In this document: positions 1-64,000 of the stretch, one piece after another | Layout: the number at the start of each line of letters is the position of its first letter | Position numbering within the stretch: position 1 is the first letter of the stretch | Origin: Sminthopsis crassicaudata | Taxonomy: Eukaryota | Direction of reading: 5' to 3' | DNA length: 64,000 nucleotides | NCBI RefSeq assembly: GCF_048593235.1 | Contig: NC_133620.1 | Coordinates: forward strand, 452,939,261-453,003,260 | Made by a program: the position numbers and the translations under genes | The notes under the pieces: model-generated | The model's database searches: none | What the model was told of the DNA's origin: nothing | The model's input: the letters and a program-made list of their open reading frames with translations, nothing else

Positions 1-1184
1 CAATGGAATTGTTTTAAATTATATTATAAAATAAAATAATTTTAGAAATAATTAATAATAGCATTGAATGAAAATAAGATGGATAAACAGATCATGTCTT
101 TTACCTGAGATTCAATTTCTTCTTGAACTAGATCACTAAATTCCTGTCGACTTTTAAAAAAGACCGAAATCTATAACTCTTAATACACTATCAGAATTCT
201 CTTTGGATAACATCTTCTAATATAGCTAGGTCCCAATCAGGATAATTAGTGAATCCCCTAAAATGGCAGTATGTATTAGAATTCACACTACCTACAGTTA
301 TGATTATGTAAAATAATATCAGTGGAATACTCAGTGTAAATCCAAATAATGGGAACACAAGATTCATTATGTGAACCATTTTAGACCTAGATGTATTCAT
401 CCCCTTCTCCAAAGGTGAACCACAACCCTTTTATACTTGGATTCCTTAAACTTTTCCAGCAACAGTTCCTGTGGAACTAGATCATATGATCATTGATCTG
501 GAAAGGATGCTAAAAGCCATCCAGTCCAATGCTCTCATTTTAAAGATGGGTTCGGTGAAGCCCATAGAATAAATGACTTGTCCAATGTGAGACAAAGAGC
601 AAATGAAAGAAGTGATTACACACCCAGGCCCTCTGACCCTAAAAAAGCCTGTGCATTTCTCTTCCACACTGCCTTTTGTGGGGCATACCTCCCTCTGCTG
701 TCAAGTTTTGTACATTGGTTGTAGGTGAGAACTCAGAGCTTATATTTTTAGCTAGAAACCAAATCTCGGGAGTTTTGATATTGTTGAGAACTGCCAGCAG
801 CATGCAGAGAGCTGTATCATCAAATTTAATAAGTAACTTGAAGAACATTTTCTCCTACCATCTGTTCTTGCGGAGTTATGAATTAGATTTATACTTAGTC
901 CTATTTGCATAAATAACACCTACAATTTAGGAACTGGTTTCATGAATTTAAATCAATATGTTGACAAACACTGCCCACCTATGTGTTGAAATATAGTCTA
1001 TAAATGTTCCTCCTGAGGAGATAAATATGGTTAAATAACAGCATAATCCCATTTCAGATGCAATTATGCAGAATAGTAGAAATAGGAGAGACCTAAGATA
1101 TCATATAGTCCAATTTTTTTTTCATTTTACAGATGAAAAAACTGAGATTGAAGGAGCAGAACTCCCTTCTTCTAATCTTTTCCT

Positions 1185-1570
1185 GCTCTAATCCGTCTTC
1201 ACATAGTTGCCAAAATAATATTTCTAAAACCCAAGTATAACCCTATCATTCTGCTCAAGAACTAATGGCTCCCTCTTGCCTCTAGGGACATTTAGCTTGA
1301 GATTTAAAACCCTTCAGAGTCAGCCTCAGGACTACCTTTGTAGGCTTAATGCTCATTATTCCCTCTTCCTGATTCTGAATCCAGCACTCTTATCTCCTGC
1401 ACCACCTAACTGCCTGATTTCCCCTCACATACTCAATATTTTGGCCAAATTTGCACACTTGCTACTCTCTAAATAGAACATTCCTCTGCCATCTCCACAC
1501 TAGACTATTTCATCTTCCTCCAAGGCTCAGCTAAGGTGTCATTTCCTTCTTGAAGCCTGTCTTGCTTTTT
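1185..1570. mobile_element. L2 LINE remnant
   Basis: Degenerate L2-type motifs (gccaaaataatatttctaaa, ctcaagaactaatggctccct, tcaaggctcagctaagg). Confidence 0.5.
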
Positions 1571-1634
1571 CTCTCCTCCTCCTCCTCGAGATCGTTTTTA
1601 ATTTTATTTTTATATCTCAAATGTCAATATCAAA

Positions 1635-1845
1635 GCAAAATGACTTAATGGTTAGAAACTTGACCTTGAAGCCCAGAAAAAACTGAGTCAAAATCCTACC
1701 TTTGAAATACATACTGGGCAAATCACTTAACTTTTCAGGCCTTTAGGCAGCTAACTTAAATCCCAGAGGAAGTGCCAACCTGAAGAGAGGGAGAAAATTT
1801 CCTCATCTGAGAGTTTCTAATACTAATGAAATCACAGTCCAGTCC
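1635..1845 (+). mobile_element. Marsupial CORE-SINE with gagtttctaatactaatgaaatcacagtccagtcc tail (WALLSI4/MdoRep1-like); relatives near 3950-4160 and 37890-38060
   Basis: CORE-like head plus the characteristic tail, seen in several copies in the window. Confidence 0.5.
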
Positions 1846-4619
1846 TGAAGTCTCACAGCTGGAAAAGAGTAAAGAATTCAATTCTTTTGACTCATTCAGG
1901 GTTCTTTGTACTCCACCAAATACAGAGATCAGTTCATGCAGTACCTAAAATAGTTGTACTCTGAGTTAACAATATCTGTAACAAGAATAAGAATGAGTCT
2001 ACTACATGTCTACTTTGGTTTTCTTCTTGGAGCAGCAGTGATGGCTCAGGATCACTCACTGGTCTCATTCAGGTCACTGTGAGATGGGAGATTCAGAGCC
2101 ATCCTTTGTCAGGGACATAGATTTTATTTGGACAAATATCCTTTTCTGGGAAGTCTTTGGGAGAGTTGGAGTAATTAAGGATACATTTCCAGGCTAGATG
2201 GATGAGATTAGAGCTTCTTCTCTCCATGGCAATAATCCAGAATCTATCTGCATGTCAACAGATGGCTGAATCAGGCGATTTTGTAAAATGTTCAGCCATC
2301 ATGGGGATGCTGCTCAAGGCGGCGTGTTCTCCTGCCTGGTGCCTGATGGCTTGCAACTCAGGTGTCCAGGTTTCTTAGTAGAAAATGTTAAGGCTTTAAA
2401 AAAAAATTCTGAAATAATTGATCATTTGAGTTTTCTCTTATCTGATCCAAGGTGGGGAAGGAAGTAGAGGTCTTTCAGTTAATTAACATCAGAAAAAAAA
2501 AAAGCTTCCATTCCTTTTGGAAACCATTGTGATTCTTCTTCTTCTTATTATTTTTTGACTTTCACTACCTTATCTTTTAGCAATATCATTAAAATGTGCA
2601 ATTATCTTAAAGAAAACCTACTGTTCTTTGGCGTTGATTCTTGCCTTTGAGCCGGAATATGAACAAAAAAGGAAATATCTGTAATTTGTATCCAAAGACA
2701 AAGATGCATCTTTGCTTACTTAGAACAATTGTCATAGCAATGGCCCAGCTACTTTCAGAAACAGAATATCATCATATAATGTAGAGTTCTGATATTTGAT
2801 ACACTTAAGAGTGCTTTTAATTGTGACAGATGGGTCCAGAGCCCCTGTCATTTCCTCCACAACCCTTGCCACTTCCCCCACACTAAAGCTGCTTTTATCT
2901 ATCCAGGGCTTCTTTTATTAAAAGGAAAACAGATTTTATGACTCACTTGCAACCTAATGTGAATCACTTTAATGAATTGCTCTCCCAACAATATTTAACG
3001 TAGAGAAACCTGTAAGAATGGTTATCTAATGGTAGAATTTCAGGTTCCAGACACGGGAATTGATTTTGATTGCTTCTAACTAGTGGATAGAACGCTGAAC
3101 TTTGAGTCAGGAAGACCTAAATTCAAATATTGCCTCTGGGTGAACCTAAGCCTTTCTGAATCTGTTACTTCATCTGTAAAAAGTTGATGATAAAAGTACC
3201 CACTACACAAAGTGGTTGTAAGGATTAAATGAGATGGCATGTAAAGTGTTTTTCAAATCTTATATAAGTTATATAAGTACTAAATATTATTTGTATTAAA
3301 CGTACCATTAAAATGAAGCCTCCAAAATATTTGGTACCAGATAGAATCTTTGTTTCTGCAGTGATAACTTTAACTGCACTTTTTTTGGGGGGGAAAGGGC
3401 AGGGACGTAGTAAATTTCATCACTAGTATTGTGAGTCTTTTCTTTGATATTAGGTGATCTACAGGTTTGATTCCTCAAAGACTGTGGCATTCTGGGATAT
3501 GCTATTGTGTAGCATCACTTGAAAAAGTCTGAAAAAGATAGGGTTTTATTTCAGTTTAGATTCCTGAACATGCTTCTCAATCCCTCAAATATATTTAGTT
3601 CAGGGTTCAGCTCATTTGTCAACTAATTATCTACTTACTATGTCTATGTGATAGGCTAGCTCTCTGGCTTCTTGCCAAATGGATATCACATAGATGTTTT
3701 TCATCCATTTGGTTTTGGCTGTGTAGATAGTTGGGCCAAACTCTTTTTGAGTGATCACGGATCTAATTTAGGAGGTTCCACAAGTGCTCAAGGGCTTAAA
3801 ACAATTATTATGCTACAATCTGTCAACAAGAACATTTGAAGGACCTCCCTAAGGCATCTTTCTTTCACTGAGACTGTTCTGGGTGATCTCCATTACAGCA
3901 GCCAACGGTGAACCCATATTTCCTTATTTTATGTCTTCCTTGATATAGAAGACAGTATGGTATAGCAGAAGCAAGGAAGATCTGCATTCAGGTCCTGTCT
4001 CTGATATACACATATATGTATGTACACATATTTAGGCTATGTAATCCTACCAAGTCACTTAATTTGTCAGTGCCCCCAGACAATACTCTAAGGCTATAAG
4101 TTGCAAAGAAGGTGTCATGCTACAGGGTATAAGTTGGGAATTACCTATACAATTGCCCTGATTGAACACCTTGTTATATTATTAATATCTTGATATTAAA
4201 AATCAAGACTCAAATAAAATCATAATCACTGTCTTTTGAGGACTTCAAAATATTAACATATTTGTGAATGATCTCTTGTTGGAAAAAAAAACCTTTGAGG
4301 CAGCATTTTGTTTTATTAACTCAAATGCAAATGCAAATGTTAACATTAACAATAACAATAGTAATAGTTACTATTCATTAATTTCTTTAAGGTTTGCAAA
4401 ACACTTCACATGTTTCTTATTAGATTTGATTTATAAGTATGGGAAATAAGAAACAGAGAAGTTACATTATTTGCCCATAGTATGGATAGTAAATGTCTAA
4501 GGTGGAATTCCAACTCAGATATTCCCAATACCAACTCTAATACTCTAACTACCATACTACCTCCCTGTCTTTAAAATGTCCTTGAAAAAAGCCAACGAAT
4601 TGTAAATGCATCATATAAA

Positions 4620-5085
4620 ATCTTTATATTTGCTGTACCTTTTAGTCAATTGTGTGACATTGATGATCTGCTTTAGAATAATATTTGTAAAAGTCTGCCT
4701 AATCTCTTCCCCTATCCTTTTCAGGAATTCTTTTGAAACATTTGTAAATTATTCTCACAAATTTTGAAGAGATTATGAGATAGAGAGATGAGATATAATG
4801 TACCGGTAGTTAGTGACATTTTTTTGGTTACCTTTTCTCAATAGTAATAAGGTTCACAATTTTTGCCAATTATTCTCCTTCATGTATCTTAAACATCTGT
4901 TCCTCAGTTCCCTCAAAATGGCTCTGCCTCCAGCACAGGCCTACGCTAGATATTTTTAATTTGGTCCAACTATATTTACAGTATCTTTTTTCTTTAGTGT
5001 TATTTCTATTTTCTCATACAGCTTTTCAAGGATTGTGATGCTGGAATCCCAAAGTGGTGACTTCACTGTTACTGATGGAGAAAAT
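4620..5085 (-). mobile_element. RTE-clade LINE ORF2 (reverse transcriptase) remnant
   Basis: Minus-strand translation gives AGGRAILRELRNR...LLLLRKGNQKNVTNYR and TQLTKRYSKYK, degenerate RTE RT motifs (KKG...NYRPI.LLS; TQL.ER..EY) with stops and frameshifts. Confidence 0.7.
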
Positions 5086-6113
5086 AGATACTTGTGAAAA
5101 TTTCGACAGAGTTTTTTTTTTTTTTTTTGTTCTTTTTAAAAAATCTATGACCTATTTTTCTCCTTCCCATTTCATTCTTAAACATTCTTGGAATAACCAG
5201 GTGTAACTGGGTCTATTCCAAGCTTTCTGCAAACTTAGTTTCCTTTCTCCTGTTTTTATTGTTTTATGAGGCAATGCTGCTCATGCCCTCCTTTGTAAGA
5301 TTTTGCTAATGAGTTTATATTCTAATTCAGCATTTCTCAGGACCATCATTTTGCTCCACTTGATGAGGAAACGTCAATTTGCTGGGTTCAGAGATTTTGT
5401 AAGATCATAAATACAGAGCTTTAAAAGATCTTAAGAGTTTTTCAGACTCAATACCCTTTTCTTCCAGATGAGGAAACTGAAGTGCAGAGAAGCCCAGGGA
5501 CTTCTTTCAAGTAGAAAGCAGGGACATGGGGAGACTTATCACAGAGGCAGTAAACATCAGAACAAGGTTTATAGGTGCCTTTGATTTTTCCATCGTGGCA
5601 ATTGCTTTGCATTAGTAAGCTTCACAGTGAGCAATAGTAGTCTATACTGATATCTGCTCCTTTACTCATTTCCTATTTTTCTGTATCAATAGTTTATTTG
5701 AATACATTGAACTGAAGCTGTTTTAGTTATGTGCCACATCTTCTCATATTATTCTTCTAACTTTGTGTCATATTGATACCCCTTTTAGGGAATATAACAG
5801 AAAAAAATTCTCCTAGCACTTTGGGTAACCTCAGGTGGAATATTTTGAGGTTGTTGTTTGTGCCATTGAAAAGAATATTCTTATTGATGAGATTGAAGAT
5901 AAATATAAGCCAAAAATAAAGTTGATTATAGGCTACACTGAAGTTTTAGCCAGATTTGGAGAAGCTAATATGCAATGAATCAATCAAGCATTTATTTTGC
6001 ACCTATATATGCTCAGGCATTATGTTTGGTTCTAGTGCTACAAAGGTAAAAATGAAATAGTTTCTTCCTTGAAGAGTTTACCTTCTTTTCAGACTAACAT
6101 AATTATGGAATAA

Positions 6114-6115
<2 letters not shown>

Positions 6116-6170
<55 letters not shown>
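6116..6170. repeat. (TA)n microsatellite
   Basis: Direct reading. Confidence 0.97.
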
Positions 6171-6173
<3 letters not shown>

Positions 6174-9100
6174 GCTTTTTTGATTCTGTCCTGAAAGAGA
6201 AGGTATAAAATTATCAGACTTATAGCAGAAAGGGACCAAAAGATAGGTCTAGGATTTCCAAGGTCTGAAATGGGATTTGCCAACATCTCATAATCTTGGG
6301 GGAGTCTTGCTAAGCCTAAAAAGATGTCTTAGAGACTTTCTGTTTCTCACTCTGATTTATCAATCTTCTAAGACTAGTAAGAGACTATTGAATATGAATG
6401 TGTACTCAGTTCAAATTGGGACAAATTATAGAAAGATTATTTTTAAAAATCACTTTCTCCATGATAATTAGAAGAGAAAGATATAAGTCTAAATGACTAC
6501 CCTTGACACCTCAGTTTTAAAGACATACACGTAATTCCCTTAGCCAGCTGAGAATGAGATGCTGCCAACAAATATGAGAGCAGCTTCTGTCGAGCTCATA
6601 TGGAGCTGAACCACATTCATCAGGGGTATTTTTATTAGAAATGTGACATCTCTGAGTTTGGGGTTGGAAAGAAAAGGAGTAAAGGCCTTTCCAATTATCC
6701 ACACACCTTTTTAAATGATGAACTTAATACATTGCAGAAAAGCCTTGGTCTAGCTGATTAATTAATTCTTGGAAGACATAAGCATAAAGATTTGGCAAGC
6801 CAAAGGGAACATCTCATCCATGTGTGGATCTCCCCAGTAACTGAGAAACGTTGTGACTTCCTAGACAGATGTCTGTCTGCTCATACTGTAAAGCCAACTG
6901 ATACTCAACACTGAGCCAAGGCCTCGTGCTTGCCTTATACCAGGAAATCCCATCAATGCTTAGTCTAGCAATTTCCTTAGTTGTCAATCATCTTGTCAAT
7001 CTGTTCTAAATATCAGTCCTTCCCGAATCCAGTAAAGCTGAAATTGTACTAAAAAGAACGAGTGAGCAAGCAGAAGAAATTCTATGAAAATCATTTTTGC
7101 ATATACCTCAAACCCACCTACCCAGTGACCTTTCCTTTGTGATGTGTATGTAGCACCATGGGTAGCTCTCTGTCACATATGAAACCTTCAGAATAGCTAC
7201 CCCATATTCAAAGTATGGTATGGCTTCTTATGCACTCACAATGATAGTTTACGAGCCTCTACTGGTTGTTTTTGGTTTTGTTTTGTTTTGTTATTTTACT
7301 TTTTCATTAATCAGCTAAAGGAAAAATACTATTCAAAGCAAAAGCATTGTTTTTAATGGTAGAGAAAGATGATTTGTAATAAAAAAAAAAAAACTTCCTC
7401 CCCACCCCCTGAAAAAACCCAAACAACCCTTGGGCATGTTCTCCTAAAAATAAGCACTGAAGGGTGTAATCCTGCACAGTGATTCCTCCGATGCTGCAGA
7501 ACCAGTAAGGATTCTTGCTGATGTCATCATCTCTCTTCTTGCTGATCACAACGTCCCCTTGGGGCTTGGCTGGTCTTATCCCCAGCTTGGCTATTCTTTT
7601 ACTCCCTGGTATTCCTGCTGGGTAAATAGTGTCTTTTGGGCCTGGCAAGCACCGATTTTAGCCTGCTAACATTCAGGGATTGTAACCTCTCTGGGATAAG
7701 GGCCATCTAATAACACTTTAGTAATAGTCACCACACCCAATTAACAAAAGCTAAGCCTCTGTCCCTAAACTAAGGTCTTTCCCTTTTGGCCCTTATTTCT
7801 TTGCAGAAGATCAAAGTCTTCTATTGCAGATAAGTACCAAGATCCTTTCTGGTTTAGTTGCAAATGTATTTGAGTCAGGAAAAAAATAACTTAAGGAAGC
7901 ACTGCCTGTGCTCTCTGGGATGCCAGCACCCTCCCTATCTTTAATATGCACATATGTCAGCAGCAAGGACCATAATGCTTTTGTGCTATATTTTGCTCAG
8001 GGAAAAGCCTTAGTCTCACTACAGAAGAACTAAATGACAAGCCAAGCATGGTTAATAGCATATAGAACATTTTGCATCTATTCATCCCCCACCTCTCCAA
8101 GAAAAGCAGGAAGATGGAATAATTTTTAACCATCATTTGACACACATAGTATATGGAGAAAGCAAAATTGGATCTTTTTTTTTTTTTTTTACCCTCAGAC
8201 TGAAAACTAAGCATCATGACAGCTCATGTTTATTCATTGTGCTGCAGTAATCATAGGATCATAGATTTAAAGTGGGAAGAAAGCACAGAAATCATCAAGT
8301 CCCTCCTGTTCATTTGTAGAAAGATCTGAGGGGCAAAGAAAGCAAATAACTTGAACAAGGTTGCCCAGGTAGCAAAAGTGACCCTATCTATCCTATATCC
8401 AGATTTTTTTCCTCTATATCATCCCCCAAATTTCACTTAGAATTTTATGATAGAAAATGAATCTGTCCCATGATATAAAAACTCAGCCTCTTGGAGGAAG
8501 GTCTAGAATGCCCAAGATCAGAAATAGGTTTTGCCTTTATTTCATAGTTGCTGGCAAGCCTGGGCTGAACCTAGAAACATCTCTGAGATATTTTTTGCTT
8601 TAACTCCTGGCTTATTGGAGCCTTATGCAATATTGTACTGAGTTTGGGAGCTGTTTTTTTCTCTTAGTATGTTTGCTAGCTGTTCTTAGAGAAATGTTAC
8701 ATTATACGCAGGGATAGAGGAAAGGAACCAGGAGATAAAATTGAAGATGAAAAGAGAGAAGGGAATCATTAAAGAAAGAAGGTTGCCAATGAGAGTTAAA
8801 TGGAACGGAGCCTTAGACTCAAGTCTGGGCATTTGCTTAAGACCTGCCTCATTGGTTGAAAGAATGATGCCTACATATTCTATCTTCTTAGGAGACAGAG
8901 CTGGTGAGAGTATGGAGAGAGGGTTTTAATTCTGTGTATGGCAGGAAAGAGAAAAAAATTTGGGGAAAAGCCAACATGTAGAGGAACCTTGAACGTGTCC
9001 CTATTTCCAGCTTACTGCATCGTAAACTTGGAGGAATTTCTTCTGAGATAGCTCACCCCCAGGGAGAGAGAACTAATTCACTCTTTATTGGCTGGAATAT

Positions 9101-10050
9101 TCTAATCTGTACATTTTCTCTCAGTTTTGCTTACTATTGACTTGGATAAATGATTTTGTTTGCTATTCACTATTGATTTTGTCTGACAAGAAAGAAGTCA
9201 AGCTTTTGGATTTAGCTGGGGGCATTTCTTCCCAGTTAAGCAAGAGTGTCTTGGGTCCAAAATTCATTTCCTCTAGACTAGCAATATTTGGGGGAACAGA
9301 GAACTATAATTGTAGTCTGTTATCTCTTCTTTTGAGGGGAGCAAAATGGCCCAGATTTGTAGCTTAATTTCCTGTAACCTTCCTGGCTAGAATAAAAATC
9401 TCCTTTGGAGAGCAACTGGCAAGCATTCAGAGATATCTATTCATGCCCTTTTCTTGGCTATATTTAAACAAATCTGGGTGAACATACATATAACCTCCAT
9501 GAGCAAGACACACCCAACTTATAGGTACAATAATGAAGAGTTTCCAAGCATCCTATTTACAGTAAATAAGCAAACAATGAAATATTGATTGAGGACTTAT
9601 CATATCCTTTAAAATGTACTCATTTAACTAACACATCAATTTCCTATCCATTATAGATAATTGAAAGTCTACTACATATTTAGTCATCTGTTTATTCCTG
9701 AATTAACCAGACCACAGTCTGGTGAAGCATTGGGAAGTAGCCAAATGACTTTTTGGCAGCAATTTTTTGAACCCCCTTGAATGCTAATGCTTATTATTAT
9801 TATTATCTCATTCTTCTGGTTGTTTTCAGTGTAGTTTAGATAGAAACAGACCATGAAAAATAACTACTATCATTATTCTTTTATGTTTAATGTTCTGCAG
9901 ATTTGTTTCACACTTAGATAAAATGACTGCTTTTTTGTATTTGAATAAAAGTATTCAGATGTAAGTTCATTTTCTGCAGGATTATTATTATTATCATTAT
10001 TATAGCAATATATTACAAGTTTTTATGCTTTTTAAAAACTTGAAAGATAG

Positions 10051-10190
10051 GAAGAGCTAGGTGGCACAGTGGATAAAACACTGGTTCTGAAGTCAGGAAG
10101 ACCTGCTTTAGAGACTAGCTCTGTGACTTTGGGCAAGTCACTTAATCCTAATTGCCTCAAAAAAATCAAACCAAAACAAAACATTGAAGG
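10051..10190 (+). mobile_element. WSINE1/SINE1-type tRNA-derived SINE (older copy); another at about 10370-10495
   Basis: gctaggtggcacagtggata...gtgactttgggcaagtcacttaatcctaattgcctc plus A-rich tail. Confidence 0.8.
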
Positions 10191-12932
10191 TCCTTTGGTC
10201 CTTATTCTACCACATTTATTAGTGGTAAAATTGTTTTTGCAATTTTCTGCTATGGGAACCAAATTCTGGCAACACAAGATAATGCATCCATTTAGCATCT
10301 CTTAGAGAATTGTAATCATCATATATATAGTAGTCTTATCTATTTCATTCTTGAAAATTCCATAACAGGTCAGCTCAATGATTCAGTGGATTCAGGAGGG
10401 CTTGAGTTCAAATCTGGCCTCAGACATTTAAGACTCATTAGTAATGGAATACTAGACAAGTCATTTAATCCTACTTGCCTCACACAAAAAAAGAAAATGT
10501 TCCATGTATAGACAAATTTTATGCAATTTATATTGAAAATATGAGTAATCACAGATGAGAAAACATTTAAAAGATGGAATCCATTTGCTGAAGAAATTAT
10601 TGGAAAATAGAAATAGAGGCTTTTCTCCTCATTCTCAATGAGGTTCTATTTGTACTGTTTACTGCCAGATTCGTGGATTTTTTCAAAACTCAAATGATCC
10701 ATATTGGCTAGGTGCATGGTGCCAAATTTCGTAGATAATTGAGCCATCATCCTTTCTGCTTTGCGTGCAAAATGATACATCCAAAAGAACACAAGAGTGT
10801 CATTTTCTGGATATTAAAGTACCTTCTGCTTAGGAGCCATTGTGAGAATTGGCTAAAGAAGCTAAACCAGGCACCTCATTTTCACACTTCACCAGGGTTG
10901 GGTAATTAAATGACTAATTAAAAAGACTCTGGGGTAAATAGTCATGATTTCCTGATAACTCTATAATAAATGATCCTCAACCATAGTTGGCCAACTAGCT
11001 CTAATGATTTACCCATTAAAATGCCATCACTCAGCTCTTGCCCAGCTTGTACTTTCCATAATCTGGGGTAAAATTCAGATCCTATCATATAGAAGTGAAT
11101 TTTAAGAATGTGAACAAAAACATTTATCTAAAACCAATATCTGGCATTATACTGAAAACTTTACTCTCAGATCAGAAGTAAAACTAAGATGTTTGCTGTC
11201 ATCATCATTATTTGACACACTATCCACTATCATTAGTGATGAGGCTAGATAGCTATAGAAATGTTGGAAAATCTGCTCAAATACTCATCTATTTTTGTTC
11301 TCTTCCAAATCCTTTAGCCTCCTGGTTGTGGCAATATTTTCATTATATGCATATACCATGGTAGTTAAGCTCTAAAAGTTATGGGTCCATTAATGGCCTT
11401 CAAGAAAATGAAGTTGGGAAAGGTGAACATTTTGAAAAATACGTGCAGAGGAAATTAATTCTGAAGGTGACAAAATCTGAAAATATCCAGAAGTCAATTT
11501 TGAGACTATTTCAAAGAGAGGGAAATTCATATGAAATGGAAATCATAGACAGTATTATTATCACAAAAGGAAACAGAAAAGAATAGTGAGAAACAACTAG
11601 TATGTCCACTTTCTCATTTCTATAAGAATGGTCTATGCATAAATGGAAGATACCCTTAATGGAAAAATATGAGAAATTGACAGTCACATTGATACTTAAA
11701 TCATTTTCCAAGCTCTGGGTAGGAATGAGGGAAGGGGGAGTTGAGGAAAGAGAAGGTTAAGGGAATGAGGGGAAGAATTTTTAAAGTACCTATATACCAG
11801 GCACTGCACTAAGTACTTTATAGATATGATTTCATTTAATCCTCAGAACAAACCTGGGAGTTAGGTCCTTTTATCACCATTTTACAAATGAAGAAACTGA
11901 GTCAAACAGAAATTAAGTGACTTGTCCAGAGAAACACAACTAGTAACTGTATGAGGCTGAATCTGATTTTAGGTCCTCCTGATCCAGACCTAGTGCTCTG
12001 TATCTTCTAACTGTAAAGTTGCTCTAAGCAACTCTATGCAAAGCAAGGATCCCTTTTGATCCTTTGAAGTTACAGACAGGATTCTTTCGAAAAGTTAGTT
12101 TGTGCTCATTAAAAACATCTAATCTTCTCTGGATAGACTTTCTTGCCTTGCCAACATATTCTGAAAGTGCACTTTTAAGATGTCATTTAAATTTATTAGG
12201 ACTCATGCTATCTGCAACTTAGGCGTTTGTACAAAAAGAACCCCAGTGACCTTTCCTAATAATACATCTTTATCCCAGTAGTAAACAGGAAAATTGGTTT
12301 GGTTTCTGGGTTTGAATTTTTTACTTTGTGTTTCTGTATTTCTGTCACTTACGCCATCTTGACTGTCTTTGAATGTCTTCACAGCTTCAGTGGTGTTGAT
12401 TTTTCTTCTGAAACCAGTCATGTATTTGTTCTTTATGAAAAGACATTATTTTACTTTTGAAAAATTGTATGTTGTCTGAATACAGATTGAAACATACTCT
12501 TTTAATTTTTTTTCTTGAGGTTATTTTTTTGGGGCAAAGAAATCTGTTTTCTTTCACAACTTGACTTCTGTGGAAATGTTTACATAACTTCACATATGCC
12601 TTCTCAAGGATGGGAGTGAGGAGGGGAGGAAGGGAGAGAATCTAGAACTCAAAGTTTTAAAAACAAATATTTTTTAAAATTGTTTTATATATAACTGAGA
12701 AAAATAAAATAGCAAATAAATGGGGAAAAGCCCAAAAAGGAAAAAAAGAAAATCATAGACAAAAATTTAAGACAATTGATTTGAATTTATTGTTGAAGAT
12801 TCTAAATGATTCTCTATAATCAGTCTTAAATTATTTAATTTTTTAAAAATTTGCAAGGTTTCTTTGGGAAGCCAGTTTGTTATATAATACTTGCCAAATG
12901 AATGATGTTGAGATGTGTAACAATATTAAGAT

Positions 12933-13740
12933 TTTTTTTATTTTATAATTATAAATTTTTTGACAGTATATATGCATGAGTAATTTTTTTTATAACATTA
13001 TCCCTTGTAATCATTTTTCCAGATTATCCCCTCCCTCCCTCTAGTCCCTCCCCTAGATGACAGGCAATCCCATACATTTTACATGTGTTACAATATAACC
13101 TAGATACAATATATGTGTGTAAATCCAATTTTCTTGTTGCAAGTTAAGTATTAGATTCTGAAGGTATAAGTAACCTGGGTAGATAGACAGTAGTGCTAAC
13201 AATTTACATTCACTTCCCAGTGTTCCTTTTCTGGGTGTAGTTGTTTCTGTCCATCATTGATCAACTGGATGTGAGTTGGATCTTCTTTATGTTGAAGATA
13301 TCTTCTGGTTCTATTCATTTCACTCAGCATCAGTTGATGTAAGTCTCTCCAAGCCTCTCTGTATTCGTCCTGCTGGTCATTTCTTACAGAGCAATAATAT
13401 TCCATAACCTTCATATATCATAATTTACCCAACCATTCTCCAATTGATGGACATCCATTCATTTTCCAGTTTCTAGCCACTACAAAAAGAGCTGCCACAA
13501 ACATTCTTGCACACATAGATCCCTTTCCCCTCTTTAGTATTTCTTTGGGATATAAGCCCAATAGCAGCAATGCTGGATCAAAGGGTATGCACAGTTTGAT
13601 AACTTTTTGGACATAGTTCCAAATTGCTCTCCAGAATGGTTGGATTCTTTCACAATTCCACCAACAATGTATCAGTGTCCCAGTTTTCCCACATCCCCTC
13701 CAACATTCATCATTATTTGTTCCTGTCATCTTAGCCAAGG
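12933..13740 (-). mobile_element. Young marsupial L1 3' fragment (ORF2 C-terminus and 3'UTR)
   Basis: Peptide CWRGCGKTGTLIHCWWNCERIQPFW is the L1 ORF2 C-terminus; T-rich tail at left; attaagat repeated at both flanks. Confidence 0.9.
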
Positions 13741-14094
13741 ATTAAGATATTTTTAAACTTCTAAACAAAGATCATTTAACTTTGACATTACTTTCAAATG
13801 GAGTGCACGGTGTGACTAAAACTATTTATCTGAATTCTGAGTTTAAGCCAGTTGATGGTTATGATGGCATATCTTGTAGCAATTCACCCCTCCAAAACTT
13901 TCAAGAATCCCCTCTTTCTAATAGGATAAAATAAGACACATTCAGCCAAGCACTAGTCCTGGGTCATATAGGTGGTAAGTGGCAGGGGCTTGACTACCAA
14001 TACATCATACTTTCCACTGAACCAAACCAAGGCTCAGTTCAAATGGCACCTTTTTTATAAAGTCTTTCTTAATCTCTAAAGGAACTATTTCCTC

Positions 14095-14235
14095 TACACA
14101 CACACACACACACACACGTGCACACACATGCATGAATGCAGCAACATATGAGTACATGTGCAGTGCATGCAACAGATGCACAGCACACAACATATATATG
14201 CATACATGCATACACCGTGTGTGTATGTGTGCACG
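14095..14235. repeat. (CA)n and alternating purine-pyrimidine tract
   Basis: Direct reading. Confidence 0.85.
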
Positions 14236-15372
14236 CTTCCTCCCAAGTGCTGTCTCTGATGGGAAGGATGCTCTCTGAAGGCAGGAACTCTTTCCCTTTG
14301 TATTTATAACTTTAACTCTGGGATGGCTGCCATATCCCTTGGTTGATTGATTGATTGAAGTGCTAATTTATCTATTTCATGAAGATATTACTCAAAGAAC
14401 TTGAGTGCTTTAAAGCCACTTAAGAAATACAGAGAATAAATGAGATAAAGGCACTTAATCTCCCTGAGGAAAAGAGCAAGCAATTAATTTATACATTAAA
14501 AATGGTTTTGAAAACCAGCTGTGTATTTCTATTGCTGTGCCATGTAAGGCAAAGAAACAGAAGTCACTTATAGCTTAGGGCTGGGATATGTTATTTTTGC
14601 AGCAAAAAAGGTGCTGGATTGGGAGGCAGGAAGAACAGGTTCTAATCTCCTTTAACTAGGTGATCTTAGACAAGTCACTTCACCTCTGCACCTCAGGGTC
14701 ATATATTTAGATTATTTGGATTCAGTGACTTCTAAGAAAACTGACCTTAAAATTTGTGTCCTGGGATCTTATCCCTTTTCCACATCCATGATACCCTCTA
14801 CAAAGCTATTATAGGGAAACTGGGTGGGGATCGATATTGGTATAACCAATCTAAATTGTAAAAAGAATTAGAACCACCATTGCAAAAAAAAAAAAAAAAA
14901 AACTCAAAAAGTCCAGTCCTTACCCCTCTCAGAGGCTTATAACTTCATTGGAGAGATAAAACACAGGCACATAGATAGTTATATAACAAATTGGTGGTGT
15001 ATGGAGTAGAAAGAGTATGGGATTTGGAATCAGAGGACCTGGATTTGAATTCAGCTCCATAAATGACAACATGATGTTGACCAAGTCACTTACTATCTTT
15101 AGACCTTAGTTTCCTAGCCTGTAAAATGAAACAGTTGGTTATGATGATCTCCAAACTTCTTTCTAATTAAATCTTACACTAAATCAGACATATGCACAGG
15201 TGCTAGGGGGAATCTGAGGAGGCAAGGATTCCCAAGGACTGGAATGATTAGGGAAGGTTGTTGGGGAGAAATAGGAACTGGACCTCAAAGGGTGCTCAAC
15301 ACACACATGCTCTCAAACGAGGTCAGACTTCACCAGATGAGGTTTTCCAATGCTCTGTTTCCGTATTTTTAG

Positions 15373-15529
15373 AATAGCCAAGATGAAGAATGAAGTCAAA
15401 GAAAAACAAGAACAAAGAGAAAATATCAAAAAAATCAAGTCCCAGGTGGGCAAGATGCGGAAGGAAGCTCTGGGTTTGCAGTTCCAAGAATGGCTTCTGG
15501 ATGCTGATGGAAAGATTCCACTTCCTGTG
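15373..15529 (+). CDS. EFCAB5: EFCAB5 exon, 157 nt (RIAKMKNEVK...EWLLDADGKIPLPV)
   Basis: tatttttag acceptor and GTG|gtaagg donor; aligns to human VSKMKENV...EWILDPKGMIPKSV (recall). Confidence 0.93.
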
Positions 15530-16339
15530 GTAAGGAGAAAAGGAGTCAGGGAGGAGAAGGGGAAGGAGGAATAGGGGAAGAGAAGATAAGGAATGGGGTG
15601 TTTCGTTATGGAATTGCTCATGGAAAAACTGTCCATGTCCATGTCAGCCTTAAAATCCTCCCCCTCAAATTCTACTTCTCCAGGAGCTCATTTAGCTCTC
15701 CATCTGTTTGGTCAATTTTCTTGGTTTATCTACAAAGTATTTTTCAACAAATCCTAGAAATCAAGGCCCTTATTTAGAGCTGGTCCCAATGGCTTCATTG
15801 CAGACAGGAAGGCCTGTCTTTGAGATCCCCTGATATGGTGGACAAAACACTAGATGGGGAGTCAAGGACTTGGTTTCCAATCTTATTTGGGACACTCCCT
15901 GTGTGATGTCAGACAAGCCACTTAACTTCTCTGGGATTCACTTTCCTCACTGACCAAAGGAAGGAGATTGATGAGAAAGCTTCTTCATTCCCGTCTAGCT
16001 CTAAGACTGATTCTATGAACCACAGTGAGTTTTTTCCAGATAAGATGGCTCATTTCCCTTTTATAGGAACTAATGGTTGTTAATGGTGGCTTTGGGAATG
16101 CCCACTGGTTCTGTATAGTGCTGGCCTTGGCTTTTGTACTGGACAAATATGAAATAATAGAGAAACAACAACAGTGCAGAAAGAAAATCCTTGAAAAGCA
16201 TTTCTTTAGGAGGAAAATAAGTAACTCACTTGGAATTATCTGCACTCCAGACATTCCTAGAAAATTCTCTACATTAAGGAGGTCTACCTTTAAATTGGGA
16301 TCCACCCAAGGATCATGTTTAATAATGAGCTTTCTAGGA

Positions 16340-16490
16340 AAAGTATGGTTGACACATTTTAAAATTTAATCATCATTAAGATTTTCATTATCACTTTCTT
16401 AAGTCTAGACAATAAACAAAATACTAAATTTCACATGTAAATTCTCATACTGCAATTTAACAACTGGATGAGAGCTGTTTGGAGCTGGTT
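16340..16490. mobile_element. MER63-like (hAT-Blackjack) MITE remnant; related copies at about 31855-32070 and 33965-34195
   Basis: Shared atcactttcttaagtctagac(a/g)a..aacaaa core and tgctggtaaat / aatttaacaa..gg / gctggctccagca terminal motifs, matching MER63 as recalled. Confidence 0.6.
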
Positions 16491-17043
16491 TCTACACCCC
16501 TAAGGTCTACCCTACAATCTGGAAACCTTACCTAGTAGATATTCTTTTCCCCCTTTCAGGTTCTTTTCCAATTGTCTGTCCCAAGATTTGCCACAGGTCC
16601 CAGGGGGAAGGACAGTACAGCCAATAATGGTAGTGCATTTTGAATTTCTTGCTAGCAGTTCTCTTCCTCTGCACCTAGGACCTGATTCTAGAAAGGAGGA
16701 ACTGAAGGGCTGCTAGAGCCCTCCCCTTACAGGTAAGGAAACTGCGGTTCAAAGAGTTTGACTTGCTCAATGTGATAAAATGGTAAATGATTGATCCTCA
16801 ATCCTTTCACACTGAATCTAGCTCCCACAGTGCCTTCCTCCTCCTCAGTATCAACAGTGCTCTACCTCTACCACTGGTGAATTCAAAGGAAATAAATCAC
16901 TCCTGCAAAACGTTAGGGTCCTCTTGTTCTAGAGGGATCCCATCCAGGACCCAGGTTCAAAGGTTCAAGGCTGTTTTTAAAATGTAAAATATAAACTGAT
17001 GCTTCCTTGGGTGTTTATCTGTTCCTGTGTGTGTGATTTGCAG

Positions 17044-17095
17044 ATTCAGAATGCCGTCCAAGCATTTCAGGACACTGTGGCAGGACAGAAAACTG
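17044..17095 (+). CDS. EFCAB5: EFCAB5 exon, 52 nt (IQNAVQAFQDTVAGQKT)
   Basis: gatttgcag acceptor and G|gtgagc donor; phase 0 to 1 fits neighbours; begins IQN like human IQNVLQEF. Confidence 0.8.
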
Positions 17096-17429
17096 GTGAG
17101 CATGTCTACCTAATAGCATTTGCCTGAGAGCTGAGCAAGGCTCCAACTAGTAGAGTTGTGAGAAAAATGTTAGTGCGTCAGTACTCTTGTTGGGCATCAG
17201 AAGGTCAGGTAGGTTCTTTGACAGTTAGAAAGAGCAGATGAATTTAAAAAGCACAGAAACAAGTGACCTAAATGACTTCATGTGAAGCAATCTCAATGTA
17301 AGCTAAAGGAAAAAGCTTTCAAAAAAAGATTAAAAAAACTTTAAGCAAGAAAGAGGAGCTTAAGGGCCTGGCAAATGAGGCAGGAAGTGGTAAATGAGTG
17401 GGTTTAAATGTTCTAGTTAAGCTTGAGAT

Positions 17430-18410
17430 GTTCCAGGAGCATCTCAAAGTCAGCATGACCCAAAAGCAACTCATCCTTTCCCCCTAGTACACACAGCCCT
17501 CCTCCAAACCGCTCCTTTTCTATTGAGGGCACCATTGTCGTCTGGTTTGGTAACCTCAGAGTACCCTTGGGCTTTCCTTCTTGCCCCCACAGCCATCCAG
17601 CTCATGTTAAGTCAGGGCTTCTGCTTTCTCAAGACATCTCTCAAACCCTTCCTCTTCTCACTCCTCATGTGGTCCCCTGCTTAGTTCAGAACCTAAATGG
17701 CTTTTGCCTGGGCTGTTGCAATAGCCAATTATTTTAATAATGGTCTCAGCCTGCTTCAAGTTTCTCCCCTTTCAAAGCCATCTTTACTCCATCACTGCCA
17801 AAATAATCTTCTGAAAGTAAAGGGAAACACCATGACATTCCACTATTCAAAGACAGCTAGTGTCTTCTTATTGCCTAAAATAAGATAAAATAAACTTCTC
17901 CATTTGGCCTTTGAAGTTCTCCTCAGTCTGACTCCAGCTTACATTTTCAGGCTTATTTAACATTATTCTCATTCAGATTCTCTGAGTTTTAGCCAAATCG
18001 CTTTGCCAGCTATTCCCTGAATTCAACATTCCATCTTTTACCTTAAATTTTCCTTCCAGGTTACAAAGAAAGTGTAACCTGAATTGGCAGAGTGAGTTTC
18101 CTTGTCTGGGAGCAATGCACTCACAGGGCAGGGTCCATCTCTGTCACTGTTCTCTGATCCCCCGGGAATATTCTACATCTTCTTTGCTTCTCTAAATTTG
18201 TAATCTTCCTTCAAGACTCATCTTACCTTGGAAGGCTTCCCGCTCTCCCACTGGTTTTAATGCTCCTTTCTTTCTCAGTTTACCTGCTCTACATTTGATT
18301 TCATACATATCAAACCCTTCCTGTACCAGGTAAGCTCCATGAGGACAGGAATATGTTCTATCTTGTCTTTGTATCCCTAGCACTTTGCACCTCGATGTTT
18401 AATAAACTGT
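17430..18410 (+). mobile_element. L2 LINE 3' remnant (fragmented)
   Basis: catctcaaagtcagcatgacc...ctccatgaggacaggaatatgttctatcttgtctttgtatccctagcac motifs. Confidence 0.65.
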
Positions 18411-19989
18411 TAAACATTTTGCCAACACACCATTGGGAACAGATAAAAGATAAATAGACTACCTTAAAATGCAAGGGGCTTTGTAAATAAGAAGTCATAT
18501 AGACATGGGAATTATTTATTATTTAAATTAATTTATTATGTACATAATTGCTATCTTAGGGAAACAAATATTTATAACCAATATCCTTTCCTGTTATTCT
18601 GATATTCTTGGCAGGCCTAGGGACACACAGGTGTACAAGCAGCCACATCTCCGGGGAGCCTATAATTTAATTCAGATGTGCCCTGGGCACAAATGGAAAA
18701 TGGCGCTTCCTGACTGCTTTAGAACAAAGAGTCCTGAACTGATGCTCCTCTTTTTGGTCTGTGCTCTAAGCCAGGTCCTGGCGTTTTATTAGATGAAGGT
18801 CTGGCGAATATAGGATCATAGGATCAAAGAAATTAAAAAGAACTTTAGAAATCTTCTAACAGAACATTCTCATTGCAAAGATAAGGAAATTGAAGGTCTA
18901 AGAACTGAAATGGCATGTAATAGGCACAGGTTGTATGTAACAGAGCAGGGGCTTCAATCCAGGTCTTTTCCGCCTCCCTCCCCCATCAATCCAGAGCTCC
19001 TTTTACTTCATCACACTCTTGGACTAATAGAGGCTTGGATGGTGAATTTTCCCCTAGTCCCCAAAGGAACACTCATGCTGTATTGAAGAAATCCTCCAGT
19101 GTTTGCTAGTTAATAAGTAGCAGATGAGAAGGAAGCAGAAAAGTGTGAATTCCTGCTGTCCGATCGTGCCTTATTGGAATTTGGGTGGGCTCAAAACAGG
19201 AAAGAACAGTGGAAATGAAAACAAGTTTACAAAAAGCTGGACATAAGACTGGATTCAGCCAAGTCATCTCCAAAGCATCTAGATGAACAGGACAACAGAT
19301 CTGGCAGCATTTCTAGAACAAAGTCTTTTCAACAAAGGCAGTGGTGGTCAAATCAAATATATTTGAATTCCAGTCTCTGAGTCTCTGATGAGAAATGGAA
19401 CTAAAAAAAAAAAGGAAGAATACCTGGACCAAGGTAGGCAAAATCCTGTGTTAGAGTAACTCAGTTTTAAAAATACTGAGGGATAAATGTTTAAGGTTTC
19501 TGATTACAGAAAAATTGAGGAAAATCATTATTATTATTATGTAGAAATGGTCATAGAAGACATCAGTAACTATTGCTTCATCAACTTCCTTTTTCATCTT
19601 TATAAAGTCTAAATATAATTCACCTCACTAGGAATCTTGAGAAGACCAGAGTAAAAAATGATAGACGTTTACTAAGCTATGGAAATATAAACATGCACGT
19701 GATTTCCAAAGTTTTCCAGTTTTCATTTCCTTTGTCCCAGGCTACATTATGAGAATATATATTATCATTCTTGATGCAAATTTTGGAAGGGAAGAGTCAA
19801 ATTTTAGCAAACTACTTTTTGTAATAGAACGTATCTTCAAATTCACATGATTAACTGAAAGATATAGAGAACAAGATACTTCACTGTTTAGTGCTTATTG
19901 ATTAAAAAGAGAATTGATTTGGCAGAGTGACATGTAACCCCAAAGTTTCTTTTCAGTAAAGTATTACCTAATCATATGTTAAAATCATG

Positions 19990-20234
19990 CAGATTTTTGG
20001 ATAGATTTAGTTAACACATACTTTCTTAAAATTATTTCCTTTAAAATTTTGAGTTACATATCTTCTCCTTCCCTGCAATACCCCTCCCTCACCTCCTGAG
20101 AATTCAAGTAATGCAACATTGATCATACATGTGAAATCATGCAAAGCATATATCCTCATTAGTCTTGTCACAGAAAGTAAGAAAAATAGCAAAAGTGAAA
20201 AAATTATATTTCAATTTGTACTCAGAATTAATCA

Positions 20235-20290
<56 letters not shown>

Positions 20291-20663
20291 TCTCTGGAGG
20301 TAATAGATAATATTTTTCATGAAAAATCCTTCAGAAACTGTTTTTGATCATTGTATTGATGCTCCTTAGCTCCTTAGTGGGTTACTTACTAGCTGTTTTT
20401 CACAGTCATTATTAAATGATCTCCTAGTTCTATTCACTTCACTTTGCATCAGTTCATCTAGGTCTTATCATGTTTCTTGAAACCATCCCCTTTGTCATTT
20501 CTTACAACACAATGATATTCCATCACAATTAGACACTACAACTTGTTTAACTGTTCCTTGATTGATTGGTATCCCCTCAATTTAATTCATGGCCACTACA
20601 AAAAACTGCCATAAATATTTTTGTACATATAGATCCTTTACCTTTTTCTTTTTCTTTGGGATG

Positions 20664-20716
<53 letters not shown>

Positions 20717-21160
20717 ACATATATATATATATATATAATAGTGGTATTATTAGGTCAAAGAGTATACATAGCTCTACAATCCTTTGGGCATAGTTTCATA
20801 TTATTCTCCAGAATGGTTGGAGTTTGCAGCTTTATCAGTAGTTCATTAATGTAATTATTTTTCCTAAGAATTGTTTTAAGTTCTACTCAATGGTGATTTA
20901 GAGCATTTTTTCATATAACTATAGCTTTGATTTCTTCTTTAGAAAGCTGCCTGTTTATATCTTTTGACTATTTATCAACTGCATATTGATCTTTTATAAA
21001 TTTGACTCAATTCCCTATTTATTTGAGCAATGAGGCCTTTAACAGAGAAACTTGCTATGAATTTTTTTAATATTACTTCATTATCTATGCTACCTAACCA
21101 AATGTAGTTTCCATAATTATCTCTTTTCATTAGATTTATTTTTATTTTTGTTTTTTCTGA
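19990..21160 (-). mobile_element. Older L1 3' fragment carrying (TC)n at 20237-20286 and (TA)n at 20669-20737
   Basis: Same L1 3' motifs as the 12933-13740 copy but more diverged. Confidence 0.75.
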
Positions 21161-21359
21161 TATCACAACTGTTACCCCTGTCTTTTTTACTTCAGCTAAA
21201 GCAGCCCCTTATTTTAAAGTTCATTGAGCCTCATCAAGAATCCATCTGGGTAGTAGCTGCCCTGCTCTAGTGTGGAGTATTTTAAGTAGGGTACTCACAG
21301 AATAGCAGACGTTTTTTCTTAAGGACAGAGTCAATCATCTCTCATACTATCAACTGGAT

Positions 21360-21606
21360 GAGCCAGTGTGGTGAGTATTAGAAGAGTATCAGAGGATTAG
21401 AAGGTGATATCATGGATAGGGTGCGAGAACTGGAGTCAAGAAGACCCGAGGTCAAATCCAGGCTCAGACCCTTATTAGTTGTGTGATCCTGGCTAATTCA
21501 CTTCTCTCTGCCTCTGTTTCCTCATCTGTAAAATGAGCTGGAGAAGGAAATGGACAACCACTCCCACGAAGAGTCAGATAGCACTGAAAACAATGAAACA
21601 ACAACA
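21360..21606 (+). mobile_element. MAR1 SINE (CORE plus RTE-type tail); minus-strand copies at about 26490-26705 and 59385-59630
   Basis: CORE followed by gagctggagaaggaaatgg.caaccactcc...gaagagtcag...caacaac. Confidence 0.75.
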
Positions 21607-21859
21607 TCTATTATAGTTTTCTTCCTTACATGTGTGAGGACCCCCTGGGGAACCATATGACCTGGGGAAGAAGGCGTCATAAGGTCCCAGACAGAAGCAG
21701 CAGGAATACCCGGAGTTCTTCAGCCATGTTGGGAGGTGTGGGGAATGTTGGTGGTAGAGTGACAGAGGAATTCCTTAAGCCATGTCATCCCCAGAGGAGT
21801 TCTTGGACCAAGCAGTAGCTGAGGGGAGGGACAACAAAAAGCAGACCCAGGTTTTACTA

Positions 21860-22413
21860 CCGTGTTTCCCCCATAATAAGACACTGTCTTATTATTTTTT
21901 TGGGACTAAAAAACACCAGAGGGCTTATTTTCAGGGGAGGGCTTATTTTATCCTCCATCATGCCCCTTTTATCCTCCATCATGCCCATTTTAGCCTCCAT
22001 CATGCCCCTTTTAGCCTCCATCATGCCCCCTGAGTGCTTATTTTATTCTCCATCGCTTACTGAACTTACCGAGTTTTTAGATGGTCCTGTCTCAGCTCTA
22101 CTCCGCGGCGCTGCTCTCAGTAGCGCCAGCAAGCAAATCACCAGGGAAGAAGAGGATGACGCGCTCACTGCTGCAGCTCTGATTGGATGCAGCTCGGAGC
22201 GCGCGCGACGTGCGTTTCACCCGGGAGGGGAGGGCAGCACTGCTTACTGAAGGTACCGCTACGCAGCATATAGCGCAGGGGATCACCATGATGACCGTTT
22301 TCATAGTAAGTTCGATAGGGCTTATTTTCAGGGGAGGGCTTATTTTAGCGGAATATTAAAGAGTATGTGGGTGTCTTATTTTCAGGATAGGTCTTATTAT
22401 CGGGGAAACACGG
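21860..22413. mobile_element. Non-autonomous Tc1/mariner-superfamily (Tc2/pogo-like) DNA transposon (MITE), 554 bp
   Basis: 23-bp TIRs CCGTGTTTCCCC(C/G)ATAATAAGAC matching 22/23; TA duplication at 21858-21859 and 22414-22415; identical 30-bp subterminal direct repeats at 21921-21950 and 22318-22347. Confidence 0.92.
21951..22030. repeat. 21-bp minisatellite (TCCTCCATCATGCCCCTTTTA, about 4 copies) inside the MITE
   Basis: Direct reading. Confidence 0.9.
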
Positions 22414-23956
22414 TAGTACTGTGAGTTATCCGGACTGTGCAGGTACCTGGGAAAAGAGGGATTGTTTTTGGAATCTATATGTGGATTCCCCTTGTGTGTG
22501 AGAGGGTCAGAACTCAACCCCAGGGTAGTCCTGTGTCAGGAGGACAGTAGAGGTTTGGGGGAGGCAAGGCTGACCAGAGAGAGCTGAGCTGTCTTAATTG
22601 TTTGTGGACTTGGATTCAAGTCTATATTTTAGAGGTTTGGGAGATGGGGGAAGGGCAGAATAATAAAGCCAGTTTTATATTGGAAATCTTATTAATTTCT
22701 CCTTGTAAGATCCATTTTACCCTCCCTTTTAGTTAAAGATTTTGCTTGCTTTTAGTGCTTGTATGTGAACTCAGGACCTTTCCCTCTTTTTGTGCAGATC
22801 TAAACATATTTTCAAGAAGATCTTGGGTGGGGTGAGAACAAAAGAGAATATAATTATTGTGAAGCTTGCTGAAATGACATCTTGTCTGTGTAGACATAGA
22901 GAGGGTTGTAATCCTGTGGTTCTGGGTTATGTATGGCATATGTTTGAGGGACTGTCTGGATGGACTGTTTTTTCTTTCTTCCTTTTTCCCCCTTTGGAGT
23001 GGGCTACCAGCACTAGCAGTGGAGCCAGTGAGCACCAGTTTGTTTTGTGGCCAAACGTTCTCCATCCACAGTGTCAGGTTTGGATAACTCTTACCAGCAC
23101 TACACAGAGTATTATCCAGCCATGTTTTAGAGACTGGTGAGGCACCTGGCCTCCCAGTTAGGGGAGCCTTGTCAGACCGCCAATCCTTATCACCCTCAGC
23201 ATCATATGAAATCCTGTTTGGTTTTTACAACCCTTTATAATCAATCTTTTCCTACTACTAACTTCCTTTCACCTCAACTCCCCTCCACAATCTGCAATTT
23301 AATGACAAGAGCCATCTTGCTAGTCTTCAAGCATATCTTGCTATCCTGGCTCCAGGTATTTTCATTGGCTGTCCCATGCTTAGAATTCTGTGCCTCCTCA
23401 TCTCTACTTCCTGGTGTCTCTGACCTCCTTCAAGTCTCACTTTCTCATGAAGCCTTATCCAGTCTTCCTAAATGTTAGTGCCCTCTCTCTGAGACTACTC
23501 CTAATTTATTTTGAACATATTTTCCTTATACTTATTTATTTGCCCACTGTCTCCCCCAAAAGTCTGTGAGCACCTTGAGAATAGGAACTATTTTAATTTT
23601 TTTTTACTTTCTCTGTGTCTCACAAATCTATATAACATACTTCTTCAACAAATGATCACTCACTGGTAGACTGTGGTAATGATACATTGCTATAATTCAC
23701 AAGGTCTGCTATTTTTTAACATGGAGGAAAAATAGAGGGTTTGCCCAAGGGGAGCCTGATAAGACCCTTCTGAAAGAAGCACTTTTGTATCTCAGTGAGG
23801 TGGAATTCTTTTTTAAATGGATTAATTCTTTGGCTAGGAAAAAAAAAACCTACAACTTTTATTTGATGTCTTTTTTTATACCACTTTGCTTCTGGATATT
23901 CTTTCCTTTCATGCACACACATACTGAATCTTTCCTCTTAAGAAAGAAAAGGTTAA

Positions 23957-24135
23957 GGAGCAGCTAGTCGGTGTAGTGGATATAACACCAGCCCTGAAGT
24001 CAGGAGGACTTGAGTTCATATCTGGCTTCAGACACTTAACGCTTCCTGGCTGTGTGACCTGGGCAAGTCACTAAACCCCAAGTGCCTGAGCAAAAGAAAA
24101 AAAAAAGAAAGAAAAAGAAAAGAAAAAAGAAGAAG
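23957..24135 (+). mobile_element. WSINE1-type SINE with A-rich tail
   Basis: cagctagtcggtgtagtggata...gtgtgacctgggcaagtcactaaacccc plus A tail. Confidence 0.85.
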
Positions 24136-26720
24136 CTAAGCAAAATTAACTAACAGTGATTGTATCAATGTATACACAGCAACATTATAATTGCTAAAAT
24201 TTATATAAGACTTTAACATCTGCAAAAGTCTTTACATATATTACATTTGATCCTCACAATCAACCAATCAATCAGCAAGCCTTTATTAAGCACATACTAT
24301 GTATCAGGAACTGTATTATGCACTAAGGACATTAGGAATAAAAATACAAATAGTGAAAAATGTTTCCCATGCAAGGAATGATTCTAATGGGAGGAGAAAA
24401 CCAGTACCTATACACATACATACACATACCCCCACACACAGAGCATAAAAACAAACTTGTGAAGGTAAATTCTATTAACCCGTTTTATAGATGAAGAAAC
24501 TGAGGTTTAGTTAAGAATCTCACAGCTAGTTAGTGATTGAGGCAGGATTTGAAACCACAGCTTCCTGACTTAAGTCCAAGTACTCTGTTCATTACATCAT
24601 TCACTTGCCATCCCCATAGAGTCTAAGGCACATAGAATGCCGGACCTAGAGTCAGGCAAGCCTCAGTTTAAATCTAGTCTTAGATACCTACTAGCTGGTG
24701 ACCCGGCCAAGTCACTTTACCCTGTTTGCTTCAGTTTCGTCATTTGAAGACAATAACAGGACCTACTTCTCAGGGTTGTTGTAAGATCAAATGAGGTAAA
24801 ATTTGTAAAGTGTTTAATTATCACAGTGTCTGGTATGTAGTGGGTGCTTAATTAACTCTAGTTCCTCCCTCCCTTCCTCCCTTCCTTTCTTGTTCCCCCA
24901 GATGTCTTTTGGAAGAATCAATATGTTTATTGTTAAGGAGAAATAAGAGGAATTCAAGAGAGTCCCTCATGGGTATACATAACCCAAAGTTAAAAGAGGA
25001 AGAGGAAGGGAGGAGGACAGAACTTTTGTCTGCCTATTGTTCAAATGGGATGATGTGTCCTGATTTCTAGAGCCCCCATGCTGGGGTGAAAAAACATACC
25101 ATCTTAGTGAAAGAGTGATGAGGCAAGATGGTTAAAATATGGAGTCCATTTATTCCAAGGTCTTATATCCTTATATAACCAAAGCAACATTGTGGATGCA
25201 CTAAGTATATACTGTGCATGTGGGACCATATAAACAACTTGCTATTATATGTAGATGACTCTTTGTAACCTGCTATCACTCTGCTTCAACCACAATGCAG
25301 GTTATCACCTGTGTGACTTCTCAGGAAGGCCGAAAGCCCTTAGGGGAGATGGGGAGCTGAACCAGACATTGTCAGCAGGTTCCCTCTGGGTTGAAGGGTC
25401 TTATACTTCACCCAGAGTTCCCCCACTATCTGTGGCCCTCCACAGGGTAATTTGGTATTTTCTGGTTTGTTGGGTCAATATAGAAAATTCACATCTCCCA
25501 GAGTTTTACCTTCGATTGTTTGGGGTTTATTCTGCACTGAGTAAGCTATCAACCAACGCAGGCTATGTTTGATTAAGGAGATTAAGGCCTCGGTAATACC
25601 TCCTAGGCAAGTTCAATTTTTACTCTATTTACTCCTAGGGAAAGAAGGTTGGTAAGTTAACATTTTATTCTTCTATGTAGCTCCGTTCTTTCATTGAATT
25701 ATGAATATCATTTTTTCAGCTTCCTTAGGGACATGGTACCACTTCATCCTGCCAAGCCTGAAAAAGTCAAGAAAAAAAGGAAATTATGGTCCAGATGTTG
25801 GCCCCTGCAGATGTTCTACCATCCCCACATAGTTCTCTGTTAATACTCATTCTTTTGTTTCCTGGCCAGTTCATTTAGAGTAGCCCAATGCACCAAGCAT
25901 GCATTAAACCATGGTTTATAGCGCCATAAAGATAATTTACAGTCTATTAGCTCTTTTTTTCTTTTTAGCAAGAACCATCAGTTCCAAAAGGGGTCTTATA
26001 TCACAACTTCTATTATTTCAGCTATAGTCATAAAAATAACAACAACAATTGGGTTCTCTCAGAATGGGAATCGGGAGACATTTTTTCCTGTCAAGGGCTA
26101 CTGATCCCCAGGAAAAATAAAAAGTAGGCTTATAAATAAAGGGCAACTTAATTTGATTTTTGAAATATTAAAAATGTACAAAATGTTCTAGCTATATACT
26201 TTAAGAATAGGAATAGAAACCTCTATTCAATGATATAATAAAGAAGAAAATACATATTCAGGTGCTGTGCAGACAAATAGTTAAAATAGAAGGACTGAAA
26301 AAGGAAAGGGGAAAAAGAAGAATCAAGTATCATTATCCTGGGAAAGGAGAGGCTAGAAGTAGAGCCCCTCTAAGTCCTAATTCTCTTTATCTGTAAAATA
26401 CAATAGGTTCCAAAAGGCCTAGTTCAGCTTTTGCCTCTCACTAGGTCTAAGATACCATCAAATTCTACTAGTTTGTGTTTTGATTGCCATTTGTTTGTTG
26501 TTCAGTCGTTTTTCCATTGTGTCTTATTCTTCATGACCCTATTTGGAGTTTTCTTGGCAAATATACTGGATCGATTTGCCATTTCCTTCTCCAGCTCATT
26601 TTACAGAGGAGGATTGAGAGTCTCAAAGCTAGAAGGTATTTGAGGTCAGATTTGAACTCAGGCTTTTCTGACTGGAGGTCTGGTATGCTTTTCCACCTAG
26701 CTGCTATGTTTTGGATGTAA

Positions 26721-27102
26721 ACTGGTAATGTTCAGGCTAGCTTTCTGGAGGTCCTCCGGATAGACAGGATAGACACCAGGAGAAAGGACAAAAATAGAAT
26801 CCAAAGTCTTTATTATCTCTTACACAGTCTGTGTCTGTCAGTCTGACCCAGTCTCCTCCAGCAGTCTGCCAATCTGCCAGTCTCAAACAGTCTCCCCCCA
26901 GTCTGACTTTGTCCCCAGTTTAAATACTCTATTACAATTACATCATTATAGCATACTGAGTATGTGTGAACTAAAGAATCATTACATCAGGGTACCTTAG
27001 TTCACAAAGTGTATATGTGAACTAGAGAACTATCATCTCATCAATTCCACTGAGTTAACACCTTGTTTCAAGCATATTTCTCCAGAGTTCCGGCTCTCTA
27101 CA
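26721..27102 (-). mobile_element. Solo LTR (ERV-type); related copy at 45169-45585
   Basis: TG...CA termini; both copies share tcaattccactga(g/c)tta(a/g)caccttgt...ttcaag and ctttattatctct (AATAAA on the minus strand). Target duplication not clear. Confidence 0.6.
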
Positions 27103-27234
27103 TAAACCAATATAAACCTCTCACCTAAATATGATTTACAAATGTGATTACAAATACAGAATAGCCAGTGTGGAATAGAGAATAGAATATCTGAACTTGG
27201 AGGCAAGAAGTTTAGGCTTTTACTGGGCAAATTA

Positions 27235-27388
27235 GGGGGGGGGAAGCTGGGTGGCACAGTGGATAGAGCACCAGCCTTGAATTCAGGAGGACCCAAGTTC
27301 AAATTTGATCTCAGACACTTGACACTTCCTAGCTGTGTGACCCTGGGCAAGTCACTTAACCCCAGCCTCAGGGAGGGGAAAAAAAAAG
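27235..27388 (+). mobile_element. Young WSINE1 inserted in a MIR/CORE remnant
   Basis: 14-bp TSD tactgggcaaatta at 27221-27234 and 27389-27402. Confidence 0.92.
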
Positions 27389-38301: not shown

Positions 38302-41300
38302 GTGAGAAATTAAGTAATTCAATATCTGCATAAAAACCTTCTGTCAATTTTTTCTATCCATTGCCTTGGGAACAATATTATGCATTAACACAAATGTTAA
38401 TACCCATATTAATTATGCAATAAGGGGAACGAAGGGCAGCAATACATTGGAAAGAATATTGCCTCTGGAGACAGGATCAGGGGTCAAATGCCACCCCTGA
38501 TTTTCATGACCTTTGTGATCTTGTGTAAGTCACACTACTTCCTGAGGTCTCAGTTTTCCTCTCTTCATCATGTTGAGGTTGGACTGACTATGTGGCTTCT
38601 GAGCTCACTTCTGTGTCTACTTGAGGGATCCTAAGTATTTGGTTCTATCCCCATTATATGTACACAGTTGATTGTTAAAAGGGGCACAACAATATTTGCA
38701 TAAGAAAAATGAATAAAATCCATTTCTGAAGAAACAGCCTCTCAGATATTGAGGTAAGACCAGTTATTGAGAGTTTGCTTGGAAAATTGCCCCTCAGGTG
38801 AATGTATTTAGTCCTGCTTGAAAGCAGAGTAATGATTAATGAAAATGCAATGAAAGCTTCATGAGATTGTGGTCCATCAGTTTATCTGCAGGTGATTGTG
38901 TTAAAAGTTTTGAAGTTTATAACTGATAAAACTACAAATCAAAGAACTGTCAAGAACTATGGGAAGATTAAATAAGGATTTCAGTGTTCGTAGTTAGAAC
39001 ATCTTGGAATTTACATGTGTGTTATATATAGTAAGTGAAAGAAGATACATAAAAAAGTGGAGGTTTTCTATCATTGCCATTTGTGTGTGTCAGTTTCTCA
39101 GTCTACAAAAACCATTCCCTTCTCTTTTCTCTCCTCTTCCAGTGGTTTCCATAGAACCAAATGTGCCCCTCTTTTACCACTGCTTTGTTGGATAAAATAA
39201 GAAAGTATTTATAAAATATGGTACACAGTAAAATATATGAGCACAATGCCTGACACATAATAGGTGTTTAATAAATACTTATTCCTTTCCTCTTTCTTCT
39301 TAATGGCAAAAGATAGTATCTGAATAACCAACTTACATGTAAGTTTTGGTTCCAGTCAGGAACGATTTCTATGCCAACAAATGTACTAATTAGGATGACC
39401 AAATTAATTTCAGTCACTTAAGCCAGGTTGGTGTGGGTTTACTCACTATGGAACACTGGGAGTTTTCAGCAAAATTCTGGGTTTTAATAGGGAATCATAT
39501 CCATTTTGGCAGTTAGATAGACACACATTCGCTTTTGGTAGCAACTCCTCTTTTACCAATATTTCTGAATACCAGAAACTTTCTAAGTGAAGCTGTTGAT
39601 ACTCATTTTGTCCTTGCTTCCTTTCTCTTACAAGACTGAAATCCTTCAGGTAAATGGGCATTTTATTGTATGGACCTCTATCCTATGTAAACATGAGGAG
39701 AAAGGTGAAACAGGAAGCTGCAAAGAAGGAATTTTTTTTTCCCCAATCAATAGTTCAGCACTCAAGCACCCAAATGGGTCTGAGATTTCATTGATTCAGA
39801 AGTTCCCTAGTGAGGCAGACCACCACAAACCATCCATGATTGACCATCTGATACAATCCTTGTCCAGATCAGGATGATCACTTCAGAGCCCGAAGCTGTC
39901 TAGTCTAGTCTCTTTGTTTTACAGATAAGGAAACAGGATTAGGAAGATTATTTGACTTGTCCCTTGACAAGGACACAGAATTTATACATATTTGAGATAG
40001 TATTTTTTTTTAATTGTTAATTTTTTATCGCTAGTTTAATGCCTTATGCACTTATCCAAATTCCCCACAGAGTGTATTTCTGACATGCAGGAGGCCTTCC
40101 TCACATCCTCCTGGCAATGATGTAATCCATTAATTTACCTAGAAATTACAATACATAATTTCAAATACTACTCCAATCTTTCCCAGTTCTGCTGTAGAGC
40201 TGAATGGATGGGAAGGCAGAGGAGAACCCAGGGAGAATGTAGAAGCAGTGGGAAAATGATCTCCATGTAGAGACAGAGTTTCTTGTTACCTTGCCTGCTG
40301 TCGACAAAGCTGTCTTCATCCCTCCATGCTCTCACATTTCTTGGGAAAGGCAATTTAATCTGTTCGACTCAAATGAAAAGACAAAGGTGTGGTGTGACTT
40401 CTCCTGTTCACCTGAAACCAGTTTGTTCTAAAGTCCCTCCTCCATAGGATCATAGATTTAGACGTGGAAAGGACCTCAAAGAGGTCAAATCCAGACTCCA
40501 CATTTTACAAAGGAGGCAACTGAGGCTTAGAGGGCATGAACCAATCTGGAAATGGTCCAACTAACACTCTTGGAGCCCAACTACCATCTCTGAAGAGTCA
40601 AAACAAGAGAGGAACCTCAGAAAAATGTTCTGAGTAGACAGAGTCCTGCCCATCAGTGGCTCAAGTATCTGTAGCGTTGATTTTGTCCAGTCATGATATT
40701 TCCGATATGAGGGGAGGATTCCATTCAACTGTGTAATAGGAGGCTATCACTCCATCCTTCTGCTTGTCAAACTGGAAAAAAAAAAAAATGAGACTGAGAA
40801 GCAGCCGAGGGCATAATTAGTGGATAGCCTCATGGGCTTGGAGTCCAGAAGACCTGAGTTTGACTCCTGCCCTAGACAGACTTTTATTAATTGTATGACT
40901 CTGGGCAAATTACTTATTTCTACAAGCCTCAGTTTTTCTCATTTGTAAAATGACCTCTAAGCTTCCTTCCTGCTCCAATCTATAATCTTATCATGAATTA
41001 TCAACTCCTTTGTGTGGCTTTAAAGTTTATAGTGATAAACCTTGGGATGTATAGGATATATCTACAGAGAACACTAATTTTTTTAGTTATGCAATGGAGT
41101 GCTCTTAAAGTAATTAAGGACAAAATAAACTCAACTATCAAATAAATATGTGGGTTTGGGGTACCTCCTGTGTGGCCATGCTTTATAGGGAAACATGTTT
41201 TAGGTGTTCATTTTAGAAGGGTTTTTGGTGGTTGTTAAACTCAAAATGTTTATTATTTTCATTTTTATGTAAAATTGTTTCATTTAATTAAAGAAAAATC

Positions 41301-41869
41301 ATCATAGTTAACATGAATCTAGAGAATGATTTTTATTAAATGGTAGGCTAAGATTTCAATTTCTTTGTTGCATCAAAAACAATTCAGTTCACTGGCTTCT
41401 ACTTTTGAGCAGATAGCTTTAAGAAGAAACTAAATCAATCACCAAGCATTTATTAAGCACCTACTATGTGCCAGATAGTAGATATATTCATCCCTCATAA
41501 AAGCTAAATACATTAGAGCCAAAAGAGACACATTGTACAGTCATTAAACCCATTCTACATTATGTTCATTGTTACATGTAGCCTCCTCCCCTTTAATGTT
41601 GATGACTTTGGACAATATATAGAAAACATCAAGAATTTGTTACAGACTTACTGTGTGCCAGGTGCTCTGTTGAGCTCTGGGAATAGAAAAATAAAAATGA
41701 GGCAGTCCTTGACCTCAAAAAGCTTACATTCTACTAGGGAGTGATACTAGAAATAAAAGAATGTGGAAAACAAAATGATTCCACTTTCTACCCAGAAAAC
41801 CATCTTGTCATTCTTCTGGTTGTCCCACACTAGCTCCTGTACCTACACCTACCACTATTCCTCCACTCT

Positions 41870-42030
41870 CCCTTTTTTCCTTCTCTCTCCCTCCCTTTTA
41901 TCCTTCTCTCTCCCTCCCTTTTATCCTTCCCTCCTCCTCCTTTTTTTCCTTCCCTCCTCCTCCCTTAATTTCTTCCTTCCTTCTCCCTTTGTTCCTTCCC
42001 TCCTCCCTCCCTTCCCTCCTTCCTTTCTAT
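41870..42030. repeat. Polypyrimidine (CCT/CTT-rich) low-complexity tract
   Basis: Direct reading. Confidence 0.85.
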
Positions 42031-43881
42031 ATAAAAGCTGGGGCTTGTCTACAGTGGGATACCTAGAAGCATTAAGTTTATTTTCTGGGCAAGACTGAAA
42101 TCAGCATATGTCAAGGTCCTCTGCTTTATTATTGCTGGCTAATAAGGGTTTTCTGTTCAATTAATTGTGTTTATCACCAAGTTTTTTTTTTTTTTTTTCT
42201 ATTTGAATGATTAAGTATATATGGCTCCTTTGTTGACTATTATTAGCTTCTTGATACTCATTTAAAAAAAGAAAAACACTTTCCTGATGAAGGCATGAAA
42301 GCCTGTGAAAATGATTTTCCCCCCTCACTGCTATATTAATACACAATTTCTCCAGGGTCATATAGAATGTAGAGCATTAATGCACACATAATTCAATACT
42401 CTGTTATCCCCTGTTTTCAGACAGCCTTGAAATCTCTAGTTTGTCTCTGGATCTTATAGAGGCATCCCTGGGAGTCAGCACCCAAGATAGCGAGTTTCAC
42501 TGTCTGCCTTGCTTCCCTATACTACTTCTCTCACCTCCTCAGACCTCTAGCATATCTACAATTAAAGAACTATGGAGACCAATTGCCGAGAAAGCAGAGG
42601 GCTTTCCCTATCACGCTCTGGCACTTGCTATTCTCAGCATATTGATTTTCAAAGCAAAAAAAGTAAACACAAAAAACCCACACAAAAAAGGAGAATTTCC
42701 CAAGTCACATCGAATCCACAGAGGTCAATGTATTTAACTCAGTTTAGTCTTCTAACAGATGGCTGGTGGAGATGGATGCTGATGGCGAATCATGTTTAAA
42801 AAAGAAATTAGATTCAGTCCAGTTCAATTCTAATTAAACCAGAGATGTGTGTTAGGCAGCTACTCTATACCATGTGCCAGATTCTGGGGATACAGCTACA
42901 AAATGAACCAAGTCCTGGTTTCAAGGAGTTTAGTTTCTAATGGGGAGAGAGTTCAGTGATCCTATTTGGGGTTTATTTAACTGCCATTTCCTTCTCCAAC
43001 TCATTTTACAAATGAGGAAACTGAGGCAAACAGGGCTAAGTGACTTAGGGTCACACAGTCAATGTCTGAGGCCACATTTAAACCCAGGAAGCTGAGTCTT
43101 CCTGACCTCAAGCCCAACACTCTATCACTGTGCCACTTAGCTGCCCAATATATGGAGAACATTTTAATGAAGTGATTGGGGAGCAAGGACAGGAGAAATT
43201 GGAGGGATCAAGAAGGACTTTGTTTAGATCGTGTGGTATGAGACTCAGTAGGAAGTAAGGGATTCTACCAGGCTAAGGTGAGGAGGAGAACATTGTGAAG
43301 CACCAATGTGCCAGCAATGAAAGCAAGGGATGGAAAAAAAAAAAAAAAGTTCCTGCTCTCAGTCATCTTCCATTTTGTTAAAGACAATAAGAACAGAGAA
43401 TTAAATGCAAATCACACACTAATCAACATGAAGGAATTGGGAGGAGGGCAGTGTTTTAACTCAAGGAGGAAGGGGAAGGATGCAGGAAATCTTCATTTGG
43501 GAGCAGCATTTGAGTTCAGCTTTGAAGGGGACCCCCAGTAAAGAGCTAGACCATATTCTAGGCATGCTCACAGCATAAAGACCTGGGCTGGGAACAATGC
43601 ATAGACCTGTGTTTGTACTAAATAGCTCTATGTGAGAGTGTTTTTTCTAAATGAAATTTCCCCCCCCCAAAAAAATGTTGTAGTTTGGGCATTTTTCCCA
43701 TACTCCATCAGGCTGCTTTTAAGAATAATTAGCATTTCTGTAGTGCTTTAAGAATTTCAAAAGTCTTTGCAAATATTGACTCATTATAGCCTCAAAACAG
43801 TCTTGGGAAGTATTTGGTATTATTGTCTCCCTTTCACAGGTGAAAAACCAGGCAGAAAAAGATTAAATCAGGGTCCCCCCA

Positions 43882-43917
43882 CTAGTAGTAGTAGTAATAG
43901 TAGTAGTAGTAGTAGTA

Positions 43918-43950
<33 letters not shown>

Positions 43951-44062
43951 AATACTTGGTAGTATTGTTGCAACAGCAACAGTAAGTAGCAATAGTACTA
44001 TTAAATAATATAGTAAGTAGTAGTAGTAATTGTGGTAGTAGTGGTAGTAGTAGTAGTAGTAG
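43882..44062. repeat. (AGT)n imperfect trinucleotide microsatellite
   Basis: Direct reading. Confidence 0.92.
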
Positions 44063-45666
44063 ATTGAGACTGGGAATATCTAAGAGAAAGTTTCAACTAA
44101 AATTGTTTTATATCATTTTTTTACTTATTGTTTGTACATTGATGAATTCACAGGTCAGAACCTCTTGGAAAAACTAAAGTAGGATTATTTCCACTTTGCC
44201 AATAAGGAAACTGAGGCTAAGGCCCAAATGAAGTTCCAGGATCATATTCAGGCTTGAGGATCTCAATTGCTCAGCCATAGGAAGGCCAGGAGGAGTCCAA
44301 AGCCCCTGAATGCTGTCAGTTTTCCTTTTCAGAAGCGTACTCCGGGAAACAGTCCCAATCATTCTTCTCAGGCTTAGGAACTGTGGTTCTTTCTGGCAGT
44401 GAATGTTACTGATGTCATCCAGCCCACATTTGGAGAGCAGGGCTGTTCTTGTTCATAGAATCCTTAGGCTATAGATCCAAAGCATTAAAGAGTCTCTAAG
44501 AAGAGGATTTAAAATAAATCTTCCTTTTATTAGCATCCCTACTGTCGGGTGGCTTTGGGGTCATTTCTCAAAAGATGAAAATGAAACAAGACGGTTCCTG
44601 TAAATCAATCATTTTTTCTCACATCAGCTTCAGAGGGCTCAGCCAAAAATATCCACTGCTTGAGAATGCTTTCCTTGGCAATGAGATAGACTGGTCCTGT
44701 GGAAGGGAAGCTGGATTCAGGGACTAAGGGTCTGGGTTCAATTCCTCTCTCTGAATTACTACTTAGATAACCCTGAGCAAGTCATCAAGATGCTCTGTGG
44801 TCCTCAGTTATGTCTGTAAAACGAGGGAGGGGAGGTTGGATTAAGTAAAATCTCTTTTCCAGCTCTTAATGGTTGGACCTGAGAAGAAAGTGGAAAATGC
44901 TCATTTCTTCTGAAATGAATGATTGTTGATGGTAGAATCTCAAGATCCTGAGATGAGTAAAGGATGACCAGGGGTTATTCGGTCACTTCCTCTGCCTCCA
45001 AGGAATACAAGGAAGTGAAAGAATAATGACGGAGTTATAATAGCCAGAGAATTCTAGTTCAAATGCTGACTCTGACACTTGCCAGCTGGGCGACCTTAGG
45101 AAGTCATTATGGCTTGTGGGCCCCACTTTCCACATCTCAGTAATTATAATATTCTCTTTAAAATGCAATGTTCTGAGGTTTTCCAGGGGTCTCTGGGAGT
45201 AGCCTTCATTTCAATTCAGTAATCACCACACATGTAGCCAGGGATTAAAGTCCAAATCCTTTATTATCTCTTTCAAATTCTTGTCTCCCTCACTTGGTGC
45301 TCGGCTAGTTTTCTGGGGCTTTCTGGAGTCTTGGTTTCAGTGGAGAAGCGAAGGAGAACAGCCCTGGTACCACTTCTTTGTCTTCCCTAGTTGTGATTCT
45401 GACTGAATTTGTCTGAACTTATGTCCTCTCTTATTAAAGGTGTGAATCTTGTGGAACTATAGTAAGTACTAAGTACTAGAGAATTGTTAAGCACCGTGCT
45501 AAACAATCATTGTCTCTATCAATTCCACTGACTTAGCACCTTGTAAGAATCCTTTGTTTCAAGTTCAGAGTTCTGGCCCATAACAGTAATGAGGGGATAT
45601 GACTAGATGATCTTCCTGCTCTGATCTATGACAAATTTATATTACATTTTATGAAACTGAGGCTCC

Positions 45667-45767
45667 TAATGTTGTAAAAAAATAAAAAATAAAATTACCT
45701 ATGCATATGTACTGTCAAAGAAAATGTTATAATTATAAAAATTAATTTAAAAAAAGTATAAAAAAAA
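45667..45767 (+). mobile_element. About 100-bp L1 3' tail insertion in a MIR remnant
   Basis: 14-bp TSD gaaactgaggctcc at 45653-45666 and 45768-45781. Confidence 0.85.
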
Positions 45768-46110
45768 GAAACTGAGGCTCCACAAGGTTAAATTCTTTGC
45801 TTAAAGTTACACAGTCATATCAACACATTGCCTCCCTAGTAGCCCAGTTAAAAGAGGGAGTATGGAAGCCTGGGGTGTGGGAGCCTCCTCCAGGGCAACA
45901 TTAACTCGACTGTAAATTAGTACAGAGAAATACTCTTGTAGCCCTCCAATTTCTTGTTTTTGGGGGGATCTTCTCAGAAGCATCCTACATTCAAATTCTG
46001 ATTCTGTCCTCTTACCACTCAAGTGATGTTCGGCAAGTCCCTCAACTCTCTGTGCTTCAGTTTCCTTACTGCTCCAGGTTCAATTAGATGACTCTAAATA
46101 GGGATTCCTA

Positions 46111-46668
46111 TGTTATTGTTCTGTAAGAAATGACCAGCAGGATGATTTCAGAGAGGTCTGGAGAGATTCACATGAACTGATGCTGAGTGAAATGAGCAGG
46201 ACCAGGAGATCATTGTACACGGCAACAAGAAGTCTATACGATGATCAATTCTGATGGACATGGCTCTCTTCAACAATGAGATGAACCAAATCAGTTCCAA
46301 TTGTTCAATAATGAAGAGAACCAGCTACACCCAGTGAAAGAACTATGGGAAATGAGTGTGAACCACAACAGAGAATTTCCACTCTTCCTGTTTTTGTCCG
46401 CTTGCATTTTTGTTTTCCTTCTCAGGTTATTTTTACCTAATTTCCAAGTCCGATTTTTCTTGTGCACAAAATAACTATGGACATGTATACATATTTTGTG
46501 TTTAACATATACTTTAACATATTTAACATGTATTGGTCTATCTGCCATCTAGGGGAGGGGGTGGGGGGAAGGAGGAGAAAACTTGGAACAAAAGGTTTTG
46601 GAAGGGTCAATGCTGAAAAATTATCCATGTATATGTCTTGTAAATAAAAAGCTATAATAAAAAATAAT
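46111..46668 (+). mobile_element. Sense-oriented L1 3' fragment ending about 65 bp before the exon at 46733
   Basis: TSD aaata(g/t)ggattccta at 46096-46110 and 46669-46683; AATAAA at 46643-46648. Confidence 0.9.
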
Positions 46669-46732
46669 AAATATGGATTCCTAGTGGAGATTGTGGCTTT
46701 AAATCAATCTATTCTTCTCTTTCCCTTGATAG

Positions 46733-46888
46733 GAGATCTTTCCTTGTGTCAAGGACTTAACAAGTGAAATGTTTACGGACTTCTTGAAGCACTTCTGCCA
46801 GAGTGCAGACGACCTCTCGGAAATAGTGAAACGTGACATGTCAAGGCAAAGGTTTTTACAACTCTTCTTGGCCTGTGACAAAGCAAAG
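46733..46888 (+). CDS. EFCAB5: EFCAB5 exon, 156 nt (EIFPCVKDLTSEMF...LFLACDKAK)
   Basis: ttcccttgatag acceptor and AAG|gtaagc donor; aligns to human [22 protein letters not shown]...LFLHCDHGK. Confidence 0.95.
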
Positions 46889-49704
46889 GTAAGCTACCTG
46901 AGAACACTTGTCCAGGGTCCAAGACCAGTTCTTTCCAATCTTATGGGGGTGGAGCCCAGGATCACAGACTGGGAACTAGAAGAGACCTTAGAGATCCTTG
47001 CAGTCTGAGCTCCTGGCTTTACAGATGATGGAACATAGCCCTGGAGAGATAAAATGGTTTGCCGGCACAGCTGGTAAGTATCCATGAACCGGAGTTCTCT
47101 TGCCTCACCTCCAGCACCTGCCTCTCTTGGATTATGAATTAATGGTTTTCTTTCATTTCTGTGCTGGCAAAACCCTTTTCATAAGGGAAATGCATCCCAG
47201 GGAATGTGCAAAAGGAAGTGAAGTGAGTGTTCATCCATTGGAGAATGGCTGGGCAAATTGTGGTACTGGGAGTGTAAGAGAGGGTGATTGTGACATAATG
47301 GATGGTGAGGGTGGGAATTTGGGGAAATGTGGGCCGCTGTATATGAATAGAGTCAGAAGGACATATGCTGAAGTGGAAGGAACTGTATTCAACAACAATG
47401 ATGCGAATGAAAGGAAGTTAAACCCGGAGTAACTCGATTCATTAATCTTTGTCTCAAAGAAAGATGAGACAAACCTCTGTCCTTTTGGCCAACAGGTGAA
47501 GGACTTCCAGAGCAGAATGTTGAATATCTTATCAGATGTGGTCCCTTTATAAGTAGTTTTTGTCTGTTTTTCTTTGTTGTTACTACAAATTCAATTCTAG
47601 GGGAGGGCAAATCACTGATAGAAGAATCAAATGAAACACATCCAAAAAAGTGGGGGGGAAATCATTGAGGGTAGAAGGCATGCCTTCAGAGAGAGAGCAA
47701 GGAGATGATAAATGTGTTTTTATCAGGTTTGTAGCTTGTGGTTTGGGAGGGCAGCAGTGCACCTTTGAATACCAGATGGCCTTGGAATAGTTCCGCTGCA
47801 AACATGATGGAATTAGCTTCTTATTATATGGACACAGTTGCATCCTGAGAGAGAAATAGCAGACAGATCCAGGTCCCCACCTCCTGGTGTCCAGGAAGAG
47901 ATATCCTGCGGGAGTCACCAATCTGTTCTGCGTGGTCCTCATTTGCACCATGCTAGAAGCTCTAGCTCTCCATTGCCAAGGAGTTCTGGGGCCTCATTTG
48001 GTGGCTTGCTCAGGCACTCTCCAAGGACAAAAAGAGATGGGCCAAGAATGCACTAAAAGCTGGAATGAGCCCTTCCAGGCAATAGAACTGTCCCCTAAGG
48101 CTTCAGGGCATTCTTCAATTGCAAAAGACCAGGGAAAAAGTAATTTCCAGGTTCCACCCCTTCCTTTCACTGCAAGTTGGAGGATTTTGGGTACTGTGAT
48201 TTTTTTTTTCCCCCAGCTACACCAGATTTGTGATTTCCATCAGTTTGGATATAAAAGCCTCTGGCCTTCCTTTTCCAACCCACATGCTCATACCAGCAGA
48301 CCGGGTTCCCAGAGAAAGACTGGCTACAACTCTCCCACAGATGGACGAGGTGGGAGGGATATCCCTAAGAGGTTGGGGTGATCCTTCTCTTATGCTATTG
48401 TCTTGAAACTCTTCCCGCTCCCCATTCTGGTGTGTTCCCTCCCACATCAGGAGCTCCCCCAGTTCCATTTAATCAAGCAACATTAATTAGTTTTTATAAA
48501 GAGCTATTTACTGCAAGGACATGGCAAGAACAGAAATGACAAACATCCCCCCTACACACATATATTCTCCCCCTCTACCACAAGCTCTAGGGAGAGAGGC
48601 CTCACACTCTGCGGAGTTTCTTCACAACATTTCCCAGTGGGGCCCAGCTGATAGAAGAATAGGTGTTACTTCTGCTGCTCCTGGCCTGCTGCAGACTTAT
48701 TTCTTTCCAATATGTCTTCCCAGAATTCTCAGTGTGACCTCCAGCTTTATTCTGACCTTTTCAAGCACATTATGTCCACCTCTGAAGCAAAAGGCCCCAT
48801 GGCCTTGGTGGAGAAATAAAGACGAGGGACCCCACTGAGGACTTCCTAGCCTCCTCACCTGAACACAGCCCCTGAAGAGAGACCAGCTTACTTTGGCCAG
48901 TCAGTGATGGCAGTTTGTCTCTTCATTACATAGTCAGTAGACCAGGACCAGTTACAAAAGGTTTACACATGCTCCAAACTGGGGAGCCAGGTACTTCTAT
49001 CACACATTGTCATACCTTTCCAGAAATAGGCTCCCAGCTTCTTCCAGGGATTGCATCATCCCTGGGGATGATGGGGAATGCCTTGGATGATGCAATCTCA
49101 CTTATCCTTCCCCCATTTACATAGGGAACTCCCAGTAAAGAAACTTCTGGCTCTGCTATCTGCCGTCTTTGTGATCTTAGATAAGTCTTAGGTTTGTCTT
49201 TCAATCATAGAGAAACCTAATTCAACTCTCATAGACACTTTTCAGGACTTTTCTTATCTGTAACCAATCATCCTCACTATAAGCCATTGAGGCAGCAAGG
49301 GGGAGATAAAATTATTTCCAATTTAGAAATGACTAATATTCATAGGTTGATATAATGGAAAGAGCCTTGTCTCTAGAGTCAGGTCCTGGATTCAAATCCG
49401 ACCTCTGATGCTATTTGTGAGATCTTGAATAAGAATCCTTGTATTCGTTTGTCTCAGTTTTCTTAGTAAAATGGACTAGATGATGTAACTGTGGGCAGCC
49501 CACTTACCCTATTCCCTCAGTTTCAGCAGCTGTGAAATGAAAGAGTTTGACTAGATGATCTTTGGTGGGGGAGGGGGATAAAGGAAAAATAAACACAGCC
49601 CTTGCCCCAAGGAGTTTAAATTCCAATGGGGGAGATGGCATATAGGAATCCAAATAATATTAGATTAAATGTGGTATAGAGGGCAGGTAATCTTCAAGAG
49701 ACCG

Positions 49705-50300
49705 GGGTGTGTGTGTGTATGAAAGAGACAAGAGAGATAGAGATACACAGAGACAAACAGAGAGACAAGAGAGAGATACACAGAGACAAACAGAGAGACA
49801 AGAGAGTGATACACAGAGACAGAGAGACAAGAGAGATAGAGACACACAGAGACAGAGAGACAAGAGAGATAGAGATACACAGAGACAAAAAGAGAGACAG
49901 ATTCACATATACACAGAGAGACAGAGAAACACAGAGAGAGATAAAGAGAAGAGAGACAGATACATACACATGGGACAGAGACAGAGAGAGGACAAAGAGA
50001 GGCAGAGACAGAGACACATACACATGGGACAGAGACCGAGGCAAAGAAACAGAGAGACAGAGAAAGAGATACACGCACAAAAACAGAGACAGAGAGACAC
50101 AGAGAGACACATAGAGACAAAGACAGACATAGATTCATATATACTCAAAGAGACAGAGAAACACAGAGAAAAAGACAAAGAGAGGCAGAGACAGAGACAC
50201 ATGGGACAGAGACAGAGAGAGGAAGAGACAGAGACACACACCCAAAGACAGAGACAGGGACAAAGAGACAGAGACCGAGAGACACACAGAGACAGAGAGC
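49705..50300. repeat. (GAGACA)-rich complex purine repeat
   Basis: Direct reading; source of several spurious ORFs. Confidence 0.95.
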
Positions 50301-50559
50301 TGCATACTGATTGGCTCCTCAGGCCCTTGGCCTGAACTTGCACCCCCCCCAGCTACAGTCTTGGGGAGCACAGGGAGGCCAGGATAATCCTCCCAGGTGG
50401 CAGCAGCCAGCATGATCCTACCCGTGGTTTTGCCCAGCGGAACTGAGCCATTCACATATCACTGAGGACAGACTAAGCAGCCTGGGCCTGCACTGCCCTC
50501 ACTCTCTGTCCTTAGCCTGGTGCGAAGCGGACTGCAGGCAGCTCCCAGACAGCGAGGCC

Positions 50560-50862
50560 GAGCCTTATTGCCATTCAAAACATCATCTAGACATTGGATG
50601 CAATATTGTCACGGGCCTTCCGGTCTTAACGGTTCTACAATTGGTACAGGTCGAGATTTCTCTCTCCTTGGAAAATTCCTTCCATACAGGGACCATGTCC
50701 AGTCATCCTGATCTCCATCTGCCAATGGACTCTGATGGTTCTGGAGGAGAGAATGAGGCAAGGGTCTTTCTCTTCCTCACTTAAATCCAATTCACTTGCA
50801 AGTCATGGCCTCCCCTCCCTGGTGTCACGGCCCTCCTCGAGAACAAAGGGCAAACAACAACC
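50560..50862 (+). mobile_element. RTE-derived SINE/LINE 3' end (RTESINE/WALLSI-type)
   Basis: cacttaaatccaattcacttgcaagtcatggc...cctcgagaacaaagggcaaacaacaac tail. Confidence 0.65.
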
Positions 50863-50869
50863 TAAGTTT

Positions 50870-51560
50870 TATTTATACAAGAAAATTTTAACCTAAAATA
50901 ATTGAAATTATTCTTTTTATACTTCAACAATGCTCTCACCTTATAATATAATCTATTTCCTTTATATCTTTTCCCCTGGTTTCTTTGAAGTCCCTGATGT
51001 TTTGTTCTTCCAAATGAACTTTGTTATTTTTTTCCAATTCAGTAAAATAATTTTTAGTAAATTAATTGGGATGGCATTAAATAATAAGTTAGGTAAAATT
51101 ATCATTTCATATGACTTATAAATAAATACAAACAACAAATATAGTTTCTGTTATTTAATTCTGAGTTTATTTGTATAAAAAGTGTTTTATGTTTCTGCTC
51201 ATATAGTTCTTGTGTCTGTTTTTGCAGGTATATACTTAGGCATTTTATACTGGTTAGGTATTTTAAATGGTCTAAAACAATAATGAATAATATTGCTGAT
51301 ACAGTATATATTTTTCCATTTTGATTAAATATGTTTTAACTTTAATTTTGTCTGAGATCGTGATTACTCTCCCTGATTTTTTTTTAACGTAGTAAATTCT
51401 ACTTCTGCCCTTTATTTTCTTTTTATATATTTCTCATTTTCATGTTTCCTGAAAGCAACCTGTTGTTGAATTCAAGTTTTTAATCTGCTATATGTTTCTA
51501 TTTTATGGCTAAATTCATCTCATTCACATTTTAAGCTACAATTACTTATTAAGGTATCTG
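50870..51560 (-). mobile_element. Old L1 ORF2 remnant
   Basis: ttccaaatgaactttgttatttt...ttgggatggcattaaat motifs typical of antisense L1. Confidence 0.6.
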
Positions 51561-52462
51561 ATAAGCTTATGAGCAAAAAGGCATTTATAATAGCTGGCAT
51601 TTATGAAGCCCCTTAAGGTTTATATAGAACTTTATACATATTATCTCATTTTATCCTCACAACAACCCTTAGAACTTGGTGCTGTTATTATCCCCATTTT
51701 AGAGATGAGGAAAATGAGGCAACCAGCCAGCCATGGTCACATGGCTAGTAAGTGACTGAGGCAAGATTTCAATTCAGTTTTTCCTGTCTCCAGGTCTAGT
51801 GCTCTATTAGTGCATTGCCAGCTGCCTATTGATAACACAGGAATGGATCTATAACAGAATTTTGAAAGAACACTGAACTAACTTAAAATTCAGATTTCAG
51901 GGATGTCTAGGCAGGGGAAATGAATACCTTTGTGCAGGAGACACAGTGAGTTATCAATAAACATTTATTAGCACCTACTGTATGCCAGGCATTATACTAA
52001 GCCCTGAGACTACAAGGCCAAAGACAGTTCCTGCTCTCAAGGAGCTTACAGTTCAATGAGAAGATCTTTCAGATCACTGACTTTAATTATGATATTTGTG
52101 AAGCTGGTCTTATTTCCTTTATAATCTTGTTAACTCCATTAATTCCAGGGACTTACTAACAGCTAAGAAGACACACAGGGAGTATTGTAAGCTTCCTTGG
52201 CTTTCACTGACCATCTGTGAGAGCATGCTGGATGAATGAATAGTCTTCTTAAGGAATCTGTAAAAATTGGGAAAAGCATAGGAATTAATTCACTCAGAAA
52301 TAGCAGGTTTTGAACTGTGGATGGGTGCTCAGCAACTATCTAGTCCAACCATCTCATTTTATAGGTGGAAAAATTGAGGCTTAGTAATGAAAATGAACTG
52401 ACGCCATCTGCACAATGATCTTTAGGTCTTACAAATCCACTGTCTGCACACATTTTGCCTAG

Positions 52463-52562
52463 ATGGGGTTCCTGGACCGGGAAAGGATACTGACCTTGCT
52501 GGAAAACTTCTATGACAAAAGCCCAAAGATAGTTAAGAAGCTATTCCGGAACCCAAGATATT
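52463..52562 (+). CDS. EFCAB5: EFCAB5 exon, 100 nt (MGFLDRERILTLLENFYDKSPKIVKKLFRNPRY)
   Basis: ttttgcctag acceptor and T|gtaagt donor; aligns to human [20 protein letters not shown]...RNPRQW. Confidence 0.95.
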
Positions 52563-53216
52563 GTAAGTAAAACAACAGATGGGATAACCTGTCAGGCCAA
52601 GATGGCATCTTCCTAACCATCGCCATCATTATTGTGACAGCTTCAGCTTGAAATCATGTTATTCCTACCTATACACTTTAATCTCCTTATTGCTTTGGTG
52701 GAAGCAAAATTATGATTAGGGCAGAACAACTGGGGCTTTCCCCTAGGGTACAGGAATTTAGAGAACATTAAAAAAACAACAACATAAAAAAAAAAAAACC
52801 ACTTTTAGTCCTTCAGCAGTGGGGAAACAACTGAGTTAACACTTTATCTAGCAAGAAAAATGAGTTAAATAGGAAATTACTATTGTGCCTCAGCCTACTT
52901 CCGAACACAATCATCCAAAAATGTTAGTTCACAGGCAGCATTTTGTGCTATTTGTCCCACGTGTAAAAATGATTGCATAGTAACTATAACCTTAAAAATG
53001 CCTGATACCCGTTTCAACTAGAACCAAATTCCCAGTTACTTAACATTAAAAACCAGAGTTGGGTTTTTAACTGACAATAATAACCAGATCACCAAAAATA
53101 TTAGCATTAGAAGGAGATCGATTAGAGTATCCTTTCCCTCCTTTCATAGGGTTATTAGCCAATAGTGCCACTAAAATGGTCATCTTGTCAGCCAAATGTC
53201 TTACTTTCTGTACTAG

Positions 53217-53876
53217 GGCCATTCATTGAATTTCGAGACATAGAACCAGCTGAGTTCTGGGGAGACTTGGATGATGAGAAGAGCCCTTTTGAGGCATTGG
53301 AAAAAATACCTTCAGGAGAGATAAACAAACATCTTCTGGCCTTTGAGAGGCTGTTGTCCCTGCATGACACAGAAGATGAAGAAGAAGAGCATAAAAAGAT
53401 TAGGCGTTCCACAGATAAGGCCCATGGAGATGACTCAGAGCCACAAGAAACAGGAAGTTATGAAAAAGTTCATGGTAAGCTAAGTTCTTCAGGAAAGGAG
53501 GAGTTGCCTCCAGAATCTCAGAAAAGACTAAGTCAAGAACCAGAGGAGAAAAGAACATCAGTAGAGGAAGAAAGATCTAGAAAGTCAAGTTCACAGCCGA
53601 GAACCTCCTTACAAGAGAAGAGAGACTCTAAGGGACCAAGAAAGGAGAGTGAACCGATCCCAGAAGGGAATGGCTTAAGCACACTGCCACAGGATGGGGA
53701 AGAGCAAGATGCATCTGCAGTGGAACAGGGACAAGACCCCATAGAGAAGAAAGCATCACTAGAAATAACAGAATCCGGTTCCCTCCTCCAAGGGGAAAGC
53801 AGCAAAGGGCAATTGGCAGATATTGCAGAGGAAGCTTCCAAAGTTTCCAAAACAGCCTCAGAAGAAAATCCCCCAG
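53217..53876 (+). CDS. EFCAB5: EFCAB5 large exon, 660 nt (WPFIEFRDIEPAEFWGDLDDEK...EENPP), acidic low-complexity linker
   Basis: ttactttctgtactag acceptor and CAG|gtaaga donor; inside the 299-aa ORF; phase 1 to 1. Confidence 0.93.
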
Positions 53877-54103
53877 GTAAGAATGTCTCTGACTTATCAC
53901 TGACTTATGTTTTGTTGACTCCAAATGATTTTCCTAATCCACAGCCATTGAACACCATTGATACACTTAACGCCATTCTAGACTTGCCAAACCATTCTGC
54001 TCCTCAGCATTGTCTCTTCAGGATCTTCCTGGGTCATCTTTGTGTGCTGGAATTCTACATATAAGGAGGAAATCTGACCACATTAAAAATAGAAGTAATT
54101 CTT

Positions 54104-54174
54104 AGCTGTGTGACCCTGGGCAAGTCACTTAACTCCAAATGCCTCAAAAAAAAAAAAAAAAAAAAAAAAAAAAG
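54104..54174 (+). mobile_element. Extremely 5'-truncated WSINE1 (about 42 bp plus A28)
   Basis: 16-bp TSD aatagaagtaattctt at 54088-54103 and 54175-54190. Confidence 0.9.
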
Positions 54175-54553
54175 AATAGAAGTAATTCTTCATTTATTTG
54201 TTATAGGTTAGAACAGCCAACTAGCCAGAGGAGAATTCAGATCAGGAAATGGAGTAAAAACAGTTGAGCTATGAATGTGTAGAGTCTGATGCCAGGGAAT
54301 TGAGTTTGTTTTTAATTCTTTTAATTCCATTTCCAAAAGAGAATTTGTACTTTCCTCCTATGTAGAAAATGTCTTGTGTTGTGACAAAATTTTAAATTGG
54401 GCTACTTCGAGGCCCTCAGAAAAGGCTCTGTGGCTCTCCACTAACACATCAATATGGAAGTGGTTTCGTTTTGTACTTTATTTTTTAACCTTTTTGGTGA
54501 GATAGAGATCACATCACGGTATGTTATGCCAAAAGGTAATGAACTCAATATGC

Positions 54554-54556
<3 letters not shown>

Positions 54557-54640
<84 letters not shown>
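54557..54640. repeat. (GA)n microsatellite
   Basis: Direct reading. Confidence 0.97.
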
Positions 54641-54646
<6 letters not shown>

Positions 54647-55532
54647 GGACTTGGGCCACGGAGGAATTGACATTGCTAACTATGCAGATTGTGTTTTTTA
54701 TTTTAAGAATTTTAGCAAGTAAATGCTTGGTAATTGAAAAAAAAATCTCAAAATTTGTACCATTTAGGTCTGAGGTCCCACAGCCCCACTAATCCTAAAT
54801 ATGGAACCTAGTTTAAAAAGCTGTAGCCATGGAGACCGGCAACTCAGTCATATCAGTCTCGTGTAGAAAAAGGCCTGGCAGACTTGGTGTCAGGAGAGGT
54901 TGACATTAGATTCCCCTGCCTTGGGTTTTCTAGTTATACAAACCTGGACAAGTCACTGAAACTTTGTGCCTCAGTTTACTTATCTGCAAAATGTAGATAG
55001 TAATATTTGAACAATCTTTCCCAAGACCCTCAAGCCAAATTCAACTTTTTGGCATGTGAACTCTTCAGTGTTCTCTCAGATTCTAGGTCACAGGGGAGAT
55101 GTTGACCTGGGTTGGGAGAGGGATTTACCTTCATCCATAAAATGACAGGTCCAGTCCCTAATCCTATATCATAGAAAAGTGACCTGCTTCTACTACTACT
55201 ATGTAACCCTCCACTGGCTGGATCTCAGTTTTCCTAGCCACAGAATAGAGTTAATAATGCTTAGCCTCTCTTTACCTCATAGGAATGAAGATAATAAAAG
55301 TAGTAACTGATCTTGGATTATCACTAATAATCACAGCTACTGAGTAGCCTCTGGGTGTTGTCATAGTAATGACAAATTTTAAGCTACCCAGGGAACTATG
55401 ACTCTCTAAGGAGGTTTTCATCATCAGGATGTGGGTGATTTCCCTTAGTAGAAAACTGGAGAATAATTGCTGTTGAGAATTTCATCTTTCTGGGTAACCA
55501 ATTAATTGGTGATTTCCTTTGACAATTTTCAG

Positions 55533-55592
55533 AAACTAGAGACAAAGTCTGTGAGCCCAGGAGCCAGCTAATAGAAGGAAAGCCATGGTCAG
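55533..55592 (+). CDS. EFCAB5: EFCAB5 exon, 60 nt (ETRDKVCEPRSQLIEGKPWS)
   Basis: gacaattttcag acceptor and CAG|gtgact donor; matches human KDKPCEPKSQKIEGKSWS; too short for the ORF track. Confidence 0.9.
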
Positions 55593-55714
55593 GTGACTCT
55601 ACCTTTAATTCTCCCTTCCTTTGTCCCTTGACACACACACTTACATTGGGTGACAGAGATGTTGGGAAAGGAGTTACGGAATTGTCTTTATTCTGGTCTT
55701 CTGTGTTCTTCCAG

Positions 55715-55807
55715 GTGAACTCTTAACTTCTGATCTGGCCAAGAACTATATGAATTATGGAGAAAACAAAGAGGCTTATTTAGTCTCCGAAGATCCCAGG
55801 TTTGCAG
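55715..55807 (+). CDS. EFCAB5: EFCAB5 exon, 93 nt (GELLTSDLAKNYMNYGENKEAYLVSEDPRFA)
   Basis: ctgtgttcttccag acceptor and CAG|gtactt donor; corresponds to human GEFFT...GNSRFT. Confidence 0.9.
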
Positions 55808-56561
55808 GTACTTGATGACACTGAGTCCAGGATGATATGAATGGCAACTCAATGGACAAATGGGCTAGTAGACTAACTCTGATTACTGTGTGAACTCATT
55901 TTCAGGGGCTGACCAGCCCCTCTCCCCCCTCCTTCCTCCACAAGTAGTAAAAACAAAGCCCTGTGACCTTTTCTTCTCACCTGATTGCATATGGGTCTTG
56001 GTGGCATTCAAGATTACTAACACAAGATACCCACCTACTCCTCTCAAACATTAAGAGTGTGTCAGGGGGAGAAATCACATCATGGGCCAAATGCTTTAGG
56101 AACTTTTTGTGTGTATCTGTGTTTTGTAAGTTTAGGCTAGAAGCAACATGGCAGAGTGAAGAGAGAACCAGCCTTAAGAGTCAGGGAGAACTGAGTTTAA
56201 ATCCAGCCTCAGACACTTACAGGCTGTGTGACCCTGAGCTAGTTGCTTAATCCTGATTGCCACAAAGGAAAAATAAATACTAAATTCTCTTGGGGATCAA
56301 AAAAAGTAAAAACCTGGTTCTGCCCTCAAGGAGTTCAAAGAAAAGATGCTAATCTATATTGGTAGAAGAAGTTTCCTCACATAGGAATGTTAATGAGAAC
56401 ACAGGAAAGGAAATAACAGATCAAACCACAAAACTCTATAAATGGATTACTATTAGTCTTAGTCCTATTCTTGATTAGCTGCCCACATGGCATCCAGTAT
56501 TTGCCTCATGTTTTGGGGGATTTCTCTCCTGATTACCTAACTTCTGTTTCCTGCTAACCAG

Positions 56562-56776
56562 AGCTGCGTCCAATAATCCTCAGAATTCTGAACCAGGAAG
56601 AGTCAAATATAAGGAGCCCCTTTACCCAGAACTACCTCACTGTGACACAGTTTGTTCAGCTCATGGAGACATTTGTGGGGGAAGGTGTCTCCACTGGGAT
56701 TATGAAGAAGTTCATCAACTTTATAAAGAAGAATTACGTGGAAACACAGGAAGAAAAAATCAACCAGCTGGAGAAG
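56562..56776 (+). CDS. EFCAB5: EFCAB5 exon, 215 nt (ELRPIILRIL...QFVQLMETFVGE...EEKINQLEK)
   Basis: tttcctgctaaccag acceptor and AAG|gtaagt donor; aligns to human QFVQLLETFVGE...YVETEQEK. Confidence 0.95.
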
Positions 56777-57316
56777 GTAAGTTGTGCTAAAAGCCCCGGC
56801 AGAGACCAAAGTTTTGAGGACAAACACTATCATCCCAGGTCTTGCTGGATTTTATTTCTTCTTTTTTTGTTATGGTTGATCTTTTTACCTTCTTCCTCTC
56901 CCCCAGAGTTTGTCACTTTATTTCCACATTTTTTCAACAAGCAGGTCCTCTGAGTCACTGCAAGTCCCTCTCACTCCAGAGTCCCTCTCAACTTGAAAAC
57001 TGTAGTCCTAGGATGATTAAGGGGAACATTCATTTATATGTGTGTGAGGTTTTCATTCATTGAGATCCCCATGTTATAAGTAATAATAATGATGATAGCT
57101 AGAAAGTTTGCAAAAAACTCTATGTATATTAACTTCCTGAACCTTGTACCAATCTTATGAGGTAGGTTCTGTTATTATCCCCATTTTATAGAAGAGGAAA
57201 CCAAGACTGAGAGAGAGAACTTGCCTAGGATCACCCAGCTAGCGGGTATCTGAGGCTGGATTCCTGACTCCAAATCTAACATTACACCCACAACACAACT
57301 AACAAAGTCACAAGTC

Positions 57317-57363
<47 letters not shown>

Positions 57364-58858
57364 GCTTTTTATTTACAAGATATATGCATGGGTAATTTTT
57401 CAGCATTGACCCTTGCAAAACCTTCTGTTCCAACTTTTTCCCCTCCTTCCCCCATCCTCTCCCCCAGATGGCAGGTAGACCAATACACGTTAAATATGTT
57501 AAAGTATAAGTTAAATACAATGTATGTATACATGTTCGTATAGTTATTTTGCTGCACAAAAAGAATCGGACTTTGAAATAGTGTACAATTTGCCTGTGAA
57601 GGAAATAAAAAATGCAGGCAGACAAAAATATAGGGATTGGGAATTCTATGTAGTGGTTCATAGTCATCTCCCAGAGTTCTTTCACTGGGTGTAGCTGGTT
57701 CAGTTCATTACTGCTCTATTGGAACTGATTTGGTTCATCTCATTGCTGGAGAGGGCCTCGTCCATCAGAATTGATCATCATAGAGTATTGTTGTTGAAGT
57801 ATACAACGATCTCCTGGTCCTACTCATTTCACTCAGCATCAGTTCCTGTAAGTCTCTCCAGGACACTCTGAAATCATCCTGCTGGTCATTTCTTACAGAA
57901 CAATAATATTCCATAACATTCATATACCATGATTTATTCAGCCATTCTCCAATTGATGGGCATCCACTCAGTTTCCAGTTTCTGGCCATTACAAAGAGGG
58001 CTGCCACAAACATTCTTGCACTTGTGGGTCCCTTTCCCTTCTTTAAAATCTCTTTGGGATATAATCCCAGTAGTAACACTGCTGGGTCAAAGGGTATACA
58101 CAGTTTGATAATTTTTTGAGCCTAGTTCCAAATCGTTCTCCAAAATGGCTGGATGTATTCACAATTCACCCACAATGTATCAGTGTCCTAGTTTTCCCAC
58201 ATTCCCTCTAACATTCATCGTTATTTGTTCCTGTCATTTTAGCCAATCTGAGAGGTGTGTAGTGGTATCTCAGAGTTGTCTTAATTTGCATTTCTCTGAT
58301 TACTAATTACTTGGAACATCTTTTCATATGTCTACAGATGGTTTCAATTTCTTCGTCTGAGAATTGTCTGTTCATATCCTTTGACCACTTATCAATTGGA
58401 GAATGGCTTGATTTCTTATAAATTAGAGTCAATTCTCTATATTTTGGAACATTTGACTATAAAAATGCTTTCCCAGTTTATTGTTTCCTTTCTAATCTTG
58501 TCTGCAATAGTTTTGTTTGTACAAAAACTTTTCAATTTAATATAATCAAAATTTGTGATCAATAATGATCTTTAGTTCTTCTTTGGTCATAAATTCCTTC
58601 CTCTTCCACAAGTCTGAGAGGTAAACTATCCTATGTTCTTCTAATTTATTTATAATCTCATTCTCTATGCCTAGGTCATGAACCCATTTCGACCTTACTT
58701 TGGCATATGATGTTAAGTGTGGGTCAATGCCTACTTTCTGCCATACTAATTTCCAATTTTTCCAGCAATTTTTGTCAAACAATGAGTTCTTATCCCAAAA
58801 GCTGGGGGTCTTTGGGTTTGTCAAACACTAGATTATTAAAGTTATTGACTATTTTGTC
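57317..58858 (-). mobile_element. L1 3' fragment (1.5 kb) with (TTA)n tail
   Basis: 14-bp TSD caaagtcacaagtc at 57303-57316 and 58859-58872; ORF2 peptides (FDKNCWKNWKLVWQK; ARMFVAALFVMARNWK). Confidence 0.93.
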
Positions 58859-59869
58859 CAAAGTCACAAGTCCTGACCCCTTCCCCCACCCAAAAGCCTC
58901 TCATCACATGACAGTGACATGGTCACTCATCCCACTGTATCTCAGCCCGTCCACTCACCCCCAAAGGTTGCTGCTGGCCAGAAAATGTCAGAGTTGTTCC
59001 TGTGGTACTCTTTGTCTGTTTGGCCCGAGAGAATGCCCTTGTGGCAGTTGCATGGCATTGTGGGAAGTGTGCTAGAACCAGAGTCAGGAAGACCTTTGCC
59101 AGCTGGGACACCCACGGAGAGACACACCAGGTTACTTAATGGAAGTACTTCCACTCATCTCTAATTAAATGTAAAATGATGACATCTAGGCCCAAGTATT
59201 TGAGAAAATGGTTGCTCCTTACCAGCCAAAGTTGTGAGAGAAGGCCCCAAACTCAAAGGTTTACTGAGCTCAGGGCTCCAAATCATCTATAAGCCCGGAA
59301 CTTTTGTGAGTTTAAGTATTTCCATCAAGCGACTTGTATCATCAGATTCTTTATTATATAGGGAATATGGTCCTCTTCCCACACTTTGTTGTTGTGCGAT
59401 CATTTTTCAGTTATGTCTAACTCTCTATGACCCCATTTGGATTTTCTTGGCAGAGGTATTGGAGTGGTTTGTCATTTCCTTCTCCAGCTCCTTTTACAGA
59501 TGAGGAAACTGAGGCAAATCGCCCAAAGTCACACACTTAGTAAGTGTCTGAGGCTGGATTTGAATTCTGTTTTCCTAACTTCAGGTCCTGTCCATGGCTC
59601 TGTCCACACCTTGATCCACGGCTATCTGGGTTCTAATCCAATAGAAAGATTTATGTATGCTGCTTTCCCCTTTGAGTGTAAATTCCTTAAAGACAGGGAC
59701 TGTTTCTGCCTCCTTTGTGTCCTCGGGCTATTAGTACAAGGCTCCACACATAATAAGCCCTCGATAAAGGCTTGTGGTTTGTTTGATTGATTGCTACAGT
59801 CCCTGATTTTCATCTTGTGGGAGCAACAGTGAATGGCAATCATTTTCCTACTCAGAGATTTAAGTTCAT

Positions 59870-60029
59870 TTTCTCTTTCTCTCTCTGTGTCTTTCTGTCT
59901 CTGTCTCTCTGTGTCTTTCTCTGTCTTTTCTCTCTCTGTGTCTCTGTGTCTATCTCTGTCTCTCTGTCTCTGTCTCTCTCTGTTTCTATCTCTGTTTCTG
60001 TCTCTCTGTATCTCTCTCTTTGTGTCTGT
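59870..60029. repeat. (TGTCTC)-rich pyrimidine repeat running into the assembly gap
   Basis: Direct reading. Confidence 0.93.
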
Positions 60030-60742
60030 NNNNNNNNNNNNNNNNNNNNNNNNNNNNNNNNNNNNNNNNNNNNNNNNNNNNNNNNNNNNNNNNNNNNNNN
60101 NNNNNNNNNNNNNNNNNNNNNNNNNNNNNNNNNNNNNNNNNNNNNNNNNNNNNNNNNNNNNNNNNNNNNNNNNNNNNNNNNNNNNNNNNNNNNNNNNNNN
60201 NNNNNNNNNNNNNNNNNNNNNNNNNNNNNNNNNNNNNNNNNNNNNNNNNNNNNNNNNNNNNNNNNNNNNNNNNNNNNNNNNNNNNNNNNNNNNNNNNNNN
60301 NNNNNNNNNNNNNNNNNNNNNNNNNNNNNNNNNNNNNNNNNNNNNNNNNNNNNNNNNNNNNNNNNNNNNNNNNNNNNNNNNNNNNNNNNNNNNNNNNNNN
60401 NNNNNNNNNNNNNNNNNNNNNNNNNNNNNNNNNNNNNNNNNNNNNNNNNNNNNNNNNNNNNNNNNNNNNNNNNNNNNNNNNNNNNNNNNNNNNNNNNNNN
60501 NNNNNNNNNNNNNNNNNNNNNNNNNNNNNNNNNNNNNNNNNNNNNNNNNNNNNNNNNNNNNNNNNNNNNNNNNNNNNNNNNNNNNNNNNNNNNNNNNNNN
60601 NNNNNNNNNNNNNNNNNNNNNNNNNNNNNNNNNNNNNNNNNNNNNNNNNNNNNNNNNNNNNNNNNNNNNNNNNNNNNNNNNNNNNNNNNNNNNNNNNNNN
60701 NNNNNNNNNNNNNNNNNNNNNNNNNNNNNNNNNNNNNNNNNN
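60030..60742. other. Assembly gap (713 N)
   Basis: Direct reading. Confidence 0.99.
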
Positions 60743-62260
60743 TCCCTCACTTTAGCCCCCTCCTATCTGACTACCCCCCTCTGGGGGTCCCTCATGCACC
60801 CTCATGGGTGTCCCGGGGTTCTGGGCTGGAGCCCTGTCTCCTTTCGCCCCCTTGGCGGTCTCACGGGCTCCCGTGGGTTCCTTTGTCCTTCCGTGCCGAT
60901 GAGCTCCGAGCCTCCAGTCCGAGTCTCCCGAGAATTCCCACAGGCGGGATGCCCCCCGGGCAGCTCAGACTCAGCGCTGCCCGCGCTCCCCGCTCCCGGA
61001 CCAGGGCCCCGCTGTCCCCCCGCAGTTCCCGTCCCCCAGGCTCAGACCCGTCCTCAGCCGTCCTCCCCAGCCGGGAGCCGGACTCCCCACATCCTTTCTC
61101 CGTCTCCCACCGCCCCCTTCTCTCCTTTGCTCAGGCCCTGTCTTTCCTGGATAACTGCAGGAGCCTCCCATCCCCCATCGGATCCCCCTCCACGCAGCTC
61201 CCCAAAGGTTTTCCTGCTCGGTCTGACCACGGCACCCCCTCCCCCTCCCCCAGTCCCAGGGGCTCCCGGTGGCCTCCGGCGTCCCGCGGAGCATCTGCAC
61301 TTCGTGTTCTGGCAGAAGCCGGTTTCCTCCCGCCCTTTACACCCGACTCTCCCCTCCCCCCCACCTCCGGCCTGCCCCTCAGACACAACATTCCCCCCTC
61401 CCTCCTTGTCTCCGGTCGACCCCCCCCCCCCCCCCCGCGCGCCCTTCCCCCCCCCTCCCGTTGCGCCCAGTTCTGGCCCTTCCGAGATCCAGTGAAACCG
61501 GGCTTCTCGGAGGCCCCTCCTTACTACCTGCCTTGTACTCCCGCCAGGGGGCGCCATCGCGCGGAAAGACTCACCTCCATGAGCCGGGTCCCACCTCGCA
61601 CTTGCACTGAGTGACCCTGGGCAAGTCACTTCCCCCGTTGGCCTGTGCTTCCTCTTCTATAAACCGGGGACGGAAAAGAATACGGCTGCACGATCCTTTG
61701 TTGTGTTTGAAGCAATAGCAAGGGCGCCGGGGAGATCCGCAGCTGCGCAATCGTGGTTTTATTGTATGCGTTTGGGGAATCTTTGTTTTGTTCCATAAAT
61801 TAAAAATACAATAAAATGTTAAATTAAAAAAACAAACTAGAGAAGGCCCTTATAAATCCCTCTAGTTTCTTTGCCAAGAAAGCCCCAACGGGGTCACGAA
61901 ACATTGGAAATGACTGAAGAATGATGTAGTGACTTACGAGCGGTTTCCCATCAGGAGGTGAGCTCCCTGAGGCCCAGGGCCGCTGCCCCCCCCCCCTCCG
62001 GTGTCCTCCGCGCGGCGCTCGTCCGGCTGCATCCAGCTCTCCGGGAGCCCTCGGACAGCACTGACCAGGGCTTTTCTTGGCAAAGGTGCCGGAGTGACGG
62101 CGTTCCCTTTCGCGGTGCAGGGACCTGGCCCACAGCTGGCGTCCGAGGCCCGAGCTGAGCCAGGCCTCCCCGCCCAAAGGTCCCAGGCTGTGCCCGCGGA
62201 ACCCTCCTGCTCTGCCTGCAACCCAGCAAGCGCTTAACGCATCTCTTCTGCCTGGTGTCA
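60743..62260. promoter_or_regulatory. Intragenic CpG island
   Basis: Very GC-rich with dense CpG against a CpG-depleted, AT-rich window; left edge hidden in the gap. Confidence 0.85.
61541..61554 (+). promoter_or_regulatory. CTCF core motif CCGCCAGGGGGCGC
   Basis: Full match to the CTCF consensus, CpGs intact, inside the CpG island. Confidence 0.65.
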
Positions 62261-62614
62261 TTTATTAAGTGCCTACTATGTGCTGGAAGCACACGGTCCC
62301 TGGGGACAAAAACCTCTCCTCAGGGAGCTTACGTTCTATTGGGGGAGAAAACGCATGCTTAGTACATACGTACATAAATATGTAAATGTCAAATGTAGCG
62401 ATAGAGAATGGACCCATAATTCCCAGGGAAATCCTGGGAGAAAATAACACACTCAGTAAGAATGTGTTGGCCATTTCTAATCTTAGAGAGGAAGTTGGAG
62501 GTGGAGCGCTGAGACTAAGTGAGTTCCTTGGGTTCCCCACTAGAACATATCACAGGAAGGACTTGAACTTGGGTTTTCCTGGCACCAAACCCAGCTTTCT
62601 ATAGACCAAATATG

Positions 62615-63135
62615 GCATAAAAATATATCTATAATATATATATTATATATGACATAATGATATATACATTATTATACATTATACAATATTAACTTATGGA
62701 TTTATTTTATATAGATAATATATATTTTTCTATTGAATTATATAATTTATATGTTAATATATGTGTATATGTTTATATATAATTTATATGTAAATTATAA
62801 TTTTTTATTTTAAATATAAAATGAAAATAACTAATAGTATTATATATAATGTTTTTTATTTTATAATTATAAAATTTTTTTGACAGTGTATATGCATGAG
62901 TAATTTTTTATAACATTATCCCTTGTATTTATATAATGTAATATACAACATAATAACATAAAGATTAATTTATTTTATATCAATTACATAAAATATATTG
63001 TATAATTAGTATGAATTATTATGCTATGATATTTAATTGCACAATACACAATATCATATAAAATGCATAATGTATAAATTATATAATTTATTTTATTACA
63101 TAATTTAATTAAATATATTTAAAATAAATATAAAG
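62615..63135. repeat. AT-rich low-complexity tract with an embedded short L1 3' tail (about 62850-62930, minus)
   Basis: Direct reading; tgacagtgtatatgcatgagtaattttttataacattatcccttgta matches the 12933 L1 end. Confidence 0.85.
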
Positions 63136-63245
63136 ATATCTCTTGGTGTCATGCTCCAGCCTGAGGTGAAGTCATCTGTGTAAAAGACAAGTGAGTTACA
63201 GGGAGTTAAGCCTTTCCATCTTTTGCAATCCTCCTTGCTTCCTAG

Positions 63246-63440
<195 letters not shown>

Positions 63441-64000
63441 TAATGGATCTAGACAACAACCAGTTGCACTGGACTTTTCCTGGTCACAGTAATGGGTCCC
63501 CTACACAGGAAAAACACCGGTGGTTGTGGGTGAGATGGATCATAGAAAAATACAATTCAGTGTAAGCTTGAGTTGATGATTAGGCTAAATCCAAGTGTCT
63601 GCCTAAATAATCTGATTCAATAATCAGATTAATTATTTCTCAAAGAAATTCAGTCCCCTTTTTCTTGGCTTATAAAAGTATATAAGATCTCAGAGGTTGT
63701 CGTATCATAGATCTAGAATTGGAAAGACTTTAGAGTCCAATCTTCTTTTTTCACGGTTGAGGTAACTGGGGCAAATAAATTAAGTGACTTGCCCAAGGTC
63801 ACACAACTAGCCAATGCTTGAGGCAGGATTTAGTACTGATAAATAAGAGTTTAATTTAATATCCAGTTTAATCCTTTAATTTAATAATCCTGGAAATCGA
63901 TGCTATATTGTTATTGCCCTTTTATACTTTAAAAAACCAAGGAGTAATTTGTCCAAGATCACAAGCCAGTAGGTGTTGAAGGCAGGCTAGGAACCCAAAA

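What the first reader, a model, noticed from the sequence alone, without database searches (positions are those of the whole stretch)
60743..62260. Intragenic CpG island with signatures of an antisense promoter nested in EFCAB5
Seen: about 1.5 kb of dense CpG deep inside a CpG-poor gene. 60743-61560 is strongly C-rich on plus (G-rich on minus, with long G runs). Two strong minus-strand donors occur: ATG GAG|GTGAGT (intron from 61574) and CGCTC|GTAAGT (intron from 61937, ending an open frame MQPDERRAEDTGGGGG...LMGNR). Known: CpG-island promoters show G-skew on the coding strand downstream of the start site and G-rich first introns. Inference: an unannotated minus-strand transcript starts at about 61.6-62.2 kb, runs antisense through the EFCAB5 exons, and may regulate them. 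I do not recall such an island in human EFCAB5 and could not identify downstream exons.
Basis: partly seen in the sequence, partly recalled or inferred. Interest (0 to 1): 0.7.

Follow-up and report, generated by a model that had tools for sequence, protein, structure and literature searches.

The report
Orphan CpG island in EFCAB5 intron
A real CpG island of about 1.5 kb sits in one intron of the marsupial EFCAB5 gene, has the same layout in the Tasmanian devil and is absent from a cat, but nothing here shows that it starts an antisense RNA, and the splice sites and small reading frame offered as signs of one are chance features.

Summary
The island is real. Window 60743-62260 has GC 0.63 and CpG o/e 0.67, against 0.39 and 0.17 for the window. 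It holds 95 of the window's 409 CpGs.

It lies in the 6.5 kb EFCAB5 intron before the EF-hand exon (63246-63403, + strand). It has three parts:
- a C-rich arm, G-rich on the minus strand, with four G-quadruplex motifs;
- a SINE-derived centre;
- a second CpG-rich arm.

The Tasmanian devil has an island in the same intron with almost the same three-part composition, so misassembly is excluded. The orthologous lynx intron has none.

Only one donor (61574) is strong, and about 0.3 such sites per strand are expected in 1.5 kb. The other donor (61937) is ordinary, and a near-equal donor lies on the plus strand. Neither minus-strand donor, nor the 32-codon frame, is kept in the devil.

No RNA evidence could be obtained: the single read-laying run was lost to a filter.

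My best reading is an ordinary orphan intragenic CpG island, most likely kept unmethylated in the germline, and possibly a weak minus-strand or bidirectional non-coding promoter. Its likely start is near 61.56-61.6 kb, where a conserved CTCF/YY1-like block meets the onset of the G-skew. The scan has noted many similar orphan islands elsewhere in this genome.

The parts
60743..62260 (.). CpG island as seen: GC 0.63, CpG o/e 0.67, 95 CpG
   Evidence: orthologous island at devil L001 ~7480-9010 (broadly 7200-9100)
60743..61560 (-). Skewed arm A. It is G-rich on the minus strand (plus-strand skew -0.37) and 68% pyrimidine on the plus strand. Four minus-strand G4 motifs lie at 61007-61037, 61235-61267, 61329-61362 and 61420-61468.
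   Evidence: devil equivalent 7480-8255 has GC 0.69, o/e 0.64, skew -0.37 and four minus-strand G4 motifs; alignable with the devil in blocks at 0.80-0.85 identity
61541..61558 (+). CTCF-like motif CCGCCAGGGGGCGCC (14 of 15 of CCASYAGRKGGCRSY), overlapping a GCCAT (YY1-type) core that reads GATGGCGCC on the minus strand. It sits at the point where the G-skew begins.
   Evidence: 2 matches in the window, 0.16 expected; devil has CCGCTAGGGGGCGCCATCGCGCG at the same place. Conservation there is not above the neutral level, and no binding was tested.
61570..61925 (+). Centre B: old SINE-derived sequence (MIR core / MAR1-like tail), GC 0.46 but CpG o/e 0.81, with a nested A-tailed insert of about 165 bp at 61676-61839
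   Evidence: 61829-61925 aligns to an in-window MAR1-like copy, score 47 against a shuffle maximum of 26; family name from my own recognition of the motifs; shared with the devil
61931..62260 (.). Arm C: GC 0.68, o/e 0.66, little skew. It holds a MAR1-like piece in minus orientation at about 62069-62096 and a GC box TGGGCGGGG at 62168-62176 (minus).
   Evidence: not alignable with the devil above shuffles, although the devil has a CpG-rich arm there (8591-9010, o/e 0.88)
61573..61580 (-).
   Evidence: the devil reads ACGAGT on the minus strand, with no GT
61936..62032 (-).
   Evidence: the region is not conserved in the devil
61955..61963 (+). Plus-strand donor GAG|GTGAGC (score 9.8), which could in principle join to the EF-hand exon; not conserved in the devil
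60030..60742 (.). Assembly gap (713 N) bounding the island, preceded by a CT-rich microsatellite at 59870-60027
   Evidence: not filled
56561..56779 (+). EFCAB5 exon (devil residues 773-845) that closes the intron on the left
63246..63403 (+). EFCAB5 EF-hand exon (devil residues 845-898) that closes the intron on the right

Best explanation
Shown: this is a genuine orphan CpG island inside an EFCAB5 intron. It has three parts: a G-skewed arm, a SINE-derived centre and a second CpG-rich arm. The Tasmanian devil has the same three parts in the same place, and the lynx has nothing comparable.

Inferred: CpG o/e of 0.65-0.9 persists in both lineages, even inside old SINE sequence, while the surrounding intron sits at about 0.2. 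The island is therefore most likely kept free of germline methylation. As with many orphan islands, the likeliest reason is that it is an unannotated, weak or tissue-restricted promoter.

If it fires, composition favours the minus strand or both strands. The likely start is near 61.56-61.6 kb, just upstream of the conserved GATGGCGCC/CTCF-like block. Transcription would then run into the G-rich, G4- and R-loop-prone arm and give a non-coding RNA antisense to EFCAB5.

They are chance features of one lineage.
For: - Island statistics.
- Host gene and intron.
- Orthologous devil island with matching parts: A 776 bp, GC 0.69, o/e 0.64, skew -0.37, four minus-strand G4 motifs; B with skew near 0; C CpG-rich. 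The window values are 818 bp, 0.69, 0.63, -0.37 and four G4 motifs.
- Collinear flanks on both sides, which excludes misassembly.
- CpG sites in alignable island blocks are shared between the species about twice as often as in the flanks (24 of 71 against 13 of 74, Fisher p = 0.035).
- The SINE-derived centre keeps o/e 0.8-1.0.
- GC boxes and a CTCF/YY1-like block lie at the skew onset and are present in both species.
- No protein-family or protein-database match for any island frame, which fits a non-coding element.
- Literature: about half of mammalian CpG islands are orphans, and many show transcription initiation (PMC2944787). G-skew downstream of the start marks unmethylated, R-loop-forming island promoters (PMC3787257).
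Against: - There is no transcript, cap, chromatin or methylation evidence of any kind. No holder run is on record as RNA.
- No splice donor on either strand is conserved.
- Alignable island blocks are no better conserved than neutral intron (0.80-0.85 against 0.86-0.93), and about a third of the island does not align at all. Nothing points to sequence-level constraint.
- The two species are close, so shared composition is partly simple inheritance.
- Only 34% of CpG sites are shared, so turnover is fast.
- G-richness may simply reflect a polypurine/polypyrimidine low-complexity tract: a CT microsatellite lies next to it, and the devil has a tandem repeat of about 21 bp.
Confidence: 0.45

Rival explanations
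1. The island is a by-product with no promoter role. In this view it is a GC-rich, indel-prone low-complexity tract plus SINE fragments, driven to high GC and CpG by GC-biased gene conversion at a stable recombination hotspot or by a local mutational bias.
For: - It evolves faster than its flanks: global identity 0.66 against 0.84-0.92.
- About a third of it does not align with the devil.
- Its boundaries move: the devil island runs about 470 bp further left, and 15 of the devil CpGs there are TG/CA in the window.
- Tandem-repeat expansion in the devil and a CT microsatellite beside the gap.
- By eye, SINE sequence inside the island has gained G/C at sites that are not CpG.
Against: - Gene conversion alone does not keep CpG o/e at 0.65-0.9 if the DNA is methylated.
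- The three-part composition and the position of the skew onset are the same in two lineages.
- CpG sites are shared more often than in the flanks.
Confidence: 0.25
2. The island is a sense-strand alternative promoter that gives a short C-terminal EFCAB5 isoform starting at the EF-hand exon. An in-frame ATG lies at 63267.
For: - The island lies 1-2.5 kb upstream of the EF-hand exon.
- There is a plus-strand donor at 61958 scoring 9.8.
- TATA-like CTATAAA on the plus strand at about 61660 is present in both species.
- Residues 845-1513 form the EFCAB5_C domain half.
Against: - The plus-strand donor is not conserved in the devil.
- The plus strand has no G-skew downstream.
- The devil 646-aa model that starts in this exon is explained by a 2-nt frameshift in that assembly, not by a start site.
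- No short marsupial isoform appeared among proteins of 355-1130 aa.
Confidence: 0.12
3. The island is a regulatory element without a stable transcript of its own, such as a CTCF-bound boundary, a Polycomb-target island or an enhancer within the gene body.
For: - A CTCF-like motif (14 of 15), one of two in 64 kb, is present in both species.
- Orphan islands are often developmentally methylated or Polycomb-marked (PMC2944787 and PMC3787257, abstracts).
Against: - There is a single motif with one mismatch.
- 22 of 23 conserved bases has a probability of about 0.1 at the local neutral identity (my calculation).
- The motif probably derives from the SINE head.
- One CTCF site does not explain a 1.5-2 kb island.
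Confidence: 0.12
4. The island is a marsupial-specific imprinted germline differentially methylated region that drives an antisense lncRNA through EFCAB5, in the manner of Airn or ALID.
For: - It is an intronic CpG island found in marsupials, lacking in the one placental checked, with G-rich and repeat-bearing sequence.
- Marsupial precedents exist: ALID in an IGF2R intron (PMC6162910) and PRKACB (PMC11438212), from the abstracts.
Against: - EFCAB5, NSRP1 and SSH2 do not appear in the held supplements of three marsupial imprinting screens.
- There are no allele-specific data.
- The prior for any one orphan island is low.
Confidence: 0.04
5. The island is an assembly artefact: GC-rich sequence from another locus placed next to a gap.
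For: The island begins exactly at the edge of a 713-N gap.
Against: - It is contiguous, without N, with the EF-hand exon on its right.
- A gap-free devil assembly has the orthologous island between the same flanks in the same order and orientation.
- Runs from several studies hold parts of the stretch.
Confidence: 0.02

Closest known systems
Orphan (intragenic) CpG islands, Illingworth et al. 2010 (PMC2944787)
   Same: It is a CpG island remote from any annotated gene start, inside a gene body, at a conserved location relative to exons in a related species, and promoter-like in composition.
   Different: Membership of the functional class (unmethylated, H3K4me3, initiation) was not tested here. 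The island is absent from the one placental checked and is partly built from SINE sequence.
GC-skewed, R-loop-forming CpG-island promoters, Ginno et al. 2013 (PMC3787257)
   Same: It has about 0.8 kb of strong G-over-C skew (0.37) on one strand with a sharp onset, and G4 motifs on that strand only.
   Different: No start site is known, so whether the skew lies downstream of one is an assumption. The skew could equally be a polypurine/polypyrimidine tract.
Intronic island promoters of antisense lncRNAs at imprinted genes: Airn in mouse Igf2r and ALID in marsupial IGF2R (PMC6162910); intragenic differentially methylated island of marsupial PRKACB (PMC11438212)
   Same: It is an intronic CpG island in a marsupial gene, and the candidate transcription is antisense to the host gene.
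   Different: There is no evidence of differential methylation, of a transcript or of monoallelic expression. EFCAB5 is not in the held lists of marsupial imprinting screens.
SINE-borne CTCF sites (known from my own knowledge in rodents, dogs and opossum; not checked in a paper here)
   Same: The CTCF-like motif lies where the head of the SINE-derived segment would be.
   Different: It is a single motif, its origin from the SINE is only plausible by eye, and no binding data exist.

Membership tests
CpG island (sequence definition: at least 200 bp, GC at least 0.5, o/e at least 0.6) | Length, GC content and observed/expected CpG | tested here: met
   1518 bp, GC 0.632, o/e 0.67. Nearly every 200-bp sub-window passes.
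Orphan CpG island with promoter activity | Remote from annotated gene starts | tested here: met
   It lies in the intron between exons 56561-56779 and 63246-63403. The only devil gene model that starts nearby is a frameshift artefact. Non-coding annotation could not be consulted.
Orphan CpG island with promoter activity | Unmethylated DNA, H3K4me3 or polymerase II, and transcription initiation | not testable with these tools
   The read-laying run was lost. No holder run is on record as RNA.
Orphan CpG island with promoter activity | Conserved location relative to genes in another species | tested here: met
   The devil has it in the same intron with the same layout. It is not present in the lynx.
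GC-skewed R-loop-type island promoter | Positive GC skew on the coding strand starting at the start site | tested here: inconclusive
   Skew of +0.37 on the minus strand over 60743-61560, with onset at about 61560, is conserved in the devil. The start site is unknown.
   Chance-level frequency. Neither donor is kept in the devil.
   No Pfam match. No database relatives for the two long island frames. Arm C does not align with the devil above shuffles.
Imprinted intronic differentially methylated region with antisense lncRNA | Allele-specific germline methylation and a monoallelic antisense transcript | not testable with these tools
   Only negative literature look-ups.
CTCF binding site | Match to the core motif | tested here: met
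   14 of 15 positions at 61541-61555. There are 2 matches in the window against 0.16 expected. The devil keeps it with a permitted C-to-T change.
CTCF binding site | Occupancy | not testable with these tools
   No ChIP data are available.

The most novel reading that the evidence does not exclude
The island is a marsupial-specific germline differentially methylated region. Its minus-strand promoter would drive a long antisense RNA across the upstream EFCAB5 exons, making EFCAB5 (or its neighbours NSRP1 or SSH2) a new marsupial imprinted locus built on exapted SINE sequence with a CTCF/YY1-type element.
Probability: 0.04. Interest if true: 0.7.

Novelty: new member of a known kind. Interest (0 to 1): 0.3.

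Why it matters
If it is active, the island would mark an unannotated, lineage-specific transcription unit or regulatory element inside a testis and cilia-type gene. It would be one more example of marsupial CpG islands arising over SINE sequence. As it stands, it is one of many orphan intragenic islands in this genome. Its practical value is as a well-delimited, two-species-conserved candidate for CAGE and methylome data. It is also a caution that isolated splice-donor matches and short frames in GC-rich DNA carry no weight.

Tried and rejected
After that, no letters of 63775-63815 were sent to any search; my scripts masked them.
- Rfam and tRNA scans of 58-64 kb found nothing.
- Pfam on six island frames gave nothing meaningful.
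- Exact look-ups of island frames and of the exon frame in the contig index found nothing on record.
- Word-index protein searches with the 289-aa plus frame and the 191-aa minus frame of arm A gave no hit. This route to transcript or orthologous contigs failed.
- A third protein search, with the devil C-terminal model, looked for short isoforms or partial models in other marsupials. It found only placentals, birds and frogs in that length range.
- Two short Logan contigs carrying the EF-hand exon (L002, L003) are about 1 kb, come from unknown species and cannot reach the island. They were not analysed further.
- The Tupaia model is not on record.
- Literature: no paper links EFCAB5 with an antisense RNA or island in marsupials. 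Three imprinting screens do not list it.
- Self-comparison showed that arms A and C are not copies of any other sequence in the window. A young interspersed repeat is not supported within 64 kb.
- Rejected: reading the devil's 646-aa gene model as evidence of an internal promoter. It stems from a frameshift in that assembly.
- Not attempted: polarising substitutions to test gene conversion, because no outgroup sequence was obtainable.
The gap was not filled.

Full report
OBSERVATION. The stretch 60743-62260 is a genuine CpG island. It is 1518 bp long with GC 0.632, 95 CpG and observed/expected 0.67. The whole window has GC 0.388, 409 CpGs and o/e 0.17. Almost every 200-bp sub-window passes the usual thresholds. 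The only other places in 64 kb that do are a short element at about 22.0-22.3 kb and one window at 50.5 kb. The island starts at the right edge of a 713-N gap (60030-60742), which is preceded by a CT-rich microsatellite at 59870-60027.

HOST GENE AND INTRON. The exon at 63246-63403 (+) has a weak EF-hand match. Searched by reference as a single exon, it hits Tasmanian devil EFCAB5 at 92% identity, residues 845-896 of 1502. A tblastn of the devil protein maps ten EFCAB5 exons on the plus strand of the window. The island lies in the intron between 56561-56779 and 63246-63403.

ANATOMY. The island has three parts.
- Arm A (60743-61560) has GC 0.69 and o/e 0.63. Its plus strand is 47% C and 22% G (skew -0.37) and 68% pyrimidine. 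It has C runs of 17, 9 and 7, and four of the window's eight minus-strand G-quadruplex motifs, with none on the plus strand there.
- Centre B (61561-61930) has GC 0.46 but o/e 0.81 and is SINE-derived. The core GTGACCCTGGGCAAGTCACTT matches four other SINE copies in the window. Positions 61829-61925 align to an in-window MAR1-like copy far above shuffled controls (score 47 against a maximum of 26). An A-tailed insert of about 165 bp is nested in it. The family names are my own recognition of the motifs.
- Arm C (61931-62260) has GC 0.68, o/e 0.66 and little skew. It also contains a MAR1-like piece, in the opposite orientation (about 62069-62096; score 31 against a maximum of 24).

Arms A and C match nothing else in the window. 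At the A/B boundary, exactly where the skew begins, lies CCGCCAGGGGGCGCCATCGCG. This is a 14-of-15 match to the CTCF core, one of two in the window where 0.16 are expected. It overlaps a GCCAT core that reads GATGGCGCC on the minus strand, a YY1-type motif by my own knowledge. GC boxes occur in both arms.

All coordinates are correct. I scored every GT in the window on both strands with a simple nine-position donor matrix. The results:
- 61574 (GAG|GTGAGT) scores 11.3. Sites scoring 10 or more occur 23 times in the window, or 0.18 per kb per strand, so 0.28 are expected per strand in the island.
- 61937 (CTC|GTAAGT) scores 5.9, in a class that occurs about twice per kb per strand.
- A plus-strand donor at 61958 (GAG|GTGAGC) scores 9.8.

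The donors therefore neither exceed chance nor favour one strand. The first lies in the SINE-derived centre and the second at the start of arm C, beside a short SINE-like inverted-repeat match. The 32-codon frame is unremarkable in 68% GC DNA. No island frame matches Pfam or any protein in two large searches.

COMPARISON WITH THE TASMANIAN DEVIL. A partial devil gene model (646 aa) allowed 64 kb of a gap-free devil assembly to be fetched (L001).
- The flanks are collinear: window 55000-57318, 58859-59857 and 62342-63774 match L001 4159-6504, 6489-7469 and 9014-10450 at 0.86-0.93 identity.
- Between those flanks the devil has an island with the same three parts. The A-equivalent (7480-8255) is 776 bp with GC 0.69, o/e 0.64, skew -0.37 and four minus-strand G4 motifs. 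The B-equivalent has skew 0.02 and o/e 0.81. The C-equivalent has GC 0.67 and o/e 0.88.
- This excludes misassembly.
- Arm A is as long in the window as in the devil, and its first bases align next to the devil's short CT run. This suggests, as an inference only, that little of the island is hidden in the gap.
- Sequence conservation is poor. Alignable blocks reach 0.77-0.85 identity, at or below the neutral flanks. Arm C does not align above shuffled controls.
- The devil carries a fourfold tandem repeat of about 21 bp in arm A. Its island also extends about 470 bp further left, over a SINE, where the window species has TG/CA at 15 of the devil's CpGs.
- CpG sites in alignable island blocks are shared about twice as often as in the flanks (24 of 71 against 13 of 74; Fisher p = 0.035). 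That is still far below the conservation of other bases.
- The CTCF/YY1-like block is kept (CCGCTAGGGGGCGCCATCGCGCG). However, 22 of 23 identical bases is not significant at the local identity (p about 0.1, my calculation).
- None of the donors is kept. On the minus strand the devil reads ACGAGT at donor 1 and CAG|GTCACT at donor 2, and it has no GT at the plus-strand donor.

COMPARISON WITH A PLACENTAL. The orthologous lynx intron (L004 17774-24480) has GC 0.42, 50 CpGs and o/e 0.17. Its only CpG-rich piece is a pair of carnivore SINEs at 18.9-19.3 kb, and it shows no similarity to the island. On this sample of one placental, the island is lineage-specific.

EXPRESSION. Nothing could be learned.
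- Ten runs hold parts of 60743-63420, but none is on record as RNA, and the library types are unknown.
- Small assemblies holding 30-40% of the stretch could mean RNA, enriched libraries or chance. I draw nothing from them.

INTERPRETATION. What is shown is a real orphan CpG island whose position and architecture are conserved in a second marsupial and which the one placental checked lacks. It is partly SINE-derived and non-coding. What is inferred is long-term protection from germline methylation, because CpG o/e of 0.65-0.9 persists in two lineages and inside old SINE sequence while the rest of the intron is at about 0.2.

The commonest known reason for such protection is promoter activity. 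About half of mammalian islands are orphans, and many initiate transcription (PMC2944787). The conserved G-skew and G4 arm matches the R-loop-type architecture downstream of island start sites (PMC3787257). This would put a start on the minus strand near 61.56-61.6 kb, next to the conserved GATGGCGCC block. I give this reading about 0.45.

The main rival, at about 0.25, is a fast-evolving GC-rich tract maintained by biased gene conversion or local mutational bias without any promoter role. The rapid divergence, the indels and the shifting boundaries favour it. The remaining rivals are:
- a sense alternative promoter for a C-terminal EFCAB5 isoform (0.12);
- a CTCF, Polycomb or enhancer element (0.12);
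- an imprinted differentially methylated region with an antisense RNA (0.04);
- misassembly (0.02).

COMPARISON WITH WHAT IS KNOWN, AND VERDICT. This is a new member of a known kind, the orphan intragenic CpG island. The scan has already noted many of these elsewhere in this same genome. The splice-donor and reading-frame support is chance-level and not conserved. The antisense-transcript idea remains untested. I score interest at 0.3.

- The N gap was not filled or looked up.
- L002 and L003, short Logan contigs of unknown species, were fetched but not analysed.

Noticed in passing
L001:9935-10093 (devil EF-hand exon) against window 63246-63403: In devil assembly GCA_048593225.1 the exon is 2 nt shorter around L001 10010-10025, which shifts the frame. 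This explains why EFCAB5 is split there and why a 646-aa model (KAM9003513.1) starts at an ATG inside the exon. It is either an assembly error or a real variant, and it is not a start site.
   Followed up: partly
L001:22200-24300: The devil has a second intragenic CpG island of about 2 kb, overlapping the EFCAB5 exons for residues 900-1049. It lies beyond the right end of the window. The lynx has none at the corresponding exons.
   Followed up: no
window 57332-58859: A repeat insertion of about 1.5 kb in the same intron is absent from the orthologous devil site. It matches L001 60107-62178 in reverse orientation at 75-85%, so it is probably a LINE fragment.
   Followed up: no
window 61676-61839: An insert of about 165 bp with an A-rich tail is nested inside the SINE of the island centre and is shared with the devil. 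It has no Rfam match and its origin is unknown.
   Followed up: partly
window 62620-63135; L001 9280-9820: A 0.5 kb AT-rich low-complexity tract lies just upstream of the EF-hand exon and is present in both species.
   Followed up: no
window 59400-59857; L001 7000-7470: The SINE left of the island is CpG-rich in the devil (33 CpG) but CpG-poor in the window species (10 CpG, with TG/CA at 15 of the devil's sites). The island boundary has moved in one lineage.
   Followed up: partly
L001:7870-7975: The devil-specific fourfold tandem repeat (unit about 21 bp, CCCCACCGGATCCAGCCTCCC) lies inside the skewed arm. The window has one copy at about 61170-61190.
   Followed up: no
window 33237-33251 (-): This is the only other CTCF-core match in the window (CCACCAGGGGGCATC, one mismatch).
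   Followed up: no
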